Assembly (NCBI RefSeq): GCF_035594765.1
Contig: NC_085841.1
Span: 134,835,574-134,899,573 of the forward strand
Source: Anolis carolinensis
Taxonomy: Eukaryota
Direction of reading: 5' to 3'
DNA: 64,000 nt
The notes beneath the pieces were generated by a model. The model did not search any database, had not been told where the DNA came from, and saw nothing but the letters and a program-made list of their open reading frames with translations. A program made the translations under genes and the position numbers. This document shows, one piece after another, positions 1-64,000 of the stretch (the first letter of the stretch is position 1; the number at the start of each line of letters is the position of its first letter).

Positions 1-60
1 TCACCCCAAAGGGACTCAGAGTGGATTCTAATCACAAAACGGCAAACTTTCAATACCTGA
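1..60 (-). mobile_element. 3' tail fragment of L2 LINE or L2-tailed SINE
   Basis: Reverse complement resembles the tail gtgatccgccctgagtccccttcggggtga at ~16890-16920. Confidence 0.6.
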
Positions 61-234
61 ATACAACAAACCATGCACGCATAATAGCAAAAATAGCAAA
101 CCTAACATATAAAAACAGATTATAACTTAACATCTAAAATTAAAATAAGACATAACCTATCAAATAAATGATATCAATACAGAACAAAACATCAAACAGA
201 AGCATCAATTTCCCAGAGCCCTACTTGACCCTAC

Positions 235-455
235 CCTCCAGGGTAGCAGAGAACAGGCTATTTGTCTCCTCTCTGTGGTCGTCCTTGAGGTATTTAAAGA
301 GTGCACTCAGGCACCCCTGTCTTCACGACACAGAACAGGCCCAGCTCCTCCAATCATTTACCATGACTCTTGCCATCCTTGTTGTCCTTCTCTGAACCTG
401 CTGCTATATCGTTCTTAAAATACAATGCCCTGGATTGTACACACTATTCCAGTAT
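235..455 (-). mobile_element. Degraded CR1 LINE 3' fragment
   Basis: Resembles the CR1 ORF2 3' end (gtatttaaaga..., gccatccttgttgtccttctctgaacctgct, tgtacacactattccag). Confidence 0.6.
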
Positions 456-1562
456 TACTCATATCTCCTTATTTGAGATTTCTGAGTTTTGTTTCTGAAA
501 AACATCATTCACCACCTCTTCTTGGTTCTAAAGTGGCCTTTAGAAAATTCCTACCACAATTTTGTATTTTTCTACTTCTCCATGTTTTATCCAAATGCTC
601 CCAACTGTTCCTCTCTGATCACTCTCATGGATTTCTGTACAAATGAATTTGTCTTTGACATATAATGCTACTCCCCCTTCTTTTCTGTCACATCTATTCT
701 TTTCAAATAGGTTATATCCTTCAAATGCAGTATTCCAATTATGTGATTCATCCTACCAGGCCTCTATTCTGCCTGTAAGGTCATATTTACCTTCTTACAC
801 TGGGACTTCAAACTCATGTTGTTTGTTTAATGCATAGACATTTGAAACTGAATTTGTTATCACCTACAAATTTATTGTCAGTTTTGCCATTGTGCACATT
901 CTCCCACTCAGCCTCTCCTCTAGAACTTAGCTTGCCTTTTAATTTGCTTTTAATTCTACTGATAGTTTCATTACATTTTAATGTGGGTGCATTTTAGTGA
1001 TGTGAATTCTTTATATCTTTAGAACTTCTCTAACCTGTTTTGAATTTAATGGCTGGGGAAAGGCAGGATATAAATAAACAAAAATATATAATAAACAGGT
1101 AAATGGCATTCCTTTTTTGTGTGTGCATGTAACTTGGGTTGCTACAAGGACATGTGGTCTTACTACTATGGCATGTTATACCATTATCCAGCAACTCTTA
1201 GCAATTCAATTGACTTTTTCTAAAAAAAAGAAAATTAAAAAGGAATAACTAAAAGTAGGATCATAGAACTATATAATGATAGAAGTACTGAACGTAATTA
1301 TTTTAACTAATGGGAAAAGTGTGTTTATGGCTGCTTATATCTGTGTATATAATTGTAATAGCAATTAAGAAACTTTAGTTTGTTAGAATTGCATGCTGAA
1401 CAAATGTTGGGAAGGAATGCTAAGGAAAGAACCATTGAATATTAACGTGAAAGGAAAAAGTAGAGGGGAAATGCTCATCAAAAGAAAAAACAAAGATGGT
1501 TTGCATTGCATTAATTTAAAGGAGATTGCATTATTTAACCATAAGTGATTATTACATAGCTG

Positions 1563-1594
<32 letters not shown>
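1563..1594 (+). repeat. (TGA)n microsatellite
   Basis: Visible directly; source of the spurious poly-His ORF. Confidence 0.95.
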
Positions 1595-1635
1595 TTGATA
1601 TCTTTTCTGTTTCTTTTCCCTTCCTTCTTTTTCAG

Positions 1636-1701
1636 AGGAAGACGGTGGTGACCTCCTCAAGACGGGGATCAGTTTTCCGGGGACACCAGAGGAAGAGCTA
1701 G
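1636..1701 (+). CDS. DLGAP2: DLGAP2 66-nt coding exon (N-terminal extension of long isoform), phase 1-1
   Basis: Polypyrimidine tract + ttcAG acceptor, donor G|GTACT. Translates (E)EDGGDLLKTGISFPGTPEEEL(D), matching my recollection of mammalian DLGAP2 EEEAGDLVQPGISFPGPAEEDLD. Terminal G joins AT at 43826 to rebuild the Asp codon in frame. Confidence 0.9.
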   Translation, partial: RKTVVTSSRRGSVFRGHQRKS

Positions 1702-2047
1702 GTACTAATGTTTTTCCTATATAAAGAAAACTAGTTGTAAACAAATGCAAACTGCCACACAACACCTTCAAGGATTGAAAAGCAAGTATAATTTTATGTA
1801 CCTTTCAATTTTTACCCAAAATTCCTTAGTTATATGACATTTTTCTTCCCTAGCTTTTCTTACCATTTGAACTAGGCCAAAAGACAAAATAAAATACCTT
1901 GAACTGTAAACATGAGTCGAACTAAGGAAGGAAAGAAAGAATCAATAAAGGGTTTGAAAGTTCTACATTTCTATCTAGGTAAATTAAACACATGAGTCCA
2001 TACTGTGTAGCTTTTTTATCATGTCAGAAGCAAATTAAGAACATATG

Positions 2048-2246
2048 GCAAGTCGCTTCTAGTGTAAGAGAATCAGCCATCTACAAAGATGTTGCCCAGG
2101 GGACGCACAGATGTGTTACCATACTGCATGGGAAGCTAGGGCTGACAGACAGTAGCTCACCCCATCTTGCAGATTTGAACCACCAACCTTCAGGTCAGCA
2201 GTTCAGCCAGCACAAGTGTTTAACCCATTGTGCCACCACGGCCCCC
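2048..2246 (-). mobile_element. tRNA-headed SINE (Sauria-like head, distinct tail)
   Basis: Minus strand starts ggggccgtggtggcacaatgggttaaac (A box) and has a ggttcaaatc B box. Its tail is shared with 50683-50805. Confidence 0.75.
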
Positions 2247-3867
2247 TGCGTAGCCGATAAACGACTTGTTGACAGCCAGATAACCAAACATTTTTGGAAA
2301 GCCTCCAGTTGTCCTTCAGATGTTGGGAACTTGAACTCACAGAATTCTAGGATATTGACCATAATGAGAGTTGAAGACCCAAACTTCTAGAAGATTAAAG
2401 TTTAAGAACCACTAAGCTAGTGGAGATAGAATCTCACATACACACCATTACATATGTATGACTTTTCAAGAGTCTTCTTTGCCACATGTATGCAATGTGA
2501 GCTTGCCCATGTCTCTCAAAGTTATGGATAACATACCTTATAGGTACAGTTAGCCAATATTTCCTTCATAGAGACTTCTTGAGCATGAAGGAGGCCTGGC
2601 TGTACAAACCTCACATCCACCTGTGCTAAAAATTCAAAGCGTAGTAGGTCACCTCCTTGAAAGAGCCATAAAATACATGCAGTATCCACTGAATATCACA
2701 TTGTTTGTCAATCACATGCATGTATGTGTTGTTAATATTTCTGTCAGTTGGCTATTGTCACTTTACAATGCAATGAAAGGGGGCAGTGGTAGAAAAGCTC
2801 TGCACATTTTCAGCAAGAAGTGGCCTGTCATTAATCTTTTTTTTTCTTTAAAAATGTCCAAAGAGTTTCAGTGGTAGTTGTGTATTTGCAGTCTTTTGGT
2901 ACACATAAAAAGGCACTAGTTTTTCCTCCCCTAAACTATAGCATAGTATAGTCTTGGTTGTTGATAACTGTTTTGCATATTGTTGGAGCAAAATGTGGCA
3001 CAGTAGTGGGAAAGTACAGCATTTTTAGTGATGAGGAATATTGTATAGACAATATATTGTAGAATGATCAGTCCTTTTGAAATGATTGTTTCAGTTGACT
3101 TTCTGCCACAAAAGATGAACTCAGTACTAAATTTCACACGTCATTAAGGATCACACATCCCAGGACTGCTGCATCCATTTCTTATAATTTTCTTAAGAAG
3201 CAAAGGAGAGGGAGGCTCTGAGGTTTGATTATAGAGGGCCAGCAAATCCATGCTGTAAGAATAGGTGTTTTAGGTTGCGATAATGATTTATATTCCCAGA
3301 CCCTGGGCTAATTTATTTCATTCTTTCATTGTGCAAATCACACATGTCATGTGAAACACAAAGAGACAAACTAATTGAATTGAGGCCTCATTTTATTTCA
3401 TTACCCCAACTGTGCTACTTAAACCACCAATTATTCAAGTAAGATGCATGCAAGGTGTAATAAGCCTGTTAAATACAAAATAGGTGGCATAAAGTCATCC
3501 CTGACTCCTGCATGAGAAATTTGTTTTCTGCCATTAATCTTGGCAGTCCACAGTTTTATTGTGATTCAGGAAACAGAAGATTCAGTTGTTTGGAAAACTA
3601 TTCAGCAAATTGTCAGAGGCATTCAAAACAATTCTGATTAAGATTCTTATGCAATGACTGAACTTTGCAGACAACCTTCTATTGTTGCATTTGCAGTGGG
3701 TCATTTTCTTCTAACTCAAGTAAATGCCTCATTCCTTACTAGCATTTAACATCAGAACTTTCTCACCTTTAAGAAGCCAGGTATTTTGAGTCTGTATTTT
3801 GTTTAACCTGTGCTGCAAGCCATCATTGATCCCATCCTGGGGGACATTTGGGATTTTAAAATAGTTC

Positions 3868-3981
3868 CCGTATATATGATTATAAGCCAAGTTTACAGCA
3901 CATTGTTAATGCGGTAAAATTAGGTAAAATTAGGTACCTTGGCTTATATTCAGGTTGGCTTATACTGGAGTATATGCAGTA
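3868..3981. mobile_element. Degraded Tc1/mariner-pogo MITE
   Basis: Imperfect TIRs ccgtatatatgattataagcc / ggcttatactggagtatatgcagta. Confidence 0.55.
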
Positions 3982-4472
3982 TTCTTTGAGGTTGCTTGAG
4001 TGGTGGATGAGCAATAAACATATTGGCAGGTGGTGGAAAGAAGAGGAAAGAGTTACAGATCAGTGTCTAAACATAACAGAATGCTATAAAGTCATATCTT
4101 GTGGCTTAGGAAGGACAGTTTTTCATGACTACCTCATTTCTAGGCATTTGAGAAAATTCTCAACTTGGCATTTTCTTCTGTAATTTTAGAAATGTTCTTC
4201 CTACCTTGAGAAAGTATTTGAAACTGTTTTGACTTTGAAACCTAATTAGGACTTTTTCTGCACAACATCCACATGTTTTTCAGAGAAGAAATTTTCAGTA
4301 CAGGAAATGGCTTTTTCTACACAGAAAATACTTTCCTGTGTGAAAAAGGCTATTTTCTGTGCAAAATAATTATGCACAAAATGTGCAAATGTGCGCAGAA
4401 TAAATCCTGTAATGCAAATAATCTTTTCATTTCTGGTTTCTTCTCATCAGCATTTCTCAACACTCAAGAGGA

Positions 4473-4473
4473 A

Positions 4474-4516
<43 letters not shown>
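4473..4516 (+). repeat. (TGT)n microsatellite
   Basis: Visible directly. Confidence 0.95.
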
Positions 4517-4838
4517 CTTAAGCTATTTATTTTGAAATATTATTTTCACTCCCATTCCTACCACTATCCCCCAAAAACAATGCCCTATTGAATTTATAGG
4601 CCATCTGGAAACCACTTCCATAGCAAATTAAATTATAAAATATATTTCATTTGAAAAATAAAAGTGTGTATACTCTTACATCTTTTGGTTGGTTTAGAAA
4701 ACCAATGGTTTAAGCAGTTAATTAATACAATAAAAGAACATGGTTTCATTCATTAGCATTAATTTTTCAAGTTTTAATGGGTAGGTAGCATTAACAAATT
4801 AGTTTTGATACCGAACATTCGAAACTTTATTATTAATA

Positions 4839-4995
4839 CCGTATTTCTTCAATTTTGAAACACCATTGATTGTAAGAAACACATTAATTTTAGCACCACC
4901 AACCAAAAAGATATATACATAGGAGCACGAGTGATTCTAAGATGCACCCCATTTTTAGAGAGGTAAGAGTGTATCTTAGAACAGAAGAAATATCT
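4839..4995. mobile_element. Degraded Tc1/mariner-pogo MITE
   Basis: TA-ccgtatttcttc ... gaagaaatat termini with internal ttctaagatgcac-type subrepeats. Confidence 0.55.
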
Positions 4996-6383
4996 CAAAC
5001 CTATACGTGCATTTATTTATGGCATCCATATATACTGTGCTTAATGAACATTTACTAATGGCAATTTAAAGTGCAAATTAGGTTTGCTCTTTTTTAATTC
5101 TGGCAATGGTACCCTATTTTTATTTTTCTAACACTGAGATGATCCTTTTAATTAGCGCAACATTATGTTATGTATTTGTTGTTGTTTCTTTTAATTATGA
5201 GATGATTTTCTGTGTATTGCCAATGTACAAATTAAATTCTGGAGGCATAGGCCAGCAGGAGAGCCAACATTATAGGGAATGCAAAGCAGGTGCAAAAATC
5301 CCTGGATTCTTTTTAATTAGCGTAAAAAATATGGAAAACCAAAGCGAAACTTTAGGCAGCCCCAGCAATTCTTGGAATAACTTTCCCATTACACACCTGA
5401 ATGATTTGACATCCTTTTCTGTTTTTTAGAGAGCTTCAGTCTTTAATTCTTCAGTTGTCTTTAAATTATACTTAAACTTGTTGTGAGGATAGGTTAAGTT
5501 CTGTATCATTACAGATATCCTTGTACTGATGCTGGAGAGGAGTCTACAGGGTATGAAATATTTCTTAGTCTGGCAATCAGACCTTGCGACCGGAGTCACA
5601 CACGTTTGGAAAGCTGCAGGCATGATAGTCTATTCCTCCCAGATTTCATCCCATTCCTAAAAAACAGAAAGTCCTGAAAAAAAGTTGTCTGTTTTGAATG
5701 TTAGCTCCATCCCCACCATTCAACGCCAATCTTGTGCATTGTTTACTTGCACTAGGAAGCATTGAAAATTAGGACTGTTCCACGGGGGAATAAGGCTCAG
5801 AAGGTACTATTTTGGGGGATGCTATTTTGAAAATCTCTGGCTCAAGCATCTTCTGGCTGCCTGTTTTCACTCTGGGCTTGAATGCTGAGTCTATGTTTAG
5901 CCCCCAGAACACTGATGTTTCTGAAAAACTGATGCCTCCCATCTGTATTTGAAATCCTAGTTACTGATCCCAATGACTGTGCATTTTCTGAAGAAATCTT
6001 ATAATAAAGGCTGGTGTATTGAAGAATAATTTCATATGAATGAGAAATGATGAACATTGATTTTCCGCTGGAAAGTTATTTGCTATGGAAGGAGAGAAAG
6101 AGAAAAGAAAAAGTGATGTGTGCCATGCTACTGTATCCTAAAAGGAAAATAGTCTGTTATGGCAGGCATGTAGCCCGGGGGGGGGGGGGGCTTGAGGGGC
6201 TTGAGCCCTCCCCCCCCCCAAATTCTCAGGGCAGTCCATGAGAAGGCCTTACATTTATTATTTAAACTGTTATGTCTATTCATATCATGATCTGATCACC
6301 ATGCTCAATATATCCCATATGCATGGGGGTATTGGGATAACAATACAAAAGGTTTGCTAGGGTAGATCCTCTCTCACCCAGAC

Positions 6384-7355
6384 TGTGATGACCCATGGGC
6401 CTTGTAGTCCTGCTCAGGACATTGTAATCCCTGATGAAGAAGAAAACTTGGGTTTTTTACCTTCCCAGTCAGAACTGGAATCTTCTCAGCCAGATCTTTC
6501 CCAGGCAGATCTGGGAACCTTGCACCTGCAAGAAAGTTGTGTCCCAGAAGTATGTCAAACAAACCCAGAGCCCACATCTCCCGTGTTCTTGCGCCGTGAG
6601 TTTTGTAAACAACAGAGGGGTTTGGAAGCAGCTTCGCGCAGGAGTGCTAGAATTGCAGCTAAGAATGTAGCCAATTAAGACTGCTTTCCGTGAGAATCTT
6701 TAGGGAGTCAAACATCTGGTCCCAGAGTTTAGCTTTCGTTTCTGGTTCCCAGAGAACTGCTTCGGCGGGAAAGTTAGACTCTATATAGGTGTTTTACCCG
6801 CGTAGTAACTTCGCGGAGTCAATTCGTCAGCCTCCGGAGCGAGTTGTGTCTGGACAGCGCGCTCCGTTTCAAGCCTCGTTCCTGCTCAAGCCTTGCCCTG
6901 CTTTCCAGCCTTCGCTCCAGTTTCCAGCCTTTGTTTACCTACGGACCTTGCTTGTTTCCCGGGACTATACCTTGCCTTGTATCACGGATTTTACCACGTT
7001 ATTCCACGGACCTTGTTCTTGTTCCTTGTTACCTTGTTCCACGTTTTAAGCCTTGCTTCAAGTATCAAGTTATTTCCTAGCCTTGCTCAAGTTTATGGAC
7101 TAAAGGACCTTGTCATCTCCCCTCACTTTGCCTGGCAAAGTGAGTGTTTCGGTTATTGGATTACAACTTTGGATCATAATATTTCATATTGGACATTGCT
7201 TTTTTGGACTAATTTTGACCTTTCCTGAAAGGTCTGCTTCTGAACTAACTTTTACATTTATTTTTATTAATCTTATATATTTCCTTAATAAAGATATTAG
7301 ATTGAATCTGGCCTCTGCGTATGGTTATTGGTGCTCTGTAGCCTGGGTCCTGACA
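6384..7355 (+). repeat. 5' LTR (972 bp)
   Basis: Starts TG after the TSD and ends CCTGACA. TATATA at 6782-6787, AATAAA at 7287-7292. Its last 87 bp recur at 11318-11404. Confidence 0.93.
6385..6678 (+). other. 97-codon open frame in LTR U3: acidic/Pro-Ser-rich peptide ending RRSARIAAK
   Basis: ORF track; open from the second base of the LTR. Translation and function are inferred only. Confidence 0.45.
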
Positions 7356-7357
7356 GT

Positions 7358-7367
7358 TTGACTCTGC
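7358..7367 (+). promoter_or_regulatory. Candidate self-priming primer-binding site
   Basis: No TGG tRNA-type PBS after the LTR. TTGACTCTGC pairs with GCGGAGTCAA at 6813-6822 (one G-U), 31 nt downstream of the TATA box. Confidence 0.7.
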
Positions 7368-7397
7368 CACCCTAAGCACCAATTAACCTCGGCCAGA

Positions 7398-8390
7398 ATG
7401 TCTACCGGAACCGTACCTGGGCCGAGCGGCCAGCCGATTACCTACACCATCGACAAGGATGAGGTGGATCGAATCCGTGATAAGCTCAATGCCCAGGATG
7501 GAGAAATAAAAGGTTTGAAGGAACGCGGAATCCGTCTACCGGCCATGGCGTTGCCAACCAAGTTTACTGGAGAAGCTTCTAAGGTTCATGTTTTCCGTCG
7601 CCAATGCCAAGCTTATCTAGAGGCCCGTGCTGCCGAATTTCCCCAAGAAGACATCAAGGTGGCATGGGTTTACAGTCTTCTAGACGGGCCAGCGGCCAAC
7701 TGGGCGACGGCACTGTTCGACCAAGCCTCTCCACACCTAAGATCCGCGCAACGCTTCTTGGACCACCTTAAAGAGACTTGGGGAATCGAGGACAATTTGG
7801 AGGCAGCCGGTCACAAACTCCGTCGCCTCTTCCAAGGAGACAGACCTATGTCTCAGTACATAGCCGAGTTCCGAGTGCTGGCCCATAACACCGGCTGGAA
7901 TGATGTAGCCCTCAGGGGACAATTCCGGGAGGGTCTCAACATCGAAATGCTGGAGGAAATCTCCAAGGTGGATCCTCCCCAGACCCTCGAAGCACTCATT
8001 GATCAATGTTTACGGGCTGAAGTCATGATTGCCAACAGGAAACAGTGGGTTCGAGGCCAGAGCGGTAGAGCTGGGGCAAAACCCCCCGCTCCCGCCAGCG
8101 TTCAGCCACGTCCAGTGTGGAGACCCCCACCACCAACCCCATACCCCAGAGGAAGCGAGGAGGTGCCGATGCAGTTGGGCAACGTGCGTCCCAGATTAGA
8201 TGCCGCCGAGAAGGCCCGTCGTCAACGCTTAAACCTCTGTTGGTACTGCGGGAACGGGGGCCACTTCGCCAGAGAGTGCCCAGCCAAAGGGAAGCCCGCC
8301 GCCCGTCTTGCGGCGGCGTCCTCCACGGAGACGAAGGCGTCTGAGCCGGCTGGCACACAGCCGGCGGGGGAAGCCAACGACCGGGCGTAG
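7398..8390 (+). CDS. gag: Gag (retrotransposon capsid plus CCHC zinc knuckle), PEG10/RTL-like sushi type
   Basis: 330-aa intact ORF with LPTKFTG, LLDGPAANWA, QGDRPMSQYIAEF, GWND..L..QFREGL and CWYCGNGGHFAREC. Confidence 0.95.
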   Translation: MSTGTVPGPSGQPITYTIDKDEVDRIRDKLNAQDGEIKGLKERGIRLPAMALPTKFTGEASKVHVFRRQCQAYLEARAAEFPQEDIKVAWVYSLLDGPAANWATALFDQASPHLRSAQRFLDHLKETWGIEDNLEAAGHKLRRLFQGDRPMSQYIAEFRVLAHNTGWNDVALRGQFREGLNIEMLEEISKVDPPQTLEALIDQCLRAEVMIANRKQWVRGQSGRAGAKPPAPASVQPRPVWRPPPPTPYPRGSEEVPMQLGNVRPRLDAAEKARRQRLNLCWYCGNGGHFARECPAKGKPAARLAAASSTETKASEPAGTQPAGEANDRA

Positions 8391-11300
8391 AGAGGCTCGC
8401 CAACCCGGTCAAAAAACCCGTTCAAGAGCCGCCAACCGGAGTCCTGTTCCTTCTCGTGGTCACCTTATGGTCAGCAATGATAGACGCCATGATAGACTCC
8501 GGAGCCACCAACAATTTCATTGATAGAGAGTATGCCGACTCTCTGGGATTACAATATCATGATTTCAAGAATGCCCGTGTGGTGCAAGCCATAGACGGCC
8601 GCCCCCTCAAGACGGGCCCCGTAAGTCAGTGGTCGGAACCCACCAGGATGTGGATAAGGGAACATATGGAAGAGATTTCTTTCTTTGTTACCGAGGTTCC
8701 CCATTTCCCTGTGATTTTGGGAATTCCATGGCTGACTCTCCACGACCCAAGCATCTCCTGGTCCAACAGAGAACTGCAGTTTGCTTCACAGTACTGCCAA
8801 AACCATTGCCTTGTAGCCAAGGTCTGCCATGCCACAGACACCGAGCCCATCATCACCCTGCCCAAGAAGTACTCCGAGTATTGGGATGTATTCAATGAAA
8901 AAGAAGCCGAGAAATTACCCCCACATAGACCTTATGACTGTGCCATTGACCTGGTGGAGGGGGCCCCGATCCCGCGAGGGCACCTATACTCCCTGACTGA
9001 ACCAGAGCAAGAAGCTCTCAGGGAATTCATAGAGACAAACCTTCGCAAGGGATTCATCAGACCCTCTCAATCCCCAGCCGCCTCCCCAGTGATGTTTGTG
9101 AAGAAGAAGTCAGGGGAACTACGCTTGGTGGTGGACTACAGAGCATTGAACAATATCACCAAGCGGAACAGCTATCCCCTGCCCTTAATCTCGGATCTAC
9201 TGGATCGGCTTCGAGGAGCCAAGGTTTACACCAAGCTGGATCTTCGGGGGGCTTACAACTTAGTTCGCATCAGAGAAGGGGACGAGTGGAAGACCGCCTT
9301 CCAGACCAAATTCGGATTATTCGAGTCCCGAGTTATGAATTATGGATTATGCGGAGCTCCCGCAACGTTCCAGCATTTTGTCAATGACATTTTTCAGGAC
9401 TATCTAGATAGGTTCTTGATAATCTACCTGGACGATTTTTTGGTGTTTTCTAGATCACAATCAGAACATGAGAACCACGTCAAAATGGTGTTACAACGAT
9501 TGCGGGATCATGGACTTTATGCCAAGTTGGAAAAATGCGCTTTTGATCTACAAGAGGTAGATTTCCTTGGTTACCGTATCTCGCCTCTAGGGCTCTCCAT
9601 GGATCCAGCCAAGGTTTCAGCAGTATTGGAATGGCGGGCGCCAACTAACAAGAAAGAGGTGCAGCGTTTCTTGGGGTTCGCGAACTATTACCGCAAGTTC
9701 ATTCCAGATTTTGCCCGCTGGTCTGACCCAATCACTAGCTGCATCCGTGGAAAACAGCCCTTCCGCTGGACTGATCAAGCAGAGAAAGGGTTCCAGCAAC
9801 TAAAGAAATTATTCACGTCCCAGCCAATTCTACAGCACCCAGATCCTGGAACCCCTTTTGTTGTGCAAGCGGACGCCTCTGATGTGGCAATTGGGGCTGT
9901 ACTCTTACAACCGGTGGGAGACCACCTTCATCCCTGTGCCTTTTACTCCCGTCAACTAACCACACCAGAGAGAAATTACACCATTTGGGAAAAGGAACTA
10001 CTGGCCATAAAGGCAGCCTTTGAAACTTGGAGACATTGGCTAGAAGGGGCCAAATTTCCCATTGAAGTCCACACTGATCATCGAAATCTAGAACATCTAA
10101 GAACTGCCCGCAAACTAAATCAGAGGCAGCAACATTGGGCTTTGTTCTTTGAACGTTTCAACTTCCAGATTCATTATGTGACCCCAGCCCAAACCAAGCA
10201 AGCAGACGCCCTGTCACGTAAACCGGAATACGCTGCAGGACGCAAGGAGACCTTTGAATCCCAATTACTACAACCCGAGAACTTTGCCACGCTCACAGTG
10301 GGGAACACCAAATCCACTCCCATTGGTTCAACTTCCTCTACTCCAGGACCCATCTGTGCTCAAGAAATCAGGGCTAGTCAGCAAGCAGATGCCTGGGCGC
10401 AGGACCAACTTCGTCAAGGTCTGCATTTTCCCTTTTCGCTTAAAGATGGACTGCTATGCTATAGAAATCATGTTTATATCCCACCCGGACCGGGCAGGGA
10501 AAAAGCGCTTCGTCTGTGTCATGACTGCAAACCAGCAGGGCATTTCGGACTATTTAAAACCATGCATCTGATCCTAAGGGATTTTTGGTGGCCCAAGATC
10601 CGCAAAGATGTGGAAAAATATGTCAACACCTGCCCAGTATGCCAGCGCTCCAAGATAAGAAGGGAGAAGCCCTCAGGGCTTCTGCATCCCCTTCCTACCC
10701 CATCTCGGCCATGGGAAATAATTTCTGCGGATTTCATCACTGACCTACCACCTTCCTGTGGATTCACCACGATCCTAGTGGTGGTGGACCTTTTCACCAA
10801 GTTAGCCCATTTCATTCCCTGTGAAGGTCTTCCCACGGCCAAAGAGACTGCAGATCTATTCCTTCTACATGTTTTCAGACTACATGGATTGCCCAAGAGT
10901 TTAGTCACAGACCGTGGATCTCAATTCACCTCTCGTTTTTGGAAGGCACTACAAAAACTATTGGGCATAGACTCTCGCTTATCTTCAGCTCATCATCCCC
11001 AAACAGATGGGCAAACGGAGCGCACCAATGCCACTTTGGAGCAGTATCTTCGCTGTTATGTAAACTACCAACAGGACAATTGGGCTTCTCTGTTACCACT
11101 GTCAGAGTTTGCCTATAACAATGGAGTTCAAGCTTCTACAAAAGAAACGCTGTTCTTTGCAAACTACGGCTTCCATCCACGTTTCTTTCCCCCTGTCATT
11201 GAAACTTCAGAAGTTCCCGCAGCAGAGGATTGGCTGCAGGAACTCACAGCGGTACAACAACTTTTGCTCCAGCAACTAGACCAAGCCAAGGAGGACTATA

Positions 11301-11464
11301 AACGTCACGCTGACAAAAATCTTATATATTTCCTTAATAAAGATATTAGATTGAATCTGGCCTCTGCGTATGGTTATTGGTGCTCTGTAGCCTGGGTCCT
11401 GACACAGACTCAGCCCCCCCCCCCCCCGAATCAAAATCCTGCCTACCCTACTGTGTTATGGTGA
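8345..11464 (+). CDS. pol: Pol polyprotein (protease, RT, RNase H, integrase), C-terminally truncated and reading through the LTR remnant
   Basis: DSGA protease, YLDD RT, ADAS and EKELLA RNase H, HHCC zinc finger, D,D(35)E integrase (ADFI, TDRG, QTER). The frame is open from 8345 and overlaps gag in the -1 frame. Integrase homology ends at DYKRHADK (~11317). Confidence 0.93.
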   Translation, partial: AGWHTAGGGSQRPGVERLANPVKKPVQEPPTGVLFLLVVTLWSAMIDAMIDSGATNNFIDREYADSLGLQYHDFKNARVVQAIDGRPLKTGPVSQWSEPTRMWIREHMEEISFFVTEVPHFPVILGIPWLTLHDPSISWSNRELQFASQYCQNHCLVAKVCHATDTEPIITLPKKYSEYWDVFNEKEAEKLPPHRPYDCAIDLVEGAPIPRGHLYSLTEPEQEALREFIETNLRKGFIRPSQSPAASPVMFVKKKSGELRLVVDYRALNNITKRNSYPLPLISDLLDRLRGAKVYTKLDLRGAYNLVRIREGDEWKTAFQTKFGLFESRVMNYGLCGAPATFQHFVNDIFQDYLDRFLIIYLDDFLVFSRSQSEHENHVKMVLQRLRDHGLYAKLEKCAFDLQEVDFLGYRISPLGLSMDPAKVSAVLEWRAPTNKKEVQRFLGFANYYRKFIPDFARWSDPITSCIRGKQPFRWTDQAEKGFQQLKKLFTSQPILQHPDPGTPFVVQADASDVAIGAVLLQPVGDHLHPCAFYSRQLTTPERNYTIWEKELLAIKAAFETWRHWLEGAKFPIEVHTDHRNLEHLRTARKLNQRQQHWALFFERFNFQIHYVTPAQTKQADALSRKPEYAAGRKETFESQLLQPENFATLTVGNTKSTPIGSTSSTPGPICAQEIRASQQADAWAQDQLRQGLHFPFSLKDGLLCYRNHVYIPPGPGREKALRLCHDCKPAGHFGLFKTMHLILRDFWWPKIRKDVEKYVNTCPVCQRSKIRREKPSGLLHPLPTPSRPWEIISADFITDLPPSCGFTTILVVVDLFTKLAHFIPCEGLPTAKETADLFLLHVFRLHGLPKSLVTDRGSQFTSRFWKALQKLLGIDSRLSSAHHPQTDGQTERTNATLEQYLRCYVNYQQDNWASLLPLSEFAYNNGVQASTKETLFFANYGFHPRFFPPVIETSEVPAAEDWLQELTAVQQLLLQQLDQAKEDYKRHADKNLIYFLNKDIRLNLASAYGYWCSVAWVLTQTQPPPPPNQNPAYPTVLW
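8366..8430 (+). promoter_or_regulatory. Candidate -1 ribosomal frameshift signal
   Basis: G_GGG_GAA (8366-8372), 6-nt spacer, stem GACCGGG (8379-8385)/CCCGGTC (8404-8410). Loop GGCTC can pair with GAGCC (8426-8430). Confidence 0.6.
11318..11404 (+). repeat. Remnant of 3' LTR (last 87 bp only)
   Basis: Identical by eye to 7269-7355 and followed directly by the TSD. Confidence 0.93.
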
Positions 11465-12080
11465 TTTATTTTTATTTTATTGCACTATGGTTTTGAATGG
11501 TTTTGCAAGAATAGGCTATGCAAAAAAAAAAACAACTTTAAAAGCAGGGTGGTGTGTTTTTTCACAATCGTAGGATTTTTGCACAATTGTTTCCCCAAAA
11601 GTCCCAATATCTGAAACATCGTAGAAAAAAGTTTTACATTTCTGAATGAAATCCACTCATATTCCTACAACAAAACATGTATTTGTCCTTTATCAGAACT
11701 ATATCAGAACTATATCTTATAAGGGCTGATAAATATTCCCTGGGGAAGCTTTTCAGATAGGTATGGCCTCCATATTCTTTAATGTAGTGGTTGACTACTG
11801 GGAAGTGAGCATGCAAAGAGTATGGTGTCCAAATTTAATAGTGTCAAGTTTAGGCCTGCAAATAATATTGAAAAACTCCAACAGGATATCCTAATGAGTA
11901 GAATCCTCCTGAATCCCAAGTTCTTCCCCACATCTTGGAATGATTCAAGCCTCCACATTCAAAATTCTCATTTTTCTTCTCTCCCACTAGACTATGTAAT
12001 GACTGGAAGAGGGCAATAGGCAGCCAAGGCTCAAACCAGCTATGTCCAACCCGCAATGATGGTATCCTCCTCCAGAGCTT

Positions 12081-12290
12081 TTAGAGAACCCTGGAAAACT
12101 TGTCTTTCACTTTCCACAAGCTGTGCACCAACTTCAAATTCACAGAAAACTGCCTTCCTTCAGCACTGTTTACATGCTCCTCAGCAAAAACAATGATTCT
12201 CAGCTTGAAACTTATATATTTACTCCTATACATGGTCAGCAGCTTTGTGGAGGTAGGCAAATTCCATAATGTTAACACTCCCCAGTGTTC
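12081..12290 (-). pseudogene. Relic of a pogo-type transposase N-terminal DNA-binding domain
   Basis: SFKLRIIVFAEEHVNSAEGRQFSVNLKLVHSLWKVKDK resembles the Brinker-type HTH pattern FKLxVVxxAEEHGNxAAxRxFxVxxKxVxxWRK. Confidence 0.55.
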
Positions 12291-12334
12291 CCTCCATGTG
12301 TCTTTCTGCCCTGCCCCAAAGAGCTTTATTGCAC

Positions 12335-12875
12335 ATCACTCACTCACTGATTCACTCACCCATCAATCCACCCATAGACCCACACGCCCGCTACACTTAC
12401 TTGGCCATCCACTAAGATGCCCATCCATCTGCTGCCAGTCCAATTCACCCACCCATCTGTCCACCCACCCAAAGACCCACCTATCTGCTTCACTCACTCA
12501 CCCATCTATTTGACCTTCCAGTTGCCCATCCACCTACGACTCACCCAGCCATCTGCCCACCCATCCACTCGCCTACCCAAAGACCCACTCACTCACTCAC
12601 TTGGATATTCATCCATCCACAGCCAATCCCCTTCCAGGAATGCTGCTTGAAGTGGCATATCTGGAAGAGAATGGGTAGTGGATGGACAGGTGTCTGAGTG
12701 AGGGAGTAAGTGGATGCATGGGTGAATGGGTCTTTGAGTGGGTGTGTGAGTGATATGGGCAGATGGGTCTTTAGGTGGGCAGGCAGTGGATGAATGGACA
12801 TCTGAGTGAATTGATGGTTGAGTGAGTGAAGCAGGTAGGTGGGTCTTTGGGCAGGCAGATGGATGAGCAGAAGGA
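12335..12875. repeat. Long imperfect inverted repeat (C-rich arm / G-rich arm)
   Basis: 12468-12510 is nearly the reverse complement of 12809-12851; central hairpin CTTCCAG...CTGGAAG at 12631-12667. Confidence 0.8.
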
Positions 12876-13404
12876 GAGGCTGCCTACTGGTAAATCAAGG
12901 GTACAACTATTCTGCAAGTAGTTTGAAAATACCAAAACCAGGATCCAAAAATTGGAGATGTGTCTACTATGCAATGACATACGGTATATAGGCATACATG
13001 GAATGTAATAAAAAAGATATATGACACGTCTATGTAGTGATGCTTCCTCAATACAAAGCAATGTGATTGTTCACTGGGCATCTATTTAGCATGCCTAAAA
13101 CATATTTTACATGCATTTCTCTAAACCTTTTAGAGATCTTTCCAGCTGCTATCTTTGGATAACACATTTTCTTCTGAAATAGAGACCTGTTCATTAAAGA
13201 GACCTGCATTCAAGACTCAAAACTGTAGAACTCAAAACTTAATGAACGTGGCAGTTTAAGTTTGTATTAACCTTCTTGTATTTAGATTTGTCACCCATCC
13301 CTGATACAACAGTTCCTGAAGCATCTTAAAATGTTTGTGTACTGTATTTGTTTTGAAGTTCTGTCTTCATGATGTTACATCTGAAAAACCTATGTATATC
13401 TTCA

Positions 13405-13580
13405 TATAGTTGCTTGAGTGTTAGACTCGGAGTCTGAGAAACTGGGAGTCGAATTCACATCAAGCCATCGAAACCCACTAACTGGGCAATACTACTGACT
13501 CAGTCTCAGAGGAAGGGAAGATCAACCCCTGCAAACAAATATTGAAAAAAAAAACCATGACATAAGTTGGAAATGAACAA
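13405..13580 (+). mobile_element. Degraded tRNA-derived SINE
   Basis: tRNA-like head (gagtgttagact...ggagtcgaattc); an apparent minus-strand relative lies at 56625-56810. Confidence 0.5.
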
Positions 13581-15162
13581 AATGCATTGTTTGTTATTTT
13601 AACTGGCAATGGAAGGGAGATTTTTTTTAATAAAAGAGAACAAGCAGGATATCCCTTAACATTTTGGAATGGGTAAATACTATTCTTGTGCATTTATATG
13701 AAATCGCTATCCGTTTTGTTTTGTTTCATTCGTTTTGCCCCATTTTTGTTTTCTTTTTCCGCTTCTGAAAACTGGGCTTCTATTCGAATGGGAGTTTTGT
13801 CCCACATCTGAAAGAACAAAAATTTTCAGACCATTAGCAGCAATGGGAGGGCTTCCAGTGCTTACCCTCCCCTCAGTTTTAGGGCCTGAGGAGTGAAAAT
13901 CGCCATACACTGAGGGCATATCAACCCCTTTTAGCCCACCAACTTTTAAAATGGAGAAGGTAAAAGACCAACAATTTTTTTCCTTTGAAAAAATAAGAAA
14001 ATGTAGCTATATTTCCCTAAGGTGTGTTAATATGTGTATAGGCTGCTAAAAATAATGTTAACATTCACCCTAAAAATGATCAGCATGTCATCGGCTTTTC
14101 CCTGTTGGTCAGTCGTAACAGTAGTTGACCCATTCAGTCAGCCAATGAACACATAGGTAAATCATATTGATTAAATGAGTCTACTCTAGTTGGCAATAAG
14201 AAAAGAATTTTGACTATTAATTACATGCTAGCATTAATTCCACTGTGCACAAGAAATGAGTCATCTGAACTATAAGTTCGAGTTCAGATAGTGATTTCTC
14301 CCTCTGCTGTTCAATCCACATGGAGTTTTGTGCTGGCAAGTCTATTTATAGTGGAATGTTTGCAGCAAAGCCATTCTGCTGATCTGTTCACTCCATAAGC
14401 AACACATTCCATGCTGCTTTATAAAAATGTGGTTCGTTATTCACATATTGGTTTTCTTAATTGTCCCATTCTGAATAATGTGTAAGAAATTGGCCAAAGC
14501 AAGAAGCAGGGAAACACAAACCACATTCATTCATTCACTTGTACATCTATAGAATAATATACACGGCACTTACAAAGTATCTATCTATATACCACCTGTC
14601 ATTTACAATATATGCAGACAGTGAATTGTGTAGTGTACAATATTATGAAGACTGTAAGACAAAAATACATTAAAATCGAAACACAAAAGTTTTGCACAGT
14701 AATCAGTGTTCATCAGTGAAAAATAAAAGTGACAGCTGTCAGAAATTACCAAATCTCAATAAACAGGTTTTCAACATATGAATGTACAGATGGGTTGGAA
14801 GAAGCTTTATTTCTTTGCTGAGGATGTTCCAGCAAATGTCCTCTGCTTGGATGTTAATATTGCTAGTGATCCAGGTAAAAATCGTTTTTTAAAAAGTTAT
14901 TAAAGTATACAAACTTTATCCAATCAACATATTTAAACAAAATAAAGAAGAAACAAAATGATCATAAAGGAAAAGAAAAATGAAAGAATACATAATACCC
15001 AAGTAACCTAAAATTAGACTACATACACAAAACTAGCAAACAAGAAAAAGAAGCTATACACGGTCTTCAGGAACAATCCTAACATTGTCATCAAAGATGC
15101 TAGCAAATGAGGTGTTGCAGTCAGAAACCTATTGAATGATCCTAAAGATATATACTGTAAGG

Positions 15163-15756
15163 TAAGGGCTCTCAAACTTTTTCAGCCATGGAACCCTTTT
15201 TGAAGCAAAAGTTTCTTGTGGAGCCCCAAGACATATTTATATATTATAATGTTCATATATCAGGCATGGTTCGGGCCAGTGGCAGATGGATGGGCTGCAT
15301 GGTACAATGGGTTAAACCCTTGTGCTGCTGAACTGTTGACTTGCAGGTTGACAGTTCAAATCTGCAAGATGGGGTGAGCTCCCACTGTTAGCCTAGCTTT
15401 TGCCAACCTAGCAGTTCGAAAACATGCAAATGTGAGTAGATAAATAGGTACCACTTTGGCAGGAAAAGGCAAAAGGATGTTCCAAGCAATCTTGCTGGTG
15501 ACATGACCAGGACATGACAACACAGGCTCCTCAGCTTGGAAATAGAGAGGAGCACCTTCCCCAGAACCAGAGTTGAGCACCGCCTCCAGAACCAGAAATG
15601 AAAAGAGAAACCTTTGCCTTTGTCTGTGTTTGTGTGTCTCATTATATGTGATTGTTACAAGGCATTGAATGTTTGCCTGTGTCTGCTTTATATGCTGTAA
15701 TCCACTCTGAGTCCCCTCAGACAGAAGGGTGGAATCCAGCCTTTGTAGTAGTAGTA

Positions 15757-15804
<48 letters not shown>

Positions 15805-16126
15805 GAAACCCTAGTGGCCATCCAGTCCAACCCCTTTCTGCCATGCAGGAAAAACACAATCCCTCTTAATGGTGAAGGGAAATAGGGTTTTGGAAGCAAA
15901 GAAAGCGGGAGCACGACTAGGCATCTGGGGTGTGAGGGAGGCGAGGGAGAAAGGATCTGTTCTCTGAAGATGCTGCTACTGCTGCTGCTGTTTCTGGCAG
16001 CTCAAAACCTGCATTTCTTAGGAGGAGGAAAGAGGAGGCGGCAGGAAGCAGCATGGCACCATGGAGCCCCTCAGTATCATCCGCAGAGCCCCAAGAGCTC
16101 CACAGAACACAGTTCAAGAACCCCTA
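15163..16126. mobile_element. Non-autonomous hAT element containing a SINE and a CR1-tail-like fragment
   Basis: TIR taagggctctcaaact / agttcaagaaccccta; TSD CTGTAAGG / CTGTAAAG. Confidence 0.7.
15290..15803 (+). mobile_element. SINE with Sauria-type head/body, L2-like tail and (GTA)n(ATA)n microsatellite end
   Basis: caatgggttaaaccc, ctagcagttcgaaaacatgcaaatgtgagtaga body, ctgagtcccctc tail. Confidence 0.8.
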
Positions 16127-16490
16127 CTGTAAAGGATTACACAGATTATTCAAGGTATTTCCCATGAAGGTGAAGAACAAAATCTAAATTAACACACCCC
16201 AGGAGCCTTGAGCAAGCAGATTCTACTGGTTTTCCAAAATATATAAACAGAAATCAAACACTATCTGAAGCATTGGAACACTCACAATTGGTGCCTTTGG
16301 ATATGTGGACAATATCTGTAGACCATATGCCAGTAACACTCCTAACTTTGTGAAGAACACTGCCAACTTCCTGCAGAAATAACAATCCATCCATGTTCCA
16401 AGTACCACCATAGACATGGAATTCCTACATACCAATGTCCCACACAAGATTGGCCTACAAACTGTCTGGAATATCATCCCAGATGGAACC

Positions 16491-16957
16491 GGGCCGGGCT
16501 GTGGTGCAGGCTGTTGAGCAGCTGCAATAAATCACTCTGACCATGAGGTCATGAGTTCGAGGCCAGCCTATGGCGGGGTGAGCACCCGTCAATTAAAAAT
16601 AAAAAATAGCCCCTGCTCATTGCTGACCTAGCAACCCGAAAGATAGTTGCATCTATCAAGTAGGAAATAAGGTACCACTTATAAAAAAAGTGGGGAGGCA
16701 AGTTTAACTAATTTACGACCTGGAACAAGGAAGTGCCGTCAGAGTGGATGGTGAAGCAGCTGCTCCCCCCTGTGGCCAGAATCAAACATCCCCTCAGGAG
16801 AAGGTTAAATTGCCTCTGCGTCTGTCTGTCTCGGTCTCTGTTTGATGTGTTTATGGGCATTGAATGTTTGCCCTGTGTGTGTATAATGTGATCCGCCCTG
16901 AGTCCCCTTCGGGGTGAGAAGGGCGGAATATAAATACTGTAAATAAATAAATAAATA
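16491..16957 (+). mobile_element. Full-length Anolis-type SINE2 (tRNA head, L2 tail)
   Basis: gggccgggctgtggtgcagg head, gagttcgag B box, L2-type tail with (TAAA)n, short TSD AACC. Confidence 0.85.
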
Positions 16958-17225
16958 AACCATACCAGACCTAGCCACCAAGGTTCTGCTACTTTCTTGT
17001 CGAACAAAACTGTTTTACTTTGAAAATAACATACAGCTTCAAGTTAAAGGGACTGCCATGAGCACCATAGTATGCCAATATTTTCATGACTGTTCTGCCC
17101 CAATTAGCACATCCTCACAGACCAAGGGAGGGAGGAAGCAATTATAGTAGCTCAGATTTTGGAGAAATTTCAGGCAAGGACAAAAAATCAACAGGGATTG
17201 GAAAGTGTTCCCTGTTTGACAGGTG

Positions 17226-18698
17226 TGTCACGAAGACTAGTTCAAGTTCTATAAACCAAGCAGCCCCAACAAGCAATCCAGGGTCAAGAAATCTAGCCAG
17301 GTTAGCAGATAGTTGAAGGGTTAGAGCAGGGGTCCCCAAACTAAGGCCCGGGGGCCGGATGCAGCCCTCCGAGGTCATTTACCTGGCCCCTGCCCTCAGT
17401 TTTATAATATAATATATTATATATACATATAATATTGATAATAATATTATAATGTATTACAATATAACACTAATAATAATACCATATAAGAATATTAATT
17501 ATATACTCTATATTACATATAATATTACTAATAATATTACAGTATAGTGGTATAGTTCAATATAGTAATATATAATGCTAATATTGTGCTATGCTAATAA
17601 TATAATACAGGGGTCCCCAAACTAAGGCCCGGGGGCTGGATGCGGCCCTCCAAAGTCATTTTCCTGGCCCCCACCCTCAGTTTTATAATATATTTTTATA
17701 TCTGTTTTAATAATATAATATATTGTATATACATATAATATTGATAAAAATATTATAATGTTATACCATATAATACTAATAATAATACCATATAATAATA
17801 TTAATTATATGTTATATATTACATATAGTATTACAGTATAGTGGTATAGTTCAATATAGTAATGTATAATGCTAATATTGTGCTATGCTAATAATATCAT
17901 ATATTGTATGTACATACAGCTGCTCTGAGTCCCCTTCGGGGTAAGAAATGTAATAAATGCAGTAAGTAAATAAATAATTAATTTTAGACTTAGGCTCACA
18001 CAAATTCTGAAATGACTTGAAGGCACACAACAACAACAACAACAACCCTAATTAACTTGACTATCTCATTGGTCAGTAGCAGGCCCATACTTTCCATTGA
18101 AATCCTGATAGGTTTATGTTGGTTAAGATTGTTTTCATTTTTAAATATTGTATTCTTTCATTGTTGTTGTTGTTGTTGTTGTTTTTCACTACAAATAAGA
18201 CATGTGCAGTGTGCATAGGAATTTGTTCGTATTTTTTTTTCAAATGATAATTCGGCCCCTCAACAGTCTGAAGGATTGTAGACCGGCCCTTTGCTTTAAA
18301 AGTTTGAGGACCCCTGGGTTAGAGTCATGAAACAAAAACAGGAGCTGGAAAGAACGCAAGTTGCTTCCATAAATCAGCACCAGCCAGAATTGGCTTTTAT
18401 ATGGGCTGCAACCAGCTGCTCCTAATCAGGAGTGTCTGTCCTACTGTTTGGCAAGGAGCCTCAATGGCTGTCTCTCTTCTGCTCTGCTTTGCTCTCTTCT
18501 CCACCTGCCAGATCCATGAACTTGAAGGCTGTCCTGCTTCTTCAGCTGATTCCATTGATAGGTTTGCTGCCATTGAGTCCTGGTTTTGTGCCTCCTGAAG
18601 CTGCTCTTCAACAGAGAGAGCTGACAGGGATCGCTTCAGATTCCAGTTTTGAGTCTTGGCTCTCTTCAGATTCCAAGTCTGAATCCTGGCTCATGACA
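17226..18698 (-). mobile_element. Probable Gypsy solo-LTR relic interrupted by a hAT element
   Basis: TGTCACGA / TCATGACA inverted termini; minus-strand TATAAAAG near 18394-18401; acidic reading frame from the terminus. No matching TSD found. Confidence 0.55.
17327..18316 (+). mobile_element. Non-autonomous hAT transposon with duplicated left end
   Basis: TIR CAGGGGTCCCCAAACT / AGTTTGAGGACCCCTG; perfect TSD GGTTAGAG; second left terminus at 17608. Confidence 0.92.
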
Positions 18699-19194
18699 AT
18701 GGCTAAATGGTTTCCAATCTTTCAGAAAGTCTTCAATTGATTTGTCCTGATGCTCAGTCCATTATCATCTTGGCAACCTGGTTGAGATCTGCAAATGCCT
18801 CTTGGCACATTGAAACAAGCAATTAAGAGTCAGCTTCTGTATAATAGTTGGGGGGGGGGGGGGGGTGATAGACATTTTCAAATTTTTTTGAGAAAGGGGA
18901 TACAACATTTTATTATGCACAAAACTAGGTTTACATACAAATAGATAGATTTATTTCTTTTTTTAAAAAGACCCAAGGTGTGATTTAAAAAAAAATAAAA
19001 TGGTACAAAAAGAGTGAATGGGAAAAAAATCTGGAATGTTTAATTCTAGAATAGTTGCTTTGTTTTGGAAAAAGTGTCGTATCCAGTCTTCCAGGTCTTC
19101 CAGGTCCACATATTTTGGGACAGGAAAGAAAATATTCATTTTGTTTAATACTCAATACTCATTCCTAGGTGAAAGCAGGCTCTCAGTTTCTGAT

Positions 19195-20520
19195 CGTCGT
19201 CGTCGTCTCACTGGTTCAGTCGTTTTTGACTCTTTGTGACCTCATGGACCAGTCCACGCCAGAGCTCCCTGTCGGCCGTTGCCGCCCCCAGTTCCTTCAA
19301 GGACGAGCCAGTCACTTCAAGGATACCGCCCATCCATCTCGCCCTTGGTTGGCCTGTCTTCCTTTTTCCTTCCATTTTCCCCAGCATCGTGATCTTCTCC
19401 AAGCTTTCCTGTCTTCTCATGATGTGGCCAAAATACTTCAACTTTGCCTCTAATATCCTTCCCTTCAGTGAGCAGCTGGGCACTATTTCCTGGAGGATGG
19501 ACTGGTTGGATCTTCTTGCGGTCCAAGGAACTCTCAGGATTTTCCTCCAGCACCAGAGTTGTAGGCAAGTTGTTCGCTCAGCCTTCCTTATGGTCCAGCT
19601 GTTGCAACCATAGGTTACTATGGGGAATACCATTGCTTAGACTATGCGGACCTTCGTGGCCAGTGTGATGTCTCTGCTCTTCACTATTTTGTCAAGGTTG
19701 GCCATTGCTCTCCTCCCAAGAAGTAAACGTCTTCTGATTTCCTGGCTACAGTCTGCATCTGCAGTGATCTTCGCACCTAGAAATATAAAATCTGTCACTG
19801 CCTCCACGTTTTCTCCCTCTATTTGCCAGTTGTCAATCGGTCTGGTTGCCATGATCTTGGTTTTCTTGATGTTTAACTGCAGCCCGGCTTTTGCACTTTC
19901 TTCTTTCACTTTGGTGATAAGGCTCCTCAGCTCTTCCTCACTTTCAGCCATCAGAGTGGTATCATCTGCATACCTAAGGTTGTTAATGTTTCTTCCAATT
20001 TTTTTTAACTCCGGCCTTGGATTTGTCAAGCCCAGCACGTTGCATGATGTGTTCTGCGTACAAGTTGAATAGGGAGGGCTATAGTATACAGCCCTGCCGT
20101 ACTCCTTTCCCAATCTTGAACCAGTCTGTTGTTCCGTGGTCTGTTTTTACTGTGGCTACTTGGTCTTTATACAAATTTCTCAAGAGACAGACAAGGTGAC
20201 TTGGTATCCCCATACCATCAAGCACATGCCATAGTTTATTATGATCCACACAGCCGAAGGCTTTAGAATAGTCAATAAAGCAGAAGTAGATGTTTTTCTG
20301 AAACTCCCTGGCCTCCTCCATTATCCAGCGGATATTGGCAATTTGGTCTCTCGTTCTTCTGCCTTTTCTAAACCCAGCTTGTACATCTGGCAACTCTCGC
20401 TCCATGTATTGCTTTAGTCTGCCTTGCAGGATCTTGAGCATTACCTTACTGGCATGGGAAATAAGTGCCACTGTACAGAAGTTTGAACATTATTTGGCAT
20501 TTCCCTTTTTTGGTAATGTA
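19195..20520 (-). mobile_element. 5'-truncated RTE/BovB-type LINE (RT C-terminal half with frameshift and stop)
   Basis: ALISHASKVMLKIL, QAGFRKGR, FIDYSKAF, GVRQGCIL, LRYADD, CWRKILRVPWTARRSNQSIL; (GAC)n tail; TSD TTCTGAT at 19188-19194 and 20521-20527. Confidence 0.95.
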
Positions 20521-20901
20521 TTCTGATACCACTGGAAAATTCCTCAAAATGCTCAAAAATTCAGCAGGTCTGGTATAACTCTTTGGTGAGGCATCTTAAT
20601 TGTACTTGCACTCCTGCAGGAGAAAACTGATACTGTAAATTCAAATCTCACCAGGAAATAACCACACCATAATAATGGGGTCATCATAATTCCTCCTATC
20701 TTGAGAACACCTCTAATGACCCACTCTGTGTAACAAACTTCGATATCTTCATGCTCTGGAAATTATGAAATTTTGAGTCAGTCTAATAGTGTCTTTGGCA
20801 TGAATGCTGATGCCCTCCTAATAACAAAACCACAGTTGAGACAGCCAGCTTCACATCCCATTCATTTCAGCCAATTTTGACAGGGAGGTTGTATAGTGCA
20901 C

Positions 20902-21182
20902 CAGGACCATAGCCAGAAAAAAATTTGGGAGGGGGAAGGGTTGATTGGTTTTTGTTTTTTTAGCGAATCATGAAGAGTAGTTCCATAACGCAAAATAATT
21001 TAGAAATCAGGCTCTATCAATAAACTTCAGTGGACACTCAAGACAGATAAACTTCAGTGGATACTCATAGGGATTTGGTTAATCGGTTAGAATTCATGAA
21101 TTTAAAAAACCTCAAAATTTCGGGGGGGGGGGGGGGGTTGAAGCCCTAACCTCCTCCCCCCCCCCCCTTGCCTACAGCTCTG
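20902..21182. mobile_element. Non-autonomous hAT MITE
   Basis: CAG...CTG termini; perfect TSD TAGTGCAC; G/C runs like the 6163 element. Confidence 0.88.
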
Positions 21183-22945
21183 TAGTGCACCAATGTGGCT
21201 GATATACTGTTAATATCCCAAGTCTGTCTTTATGCTTGTGAGGGGTTCTTTGGTCTAACTGTGTTGCTGTGGGTTTAGTCTTCACTGAAAAGAACACACC
21301 AAGACACACATCAGCTAAAGTTACCACACATCTTTATTGTTCGGAATACAAGAACCTAGCAATATGCCCATGTATATAGGGTCTAACATCAATAAATCAC
21401 CCATCAGCCCTGGCATCTTTCCCACATACCAGAGCCCACCTCCTCCCACCTCAGTGCAATTGACTTTTATTGCCGTTTCATATGTTCTTCCAGCATCCTG
21501 CCCTCCCTTTTGGCCGAAGGCCATGTGTTCTATGTCAGGGCTGTTAGTTAGATGTCATGAGTGAATGATCATGACAATGCTGCCCAAACAAGTTTTGCCT
21601 TTAAACCCTTGGAAGAGAGATCCAATGTTGAGGACAGTGGAATCTTAATTGACCTCAGCAAGTCCACCCTCCTCCAGACTTGTAACCTATGCCTCTTTTG
21701 GGGCACAACTCAATAAGGCCCAGATTTTTGCTTGGATATAAGCCCTATTCTGTTGAACTAGCTGTAATAATTTCCTTTTATGCTAAAGATGCACTTCTCT
21801 GAATTTTCTTCCCTTTTCCTATTTCTACTGAACACAGAAGCAATACGTTAGTGCTAGTTAGCTGGGTTAGTAAATTACCATGCCAGAGTCTAATTTAGTT
21901 GAAGATACTTAGGTTTTACGCTGTTGCATCTGAAAGCTGCTACTGGAAGGTGGGGAGGGGCATGCTTTACTGTGTTTGGCATTTAGGCCATAAGCCAGCA
22001 CGTCCATTTACATAGCCACAAAAGGATTATGCAGTAGAGCGTTTTTAAAATTGCATTTCAGAGCATCCGTCTGTGCCTTACTAAAAGCACCTTTGAAGAA
22101 CTCTGTGTGGGCTGCTGATAGGAAAAGAATAAAGAAACCTGCTTGCAAAACAGTCAGACCCACACACTGTCCAGGACCATCTCTCTAATCTTATAGTGTT
22201 GTTGTTTTTTTAAAAAAATCAGTTTCTTGGAACATACTAGAATGTGTGCTTAAAATTATTGCATGGGATATGATTCTTCTTTTTATCTAATGTAAAGGAC
22301 CACTGTATTAATAAAAGGAACAAACTGTGTGCAGGAAGTTGATTCCCAGAAAAGGAACGAAGTTCCTCCAAAATAATGAATTGCAGTTAGCTAGATATGT
22401 GACTATCAATGACACAATTTCTGTTGTTATTCCCCTGAACCTCAAGTGTTATGCTACTGAAAAGATGTTTTAGCAAGGAAAATCACAATAATTACCCATT
22501 TAACTTTTGTTTGTTCATCTTCAGAAAAAGAGGGATGTGCTACCACTTTTGCAATAGATTTTATAAAAGGCCTGATTTCTGCAGTGCTTTCAGAGAAATA
22601 ACCTCTTCAGTACTATGTTTTCTGGGCTTCCATCCAATCTGCTTGTAGTAACTTTTGAATAATACAATAGCCAGTCAGAGTACTTCAGACAGAATTTGAG
22701 AGGCTATTAATGGGTACAGACCACCAGGAACAGTTTCTTCTGGGTTAGTTAACATGGAGGCAGATTAGCTCTGCTGGGCAATTCCATTTATTTAATTTGA
22801 AATTGTGTTGAAGATCTTCCAGTTGGCTAAACTGGTTTAACCCAACAAGGGGGATCAGGAACTCATGGAACATATTTGCAAGAAGTCTGTGTGTGTTTTG
22901 AAGAGTACATAGCTTCCTAGTTTAGAGGAAATATACTCAATTAAA

Positions 22946-23263
22946 GGGGCCGCAGTGGCTCAGCGGGTTAAACTGCTGAGCTGTGGAACTTGCTGGCTGA
23001 AAGGTTGCCTGTTTGAATTCACTAAGCGGGGTGAGCTCCTGTCATTAGCCCCAGTTTCTGCCAACATAGCAGTTCAAAAACATAGATCAATAGGTACCAC
23101 TCCAGTGGGAATGTAACAGCGCTCCATGCAGTCATGCCGGCCACATGACCTAGGAAGTGTCTACAGATAACGCTGGCTCTTCGGCTTAGAAATGGAGATG
23201 AGCACCAGCTCCCAATGCTGGACTTGACTAGACTTAATATCAAGGGGAAACCTTTGCCTTTAC
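22946..23263 (+). mobile_element. Sauria SINE
   Basis: tRNA head, ggctcttcggcttagaaatggagatgagcacc body, cctttgccttta tail, degenerate TSD. Confidence 0.9.
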
Positions 23264-23616
23264 TATTCTTAATTATACAATTGTATCCTACACAGCAACA
23301 AGAGCATAAAGTGACAGCTCCTTTGTGCTTCCACTTCTATCCCATATCACTCCTTTTAAAAACCAAAAAAAAAAAATGAAGCTCCTAAGGGAAGCCCTAA
23401 TATTCATGGTGAAACCCATCAAAAATTTAAATTTTTAAAATCTAAAAAGTAATGTGGCACCTCTTTAATCAAATAGCTACCCAAGGAAAACAAACCATGC
23501 TAATTAGGAGAGTTAATGGCCTAAGTTAATGGTTGTGGCCTAAGAAATGTCTTTGTGAATCTGGACAGTGGAAGAACACTCTCAGTACATTATGAAATAA
23601 ATGTTAATATTTAAAG

Positions 23617-23775
23617 GCACCGGCTTCTGTCTGATCTCGAAAGTAAAACAGGGTTAGTCCTGATTGGATGGAAGTCACCAGCTAATGTTAGGTGCTATAG
23701 GCTGTATTTCAGGGGAAGGACGGAACTGACCAACCACCTCCAAGTATTCCTTTCCTAAGAAAGCCTGGGGTCACA
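23617..23775 (+). mobile_element. Degraded 5S rRNA-derived SINE
   Basis: gtctgatctcgaaagtaaaacagggt...ttggatggaag...ggtgctataggct resembles 5S rRNA and is followed by a non-5S tail. Confidence 0.65.
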
Positions 23776-25717
23776 CATACTTCCAGTCTTAAAAGAGGTG
23801 AAAACAATGTTTCATTCTTAGATAAAAGACAAGGTACAAAGGAACAACATACAAATAAATGGGAAGGTTAATGAGTGTGTGCCAGTTGTGTGGTAGCCAA
23901 TTATGTTCATTGGCAAATGCAACCTTTTTTCACTAGCACCTTGGGCTTTTAAAAATTCTTTCATTGTAAAGATTTTTTTAAAGTGTATACAGCCAAACTG
24001 CACATACAAATAACATTAACTCTGTGAACAAATGACATTAACTCTGTGAATATAATTAAGATGTATGCATGGTTTTTGTCATGCAAATGTTATCTGCAAA
24101 GAAGATTTAGCACTTCTGAGACTGATTGATGGGGTGGAAGGATTCACTCTTTCTCTCATTTCGATGAAGGTCCCAACCAAAACTTCCTCTTTTGAAGCTG
24201 TTATCTGCATTTCATTGAGGAGGATCTCTTGATATGCAAGTAATGCATTTGATAGAATAGTCTGGACTGCAACAGGGAAATAAAGAGTTCTCAACCACCC
24301 ACCGTTAAGGTTTCTACTTGAATTGCTATTTACATATCAGCAATACTCACATAACTGTGGGATGCATTCAATTAATGTCAGATACAATTTAGTCTATAAG
24401 GGATAAGATCTCAGGAACCCTGAGTGGAAGGAAGTTGATGAAGAGATGCTTCCTCCCATTGCACACCCCCATGCTGTTTGCAAATCCTCTTCTGAAGGTT
24501 GGAGGAGCCTATAGAACAAGTTGAATTATAGTCCCAAAGACCTGAGCAGAGGAAACACTGAGTATTTGACAGGTGGGTGTTAAAGAAGCAGAAGCCATGC
24601 ACTTTATCATTGGTTCTGCTTCCTCTGCTTCACCCCCATTTCAAAGGCTTCTCAGTTATATGATTAAGCCTCATTCAGTCATGCTATTTTGTCTTTTTCT
24701 CATCATGTGGACACTTGTTTATCACAATCACTCCACTATCAATTGTTTCATATTCTCTGTCCATGCTGTTGAGTGTGGGAATGTTTGCATGATGAGCTGG
24801 AACTTTCAATTTCTGGAACCTTATTCCCCCACTCCAATTTTCTTGTACAGCTTCTGTGTATCCTCCCGCCCCATCACTTTCATCTTCCCACTGCTGGATT
24901 GCTTACTGCATTTTTCAAAGCAGGAGTCACTGCTTCTTTGAAGAGAATTAGCAGGGTTTTGAAAAAAATCTATTTAAGATGTAACATTTTAGTTCATTAT
25001 TTTCCTATCCATTTTCCCCATCTACAGATTGGCCTAGGTCATACATGCTAAAATCCCTCCTATAGCTTGATCCCATGGCCATATGTTCCTGGTGCAAATA
25101 TTGCATTAGCTAGACCACTTTGGCTTTTGTCCATGCATAAAAAAACGTGCTGCCTTATCTGGGTGCATTTCCTCTAGAAGTCTTTGTACTTTTGATAAAT
25201 CTCCCTTAGAAAGCTGATAATGGGTACCTGTATAGGGAATGAGATTATAAAATGCATGAACTGGGATTGTATTAGTGTTATATGGAAACTAATGCCTGTC
25301 AGAACTCCTTTATTGATAACATGACAGATAGTTTAACTGTAGTTTGGTGAGGCAACAGCACTATTTGGAAAAGACAGCTAAAGACATTATAAAATGATAA
25401 CTCCCATGTTTCCATAGCATTTTCATTGTAGTTAAAGTGGTGTCAAACTGCATTAATTCTACAGTGTAGATGTACCCTTGGTCAACAACATGGCAAACAG
25501 TCAAAACAGTCTCAATCAATGGCAGTACCACTCTTGAACCCACTCATTATGTCCACTTTGGGGAAAGATTCAGGAATTCCCTGGCTAGTGTTTGATAGCC
25601 CTAGTGACTTTCCTTCTTCTGACTGAAGAGAGCACCAGATTAGGTCAGCAAAAACTTGTGATGTTGCAAAAGAAGGAAGGAGTCGTGCATTATTGCAGTG
25701 TACCTGGATTAAATTTA

Positions 25718-26050
25718 GGAGCCTCTGGTGGCTCAGTGTGTTAAAGCGCTGAGCTGCTGAACTTGCAGACTGAAAGGTCCCAGGTTCAAACCCGGGGAGC
25801 GGAGTGAGCGCCCGCTGTTAGCTTCAGCTTCTGCCAACTTAGTAGTTCAAAAACATGCCAGTGTGAATAGATCAATAAGTACCGCTCTGGCAGGAAGGCA
25901 ACGGCGTTCCATGCAGTCATGCCGGCCACATGACCTTGGAGGTGTCTACGGACAAAGCCGGCTCTTCGGCTTAGAAATGGAGATGAGCACCAACCCCCAG
26001 AGTCAGATACGACTGGATTTAATGTCAGGGGAAACCTTTACCTTTACCTT
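25718..26050 (+). mobile_element. Sauria SINE
   Basis: Full length, with ~15-bp TSD acctg(g)attaaattta and (ACCTTT)n tail. Confidence 0.93.
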
Positions 26051-26109
26051 ACCTGATTAAATTTAACTTTTTTTCCTGTGGTCTTTTCTTGTAAGTAGTT
26101 TCTCAAAGT

Positions 26110-26742
26110 TTCAGAGTGATACAGTATTTGCATTGGATATGGGATCTATATGGCCCAAAGACCATACAGGTCCATGGACTGGTGGCACTACATCTGCCCT
26201 AGACCAAAGACATTCAAAAGCCAGCATTCAGCAAAGAAATGTATGATGAATGCCCTCTGGAGTGACAAGGGGATGATTTTTCTTGATTTCCTTGAGTGTG
26301 GGACAGCAATGAACAACAACCTCTACATTGCATCACTGCAGAAACTTCAGTTTCAGAAAGACATCAGAAACAGTAAATGCAACCCAGTTATGCCAAAATA
26401 AACACACAACCCCACACTTCTTCAGCAACATCACATCACGGGTTCTTGGACTAATGAGGCGGTCAAACCCTGATCTGCCACCTACATACTTTGTTTAGTA
26501 CAAACTAGTATGTAGTTTGTTTAGACGAAGAAAAGCCTTTGGCAACAACACATCAATGATGTAAGCAAAGTCAAAGGTGCTATGAAGCAGTGGATCAGGC
26601 AGGGACTCTCTGAAAGAAATTTTGAAAGTGAAGTTGATGAGTGGGTTCAAAAGTGACACAAGTGCATTGCTACTCATATATGCTTCATTTTGTTAATAAA
26701 GGAGTTGTGATTTGAGAAGTATTACTTTCAATACAACCCTTT
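26110..26742 (+). pseudogene. Degraded mariner transposase catalytic region with probable 3' TIR
   Basis: SMDWWH..PRPKTFKSQHSAKKCMMNALWSDKGMIFLDFLECG and a PDLPPTYF relic (YSPDLAP-like). Confidence 0.75.
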
Positions 26743-27299
26743 TATCTGATTCATCAATATAAACTATGTTCAAGAAATCATAGCATCTTTGAATATCTTT
26801 AGGCATGATTCCATGCAGAATTAAATGATTAAGTTCTCTTTTTCCTATAGGTTAAATACAATTGTTAGTTCAAATTGTTAATAGACCCATTGAATCAATA
26901 CTTTTTTCATGTTTGTGGCCATGATTTGCAGATGCCAAACTAGCATGTCAGCATTGGCCTGTTCACAGCCATACTAGTTCTGAATATGGAGGAAAGTTCT
27001 GTTTTGTTTGTTTACAGGAAGGAACATTCAGCTATGAGGTCCTCCACCTGCAGTCTGAAGTGGTACAGTCCAGCAACAGATAAACATCACTACTGATCAT
27101 GTGCTTTTCATCTGAGAGTGGCCAACACTAGACACCATTTATTTAATATGATAACGTTTTTGTGGAGCATGATTTGTGAACGTTTCAGGCAAAAGAATCC
27201 TTATTAAAATAGTCAGAGGTTACACTCCTGTTGTAAAGAACTAGACTGCCTTCACCACATTCATTAGAACTAGCATTAATTTCATGTAACTCCCTAGTT

Positions 27300-27434
27300 C
27301 AGTGGCTCTCAACCTTTGGTCCCCAGATGTTTTTGGCCTTCAACTCCCAGAAATCCTAACAGCTGGTAAACTGGCTGGGATTTCTGGAAGTTGTAGACCA
27401 AAAACATCTGGGGACCCCAGGTTGAGAACCACTG
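27300..27434. mobile_element. Palindromic hAT MITE
   Basis: TIR cagtggctctcaacct / aggttgagaaccactg; internal hairpin; TSD match 6/8. Confidence 0.85.
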
Positions 27435-27759
27435 GCCTATTTGGTTGCATTACATGTTCAGCTGTCATATAATTCATCCTGTTTGTAAAAATGGAAAGAA
27501 TATCTTTAAAAAATTCCAGAAAATGATTGAAAAACATGTTTACTGAGAATTTGGAACAAGGAAAAGCCCGATCTGATAATAATCTTTACAGAAAATATTT
27601 CCTGCAAATGTGCAGAATAATTTATAGTTACAACATTTCCACATAAGTATCATTTTCTACACAGAAAATGCTGTTTCCTGAGTAGAAAAGAATGTTTTCT
27701 GCACACACAAAAAGCCCACATACAAATAACAAGTTATTTTTTTCTCTAACCTTATTCAG

Positions 27760-28540
27760 AAATAGGAAAAACATAGCAAAAAAAGCCATAATAAAATATA
27801 ATGAACATCGCTATCTAGTGAATAGCTGTCTAACTAGCCACTACCACATAAAACTACATCAAGCAAACACACTAACCTAACACTTATCTGCATTAACATG
27901 TACATACTATATACACATAATTACAGAAACTATTCTACAAACTTCACACTTTTGTCTGTTGATTTTTACCCCTTATTATTCTACGCCTTTTAGATAGTAT
28001 TATATAACTACACTTCTACTTTATTAACATTCACCTAATTCACAGTTGAGTTTTGCCCCCATCATTTTTGTAAAAACTTAATTAACGAACTCAGCCCTCC
28101 ATGTAGTTTGTTGGAGATTTTTTCCTTAATCAACATTGTCAGTTTGTTCATCTCAGCTAGTTCACAGATCTTCGGTCAGCCATTCTTCTTGCATTGGAAC
28201 AACTGGCTCCTTTCATCTGTGTGCTTGGACTGCAGTACTGATATTGTAACAGTTTCCCATATTTTTTCTAGATGATCATTCAGTAATCCCAACAAATAAA
28301 AGTCTAGTTTCATCATCATTTTGATCTCAGCAATTTCTTCCAGCATCATATGTATTAGAGTCTAGTATTTTCTAGTATTTGCAAGACCACCACACCTGGT
28401 AAAATATTCCAACAGTTTCCTCACATTTCCAGCATTTACTAGAACTTCCTTTATATATTTAAGGAAGTATCTCTGGTGTCAAGTTCCACCCATACATCAT
28501 CTTACAATTTTCTTTCTTTGAGACCATTACTCAAAGTAAA
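27760..28540 (-). mobile_element. L1 LINE 3' fragment (ORF2 C-terminal zinc knuckle and 3' UTR)
   Basis: Minus strand reads KCWKCEETVGIFYQVWWSCK...IHMMLEEI...FYLLG. Confidence 0.8.
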
Positions 28541-28886
28541 GTTCAAGCTACCTGTCCACACCCGCTCCCGTTGGTCCAGCTGAATTTATAGACCTCTATT
28601 TTGATCCATTTAACCATACAGGAAACGTAGACATTTTGTTTTTCATGTAGAAAATCCTGTTTTCTATGCATAAAATCTTTTCTGTGCAAATCACCAACAC
28701 ATGAATTTTTTGCAGAGTAAGTCCATAAGGCCAACATTTTCTGTGCAAGAAATATTATTATTTAGAAATATTATTTTCTTTGCATAAAATGCTGCTCTAT
28801 ATACAGAAAATGTTTATTCCTGAAAATTCATCCATGTGAGCATTTTATGTGAAGCAAATCCCAAAATCCTCACTGAGATAAACTAA

Positions 28887-29472
28887 GGGCTGTTCTACAC
28901 AGGCACAAAATGTGGTTCAGAACTAGCAATAAACATGTTGGTTTGGGGCTGTGTTGTGGCCAGACCGGGATGGTAACATCCACTTCCACAGTATGACACT
29001 GGACCCACAATTCAGTATGGCTGGGAATGGGCCCAATTTCCACTCCCCTGTATGCTTATTTTCCCTGAAACAGAGTACAAATGGAATGTACCTTATTTTT
29101 TGGCTGTCTATGTCCTGGTCCCTCATTTTTTCATTTTTTTCTGGGAAAATGGCTTTGGAAAAAAATTGGGAAAAGTGTTTCTTCCAATATTTCCGGATTA
29201 TTTCCAGGCCTTCCCATCTCTAGCCGTAATACAGGGGAAAGGCTAAATCCGCTCTGGGTCACCCTGAGGGAGAAGAGCAGTATATAAAATAAATAAATTA
29301 AAAAATCCTGTTGCAACATTCAGATTTCCCCCCAGTGTTTTCCTTAACTTGGAGTGCTACTATATGAAGTGGCTTCCCCCAAGTTAAATTGCCTCAGTCT
29401 GCATGCATTGTGTAGACACCCGGAGGTGGATGTAATCCTACATCATCTTAAATGACCTTTGTAGAACTGCCC
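28887..29472. mobile_element. PIF/Harbinger-type MITE
   Basis: TIR gggctgttctacaca / tttgtagaactgccc flanked by TAA on both sides. Confidence 0.8.
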
Positions 29473-30538
29473 TAAGACCATAAAGATGCTTCCCTAGAAT
29501 AAATATACCAAAAATGAAATAGTTCTCACCGGGAACACCTCAAGTCTTTTTCAACATTACCAATGAGAACAATAGCACATTTTTCTTAAATATGCTACGT
29601 TGATGCAAACCACAGCCTGGAATAGTTTCTTTGTACATTACATCTCCTAGAATCCCTCCGCTATTGTCCATGCTGGCTCGAGGATTTTGGCAGTTATAAA
29701 ATAAGAAAGTAACCTTTCCCAAATTTGGTTCAGACATAATGCTAAACCACTCCTTAGTATTTGATATTAACACCTTGAACTATCATACTCCCTTCTTCTT
29801 GGCATCTGCTAGTAGAGAGCATCAGAAGCATTAACTTCAACATTTAATCCAGAATCCCATATATCTGAACCCAAGACAATTCTGGTTTAAATCAAATTAT
29901 ACTTTATGAACAAGCCAATATTATAGATTGGTTTGAACCTAACCTAATTTAACTAATCATGGTTTGAATGTATTGTAAAACCTTTGCTGTTGAATGTAGC
30001 AAGAACCCTGGTTAAAAAGTGAAAGCTTCCATTAAACTCCCCTAGTGTATGCCAAAAGGAAATACATGCGATAGAGCAATTACCATGGCCAATGGCTCAG
30101 GTATTTTATACTGAGTATTTGTTAGGAATATGTCCAAACCTGGATGCAACCTTCTGGATTGCTTTTCTGCTTCCTTCAGAATGTTAAAAATTCAGATTAA
30201 TGCAATGTTTATATTCAATGTGTTAAAAACTATTAGTCATTTTCCAAAACACTAAGCATTAAGTATTATTATTACTTTCGCAGATTTTGTTGTATTCTAT
30301 GGAATCCAATTTTTCAAATAAAAATGGAGTTTGGGGGCCTCCTCTTTGAAAAGGTAACATTTCTTCTGTAGTTACATGTTCAGTAGCATTAAATGAAATG
30401 AGCTTTGTTTTTCCACTTTGCATCCCTTTTTATCTTAGCCTGTACAATCTACAGTTAGAATTCACAAATGTTACATTAGATGTCTTGCAGAGTGTTTTGA
30501 TTTTGTGGATGAACTTAAAGATGTTATCTATATATTCA

Positions 30539-30861
30539 CCATATTTCATCGCATAATAGTCACACTTCCCACCCTTTTTATTAAAGAAGGTGTGGCTATT
30601 ACGTGGTGGAGACTATTACATGGTAAAAAAATTTTTGCAGCTAAGGCTTTCCTTTGATTTCCAGCTGAAGGAAACCTCATAGTGAGGCTTCACTCACACA
30701 TGCACCTACTCTTTGAAGCTACAGGGGTAGCTCCAAGGAGCAGGCATGAGGGTGGGCGGGTGCGACTATTATGCAAGAAACATCATAAGTACCAATTTTG
30801 GTACCCCCCAAAAAGGGATACAACCTTTATGCAGTGGCGACTATTACATGATGAAATACAG
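30539..30861. mobile_element. pogo/Tigger-like MITE
   Basis: TIR ccatatttcatcgcataatagtc / gactattacatgatgaaatacag; repeated gactatta subterminal motifs. Confidence 0.7.
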
Positions 30862-32895
30862 CACATCCATGCATCTAGCTTGTGTAAGTGGAATTTGCCA
30901 CTCTCCTGCCATAAAAGTTCCTGCAGCCCCTTGAAAATGTTATACAGTGAGTATGTAGACAGTGGGCTCTGGTGCAGGGAACTAATGGGGAAGAGAAAAG
31001 TCCCCAAATTGTGCGGATGCACCTTCCAAGAGCAGAGCTCCACTCATAGAAGATAGCTCTGCCTGAGGTTCAGGAATCTTCCTCTCCTGTCAGCACTACA
31101 GCATAACCCATACAATGAGTTTCTTGATTGACCACCATCTGCAGGGAGGAAGAATTACTTATTTGCACTAGTGACAAGGGAAAGGCAAGAAGGCAAGGGT
31201 GTGTGGGCAATATTATAATTACAGTCTTGTCCAGTCCATAATGGGTATCACTGGAAAGAATGGGAAGCAACCAAATGAACCTGTCAACCATAACATTTGC
31301 ATGATTTCACATTCATTATACTGTTTTCAATAGCATTTGGCTGATCTGTTTCTATGAGGATTGTGAATCTAGTTTCAATCTACTTTTGGTCTCTCCCTGT
31401 AATGCTTAATAGTGTATCACACTATTTGGAATACTGAACAGTAACTCGGAAAAGCTGTTACAAACCATGGCATTTTTGGGGGGAATGTTGACCCAAAATG
31501 AAGGCTCAAGGAACTGCTATTGCCAATTTTTCCCTTTCTTTCTTCTTAAACCATTCATTAATTTCCTTCTAAAACCACAACTCATTTCTGAGATCAGCTC
31601 ACGGCATTTAATATCTGCCATATTCCACAGAAGTTACATTTCAGATATGAATGCAGTACTACTTTTACCATCCCATACCACTGGCCAAAATGATTGGAAT
31701 TGATGGAAATTGAGATAACACAATATCTGGTGGGCTATCAGTTCTCCAGCCCTGGTCATTCAAGAAGATCTGTACTGAATCCCACTGAAAGTGTTCAACT
31801 TGGAGAGTAAGCTGTGAGGCATTTGGTGAGAAACTAATAGGAGATAAATACCAAGGGAGTGAGTTTCACGAAAGCCCAGTTTTATTCTGTCATGTAGATT
31901 TCCTTTTGTTACAATTGTGAATGAGGGTCCTAATATTGTTAAGGACTTCTATTAGTATGCTGCATTTGAAGTAGCATAGACAAATGACTTGCCAGGTTAT
32001 ATTGGCACCCAATAATAACCTGTAATCAAGATTAGAGTCATTTTGAAAATGTATAATGCATAAGTATGTAGTAAGAATGGTTTATTCATGGCACAATTCA
32101 TTTTTGTAATGGATGTTTTCCATTCAGCAGCAAAGAAGTTGATGTTAGGATTCAGTTTGTAATACCAGTTGTTCTGAATGTCCTTGAAATTTCTATTTCT
32201 TTCTGCAATATTTCATGTTGTGCTGGATTCCTGGATAGGCTAGATACTTTTAAAAAAAAATATCATAATTTTTACTTACATTGACATTATTTCTATATTG
32301 TAAGTTGACTTATATCAGGGTTTTAAAACCATGGCTTCACTAATTAAAGCTCATTTGAAAGAGGGATATCATTGCATTTCTCAGAACTCTATTGATATTA
32401 TGATCCTGTCCCACTACCTTATTGATTTCCAAAATATACTTTTTGTGTTCTTGAATGGAAATGTATGCCTCTTTTGGTATATCTTTTCTTTAAATACAGA
32501 TTTGTGTATATATTTTTCTAGCGGTGTATATTTTCACACATATTTCCATTGATTGAATTGTGAACAGGGTGAATGAAAAAAATCTTCTCTGTACACATAG
32601 GTAATCACCCAAACATATTACATATATAGAAAAGAAGATTATGCTTTACCTCAGGGACAGAGTTCATGGGATCTACCAGTTTTTGCTGGAGTGTAACTCC
32701 CATAAGTCTTAAAATGCACTAACAAAAAAGAAGGATGATGGGAGTTGCAGTCCAATGACATTTGGTGGGCCATTTTTATGTAACTAACTATAGTGCAAGT
32801 ATGAAAAATATGGCCCATGAGCAACGTTCAGCCTCCAATGGTCCAGATTCCTTTGATTGTACAGTGATTTTAGTGGGAAAAGTCAGACATTTTTT

Positions 32896-32985
32896 GGGGT
32901 TGTTGTATGTCTTTCGGGTTGTGTGGCCATGTTCCAGAAGTATTCTCTCCTGATGTTTCACCCACATCTATGGCAGGCATCCTCA
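32896..32985 (-). mobile_element. Penelope terminal fragment with truncated hammerhead-like motif
   Basis: Minus strand TGAGGATGCCTGCCATAGATGTGGGTGAAACATCAGGAGAGAATACTTCTGGAACATGGCC. Confidence 0.65.
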
Positions 32986-33819
32986 TTATTATTTTTTTAA
33001 AGAAAGGGTTCCCTAATGCAAAGTAATAAGCAGCTGGCCTCTAACATCAGGCAAGACCACTATCTGTAAGGCATGGAGATACTGAAGTTGGAGAAGCAGT
33101 AAGAAAGATAGACAGTGGGAAGAAGGCAGTCAATATTAATGGTGTACCTGCAGCTGTGACTAATCCTCTAGATGTGATATAAATTATTTCAATTCAGCAA
33201 ACCAGAAGCAAAACTACACTAGGCATGAAAAGTTGAAAGTTGGTAGTTTTGTTACAATTGATTTCTTGATGTGTTGCTTTTAAATTGTTGATTTATTTTG
33301 TCACCGACTGTCTTGCGTTCTCCACAAGAAAATAAAAGTCTGCATGTTTTAAACAAAGAAGAGAAATGAAAAAGAATAGACTAATAACAGAAGTAAAATA
33401 AATGGAATTTGGTTATGTAGAATAATCCATTTTTTCCCTGGTGGAAGTCTTGTGTGTAAATCAACTGCCAGAGTGTAGGAGCTGATGCGTAATTCAGAGC
33501 TATGGGAAAGTGGTCGCTTGTGGGAGGTAGTATAAAATAGAGTCAGGGATTTCCTATGCATCCAATCCTTCTTTAAAATGAAAATAAAAAATCACAGAAT
33601 ATGTATAGGCCTGGGAATACAATCACAGCAACAAGCTCTTTCTTCCTACATGAACATTCTCCAGCCGACACCTGATTCCTTACCCATGAGTTACTTATCT
33701 GTAAAGATAGTATAAGTGGGACCATGTATCAGCCATGCTCCCAGAGTGCCAGCATTCCTTCTAGCCCTATGACCATTGTTTTGTTGAGTATATTATTTTG
33801 ATTATACTTGCTTGTAAAT

Positions 33820-33942
33820 CAGTGGTTCTCACCTGGGGTCCCCAGATGTTTTTGATCTTCAACTCCCAGAAATCCAAACAGCTGGTAAACTGTGGGAGTT
33901 GTAGGCCAAAAATATCTGGGGACCTCAGGTTGAAAACCACTG
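33820..33942. mobile_element. Palindromic hAT MITE (same family as 27300)
   Basis: cagtggttctca...tgaaaaccactg termini and the same internal sequence. Confidence 0.82.
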
Positions 33943-34633
33943 TTATAAAAGACATGGGATTTTCTGCAAGTACAGAAAATTTCTGCATTTCAGATATTGT
34001 GAAGAAGAGTTTAGCCTTTCTCTTCTATTAAAATCCAGAATCCCCAATCTGTAAAGCTGTGCATGTTAGGGATTCTAGAGCTGTAGTCCAAAGTGATGTT
34101 TCCAAAGTTTGTGCAGAAGTCAATGGTAATGACAGTGAAAGGAGTGATATCACAACATGTGTCCCCTGCTCCTCTGTAGACCATAGTCTCCCTCCTCACA
34201 TGGATAATACATTACTGCAGTAAATTACAAACAGTATTTAAAATGTAGTACTACAAGGAAAGAGTTAATATCCTTCTTTCCATCTTTCCTTTTTTAATGT
34301 CCAGAGAATTCTCTTTGTGCCTCCTTCCAGGTTTCCTGTCCTGTGACCTCTCCTTCCAAATGGCATATGGGAAGAACTGGATCATCCCTCCTTGTTTTTG
34401 ATACCTCTCTTAAAAATAAAACAAGCAGCAAGTTTCAACACACAATGCTCTGTAATAGATCTCATGCAGACAGAGAGAATCTGATGTAAAGCTTGGAAAG
34501 TTACTTTTTCTGGTCTCATGCTCTTCAAATCCCCTAGGCAGCATGGCCAGTTCAATAAGCTGGAGTCCCCAAAACTCCATTTCCAAACTAATTCAATTGA
34601 GTAAATTATTTCTGATATATATATATATATATA

Positions 34634-35425
34634 TCAGATAGAATAATGCAGAACACTCTGAAAACAGGGGAATTCCACACAGGAAACAATCATGGCCAGC
34701 TAACACCTCCCAACAAAGTATTCCCATCACCAAAGTCTGGCAAATCCTCTGTTTTCTCAAGGCCACAGACAGTAGAAGCACATAAAATATCGCAAACAAC
34801 ACCACTCTGAAAACAAGGGAATTCCAGACAGGAAACAATCAGGGCCAGCTAACACCTCCCAACAAAAAATTAACTCAGGGAGGAAACAGACAGGCTTTAA
34901 AGCTGCAAGGCCATTACATCCTAATCATTTTCCCTAATTGCAGCATTCATACTTGCCTCCAACAGACAAAAAAAAACAATCAGAAATATTGTATATTCAC
35001 AACCTTTAGGAAATAATATCCCCTGATGGCGCAGCGTGTTAAAGCGCTGAGCTGCTGAACTTCTGGACCGAAAGGCCGCAGGTTTGAATTGGGGGACCAG
35101 AGTGAGCCCTCACTGTTAGCCCCAGCTTCTGCCAACCCAGAAGTTTGAAAACATGTAAATGTGAGTGCATCAATAGGTACTGCTCCGGTGGGAAGGTAAC
35201 GCTGCTCCATGCAGTCATCCCACATGACCTTGGAGGAGTCTACGGACAATGCCGGCTCTTCGGCTTAGAAATGGAGATGAGCACCAACCCCCAGAGTCAG
35301 ACATGACTGGACTTAATGTCAGGGGAAAACGTTTACCCTTTACCTTAACTACCACCAATTCCTCAATACTTTATTTCCCATACCACCATACTTCGCCACA
35401 GCAACGCATGGCCAGGCACAGCTAG
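34634..35425 (+). mobile_element. Non-autonomous Helitron carrying captured repeat fragments (5' end uncertain)
   Basis: 3' hairpin GCCAcagcaacgcaTGGC (35395-35412), then CTAG|T at 35422-35426; no TSD; (TA)n on both sides. Confidence 0.75.
35020..35346 (+). mobile_element. Sauria SINE embedded in the Helitron
   Basis: Same body and tail as 25718-26050; no TSD evident. Confidence 0.9.
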
Positions 35426-37473
35426 TGTATATATATATATATATATATATTCCAAATCATTTGATTATGATTTCAATTTCATTGACACTCTGACATCAGT
35501 ATATCAAGATGATAGAAATGCTGCTGATTTCTCCAAATACTAACCCTTACAAAGAGAACACAGGCTCCATACAACTGTTCTAAACAAGCTCTGTGATGAT
35601 ATATTGTATAACCTTGTAAATGTTTCAACCAGAGGCAAATCTATATTTTTCAAGCAGTAGCTTCCTTCACTGCACTCACATGAGTGTTTAGTTGTTTATG
35701 ACTATCAGGGACATTTTTCCTACTCTGACAAGGGGACTCTGAATACAACAGCACCTGTGAGACATGTGCCCTGTTTTTCATTACAGCCAAGAGGTAACTT
35801 ACTAGTGCTAAGAAATCAAGGACTCAAAGTTCTGTTCAGAAAGAAGAATTCCCACAGTGCAAAGCAGCTTTTTGGTTTAGAAAAGCTATTGCTCTTCCTT
35901 TGCGGTAAAGGATAGTGAAGATACTGAAAGCCTTTCCCTCAAGCTCTCATAAAGTCTTCTTTCTAAGTTGATTTTAAACCTCTTGCACCAGGAGTGGACA
36001 TTTTATTCCTCCAGAAGACACTGCACACAGAACTAGATACATAATACATGCACTTTGAAACCTTCTCAGCTGCACAGTTGTGAACAAATTCTCAGACTTC
36101 AGCTAATTGCCATCTACATTTTTCAAAAAGCTGAAACCAAAAAAAGAGATCCCAATAAACATGGACACTATGGTTCTTTTAGCCCTTTCGCAAACAATAC
36201 AAAATATTGGAACAAAAATAATGATGCCACTTCTTGGCCAACCATAATATTGTAAAGCCAAAGTGATGTGATCTGGTTGTTACCTGGATTTTTCTTTTCT
36301 ATGGAGACATTAGAATTTTCATTGGAGATGGGAAATACTGCACACTATAAGAAGTATATGTTAAATCCCAACCCTGACTAGCAAAACATTGGAATTATTA
36401 GGAGTATCACTATAAAATGACATACTGAAATATATCAAAACTTATACAATTCAGTGTGGTTTTTTTGTTTTAAAAAATCCTAATGCATAAGATTCAATAG
36501 GATTAGACAGATTTACATAAAACATGTCTGTAATTGCTATATAAATTATATAAGTATAGCGACAGCATATATAGAGACGCAAAATAATGAGCATTGTTTC
36601 CCTATTCAAGCACAGTCATCTGGCTGCCTATTCTAGCATCTTCTTGGCACAGCCAGATCACATTAGCCTCATTGCATCTTACCTTCCATGTTGCCTTCAC
36701 CGTTCCTAATTTTTATGGAGCTTTGTGCATTTGTGCCATACTGGGAATGGCAACAGAGACATGGCAGGAGTGACAATGGACCTTATCAGATGCAGGGAGG
36801 GGCGTGTTTTCTCCCCACCTATCTGCCCGGCCAGAACAGAGTTTCACGAAGCTAGTCACATGACACAGGGCTACTTTAGGGGGGCTCTGTGGGGCTCCAT
36901 TGCTGCTCTTCACTGAAAAAGTGAAGAGAAGCCGAAGAGGAAGCGGGGATAAACAGGGAAACTACATGGAAAGAAAGACCATAGACCCCAATGGGAGGGA
37001 ACAAAGCCTGATGGTCATCTTCACTGCTCCATGATTTCTCTCTTGGTCCTCCGCTTTACCTTGCCCATCTGATAAAGTTCAATGTCTCAGTTCAGGTGCC
37101 CACAATGCCCCAAAGCTGAGAATATTCCAGAGTTTCCATTGAACTCTGGACCATCACCCAACTTTTCCTGAAATGAGGCAAAGCCAGTTTAACCCTGAAT
37201 AACTGACAAATACTCACAGAAGTACTGAAACACTGTGAGGACAGCCAGGAGTCTATTTAGGCTGAGCCCACTTTTTTTGCCAGTGTAGATACGCCCTTAA
37301 ACCCCCAAGTAGAATGACATCAGCATGAGACATGTGAATCAAGGAACTGTGGGATTTGGAAGAGGAGATGACAAAAATAGGAAATGCCACTAATTACCCA
37401 TTTCATTTTGATTCTTTTATCCCCCATGCAAGTTAAGCTCCACTGGGGAGATAGGGCAGAATACAGAATACAG

Positions 37474-37510
37474 TGTTGTTGTTGTTGTTGTTGCTGCTGC
37501 TGTTGTTGTT
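37474..37510 (+). repeat. (TGT)n/(TGC)n microsatellite
   Basis: Visible directly. Confidence 0.9.
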
Positions 37511-40500
37511 TTTGTTGTCGTTTTAAGGTGAGCATTGCAAACTTGAGTCTTATGAGAGGTCAATGATATCAGTGAAGAGCAAGATGCAGCAGGGAAAACA
37601 CAACTCCAGCAAATTGATCCATTCTTTTTCTCAACAATTCATACACTGTAAATAGGGCTGTGTTAAAAATTTTCCATTCTCTTGAATGTTTTCTTCTTTT
37701 GTGAAAGAGGACTCCACATCTCTGTCTTATTCTTTAGAATTTCTATTGCTGGCTTGTTTAGATTGGTTTACTTTAGGTAACTGAGTGTATTTTCCTTTTT
37801 ACTCATATCTTCCCAAGACTCTGCAGACTTCCCAATGCCAGTGGCTCCTGTTCCAGTAAAAAGCAAAGAAAGAGTCAACAAAGACTGCAGAAGCCTGGAA
37901 AGCTAGCTGCAAAGATAGAATGTTATTAAATACATGCCCTGGTATCAGAGCAGCTTGTGATCCAAAAGCAAGGGAGTACACCTCAATTCAAAGTGGTCAT
38001 CCCACCCCCAATTAAACCACAAATCTCTGGTATTTAAAATATTCAATAAAACATTTTTCCGGCTTCGAGTCTCTCCCCCCCCCCAAAAAAAACCTCTTCC
38101 AAATTGAGTGAGACTGAATGACAATCATGGATGAGATACACTAATTTGAAAAATCTGAATCAAGAACTTGCCCTAGATGCAGCAAAAAAACGAAAACAAA
38201 AATCAATTAGCCACAATGACTTTGACAATTATGCAAGCCAGAGCATTTAAGGAAAGGAATCTTAGCTAGATAGAACTAGGCGGATTTAGGGCAGGCTACA
38301 AAGTGTTTGTTATAATAAGTTCAATTAAAGATTGCGTCCTCTTTGAGTTCTTTTACGTAAAACAGAATATAGCAGTGGTTCTGTTTAATGTTTAATGTTT
38401 GTCCCAGTTGAATTATTGAGTAGATACTGTAGACAGAAGCCTTGTCCATTTTTCAATGGCTGAGCAGTAAGTGAGATAGAATAGGTTCTTTCCAAGTGAG
38501 AAAATATTCAAGGTCAAACAACCTTCATTGTGTGCTTATAATCACCATGATGTCACAAAAACCAAAGAATCATTATAAAAATGTTTGTAAAATTAAAATT
38601 TAGTTCCCTGCTCCATCCCAAGCTGTTTTAACATGCACAGCACAAAATATAATGATGTCTTTATCAAGAGAGTTAGCCACTCTCAATTTGAATTTTGTTA
38701 CATGGCTAGTCCCAGAGTGGTGCTTTGATCTGTAGCTTCAGTGAAAATTGTGTCATGGAAGCTAAGCAATTATTTCTTCATAGGTGTGTCAAGTTGTAGA
38801 AATGTAAAGGTCTTGCAGAATCTATGAATAGGAAAATCCTAATCTTCTGAAAAAATGTAGTTCACTTACACTAAATCACCACCCCACAACGTTTACTGGA
38901 TCAGTCACCAGGCTAGTCACTGTGACAGAAGAAGTGAAAGAAGTCGAATTTTGTCAAACTTTCCTGCCTGTTTGCTAGGCACCTGGAAGAAATTCTTGTC
39001 TGCTAAAGTACTCATTATAAGAATGAACTATCATCTATCACTCATCTATCTAATTCACACATGTTAAATGCAAGGCCCATGCACTGAATCTGCCCCGCCA
39101 TGTCATTTTATATGGCCCAAGAACCTTTCAATTCCAAGGTAACATAGTTAGATTAATGTGATCTTACAATTACAAAGAGCCCCTTGAAAGCAACCATAAA
39201 GCACATGTGGTCTGTGGTGAAAATGAGCTTGATGCCCCTGGTCAAATTGATTTGTATACTGCCTTTCTCCTGGAGTGCAACCCAAGGTGGCTCACAAAAA
39301 AGAATCACCTGAAATCAGAACAACACCATTGTAAACTCAGAAAAAATTACATTAAAACCATATATTATAGACAATATAAAATTATGAAAATGTATACACA
39401 TACTCACTCTTGATATAATGGGAGAGTAAAGACAGGAAAATGGGACTTCATTTCATCTCTCTAATCTACTGTTAAGAAAAATGAGAGAGAGAAAAGGGGC
39501 AGAAGGAGAATCTCCTCCAGTAATGTGTTTTTTTACAGATATTATGGTGGGTTCCTTCTCCTCTTCCTTTTCTTTCTCTCGCCCTCTCTCCAGGATTAAA
39601 AAAATTTAATACACAGGAATCCAGATTTTTATTTTTAAAATCCTTATGTATTGGATTTTAATAAGCTTTATTTCAATACTACTTCATTTTTAATTCTCCA
39701 TTCCTGCATGCCATGAAGATTATAGTTGCCATTTTGTTTTGCTCGGGGAAAAGGGCACTTTTGACAAGCATCACTTCTGATTTGAGTCAGTCCATGCTAA
39801 GATTCATGTAAGCATCAGTGTCATGAAAGAGATCCAATTCCATTTTCCTCAAGTAATCCACTGGCTGAATGCTACACTCAATTTATGATGCTTGCCATTT
39901 CCACTCTAGTTAAGGAGCCAGTGTCATCTATTAGATCAAAATTCTCTGTGTCCCATCAGAGGACATTTAAAAGTCAGTCAATTGAAGTGACAAGAGCTGT
40001 ATTCTCAGCCTTCCCATTTTTCTTGAAGTCTGCTACTTATTTGTATTGTGCTTTCATAATATCTTTCAAGGACTATATTTTGGAGAGCAAATATGTCAAA
40101 AAGATTGTGAAGACGGCAGTATCAAGTATAATTACGGAAATGTTTGGCTGCTCCTCTAAAGGATTGCTCTTACAGCTCAGATGTTCATCTTTTTTGAAAA
40201 GTTTAATAAACTGAAATTTGAGGACTCTGAATACCTAAATCAAACTGAAGGGTTTTCTCTTTTCTCTGATTAGTTTGCAAAATTCCACAGCTGCAAGATT
40301 GTGTATAACTCTGAGCAAAAGAATTCATCAAACTCTGAACACAACAGACCTTTCTGTAGGACAAAAATCCCACTTAATTAAAAGTGCTCTTTTGTTTATT
40401 AGGCATAACTTTATTCTGAAAGTCATAAGGCAACATTATTAAATTTAGCAAAATATGCAGTTTATGTAGTTTGTATCTTCCTAACCTTGTGAAAATGCAA

Positions 40501-42069
40501 AAAAAAAAATACCAAGAACTGCTGGCGCAGCTCTTTGGTAAAGCTGTATTGCGTCAATAGCATTTTCCTATAACAGTCAATGACGAGATTGAGATTCAGT
40601 AAATGTAAGAATGAATAATTGCACTAGGTTTCACATTGCTCTGTGAGAAAAAATAAATTTCTACAAAATATTTATTAATATTTATTAATTACGCCATTCC
40701 CATATTTACACTCCTGCGAGTTTATTTTGTGCAAAAAAAACTTTCCAAAATTGTACTTCTTTGTGTAAAAATGTATTTCTGGAAAGTGTTTTTTGTGCTA
40801 AAGCTCCCCCCCCCAAAAAAAGGAATATTTCCAGAAATTTGTTGGATTATTTATGCAAAATCATATTTTTGCAGCCAAATTTGTGTTTTTGTTCACAATG
40901 TGCACAAAAATGTAGATTTTTGCACCAAAAATCTCCCATATATTTCTGCGTGAAATAATCCCCTGAAAAAAATTAGAATGTGTGAATACTGGATGAAAAC
41001 TGTGAAAATATTTATTCTCTATATCCTCTTTGTTATTCCCCCCAATTTGGTTTAGTGATAAACCCATTTTCATCCAGGAAATGAATAATACCAATCTGAA
41101 GCTATTTCACTTACAAAATACAATAGCTTCAGAATTTATAAGTTAGTTTTTTGAATTTACAATTCCTAGAATCTCCCAATGTGAAGAAATAGAAAACTAA
41201 TAGCTTTGGAAGACCAAGAGGGAAGGGAAAGACGGAGAGAATCACGTCCCTAGTATAATTTTGCTACCATTATGCTGGCACAAAAGCAGAAGGGACCCAT
41301 CATATTAAGGCAACTGATTGAAACATTGTGGGATTGGGAGCGCTTGATGGGTTTTATTTGTCAATAGCTAGTGATGGGATAATAACAGGGAGAAGACAGA
41401 CTGGTAGCAATGCCAGTTTGCCTGCCTTGTGGGATAAGGTCCTCAGATACAAATAATAAAATTATATCAGTAATTATTCATTAGTAATACCAACTCTTTC
41501 CTTGTCATCATTTTGAGGACATCGTTTAGATTTTTTGCTTGATAGAAGCTACTGAGTTTAGGGTACGTGTCAAATATGTCTCCTTGCTTCACCTTGATAT
41601 CTTCCACAAATTGTATTGGTTAGTTCTGTAATCCGTGATACATAAATGCTGTACAGAGGGTTCTATTTCACCACACTGTAGGATGAGCAAAAGAGTTGAG
41701 AATGAATGTCCGTTGTACCTTCGAGTATTTTTAATTTGAATTTATGATACAAGAAATATCCAAATTTTGGCTTTCACAGGTTACTGAGCAACATTACATA
41801 AATAAATGTATGAACCAAATTTAAGCACTGGAATCATGTCAGAAAACTGCCTGTAATTTTACTATTTCAATTTTCACTGGCTGTTTAAAATCCTGCCTTT
41901 TAAGTAATTAGTTGGGGAAATGTAATTGAAGGATTCTGAACAACTATATATGTTTCAGGAAAGTACTGAGGAGTAAAAGTAGAGTAGTAAATATCTGAGG
42001 TGATATGGCTTGAATCAAGCCATACGCGAAAGATGTCAGTGGACAAATCTAACTACATATGCATTTTAA

Positions 42070-42263
42070 AATTTTATAATTCATGTTTTAATAGAGTTTA
42101 ATAGAGTTTTTAATTGATGTGGTATTGTTGTAATGTTTATTGATTTTGTTATTGTTTTATTGAATGTGTTCTGGGCAATGTAAGTTGCCGACTGTTGTAA
42201 GCTGCCCTGAGTCCCTACAGATGAGAAGGGCGGGGTAAAAGTGATGTAAATAAATAAATAAAT
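42070..42263 (+). mobile_element. L2 LINE 3' end
   Basis: gtaagctgccctgagtccc...gagaagggcggggtaaaa...(TAAA)n tail. Confidence 0.7.
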
Positions 42264-43825
42264 ACTCTTTTCTTACACTCTCACGATAATCCTAATTTTT
42301 AACACAGTGTGGGGGAGAAGGGGGAAATCATGTTGGTGGAGGCACTGTGAAGCTAAAAAAGGTGGAGAGTGTTGTCATACAGCCAGTGTGGGGAAAGTGG
42401 TGTAAACTGCATTGTGTGGTGTAGATGCAGCCAGGGAATAAATGTTCCCTTATTCTGACTCACCATGGATGGATTGGGGCAGAGAAATACCATGACATGG
42501 GGAAGGAGGAAGAGGGAGTTCACTGCCAGACAGGGGAAATTTAAAAGGAAAAGGAAGGTCAAGAGAAAGAAAGATGCGGTTTGAGATTTAGTTTTAAATT
42601 TATTTCATGAATGAAGAAAAAAAGAATTTAAAATGAAGAAGAAATAGTAGAGGGTCCCACACAATGCCAAAGTGATTTTGTTTTTGCAGAACAAATAACT
42701 TAATATTAATTAGGCTGGACCCTGCAATATCATGTTTACAATTAAGCAAATCAAAATAATTGTTTCAAGAGTGCCACAACTGTGGTTAATGCCATCGTCT
42801 GTATGATATTGAGTCCACCCAAGTAGTCCCTAGAAGTTAGGAAGTGAAAATACTACAGCAGATAGCAAACAAAGCATATCATAAGTAGAAAATTCTCAAT
42901 CGGTTAGTTAAAAATTGGAATAACTTGGAATGAAAATTGGAATGAATAAAAAATGTGTGTTGTTAAAGAACAAAACCCAGATCTATATTCAAGAGAAAAC
43001 TGGATTATAAAGACTTTTGAAATGACAGACATTGACAAATTATTTAGTATGATAAAGGGAAACTCTGTGGTGAACTTCTTAAAAGGCCGCAAACCGTTCT
43101 TGTTTTTATTTAAAAAATAAAAATATTGAAATGCTTTTGTGTCTTGCAATGAAATATAAGAATAATGTAGTTAAGAAGTAAAAATGAAGAGTAGTAAAAA
43201 TCATATAACAACAGGAAGATGACTAGCTGATTCTAGAGAAATGTCTTGGGAGATGTTAAGTGGGACATCAGGTTTCAACTTTTTTCTTTTAAATGAGGAA
43301 AAGGTGTGTTCATTTTTTCTTCATTTCTAAATAAGAAATACAGTGTAGGTGGCATAGGTTGTCTAAATAGTGCAAGTCTAATTTCTGTATAAAGTGTACT
43401 GTTTTACTTATATTATCTATTCTATAACAATCTAGCTAGCTTGTTATGTAATACAGAACAAAACCCAAGCTTATAAAGAGTCTGAGTTTGCTAAAAAGAG
43501 AAATCAGTTTACTGCACTTATATGAAAAATGAGCACTCAATGAACCATGCTGGGTTAGACCAAAGTTCATTTTCCTGGTCTACTGTTCAGTGCTTATGGG
43601 AATTTTACAAAGAGGATATGAGTGAAATGCCACATACACCACTTGTCTTCAACAACAGCTGGTATAGAGCAGGGTACTACCCTGAGACTGGGTGATAAAT
43701 ATATATAGTTGTCATGACATGTAGCCAATGAAGTGTATATACTCCTTTTTTCAGAATTGTGTTTTTGACGCTGTTGTATTTGTCTTAATCTGAGTGATAT
43801 GACTGTTCTCTTTTTTTGTTAACAG

Positions 43826-44898
43826 ATCAGCTGTACTCATGGTCTCCTACTCAGCAGCACTTCGATGAAGAAGGCTACTCTCCTGTTTCAAGGAACATGA
43901 AAGGATTATCTGGCAGTCGCAATCAATCACAGCTATGTTCTGCTCATACTTGTGGTTTAGCATCCCCTGAAGATTGTGAACACACCCACGATCATATTCA
44001 TCATGGCCAGGAGTCAAGGCAATCATATCTTCTCAGTCCAACGGAGAGCTGCCCGATGGACCACCATCGCTGCTCGCCGCGAAGCTCCATCCATTCAGAA
44101 TGCATGATGATGCCCATGGTTATGGGCGATCATATGTCCAGTAGCACCTTCCCCAGAATGCACTACACCTCTCATTACGATACTCGGGACGATTGCACCA
44201 TGTCTCATGCTAACCCTAAGGTCAACCGGATTCCTGCAAACCTGTTGGATCAGTTTGAGAAACAGCTTCCTCTCCACAGAGATGGTTTTCATACTTTACA
44301 GTACCAGAGGACTTCAACAGCTGCTGAGCAACGCAGTGAAAGCCCAGGAAGAATACGTCACCTTGTTCATTCAGTCCAAAAACTTTTCACAAAATCTCAT
44401 TCTTTGGAAGGCTCTTCCAAGAGCAATGTCAACGGGACAAAGGGAGATGGCCGAGGGGATGACCATCATCATGGACATCATTCTAAACATGGCAAAAGAA
44501 GTAAAAGCAAAGAGCGGAAACCTGAGACGAAGCATAAAACCGGAATGAGCAGTTGGTGGAGCTCGGATGATAATTTGGACAGCGATAGCACCTACCGAAC
44601 ACCAAGTGTTGTCAACAGGCATCACGTGGATCATATTTCTCATTGCTACCCTGAAGCTCTTCAGGGACACTTTGGGGACCTCTCATTAAAGACTTCAAAG
44701 AGTAACAATGATGTGAAATGTTCAGCTTGTGAAGGGCTTGCCATGGCCCCTGATGGCAAATATATGAAAAGGAGCTCTTGGTCTACGCTTACAGTAAGCC
44801 AGGCTAAAGAAGCTTATCGCAAGTCATCCCTTAACCTAGATAAGCCTCTAGTTCATCAGGAAATCAAACCTTCCCTGAGGCCATGCCATTACCTTCAG
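43826..44898 (+). CDS. DLGAP2: DLGAP2 (SAPAP2) large coding exon, 1073 nt; internal ATG at 43897 (MKGLSGSR)
   Basis: ORF 43816-44919 contains STFPRMHY, NRIPANLLDQFEKQLP, SESPGRIRHLVHSVQKLFTKSHSLE, WWSSDDNLDSD and RPCHYLQ. Acceptor ttttttgttaacAG, donor CAG|GTAACA. DLGAP2 is preferred over paralogues on CGLASPEDCEH and CSPRSSIHSEC. Confidence 0.97.
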
Positions 44899-47207
44899 GT
44901 AACAGCTCAATGTAGTTAATAATGTTATGAATACTAACTGTTCTAAAAATTTGCTGGAGGGCTTTCTCTGTGCACTCATTACCAATTTTTTGAACAACTC
45001 TTAGTTTTGGACTATTCATCTATACCTGGAAATAAAACATAAGAGGAAAAGAGGGAACTGTACTTATTAATAAGCGGTTCCATAACAGACATTTACTAAA
45101 ATTATAAAGGGTAACCAAGTTGGTCATATAAATTAGGATTACAATAAATCAACTTCACAGAAGTTCAAAGAAAGATTTGCTGTCAGATTTCTTTGAGGTT
45201 AACTTCTGACATCTTCAGCTACTACTTTTCTTAATCTTTTGAACCATCTACAACTCTTACCCAGCACCAGCATAGATCAACCAAAGGGGAGCCCCCCACT
45301 GCTGACCAAAGGAGTGAATACTGTAGAGCACTGTATTCTGTCTAAGTAGAAGATGAATGCTTTGTGGAATAGATCCTCCATTATTTATTACTTCAAAGGA
45401 ATGTGTTGTGTTTGAAGAAGGTATTCAATCAGAAAGGGCAAAAACAAAATGTTGGCCATGGCTTCCAACTGATTCGGGGGTGGGCACCTTCCGCTAGAAG
45501 AGGCCTACTTTTCAGGGCAGTTCCAGAACTGCATCCACTAGGGAAGAGGTGGGTTTTTGTAGGTTGTTGAATTCTCTGGCTGAAGCTCCTAATACCGTTC
45601 CCTAAAATGTTAATCCCAGGATTACACAGGAAGTTGCCATAACAGTTAATTGTGTAGTGTGAAAGGGCCCTGGGGCAACTCAATTTTCTTTCTGGTCATT
45701 GGTTAAATTTGTAGGTCTGCTGGAACATTTTTGTCTATGTTAAGTATATGTTTCAGCCTCACTGCATTAAATTAATTATGCAACTCCTTTAATGATTAAT
45801 TAATCTGTCACAAGCTTTGGGTAACTGTCCTGTTTTAGCAGGGGGGGGGGGAATTTAACTGAGGAGAGGGCAGAGATTTCAAATCATCCCTGAGGATTGC
45901 TTCAGTATTTTCTTCTATTAAAAAGTTTTGCTTGGGAAATAGTGAGTAGCAATACCCTTTGCTATACCTGCTTTAAAGAAGCTATTTTGAGCTGCTAATT
46001 GCATTTAGTGTATTTTTAAAAAATTAGACCTGTTGATTTCCCACTCCATATGGAGTCTCATCTTAAAGAATGGCCGGACATGGGTATGGGCTGTTAGTGC
46101 TCCTCGTGTTTCAAGATTCATCACTTGAGTGCCATCATCTATCACTGTGTTCAAACTACATACATTAACCGCTCTGCCTGAGCCATTGGGTCAATATTTG
46201 GCAATAACGTTTTCCCAAGCTAGAGGGAAAATGTGTAAGCATTGACTAAAAAAATACGATGGTATATAAGGTTGCTCAGTGAATGAGGTCCCAAAATCCC
46301 AAGGTAGTAGGCATAGGCACAGCTTTGCTGATCAGATTACTCTTGTGAAATATTTGGTAGCAGATCCTGGCTGAGAATGATTCATTGAATTAAGATCATA
46401 CATTTCAAGTTAAAGTAGATTTATAAAGAAAAACCAAAGTCATTTCATTAGTAAAATGGAATGCAGTTAATTCACTATATTCAATACTCCTAATGGAACC
46501 ATGCCAACTTTACATTTAGAAAGTGACTGCTAAATTGTTAAACCTCCTCTGTAAAATATATCCAAGGTGTTGACCACTATTCTTATAATATGTCTAAGGA
46601 GATAATGGGAAAATATCAATCTAGAAAATAAAAAGTTGGGTAATCAGCCACCCAACAGCCAATGCTCATCTTTATAAACCAGCATATATATCTGTGTGCC
46701 TGTGTATATACACACACATGTCTAAACCATACAATATGACAAAATATAAAACAACATATCATAACACAATTTAACAATACAATAAATAATAACATACATT
46801 ACAATCCAAAATTCAGAAAAAGCAATAAAAACCAGGGCAGGCCACATGAACACTAAATTAAAACTTGGTGAGAGAGACATATGAATAAAACCACGGGGAG
46901 CAGGGACATAAAATAGTGGAACAGTCTAGAGGATAGATATCCCAAGGGAAAAGCAAGCGGGAGCTGATCTTGGTTCCTCCTCCCCTATTCATCATCATCA
47001 TTGAATTTTTTTGATTTTCCTTTATTTTCCTGGTTCTTTTTATTTAGCAGGACTGGTTGGGAATTGGGGACTTGAGGGACGGTGGGTGGGTGCGTGGGTG
47101 TGTTTAGGGACTTGGAGAGTCATTCTTTTAGCTTCTTTTTCTCCTTCTCCTTCCCTTCCTCCCCTTCAGAAAATACTTCTAATAGATAATAATTATTATT
47201 AATAATA

Positions 47208-47985
47208 CAAAGGTTGAATGAAAAGTAATGCCTCCACCTTCGTAACTCCTCAACAGATGGCAGTACTGGTATGCGGCAGGTAATGGCTTGTTCAGTAGAC
47301 TCTCCTCTATAGTTCCATTTGATGGGAAGCCTTAGCATTGAACAGTTGTGTTGTTAAAGTGCAAAGTATGGAACCCTGGGCAGACGGTCAGTCATTGAGA
47401 CTTAAGCAATGTGCAGTCTTTGAATTCTTTACAGCAGAAGGTGTCACCCCAAAGGAGATTCATCAGAGAATGCAAGCTGTTTATGGTGATTGTGTTGATG
47501 TGAGTACTGTGCGTCGTTGGGCAAATAAATTTAAAGATGTTGAGGTGGGAACATCTGACTTGTGTGACAAACAAAGAATTGGATGTCCTGTGACAGCAAC
47601 TACCGAGTTTCACAAGCAAATGGTTGACAGATTGATTCAGGATGATCGTCGTATCACTCAGAGAGAAATTTCAAATATAATCGGCATTTCACAAGAATGT
47701 ATGGGTCACATTATTGCTTTGCTTGGCTAGCGGAAGATCTGTGCACGATGGGTACTGTAAGACGCTGGTTGTGGAAACAGAGTGTCGACTTCGTCTGTGA
47801 CGGCTTCAGAAAACTTGTTCATTGTTGGCAGAAATTTATCTAATTGTCTGGTGATTATGTGGAAAAGTGAATAGTGGTAGTTAAAGAGCACATTCTAAGG
47901 ATTATTTCTGCGTTTGATTTATTAAAATATTCCCATCCAAACTGAAGTAATGAAGGTGAAGGCATTACTTTTCGTTCTACCATCA
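47208..47985 (+). mobile_element. Internally deleted mariner element
   Basis: ~30-bp TIRs (aaaagtaatgcctccaccttc / gaaggtgaaggcattactttt), TA flanks. ORF relic has the N-terminal HTH (KQCAVFEFFTAEGVTPKEIHQRMQAVYG) joined to the C-terminal GDYVEK*; DD34D core absent. Confidence 0.9.
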
Positions 47986-48476
47986 TAGTAATCCCAGCAA
48001 ACAAAAGGAGAAGCCTACTTCTCCTCTAGAGCAGAAAGTAGAAACAGCTTTAAGGAAGCAAAACCCCAAGCAGAAAGGAGATTGCAGACTTGCAGGCAAG
48101 AGAGGGGATGTTTAAGGTAGTCCAGGGAGGGTAGTTCCACTGAGCTCCAGGTCATCACTCTTCTTTCCCTGGGCCTTCTTTAAATGCCTTGGAAAGCTGT
48201 GTATGGTGTGGTGCTGGTGCTGGTGCTGGGAGAGAAAGCACATGTGCCTGCTTCTCCTCTAGAGTAGAAGAGATTTAAGAAGCATTAAACCCAGTCTCCT
48301 CTCCTCCTCTACAAACAGAAGGGAAAGGATCCAGAAACTTAAGAGTGACAACTCTGATGCTTTTTTAAATCCAGGTCTTCCAAATTGTCCTTCCAGCATG
48401 GAGGATCATGGGGAAGGTGGGGAAGTTACCACTTGGGGGTATGTGTGTCTGTGTATAATCTGCCTGTTTCCCTGCC

Positions 48477-48482
48477 TATCTA

Positions 48483-48526
<44 letters not shown>

Positions 48527-48534
48527 ATCTATCT
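48477..48534 (+). repeat. (TATC)n microsatellite
   Basis: Visible directly. Confidence 0.95.
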
Positions 48535-48625
48535 GATGTCTTTGAATGTTTGTACTGAGACGGGTTTTAGGGACCGGTTTGGGAGAATCTTTGGGAGGTC
48601 ACTTTTTCCCATCCAGAGTTTAGGG

Positions 48626-49011
48626 CAAGGATCTCCAAACTAAGGACCACAAGCTGGACATTGCCCTTCAAGGTCATTTACCGGGCTTTAGACTTAGGGT
48701 AAGCTTAAGAGTTGGGGTTACTCTAAGTCTGAAATAACTTGAAGATGCACAACTATTTTAATTAACTTGACTATCTCATGAGCCAAAAACAGGCCCACAC
48801 TTCCCATTGAAATACTGGTAAGTTTATGTTGGTTAAAATGTTCTTCATTTTAAATATTGTATTGTTCTTTCATGGGTTTTTGCACAACAAATAAGATATG
48901 TGGAACGTGCATAGGAATTCATTCACTTTTTTCCAGACTTATAGTTTTTCCTCCCCAATAGTCTGAGGACCCGTGAACCGGCCCTCTGCCTAAAAAGTTT
49001 AAGGACCCCTG
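48626..49011 (+). mobile_element. Older copy of the hAT family at 17327
   Basis: Shares ccaaactaagg start, attaacttgactatctcat...ggcccacacttcccattgaaat body and agtttaaggacccctg end. Confidence 0.85.
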
Positions 49012-49521
49012 GGGGTTTATCAAAAAGCCATTATTTGGTAGTGACAACCATACTAACTGTGTGTTCCCAGGGACGCTTCCAGACATACCTAAAACTTGAG
49101 CAGAAATGGGTTAAAATAACCAGCTCCCACTCACATTCTAGCCCCCAGCCCCAACACAAACCCTGGGCTTTCCCTGTGGGGATCAGAATAGCATGAAGCC
49201 ACCCTGAAACCCTAAATTTCCCCCCTAAAACTTACTGAAAAGTTACTGAACTTACTGGCAGTCATGAAACCTCTCCTCATGTCATCTTGAGTAGAGGAAA
49301 TGACACCTGAAGAGACAGAAGGAGTGAGGAGGAAAATCCCTCTCCCCTACGTTTCCCCATGCATCATTTTTTCCAGTCAGGATGGTGCATGGTGAGGCTT
49401 CATTTTTTTCAGTACGTTTATGCAGGGTGGGGGGTTGGGGCTTGGGGAAGGGGGTGGGTGCCAGCCTGCTCCTCCAGGCTTTTTGGGGCCCAAAGAAGCA
49501 GGATGTCTATAAGGACTGACC

Positions 49522-49835
49522 GCGGTGCCCTTTTTAAAGCAAAAGTTTCATGTGGAGCCCCAAGAAATGTTTATACATTATATTATATATATATAATGTA
49601 TACATATCAGTAATAGGAGCAACCACAGGGGCCATCCAGTCTAACCCTCTTCTGCCATGCAGGGAAAGGAAAGTGAGGAAAAAACGCTTTTGACGGGGGG
49701 GGGGGGGAGAGGCGAGGGAGGAGCAGAAAAGAGGAGTGAAAGCTTAGAGAAGGAGGGGGGAACCACAAAGCCCCTCAGTATGAGAACATACTATGAGAAC
49801 TGCTGGTCTACACTGACCAACACAGTTTCAGACAC
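49522..49835. mobile_element. Second, partial copy of the hAT element at 15163
   Basis: Shares gcaaaagtttc.tgtggagccccaaga, ggccatccagtc.aaccc...ttctgccatgcagg and gcccctcagtat in the same order. Confidence 0.7.
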
Positions 49836-50657
49836 GACGTCTGTAATTTGCAAAGTTAATACTTCCAAGCTCTGCACTAAACCAACAACAACAACAACAA
49901 CAACTTTATTTTTGTATCTCACCTCCATCTCCCCAAAGGAACTCGGGGCAGCTAACATGGGGCCAGGCCCAGGCAATTACAATCACACAAAATAAAATAC
50001 ATACATGACATGCATCATCAGCAGGTAAAAATGCAACAAAGTAAAAACGCAGTATACACAGTAACATGATAGAACAGTAAAATAGTAACAATAACATAAT
50101 AAAAATAGTATAAAAACAAAACAGGAATTAAACGAGAGCGAACTGGATCAAAATGCAATGAGTGAAAATTATAAACCCGTATTGCTAGCTGGAGTAGTAG
50201 TAGCACATGAGGAATACAAAATGCAAAGAGAACAGCTTGCTTTTGATGGTAAATAATGGGTGGCAATATAAATATAGTTTGACTCATTTAAATAACTATG
50301 AGCACTCTTGGAGGAACCAAATAATAATGTCAAGAAAGGTACACATAAACTCAAAATGAAAGTAGTAAAGCTCTGCCTCCTACGACTTTTATTCCCACTG
50401 ATAACCTGGGAAGGAACACACAACAGTAATATATTTGTTTTTAAAATATTTTTTCTTGCCACAAAAATGAAATACATTCATGCTAAAACAAAATAAAAAG
50501 AAGCACACCTTGGTTTTTAAAATGGGCCTGTTCTTCTAAAATCCCACCACCCACACTTGAATGACTTAAGCCCTTTCTCATATAAGTATTCTTTGAATGT
50601 AAATACTCAAGCAGCAGAATGAAAAAAAATATGGTGAATATATTTTCCGGGCAAGAT

Positions 50658-50805
50658 TGTGTGTGTGTGTGTGTGTGTGTGTGTCAGAAGCGACTTGAGA
50701 AACTGCTTCTGGTGTGAGAGAATTGGTTGTCTGCAAGGACATTGCCCAGGGGACGCCCGGATGTTTTACCATCCTATGGGAGGCTTCTCTTATGTCCCCA
50801 CATGG
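50658..50805 (-). mobile_element. SINE/LINE tail fragment with (CA)n end, related to 2048-2246
   Basis: Shared gcttct.gtgt.agagaat...ttgcccaggggacgc segment. Confidence 0.7.
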
Positions 50806-51460
50806 GCAAGATTACATGAATAATAATACTGTTAGCAGTAGTACGTTTCAGGAAATTTACATTCCTTGTTTCCATAAGCCTTACCACATCCCAGAATTGT
50901 GCTTAGTGTGCAGTATGGTAGAAATGGGAAACACATGGTACAAAGCTTATCCTCAAGTTATTATTTTAGCCCCCACATTCACTACCGCCACTGCTAAAAA
51001 TAGAATTTCCTGTGTTCCAAGCATAGAAAAAACATTCCTTTCAAAATGTCCAATTCTCCCTTAAAGCAAGACACATGGCTTTGTTTTACTGAAACTTTCC
51101 TCTTTTAAAGGTTTTTTCTTCCAGTTACTTCCATTTTGCAAAAAAAACTAACATCCATGTTTTTGACAAGGCTGTTTCCCATACCAAGACCTGATGGACA
51201 TAATGTCGTCCTAGGCTCACTACACATCTGCCCACTGTAGTCCAACAGGACTGTTCTCTCTCTATGTGCCTTGAGTGCCCTACCTTGTGCAATTGCCTGG
51301 CAAGACTTTTTAGACTTTTTTGTATTCATACTGAAACAAAACAAGTAGGACACTTGGGGCTTGTCTATACCAGCTCTTCATCCCAAAGTGGACCAGAAGC
51401 CACACCTGGGTGTCTAGATGATGTCCAGAGACCTCTGGTTCTTAATACAAAGTAAACTGA

Positions 51461-51582
51461 GGCTGGATCTACATTGCTCTATATCCCAGCATCTGATCCC
51501 AGATTATCTGCTTTGAACTGGATTATATGAGTCTCCACTCCCATGTAAACTGGCATAAATATAGGACAGTGTATAAGGGGCC
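51461..51582. mobile_element. Harbinger-like short MITE
   Basis: ggctggatctacattg ... cagtgtataaggggcc; relatives at 57767-57890 and 58745-58905. Confidence 0.55.
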
Positions 51583-53929
51583 TAGGATGAGTTGTTTTTA
51601 CCCTGCATTAAGCAAAGTTGGAAGGTGTCAGAGTTTCACCGAAATTCCTGAGCAGCCCCACTTCTCGGGTTAAGTGTGAATAGCAGACTGATTCCAAACA
51701 ATCTAGTCTGCTGTCTACATTGGCCAGTGCCACCATCCCCTCTTCATTGTACTCAGGGGCACAGGGCTCTGTCATTTCTATTGCCAAAATAGCTGGCTGG
51801 AGAGCTTCAGGGAGCTTCTAGTGATAACCTTCGCTGATATTTCCTTATCCTTGGTCATTTTCTTCCTGATTACCAAGGAGGAGGAGGGATCTCCACAGCT
51901 CTCTGGTTGGCTATCACGATGAAGGCAATAACAGGACAGGCAAGGATGACAATGGGACTAAAACATTTTTGACCCAATAGACCATCTGAACTTTGCTACT
52001 GCTGCAGATTGGGGGCAGAGTGTATGAATATCTTTATGACATCCAGGGCCGATCCAGATCGTTTCTGCTCTGCACTAGAGCAGAACTAGAGTCACTTAGA
52101 CAGATTAGGGATCCTAATAAGGCATAGTTCATCTCATTAAATGTTCCACTCTTTTTCAAGCATGGCTGAAAATATCTCTTTAGACTTTGCTAATTCACAT
52201 AGCAAGATCTGAGACCAAGCAGCAGGGCATAACACATATAAGAAAATGTAGGTAGTGCAGCCAGTATAAAGAGCTCTGTGCATTTTTAGCATTTTAGATC
52301 ATATACCTGAATAGAACTATCATGATCTCTATGTGGCAGGTGTGAGTCTGGTAGATAATGGTGTTTTTAATCTCTTCCAGTTGTTTTCCTTACATCTTCA
52401 CAAAAGATATTTTATACTCAAGGCAATATTTTGAGTACAATGTACGTGGATTTTGCATCTGGTATGCAGGCTATGTTCCAACAGTAATCACTGCCTTTTG
52501 ACCGTAGAATGCAATTGGCAGTCAATCCTAAGATGTACATCAGGAATGGAAATCATGCGACCTTTCAGCTTTTGTGAGAGTGCAAGTCCCAGCAGCCATA
52601 GGCAACACAGGCAATGCTAAGGACTAATGTGAGTTGTAGTCAAAAAAGCATCCATGACCAAATTATTCCAACTTCTGACAAAAATCTGATTGCATAACTA
52701 GACTGGACTTGCATGTCAGATCAATTGGTGAATGGTTAGACTACTGTGCATGCCACTTGGTTTATTCCTCTTGGTATTAGCAATAGCATTCTTGGCAATG
52801 TTGTGACATCAAATCTGCTCTTATTTGGAGTAGGCATTAATTCTGTCATTACTCAGTCTCCTTGAATATATGGATTCCTGCATTTGTGATAAATGCAGAC
52901 ACAAGAAATTAAAATCAGGAACAGGAAAAAGGCTTTTTAGACATTAAAGATATCATCACTTGTTGCAAGTCAGTAATTAGGATAATTATTCCCAATTACC
53001 AGATGCAAACTCTGCAAATGGGAATTTCAGGCCCCAGTAATTTAGTTGCACAAGCCATAAAGTCACTTCGACAATTTTCAGTACATGTATGAATATTTTT
53101 CCATACTGTTCTGAATGAATAATGTAGAAAGAAAATGAGATGCTTCCTTATGAGGTGTGATAGCCTTCTAATGTTCAATGTGGTTACCAGAAAACTGTCA
53201 CATCAGAGAGATTAGCTTTTTAAGATATATTTCAGATGCCTAAATGATTCAGATTATACTATTGTTATGGTGGAAATATAATCCAGTGACATGTTCAGTT
53301 TCAACTTTAGTGTCAAGATCCCTTTTGTTCATGTCCATAAAATGTAGACATTCCTGCAATCATTAAAAATATCCCTATGATCCTCATGGCAGCTCCTTAT
53401 TACTCCATTTTAATTATCAATCAGGCAGTGAAGGATGATTTTACCAATTATATCAAACTATAATATCAACAGTTGACTGAAGATTGGAGTTTGTGTGTGT
53501 ACATGTGCACGCACGTTTTAATTTAAATATCTTCCCTCTTTTTTTTGTCAAACTAACAGAAGTAGTATATGTCACAAAATATATTCCTTCTGTTCATCTG
53601 CATTGCAATTATAGTACAGTCAGCCCTCTATATCCATGGATTCTATATTGATGTATTTCATTCTCCTCAGTTTGAAAATATTCAAAAAGATTCCTAAATA
53701 AAAATCTTGATTTTGACATTTTATACAACTTTTTACTACACCATTTTAGTGACAGAGGGCACCAAATTGTAACTGAAATATCTTGAATCATTTAATCATC
53801 TGCTTATATTACCTTAAAATAGAAAATGCAGCCTTTATCTGGTGCCAAAAGGCACTTAGATGCAACCCTGTCCAGTTCCTTTTTAAAAAGCTGAAGCTTA
53901 CAACTGTGGTATGTGGATTTATTATTTAT

Positions 53930-54110
53930 TTACTTACTTATTTACTTAATTTATTTATACCCTGCCTTTCTCTAACCCAAAGGGGACTCAAGGCAACTTA
54001 TATATGGCAATTATTCAATGCCTTAAAGCACATACAATTCCAAAAAATTAAAATGGAATTAGATTAAAATTAAAACATATTAAACATTTTAAAACATTAC
54101 ATTCCATATT
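53930..54110 (-). mobile_element. L2-type 3' tail
   Basis: (TTTA)n followed by ataccctgcctttctctaacccaaaggggactcaaggc. Confidence 0.65.
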
Positions 54111-54475
54111 GAAATCCATAGTCGTAGTCCAAGCCATTCCATAGTCATTCCATATACAGTATTCCAAATCTGGATTGAATCTAGAACAGGGTGAGCCAAC
54201 TCCCATGGCACTGGAAGCCATTTTTCCAGTTGCTCAAGTGCCCGAGGGATGCAATCTAAGATGAAAATGGAGCTTAGCCTACTTTTTAAATAAATAAAGC
54301 ACATACAATTACTTTCCGTCTGTTTTTCAGATCTACATTTTATTCTTAAGAAAGAATAAGTGTTTTTCCACTCATTATTGACAAATAAAATCCCACAACT
54401 CCTAGTTGATTCTTTAGCATTTAGAGAGCTTAATTTCTTTATTAACAAATCAAATCGCATCACTCATACTTAATT

Positions 54476-54477
<2 letters not shown>

Positions 54478-54549
<72 letters not shown>
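54478..54549 (+). repeat. (TC)n(TA)n compound microsatellite
   Basis: Visible directly. Confidence 0.95.
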
Positions 54550-54551
<2 letters not shown>

Positions 54552-54555
54552 TCAA

Positions 54556-55261
54556 TGTTGCACTCCAAGGCTGGGATTCACCTTTGCACTTAACACACAA
54601 TCCAGTCCCATGTAAAATAGCAAATCAGTTTATTGAAGAATATATAGAGAACACTATTCAGCAAAATAGTATAAAAATCAGTGTCCAAAAAAGAGGAATA
54701 ATCCTCAGAGTTCAGAATACATGATAGGCATCAAAAAACCAGGAATACAAAAGCAGGATAGATCCAAAATAGGCAATACAGGAACAGTCCTTAAAAACCT
54801 GAAACAAGAAATATGACACACATGGAAACCTGGAACTAGAAATCCTTTGGAAGATTTGACTTGGCAAGAGTTTAACACTATAAAATCAAGATTGTCTGGA
54901 CTGAGGAAATGATCTGCACGTGTCTCTAATATAGACAGAAAACCGTGCCATTTCCCTTCCAAAGCTGATAAAGGCTTGTTAGCTAATAAGCAACTTGACC
55001 TTCGTACACCTCATGAGAAACTCTATGTTGACTCATGAGAAACTATCTCCTATCTTAACTGCTGCTCAGTAGCCCATCTTCCTCCCCAGAACTCCCTGGG
55101 CAGGAAATGGTCCCACTCACAGATCACAATGGGACTTTTGTTGGTTTGGTTTTATTTTTCTTGGAAGACGTCTGTGCATGAATTTGATTTATGATCAGTA
55201 TGCAGCCAATCAACACACAGTCTTCACAGTATGAGGGTCCCATCCAGTGGCATGATTAACA
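54556..55261 (-). mobile_element. Probable old Gypsy solo LTR
   Basis: TGTT...AACA-like ends; minus-strand AATAAA ~75 bp from one end (54629-54634); TATA-like box ~54930 with an RRSS(C)LLANK relic upstream, the same layout as the 6384 LTR. TSD unclear. Confidence 0.5.
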
Positions 55262-56255
55262 CAATGATGGTGGCTTCTCATTGATATGATATGTACAGCT
55301 AAAGCAACAAGACACACTGTTGTCATTTCTTTAAAAAATCGAGAAAACGCTGAGAACATACAAAAAGTGGTTGCAGTGTCTATGCAGAATTCAGGCCTTG
55401 CCTTGCCCACTTCCAGATTTATTTCCTAAGGCTGTAGATAATACAAATACATTAAAGCTTTTTCCCAGTCCTTTATCAATCCTTGCTTCTGTATCAAAAT
55501 TTGTCAATTGTAGCTGCAGATTCATCAAGACATCTAATTTAAATCGTGTCTGTATTATGGAATATTTTATAGTTAAGATATTGTATAATGTAACTATGTT
55601 AAATGAAATGTTTATGGAAAATACATGCTGACGGATTCCTCACTAATTCTATTTGGCATGTATGTGCTTTCCTTGCGATACTGGTAGTAACACTTGAGTT
55701 GGAAAGAGAAACAGTTCCAGAACACAGAAGGTGGTGTGAAATTGTATGGTCATTTTAAAGACGGCCATATGAAGTTGTCTGTGTATTAGAGATAAATATT
55801 TGTAGAGCAGATGATACACAATAAAAGTGTTGACTAAAGTAGCTATTCATACTATGACTTATGCTATTCTTTGCCTATGAATTTTCTGCAATCAGACAAA
55901 ACAGATTCCTTATTTAGTGTGTCTTGAATGCAGCACAAAATTAAAAAAACAACAGAATTTAATGTACAATTAAAACACCAAACTTGAGTATACTGATACT
56001 ATAGTAAGCTCCTTTTTATTTTTTCTAGTTATAAATTAGTTTTGTGTCTGTACAATGCTTGTTGAATACATTTTTTGTTAACTGCTTGGGAAATAGCCTT
56101 CTGCATTCATAGTCCATGACTTTATATCCTAACAGACTGACTAAACTGTCCTGTTGAAGCCTTGCTGCATGCTTATTCATTAATCATAATGATGTTCATT
56201 CTTATATTGATATTAGATTATTGCTTTTTGTGTTTCTTGTAATGGACTGGCCTAG

Positions 56256-56467
56256 GTGCCTCAAGATGAATGGGGCGGGTATCCTGCTGGTGGAAAAGAT
56301 GAGGAGATTCCCTGTCGAAGGATGAGAAGCGGAAGTTACATTAAAGCCATGGGAGATGAGGAAAGCGGAGATTCCGACACTAGCCCCAAAACATCACCAA
56401 AGGTAGCAGTTCATCCAGAATCCTTGTTGAAATCTATTGGACAAAGAGCTCTTGGAGACCACCAAAA
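56256..56467 (+). CDS. DLGAP2: DLGAP2 coding exon, 212 nt, includes a PSD-95 GK-binding repeat (CRRMRSGSYIKAM)
   Basis: VPQDEWGGYPAGGKDEEIPCRRMRSGSYIKAMGDEESG continues in frame from HYLQ. Acceptor cctAG, donor AA|GTAAGG. Confidence 0.96.
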
Positions 56468-56624
56468 GTAAGGCTCACAATTTCCACACACACTTAATTC
56501 GTATGATCTTCGGAATACATTTCCTTCTGCATGTTTTTGCTCCATCACAACTGATATTATTCTGAAGAAAATCTAAATTTAACTAGTGTTCTGTTGCTAG
56601 TGAAATAATGAATTATTTATGGTT

Positions 56625-56810
56625 CTTTTGTGCCTTCAAGTAATTTCTGACTTAATGACAACCCTAAAGTTCTTTTGGCTGGATTTGTTCAGAGGGGTGA
56701 TTGCATTGCTTTCTTGGAAGGATAAGAGAGTGTCACTTGCCCAAGTTCACCCAATGGGTTAACGTGTCTGATGTCAGATTCAAATCAGAGCCCTAGCCCA
56801 ACACCTTAAG
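56625..56810 (-). mobile_element. Degraded tRNA-derived SINE
   Basis: gtgccttcaag...agagtgtcacttgcccaagttcaccca core. Confidence 0.55.
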
Positions 56811-59800
56811 AGCAAACTTACTCTCATTGTTATTTGTTACCTGAAGTCATGAAGACTGAAAAAACTTTTTGTTCCTACTTACATATCCAGACTGGGAGGG
56901 AGAAGGACTGGTTATATTGGTTGTTTTTTCTTGACGCTATCACAGGCATGTATCTAAACACAGAAGACAAACCAGACAATCACTTGAAGTGCCCAAGGTG
57001 ACAGAATTTATAATTTAATGATGTTCCTTTAGAATTAAGAAGTTGGTCATGTCAGGACTGATCATTACCAAGTGGCCGCTGCAGGTGAATATTGGAGGCT
57101 CTTCAGAATAAAATTATCTTTTAGGCTGCTTTTCATCCTTCTAACTTATTTCTGGGCCTTAAAACACTTCAATTCTAAAAATACTTAATTCCTCAGCTTT
57201 GTCTTGGAAGGCCAGCTGTTATTTGCATAGAGGCAGCTTGGCAGCACATCAGAGATACATTTAAAAGTAAGCCCATGGAGTTTTCACCATACATTGTAGT
57301 TCTGTATAATCCTACAGCATTAAAAAAAACCCCTATCTGTAAAGAGATATTATTCATGTGAGAGATTTGGATTTTGGAAAAATAATGATACAACAATTTT
57401 CCCATTCAGTTTGGGAGGGGTTTTTTTTAAAGACTGTCATCTCTAATGAAGGGAATATAACCAGTAATGGCAGAAAATAAGATGATATAAGATATTTTTG
57501 TTCTGTTCTGTTTGTCTGGAAAATATAAATTATACCTTCTATTAATGTCAATTGGTAACTTAAAGGTAATTATACCAAATAAATTATATCTGCCTTTGTG
57601 TGTGCAATTATTTTAGAAATACTGCAGAAATTAAGAAATTAGTAACAAAGAGAAGGCTGAACAACTGCATACAAATAATATCTTGAGTGCCATTTCTCCA
57701 CTATGATTTTTCCCCTAGAGTACTTTTTCAGAATAATTGGGGTTGTGGCAATCTAGGAAAACAGAGGCCCCATCTACACTGCTGTATAATTCTGTTTGAA
57801 AATTCATAATGTGATCAGTACAGACTCATATAATGCAGTTAAATGGAGTTAAACTCTGTTATATGAGTCTGCACTGACCATATAATCAGGAGCAGTTCAA
57901 CCACGAGGCAAATTAGGCAGTTGCCTGAGGTGGGATCCTCTAGGGGGCGCCATTGAGGCACCTCCTGCCTTCGCGGCCACGGCCTGGCCTGGCTCCGCCA
58001 AGAAGGAGGTCACCACTTTGGGGAGCAGAGAAATGCCACTTCTCTCCTTCCCAAAGCGGTGACCCCCTTCCTCATAAAAAATTTGATTTTTTAAAAAAAT
58101 TGTCAGCAGCATTTGGGGAATTCAGAATAAAATCACTATACTCAGAATGAATGCAGCAATAGCTTTTAAATAGAATTATGTAATAAACCAACAAATGTAA
58201 TTGCTTTAATGACAATCGGTATGCTAGAATAATATATAAAACCAATATAGATTAGGTTGATTGCTTAATGCTTCATTCGAGAAACAACAAAAGTTAATTC
58301 TATGTAAATTAACTTTAAGAATTAGCAGCTCTACATTTTATATCCTAATACAATTTTTCTCTAGCAGCTATTCCTGTAAGGAGAGCATTAAAACATGAAG
58401 AATGCTGAGTTTTCTTGCAGGACAAGAATAATGAGAAAAAGATGTTTGCCCCAATTCAGTGATAAAAGGGAAAAATAAGTTTATCCCATTTCAATAATAA
58501 AATTTATTGAAAGTGTAAAGAGCAAACACTCCTTTTCTTAACACAATCTCATTATATTAAATTAATTGTTCCCCAGTTAGAAAACTGAGGGGGTTTTTCA
58601 CACAAAGGGATATATACAATTACTTCACCAGGTCCAAATAATTTTTATTTAGCTTGATATAAAATGAATTCTCATCAAGTCACATCAAATAATGGCAGTT
58701 ACAAGATTAGCCAAAGTTTAGAATACAGGTCTGTTGTCTTGACTTTTGCTCCATATACACTACCACATAATGCAGGTTGAAACTTAATTACATGGTCAGT
58801 GTAGATTCATATAATGCAGATTTGTTGCATTGAACTACATTATATGAATTTACACTGACCATATAATGGAATGTCAAACCGCATTATATGGCAGTGTAGA
58901 TAAGATCCTTACCTCAATCCCAGCCCTGTTGGAAAATGCAGGGGAAAACCGACCTTTTAAAACATATGGTTTGACCCCCAAATTGGGATCACAGAGGAAT
59001 AAGACCTAGGATTGTTAAGAATTATTGATTTTTTAAACATTTGGTATTTGTATGCACATATTTGAAAGTCAGTGATTTGTCCATTTCACTTCTCTTTATA
59101 GAAATGCATGACAATCAGAATAAAGGGGAAACAAAGTCCATTCAAATTAAGCAAATATGGGCATATATCAAGGGAATTCAAAAAGCTCATAACTGATGCA
59201 ATTTTTTGGCCAGAAATAAACTGATAAGATGAAGTAAAAACAGCTCTTTGTGCCAATGCAGCTAAGTAGTGGGCTTCCATGTGACTTTCCAAACTGAGAG
59301 TAAAATGGCCAAACTGGGGCAAAGATGCAGTGGAGCTGAGTTACAACCCATGTGTAGATTCAATCTTATGAATACTAAAAAGGACTTTATTTACTGTCTA
59401 TTTTCTTTGAGCCTGCTCCTCTTTGTGGTCTAATCTAAGATAAATAATGTTTTTAATATATTGTACAAATATTAAAAAAAACTGTCTTCTGTGTTGTTGG
59501 GTTGTTTAGAATATAATCAAAGAACTTCAAATCCTTCCTTTGGTAATTATTTATTTACATAGACATTGGTTTTCTTTGGTGGGAAAAGTGTGATTTTTTT
59601 ATCTCAAAAAGTGCAGTCAGAGGGGTGGGAGTAAGTCTCTGCGGGTCTCAAGAGTTTCCAGTTACACGATTTTATTTTAATTGTACTTATTTTTTTACCA
59701 GTTGCATCCAGTCTTACTTGAAATACATTGGGTTTCCCTCCCTTCCCACTCCCTTGTATCCCTCCCCTTCCTTTAGCACTAATACTGTGTAACATCCAGT

Positions 59801-60759
59801 CCCACGCAACATTTGAGGAATTGATTTTCACCGATTTCCCCTGAGTCCTTTGAGTTACATCCAAAGTGCTGAAGTGTGTTAGCCTTATTACAGTAGTTAA
59901 ACATTAGGATCATTTTGTTTTAGCGCTACCATTCCCTTTTGATTGATCCTTTGAAGCTGTGTCCTGGAAACTATAGCAATATTTACTAGCAGCCACCACA
60001 TTTATTGCTTTTGAGATAGTACAAATGCACTGGCAAGTAAAGATACATTTCATTTAGAAAAGGGTTGGGTTTCATTTAAAACAACTGGGGGAGAAGGAAT
60101 GAAAAATCCTTAGTAATGCCAGGAAATCCCAGGAAGTATTTTAAGATGAGAAAATCTCATGTGGATCTCCAAAATAAAATTGATTTGTACAGGAACAAGC
60201 CTGAGACTTTTGGAGGTTTTTTTTTTCTCCTCTGGAAGCACCATCAGAATATTTTAATGAATGCCTACCTATTGTCAAGCAGACCTTAGGAAAGCCCCAA
60301 CTCCAAGAAAAACCCTACGATTCATTGAAATTCTCTGTCAACATAGCTACTGGTAGCACATTATAGTAATTTTTCAGTATCCACACCTGCTCCCTAATAT
60401 TCTTTATGCAAATCAGAATAATTATGATTATCAAACGCCAAAATACTGAGGTCCTTTACACCTGAAAAACAATCCTCAATATACAACAGGCCAGAATTGT
60501 CCTCTTGTGTTTATCATTTATTTGTAATGCTGTAAATACATGTATTGGTGACTAGTCTCCAACGGCAGGTTTCCTTCCTCCTAGATGCAAAGAGTATTTT
60601 CCTTATGACATTCTGTTTGCCCCATAAGCCAAAGCTTATGATGAGTGAAACCACAGACTAAAGTGAGTACAGTGTGCAGGATGCCTAAAATCATTGCCAT
60701 TGGCTATGGACTATAGAACTGGTTTATACATGGACATTTAGATAATTGGAGTGAGTGAG

Positions 60760-60760
60760 A

Positions 60761-60800
<40 letters not shown>
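60760..60800 (+). repeat. (GAT)n microsatellite
   Basis: Visible directly. Confidence 0.95.
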
Positions 60801-61579
60801 TTCTCGTAAGAGCTGAGACCAAGAACGGATCTTCTGCATGTTGGATGAGACTAAACTAAGAACTATGGGCCCTCCAACCAGAATCTTGACATTTACCAAA
60901 GCATGAGAATTGGGTCATGCTTGCAGATATGCTGTCAAAAATGGCATCTCTATATTGATTATTTATTTGCAGATGAAAACTATAATATGTGATTCTGCTT
61001 GGATCTATGCAGTCTTAATTCCCTACAATTGCAATCATGGGTGCTTTGCACCTGATGGTAGAAATCCAGGTGGAAACACATTTTATATGTTCAACCATAG
61101 CTTAGAGAAATCAGCATAGTGATGCCACTTGCAGTGAAATGTATATGGCCAATATCTCCAGCTTAAATCTAATTTAAAGGAGATGATCAATCTGGGGAAC
61201 AAGTAATTCTTTTTGCTAATTGCCTTTCCTCAGCCTACTATCCCATTTTCTGCCTGTGTTATTAAGAAACAAATATGGGTATATGTTTAAATTATGGAAA
61301 GTATGGTTCACGGGCTGTGGGCCATCTCCAAGCCATTTCTATGCTGTCTAAACCCGATCAACCTCCTTTCAAGCCTTCCAAAAATTGTAGGGAGGGGGGA
61401 CACTATCAAGACCTCAGTCAGTAGTACAGATTTCTCTCAAACCACCTTCATCCCCCAACTCCAAACGTATATGACAAACCCAGAAACTGAGAAGAAAAAT
61501 CACTTCTGACTGTGAAAATCAGATAAAGGGATTGCCATGGGCTATGGGCTATAAGATCAGACAGAATTTTAAAAACTGC

Positions 61580-63235
61580 TAATTTAAATATTTAAATAAA
61601 TTAAACTGTTTCAAAGTGACCATGTTTTAGTGTTTCTTTAAAGAATATTAAGGTGGTTTTGTCAATTCTTTTTCATTTCTGAGTTATATTGTCATGATCT
61701 TCTTTGAATAAAATATCCTCTAATATCAGCTTTACTAGCATCCCACACTATTTGAATATCCATACCTTGATTTAAGTAAAATTAAAAAAAAACTTTATTT
61801 TTTTGTTTACAGTTTTTAATTATATTTTCCTTTTGCAGTAATGATTCACTCGGTCACCATCTAAATGCTTCTGCTTTCCTTTTAAGTATTAGGATCACTG
61901 GGTTATGATCTGAAATGGTTTTAGGTAGGATTTTTGTCTTTAGAACTTGAAGTGTAAGCGTGGTGGATTTCCATATCATATCAATTCTAGAGAAAATCTT
62001 ATGTCTTTCTGAAAAGTACATATATAATTTAATATCCCCATGTACTTGTCTTCATATATCCACCATTCCCAACATTTCCATCATGTCAAAGCAAATTTTT
62101 AATAATTTACCTTGTGTTGTTTTAATTGTTTTCCCATAGTGTTTGTTTTTCTTTGAAGATATCGCTCAACTCCATTCCCCAATAAGGCACCAATTTTCAT
62201 AATGAAAGTCCAATAACTGTCAAGAGTTCCTTAAAACAATATTTTTTGTAGTCATTTGGAGCATAAACCCCAACTATTAATTGTTTTAATCCTTGCGTAG
62301 ATATTTCAACCTCTACATCTTCTACCTTAATCATCAGAAAGTGTCAGTTTTGCATTCAATTGTGGTTTGATATATAGCACAACTCTGTTTGTCTTTTAAA
62401 GTCCTGCTGAAATAAATTCTTCTCCCATTTTTGTAAGAAACAAAAAAATCCTCCCTTCTAATGTGCGTCTCCTGCAGGCATATTATGTCTTGTTTTCGTT
62501 TTTTAAGACAGTGTAAATCGCCTAGAGCATCGTGGATGGAGGGTGATTAATAAGTAATTAGATGATGATGATGATGATGATGATGATAGTGGAATATTTT
62601 CTTCCTTTTTGGGGGTGAATTTGCCCAATTTATATTACAAGTTAGATATTTATAATCCATATTGGGTTTTTTTTATTTAATTACTTAAAAATCCGTACTA
62701 ATTGTTTCTAGCTCTGCAGAGTCCTCTTCTCCTTCCAATCTATTATCTTTAGGGTCAATCTCTGTTGCCTCCTTGTTGGCCACCCAGTCATCTTTGTATC
62801 TCTGCAGAAATATTGACTTTAGAAATAGAATTTAGATGGAACCTCTGGTCTTTATATGTAAAAATAAGACCTTCCAATTTGTCCCATCTGAATGAGATGT
62901 TACACTGTTTGAGTTTATCAGTAAGGAAGATGTATTCCTTCCTTTTTATTAATATTCTAGCAGATAGTTCTTTCTGAACTCTTACATCCTTTTCATTTAT
63001 TTTCAAGCCAAAGTTATAATGAGTCTACAAGACGTGATTTCTGGTTCTCTTCCTCACAAAATGTACAAGAATATCTCTTTGTAATTTCTTTTGTTTTGCA
63101 GACCAAGAATTGACACTATATATTTTATCAATTTCTGGTTCCAATTCTTCCCCTTCACAATCTAACAATTTTTCCAGGGCTTTTATAATTTTCCCATCAA
63201 TATTTTACTCCTGTTCTTCTGGTATAGTCCCTAGT
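61580..63235 (-). mobile_element. Degraded L1 LINE: ORF1 C-terminal part and ORF2 endonuclease start (ATG at 62660)
   Basis: MDYKYLTCNINWANSPPKRKKIFH...DIICLQETH (APE endonuclease motifs); upstream VRVQKELSARILIKRKEYIFLTDKLKQCNISFRWD is ORF1-like. Confidence 0.85.
62512..62586 (+). mobile_element. Short LINE 3' tail with (GAT)n inserted into the L1 endonuclease region
   Basis: tgtaaatcgcctagagc...ggagggtgattaataagtaa(GAT)n interrupts the L1 frame; AGTG on both sides. Confidence 0.6.
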
Positions 63236-63239
63236 CTTT

Positions 63240-63874
63240 GGGCCCATCCAGACAGCCCTATAATGCAGGATCTGTTGTGGTTTTAATGTAGGCATCCAAA
63301 CGACATCTCTGATAAAACTTAATTAATTCTGAACAAAGCAGGGAAACCCAAATTAATTAAACACCTGGTAAGATCTGGATCTAAAGGGTATTACCAGGTA
63401 TGGGCCCTGTGTGGATTGGACCTAGGGATAGTGCCATGTCCAATCCACACAGCCATCTCAGTTTTTCTGGGCTTCAGGAGCCCCACTCCAATCACTCATC
63501 CCCTCCCCAACACCCAAAATAACCCCTAAAATAAAATTAAACTTACCTGGATGCTATTATGTTCCTCTTTTGCTCTCGTGGCACAAGGAAATGATGTGCC
63601 AGGAGGCAGGGGGCAAGGAGAGATTTTCCGCCTTGCCCCCATCTCTTGATACATCACTTCCTCGCACCAGGAGAGCACAGGGAGGAACATAATGGCGGTC
63701 AGGTAAGTTTCCTTTTAGGGGTTATTTTGGGGGCTTTGGAGTGGCTGCATGCCATCCTGATTATTATCAGAATGGCATGTAGCCACCCTCCCTGAGAAAT
63801 CCCAAATTTTGGGTGGGCTTGTGAGAATTCAAACCCACACCAAAGTGGGCTTTATTCCTCTATGGAAGCACCCC
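63240..63874. mobile_element. Harbinger-like non-autonomous element
   Basis: gggcccatccagaca / tatggaagcaccc termini; internal inverted repeat aataacccctaaa...acttacctg / caggtaagt...tttaggggttatt. Confidence 0.55.
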
Positions 63875-64000
63875 TAGGCAATATGGAAAATCCATATCTT
63901 TTAATATTCAGCATTCACAATGGTAAAGTTAGGCTTTGTTTAATAAAGTATTTATGAAACTAAACGATGACTGCAGGAAGGGCTAGCTACACCCTCCAAC

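Follow-up and report, generated by a model that had tools for sequence, protein, structure and literature searches.

Few LTR retrotransposons have a known contact between integrase and chromatin, and for the CR motif of plant elements the partner is still open (PMC3059260, PMC11302176). The extension of pol into the 3′ LTR has been described for CRM group A and for some Reina elements (PMC3059260, PMC3605345), and in plant CRM group A elements pol ends in the basic CR motif, whose tether is poorly conserved (PMC3059260, PMC11302176). Cryo-EM has placed the RRSAR sequence of HMGN2 on the nucleosome acidic patch through R23 and R26 and the RRSSR sequence of Dsup through R363 and R367 (PMC12487698), and nucleosome binding by yeast Dot5, which carries RRSARIAT, needs R6, R7, and R10 as well as the acidic patch (PMC13347269). 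An arginine anchor of PFV Gag on the acidic patch steers retroviral integration (10.1101/2025.01.10.632130; PMC9040877); the available text of the 2022 review of acidic-patch tethers (PMC9040877) makes no mention of retrotransposons. A literature search that covered few subscription journals and no supplements found no paper reporting a retrotransposon integrase with an HMGN-like motif or an acidic-patch motif.

The window, a 64,000-nucleotide stretch of Anolis carolinensis DNA, carries an Anolis chromovirus of the Tf1/sushi type (Ty3/gypsy), in a copy with a large deletion. As an element this is an ordinary Tf1/sushi chromovirus. Piskurek, Nishihara and Okada (2009, in Gene) reportedly described a chromodomain Ty3/gypsy element of Anolis and may have described the long pol. 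The copy has the following features.

6379 to 6383, plus strand: left target-site duplication (5 bp), CAGAC
6384 to 7355, plus strand: 5′ LTR of 972 bp, TG...CA, starting with TGTGATGA
6385 to 6678, plus strand: U3 frame of 97 codons, the 5′-LTR duplicate of the sequence for the integrase C-terminal tail in intact 3′ LTRs
6412 to 6582, plus strand: acidic, predicted-disordered linker, approximately codons 10 to 66 (dN/dS 0.40, with in-frame length changes between subfamilies)
6637 to 6663, plus strand: RRSARIAAK motif, HMGN/Dot5-like (pS 0.75, pN 0.07), in a predicted terminal helix
6782 to 6788, plus strand: candidate TATA-like box TATATAG, 31 nt upstream of the predicted transcription start
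6813 to 6822, plus strand: 10-nt complement to the primer-binding site (PBS) of intact copies, the predicted self-priming RNA 5′ end
7287 to 7292, plus strand: candidate polyadenylation signal AATAAA
7356 to 7366, plus strand: PBS of the self-priming type, differing from intact copies at position 7365
7362 to 8390, plus strand: gag, 342 codons from stop to stop, with Retrotrans_gag and zf-CCHC
8345 to 11317, plus strand: pol with protease, RT, and RNase H plus the integrase core, ending before the SH3/GPY-F region, chromodomain, and PPT
11318 to 11404, plus strand: 3′ LTR remnant of 87 nt, after a 1,403-bp deletion
11405 to 11409, plus strand: right target-site duplication, CAGAC

The 5′ LTR differs from those of four full-length copies by 7 to 10 substitutions. 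The window copy measures 5,021 bp, compared to 6,424 bp for full-length elements, and the size of the deletion is the difference between these lengths. As an earlier note on this DNA had stated, the pol/3′ LTR junction is missing here: at 11317/11318 pol abuts the terminal 87 nt of the 3′ LTR, and its frame remains open through this remnant into flanking DNA, up to 11464. The 31-mer across the deletion junction occurs once in the genome, so the deletion is unique to this copy. The U3 frame at 6385 to 6678 is the 5′ LTR duplicate, and the window copy cannot make a pol-U3 fusion.

Some further observations concern the element and its surroundings. The gag and pol frames overlap by 46 nt (8345 to 8390) across a G-rich stretch with pol in the −1 frame, an arrangement that suggests ribosomal frameshifting. 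The element is inserted within a repeat, whose left part (6160 to 6225) has a G-run and a C-run in inverted arrangement and whose right part (11410 to 11430) has a C-run. Elsewhere in the window, at 43798 to 44919 on the plus strand, lies a His/Ser-rich open frame of 373 codons, which has no Pfam match and which we take to resemble the large exon for the N terminus of a synaptic scaffold of the DLGAP/SAPAP type; the retrotransposon may lie within an intron of, or upstream of, such a gene.

Since the LTR begins at 6384, the U3 frame opens at the second base of the LTR, and positions 6385 to 6678 translate to 97 codons plus TAA, ending in RREFCKQQRGLEAASRRSARIAAKNVAN. This agrees with the frame given in the earlier note, as do the location of the motif at 6637 to 6663 and the distance of roughly 100 bp from the stop to the TATA box (TATATAG lies ∼105 nt past the first base of the stop codon). 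The peptide had also been called acidic and of low complexity; it is acidic (net charge of −12 over residues 1 to 66 and +6 over residues 67 to 97), but its acidic part is a predicted-disordered linker rather than a simple repeat. RRSxR appears in 0.13% of shuffles of the peptide, and its presence is thus more than chance. Neither the 97-amino-acid tail nor its last 36 amino acids gave a Pfam match, hence no homology to the HMG14/17 domain of the HMGN family; no PDB sequence matched the last 36 residues at an E value of ≤10, and the ESM Atlas gave no usable match for the tail. For one tail-bearing protein (P0124), AlphaFold2 with a 20-row alignment predicted residues 405 to 489, which follow the chromodomain, to be disordered (pLDDT under 50), and residues 490 to 516 to form a terminal helix of 27 residues with the motif at its end, at modest confidence (pLDDT ∼59 to 67). 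A predicted model of the tail on a nucleosome would carry little weight, given that AlphaFold 3 mis-modelled HMGN2 on the nucleosome (PMC12487698).

Pol had been proposed to read into the 3′ LTR in intact copies, and this is what such copies show: pol is open and in frame through the PPT into GTG ATG ACC of the 3′ LTR, in the same frame as the U3 ORF. Among 30 U3 loci that were fetched, 12 had a PPT upstream (3′ LTRs) and the other 18 had host flank; in 11 of the 12, the U3 frame was open for all 500 upstream codons, and in the remaining one for 121. A DNA search with U3 gave 2,023 candidates, and the 40 that were scored were all 100% identical, many of them paired ∼5,452 bp apart. Three of four full-length elements had a single pol frame of 1,261 codons ending in RRSARIAAKNVAN, motif included, and the fourth was frameshifted; a stop-free frame of 1,253 to 1,261 codons was present in 131 of the best 150 matches (counted by eye, in a sample biased to good copies). 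Intact copies have the order PR-RT-RH-IN with a chromodomain, deleted in the window copy, at the integrase C terminus, and their translation runs from the integrase core through SH3/GPY-F, the chromodomain, a basic stretch, and the PPT codons into the U3 peptide. The basic stretch, KPRPRASGR, lies past the chromodomain and is separate from the U3 motif. Aligned to CBX1/CBX5, the chromodomain has F, W, and F at the three aromatic cage columns and is of type I, as defined by cage positions (PMC3605345, PMC6317226). The LTR pairs of full-length elements differ by 0 to 1 base, so the family is young. At one locus (G000:C1:304496103-304507531), three matches follow one another at intervals of ∼5,455 bp, in what appears to be a tandem array whose elements have LTRs in common. 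The fused protein is also present in UniRef, where Anolis carolinensis proteins 91 to 97% identical are labelled “Gypsy retrotransposon integrase-like protein 1” and the names listed make no mention of a tail. The U3 frame is almost certainly the coding sequence of an integrase tail.

Self-priming is known for the Tf1/sushi group (PMC6317226), and in 6 of 11 Anolis loci a 10-nt stretch complementary to the PBS was found ∼30 nt past a TATA-like box (1 locus lacked it and 4 could not be parsed). From the PBS complement at 6813 to 6822, the U3/R border is placed downstream of the U3 ORF, and with a predicted transcription start near 6813, the RNA would carry only the 3′ copy of U3. As the earlier note had suggested, U3 has a double nature: the pol frame enters it as coding sequence, and it is also promoter-side sequence. 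In the window's subfamily, another PBS complement is present at 6704 to 6713, just past the U3 stop codon.

Homologue and genome searches recovered several Anolis subfamilies with U3 frames of 249 to 291 nt. For estimates of selection, 17 real copies with open frames were chosen from some 150 loci and compared pairwise (NG86, no consensus). Across subfamilies, U3 in the pol frame had a dN/dS of 0.32 [0.23 to 0.45], the codon-level conservation on which the earlier note had made its reading depend; P values for such comparisons are optimistic, since the pairs have branches in common and the protein guided the alignment. Other frames of the same alignment gave 1.07, 1.22, 1.04, and 1.32, and the antisense mirror 0.50. 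By region, dN/dS was 0.16 before the chromodomain, 0.10 in the chromodomain, 0.74 [0.33 to 1.60] from the chromodomain end to the PPT, 0.40 in the acidic linker, and 0.31 in the 20 codons upstream of the motif. The nine motif codons had a pS of 0.75 and a pN of 0.07, with divergence of 0.145, 0.078, and 0.54 at the three codon positions, a third-position bias, and eight disjoint pairs gave pN/pS values of 0.34 for U3 and 0.06 for the motif. The arginine at motif position 5 is encoded by five different codons, of both the AGR and CGN types.

Indel phase agrees with these values. Counting only length classes seen at least twice, all seven classes of the distance from LTR start to motif were multiples of 3, compared to 6 of 18 for the downstream control, motif to poly(A). 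These anchor-to-anchor lengths supersede a noisy count of pairwise DNA gaps, in which 230 of 453 in U3 versus 453 of 2,465 downstream were multiples of 3. Among LTR matches, most of them retrieved by in-frame queries, 147 of 149 were in phase, and among loci fetched with chromodomain-side queries, 31 of 34 LTR rows were (from 40 loci: one lacked an anchor, six duplicated others, and a single locus held two LTRs). Across 110 distinct U3 sequences, the residues at successive motif positions are R (107), R (109), S (109), L (60) or A (48), R (109), I (109), A (109), A (109), and K (88) or R (20), a count that is partly circular since the anchor pattern allowed three mismatches; the residue preceding the motif takes six states. 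The consensus RRS[A/L]RIAA[K/R] is thus nearly invariant, with a core of R-R-S-x-R-(L/I) and three conserved arginines, and an upstream SPxF and RG are likewise conserved in the tail. We conclude that purifying selection acts on the U3 tail when it is read in the frame of pol.

The motif is identical to RRSARIAT of yeast Dot5 at seven of eight residues, and the residues that are invariant in it are the arginines used by Dot5, HMGN2, and Dsup, plus the serine. Several observations stand against reading it as an anchor. Position 4 is Leu rather than Ala in 60 of the 110 distinct U3 sequences, a position where known binders vary (Ser in Dsup), and the predicted terminal helix would also fit binding to DNA or to a partner. 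A search of 141 insertion flanks for 10-bp A/T periodicity saw none (P = 0.245, low power). The relatives described below that lack RRSxR, and the absence of a clear enrichment of RRSxR in chromovirus tails, count against it as well. In the flanks of 115 3′ LTRs, target sites show a weak preference, for G/C where the 5-bp duplication starts and stops and for A three bases beyond (51%).

Four other explanations were weighed. In chromoviruses, pol commonly runs a short way into the 3′ LTR (fish tails; Bingo elements, PMC3605345), and the U3 frame might accordingly be a neutral run-on of pol, or conserved DNA regulatory sites might mimic coding; this is contradicted by the third-position bias, the frame-specific dN/dS, and the in-phase lengths, and we consider it extremely unlikely. 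That U3 of any LTR encodes a small peptide of its own, beginning with the ATG at codon 2 (6388), which all aligned subfamilies have, is hardly more plausible: this ATG lies within the terminal att sequence of the LTR, the frame is continuous with pol, and transcription is predicted to start at 6813, downstream of the 5′ U3 copy.

The remaining two accept a real protein tail. Ty1 integrase has a C-terminal nuclear localization signal, and by this precedent the basic helix of the Anolis tail might be an element for nuclear import, nucleolar localization, or plain DNA binding, its likeness to HMGN being incidental; the prediction of a terminal helix fits this, and so does the fact that snake and amphisbaenian relatives have kept Arg richness alone. 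A localization signal or DNA-binding patch, however, needs no invariant Ser, Ile, Ala, and Ala, nor does it explain why Arg is fixed over Lys at three positions (107 to 109 of 110) while K and R are free at position 9, and KPRPRASGR already provides a basic stretch past the chromodomain, so we regard this explanation as unlikely, though not negligible. The motif might instead dock a specific host protein, or a histone fold outside the acidic patch, or act as a phospho-switch, as in the model of the plant CR domain, a TRARAR/K-bearing helix with a poorly conserved tether that was modelled against CENH3 (PMC11302176), and the conserved SPxF and RG upstream would suit such docking. The arginine spacing R,R,x,x,R fits HMGN, Dot5, and Dsup and not TRARAK, and the sampled insertions are dispersed: after 8 matches on other contigs and 3 tandem duplicates were dropped from the best 150, 139 were spread along five large contigs, unevenly on two, with 11 of the 139 in the middle fifth versus 27.8 expected (top-scoring copies, on contigs whose centromeres were not located). 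Docking of this kind seems to us improbable.

The reading we prefer is that the tail is a tether with an acidic-patch anchor, based on the match of the motif to tested binders and the precedent of PFV Gag; judged from its sequence, RRSARIAAK is probably an HMGN-like arginine anchor for the H2A-H2B acidic patch. In the mechanism we propose, the tail coded by the 3′ LTR would stay on mature integrase, and RRSARIAAK, carried on the predicted-disordered linker, would hold the integration complex to the H2A-H2B acidic patch of the nucleosome. Motif residues R1/R2 and R5 would occupy the places on the patch taken by R23/R26 of HMGN2 and R363/R367 of Dsup, and the chromodomain would add a methyl-lysine contact for a two-point reading of the nucleosome. 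Such an anchor would give general chromatin capture, as PFV Gag does, and not centromere targeting.

Relatives outside Anolis carry similar tails with differing ends. A Podarcis protein (P0009) has a chromodomain and a PPT/LTR junction, and then an acidic linker that aligns poorly and the end RRSARLKAR. Proteins of Rhineura (P0222), Vipera (P0224), and Crotalus (P0334), and a further one (P0155), have acidic tails of similar length, with linkers of net charge −13 to −24 and basic, Arg-rich ends of +2 to +9 that differ from one another and lack RRSxR; each is a single predicted protein and may be decayed. These proteins and the Anolis element fall in a squamate clade, supported at 98/97 in a 147-column tree of 36 chosen homologues, in which deep nodes were weak and the named reference elements (sushi-ichi, Amn) were not included. 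A snake-type chromodomain query against the Anolis genome found, among the 20 loci fetched, the same Anolis lineage only. A protein that groups with frog-type elements (P0268) ends in RRSARIAARV after a 14-residue LTR tail, and a search for its relatives gave itself and one partial match only, making it a singleton. Among the 201 non-Anolis chromovirus tails of 5 to 150 residues, RRSxR occurred in 7 (3 from one cluster) versus 3.3 in shuffles and is thus not a general chromovirus feature, while RRSAR[IL]xA, a pattern chosen after seeing the data, occurred in 2 versus 0.0015 in shuffles. RGRP was present in 58 of these 201 tails and a terminal SPx[FY] in 28. Fish integrases (e.g., P0016, P0031, P0044, and P0128) have RGRP past the chromodomain, a stretch that we presume to be AT-hook-like, followed by 20 to 40 LTR-coded residues, and their frequent SPx[FY] end is a second conserved LTR-coded terminal motif.

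On the evidence of these sequences, we lean slightly towards a broader view, in which a squamate lineage of LTR retrotransposons has made U3 coding for an HMGN-type anchor, giving an integrase with two nucleosome readers (chromodomain and anchor), convergent with foamy-virus Gag and with HMGN, Dsup, and Dot5. A strongly selected motif, near-identical to a tested acidic-patch binder, is found on a very abundant and young vertebrate element, and an LTR is under protein-coding selection over ∼30% of its length. If the anchor reading is true, the small list of HMGN-like motifs would extend to mobile elements, an integrase-borne acidic-patch tether would hint at the role of other basic tails coded in LTRs, the plant CR motif among them, and screening integrase tails in general for arginine anchors would be worthwhile.

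Compared to known systems, the Anolis tail shares with HMGN, Dsup, and Dot5 the RRSAR core in a predicted-disordered context, and differs in sitting on a transposon enzyme rather than an HMGN protein. The PFV Gag CBS, KSHV LANA, and HCMV IE1 offer an analogy, as short arginine-anchor peptides that tether a mobile genome to nucleosomes, but these are on Gag or episome proteins rather than on integrase and are not LTR-coded. The analogy with plant CRM drawn in the earlier note stands for layout, a pol ORF that enters the 3′ LTR and closes with a basic motif whose tether is poorly conserved, and fails for domain content, since upstream of the PPT the Anolis integrase retains a type I chromodomain of HP1-like kind, which the note did not mention; in CRM group A, the CR motif (TRARAR/K) replaces the chromodomain and the elements are centromeric, whereas the Anolis element has RRSxR, its sampled copies look dispersed, and centromere targeting is apparently absent. 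The most similar known elements are those of the Tf1/sushi V-clade (sushi-ichi, Amn-ichi/ni/san; Metaviridae), which have the same gag-pol order, GPY/F-SH3, type I chromodomain, and 5-bp target-site duplication and, as a group, the predicted self-priming PBS. While the fish members have only some 20 to 40 LTR-coded residues, often ending in SPx[FY], and RGRP before the PPT, the Anolis element adds ∼97 U3-coded residues with a conserved terminal motif.
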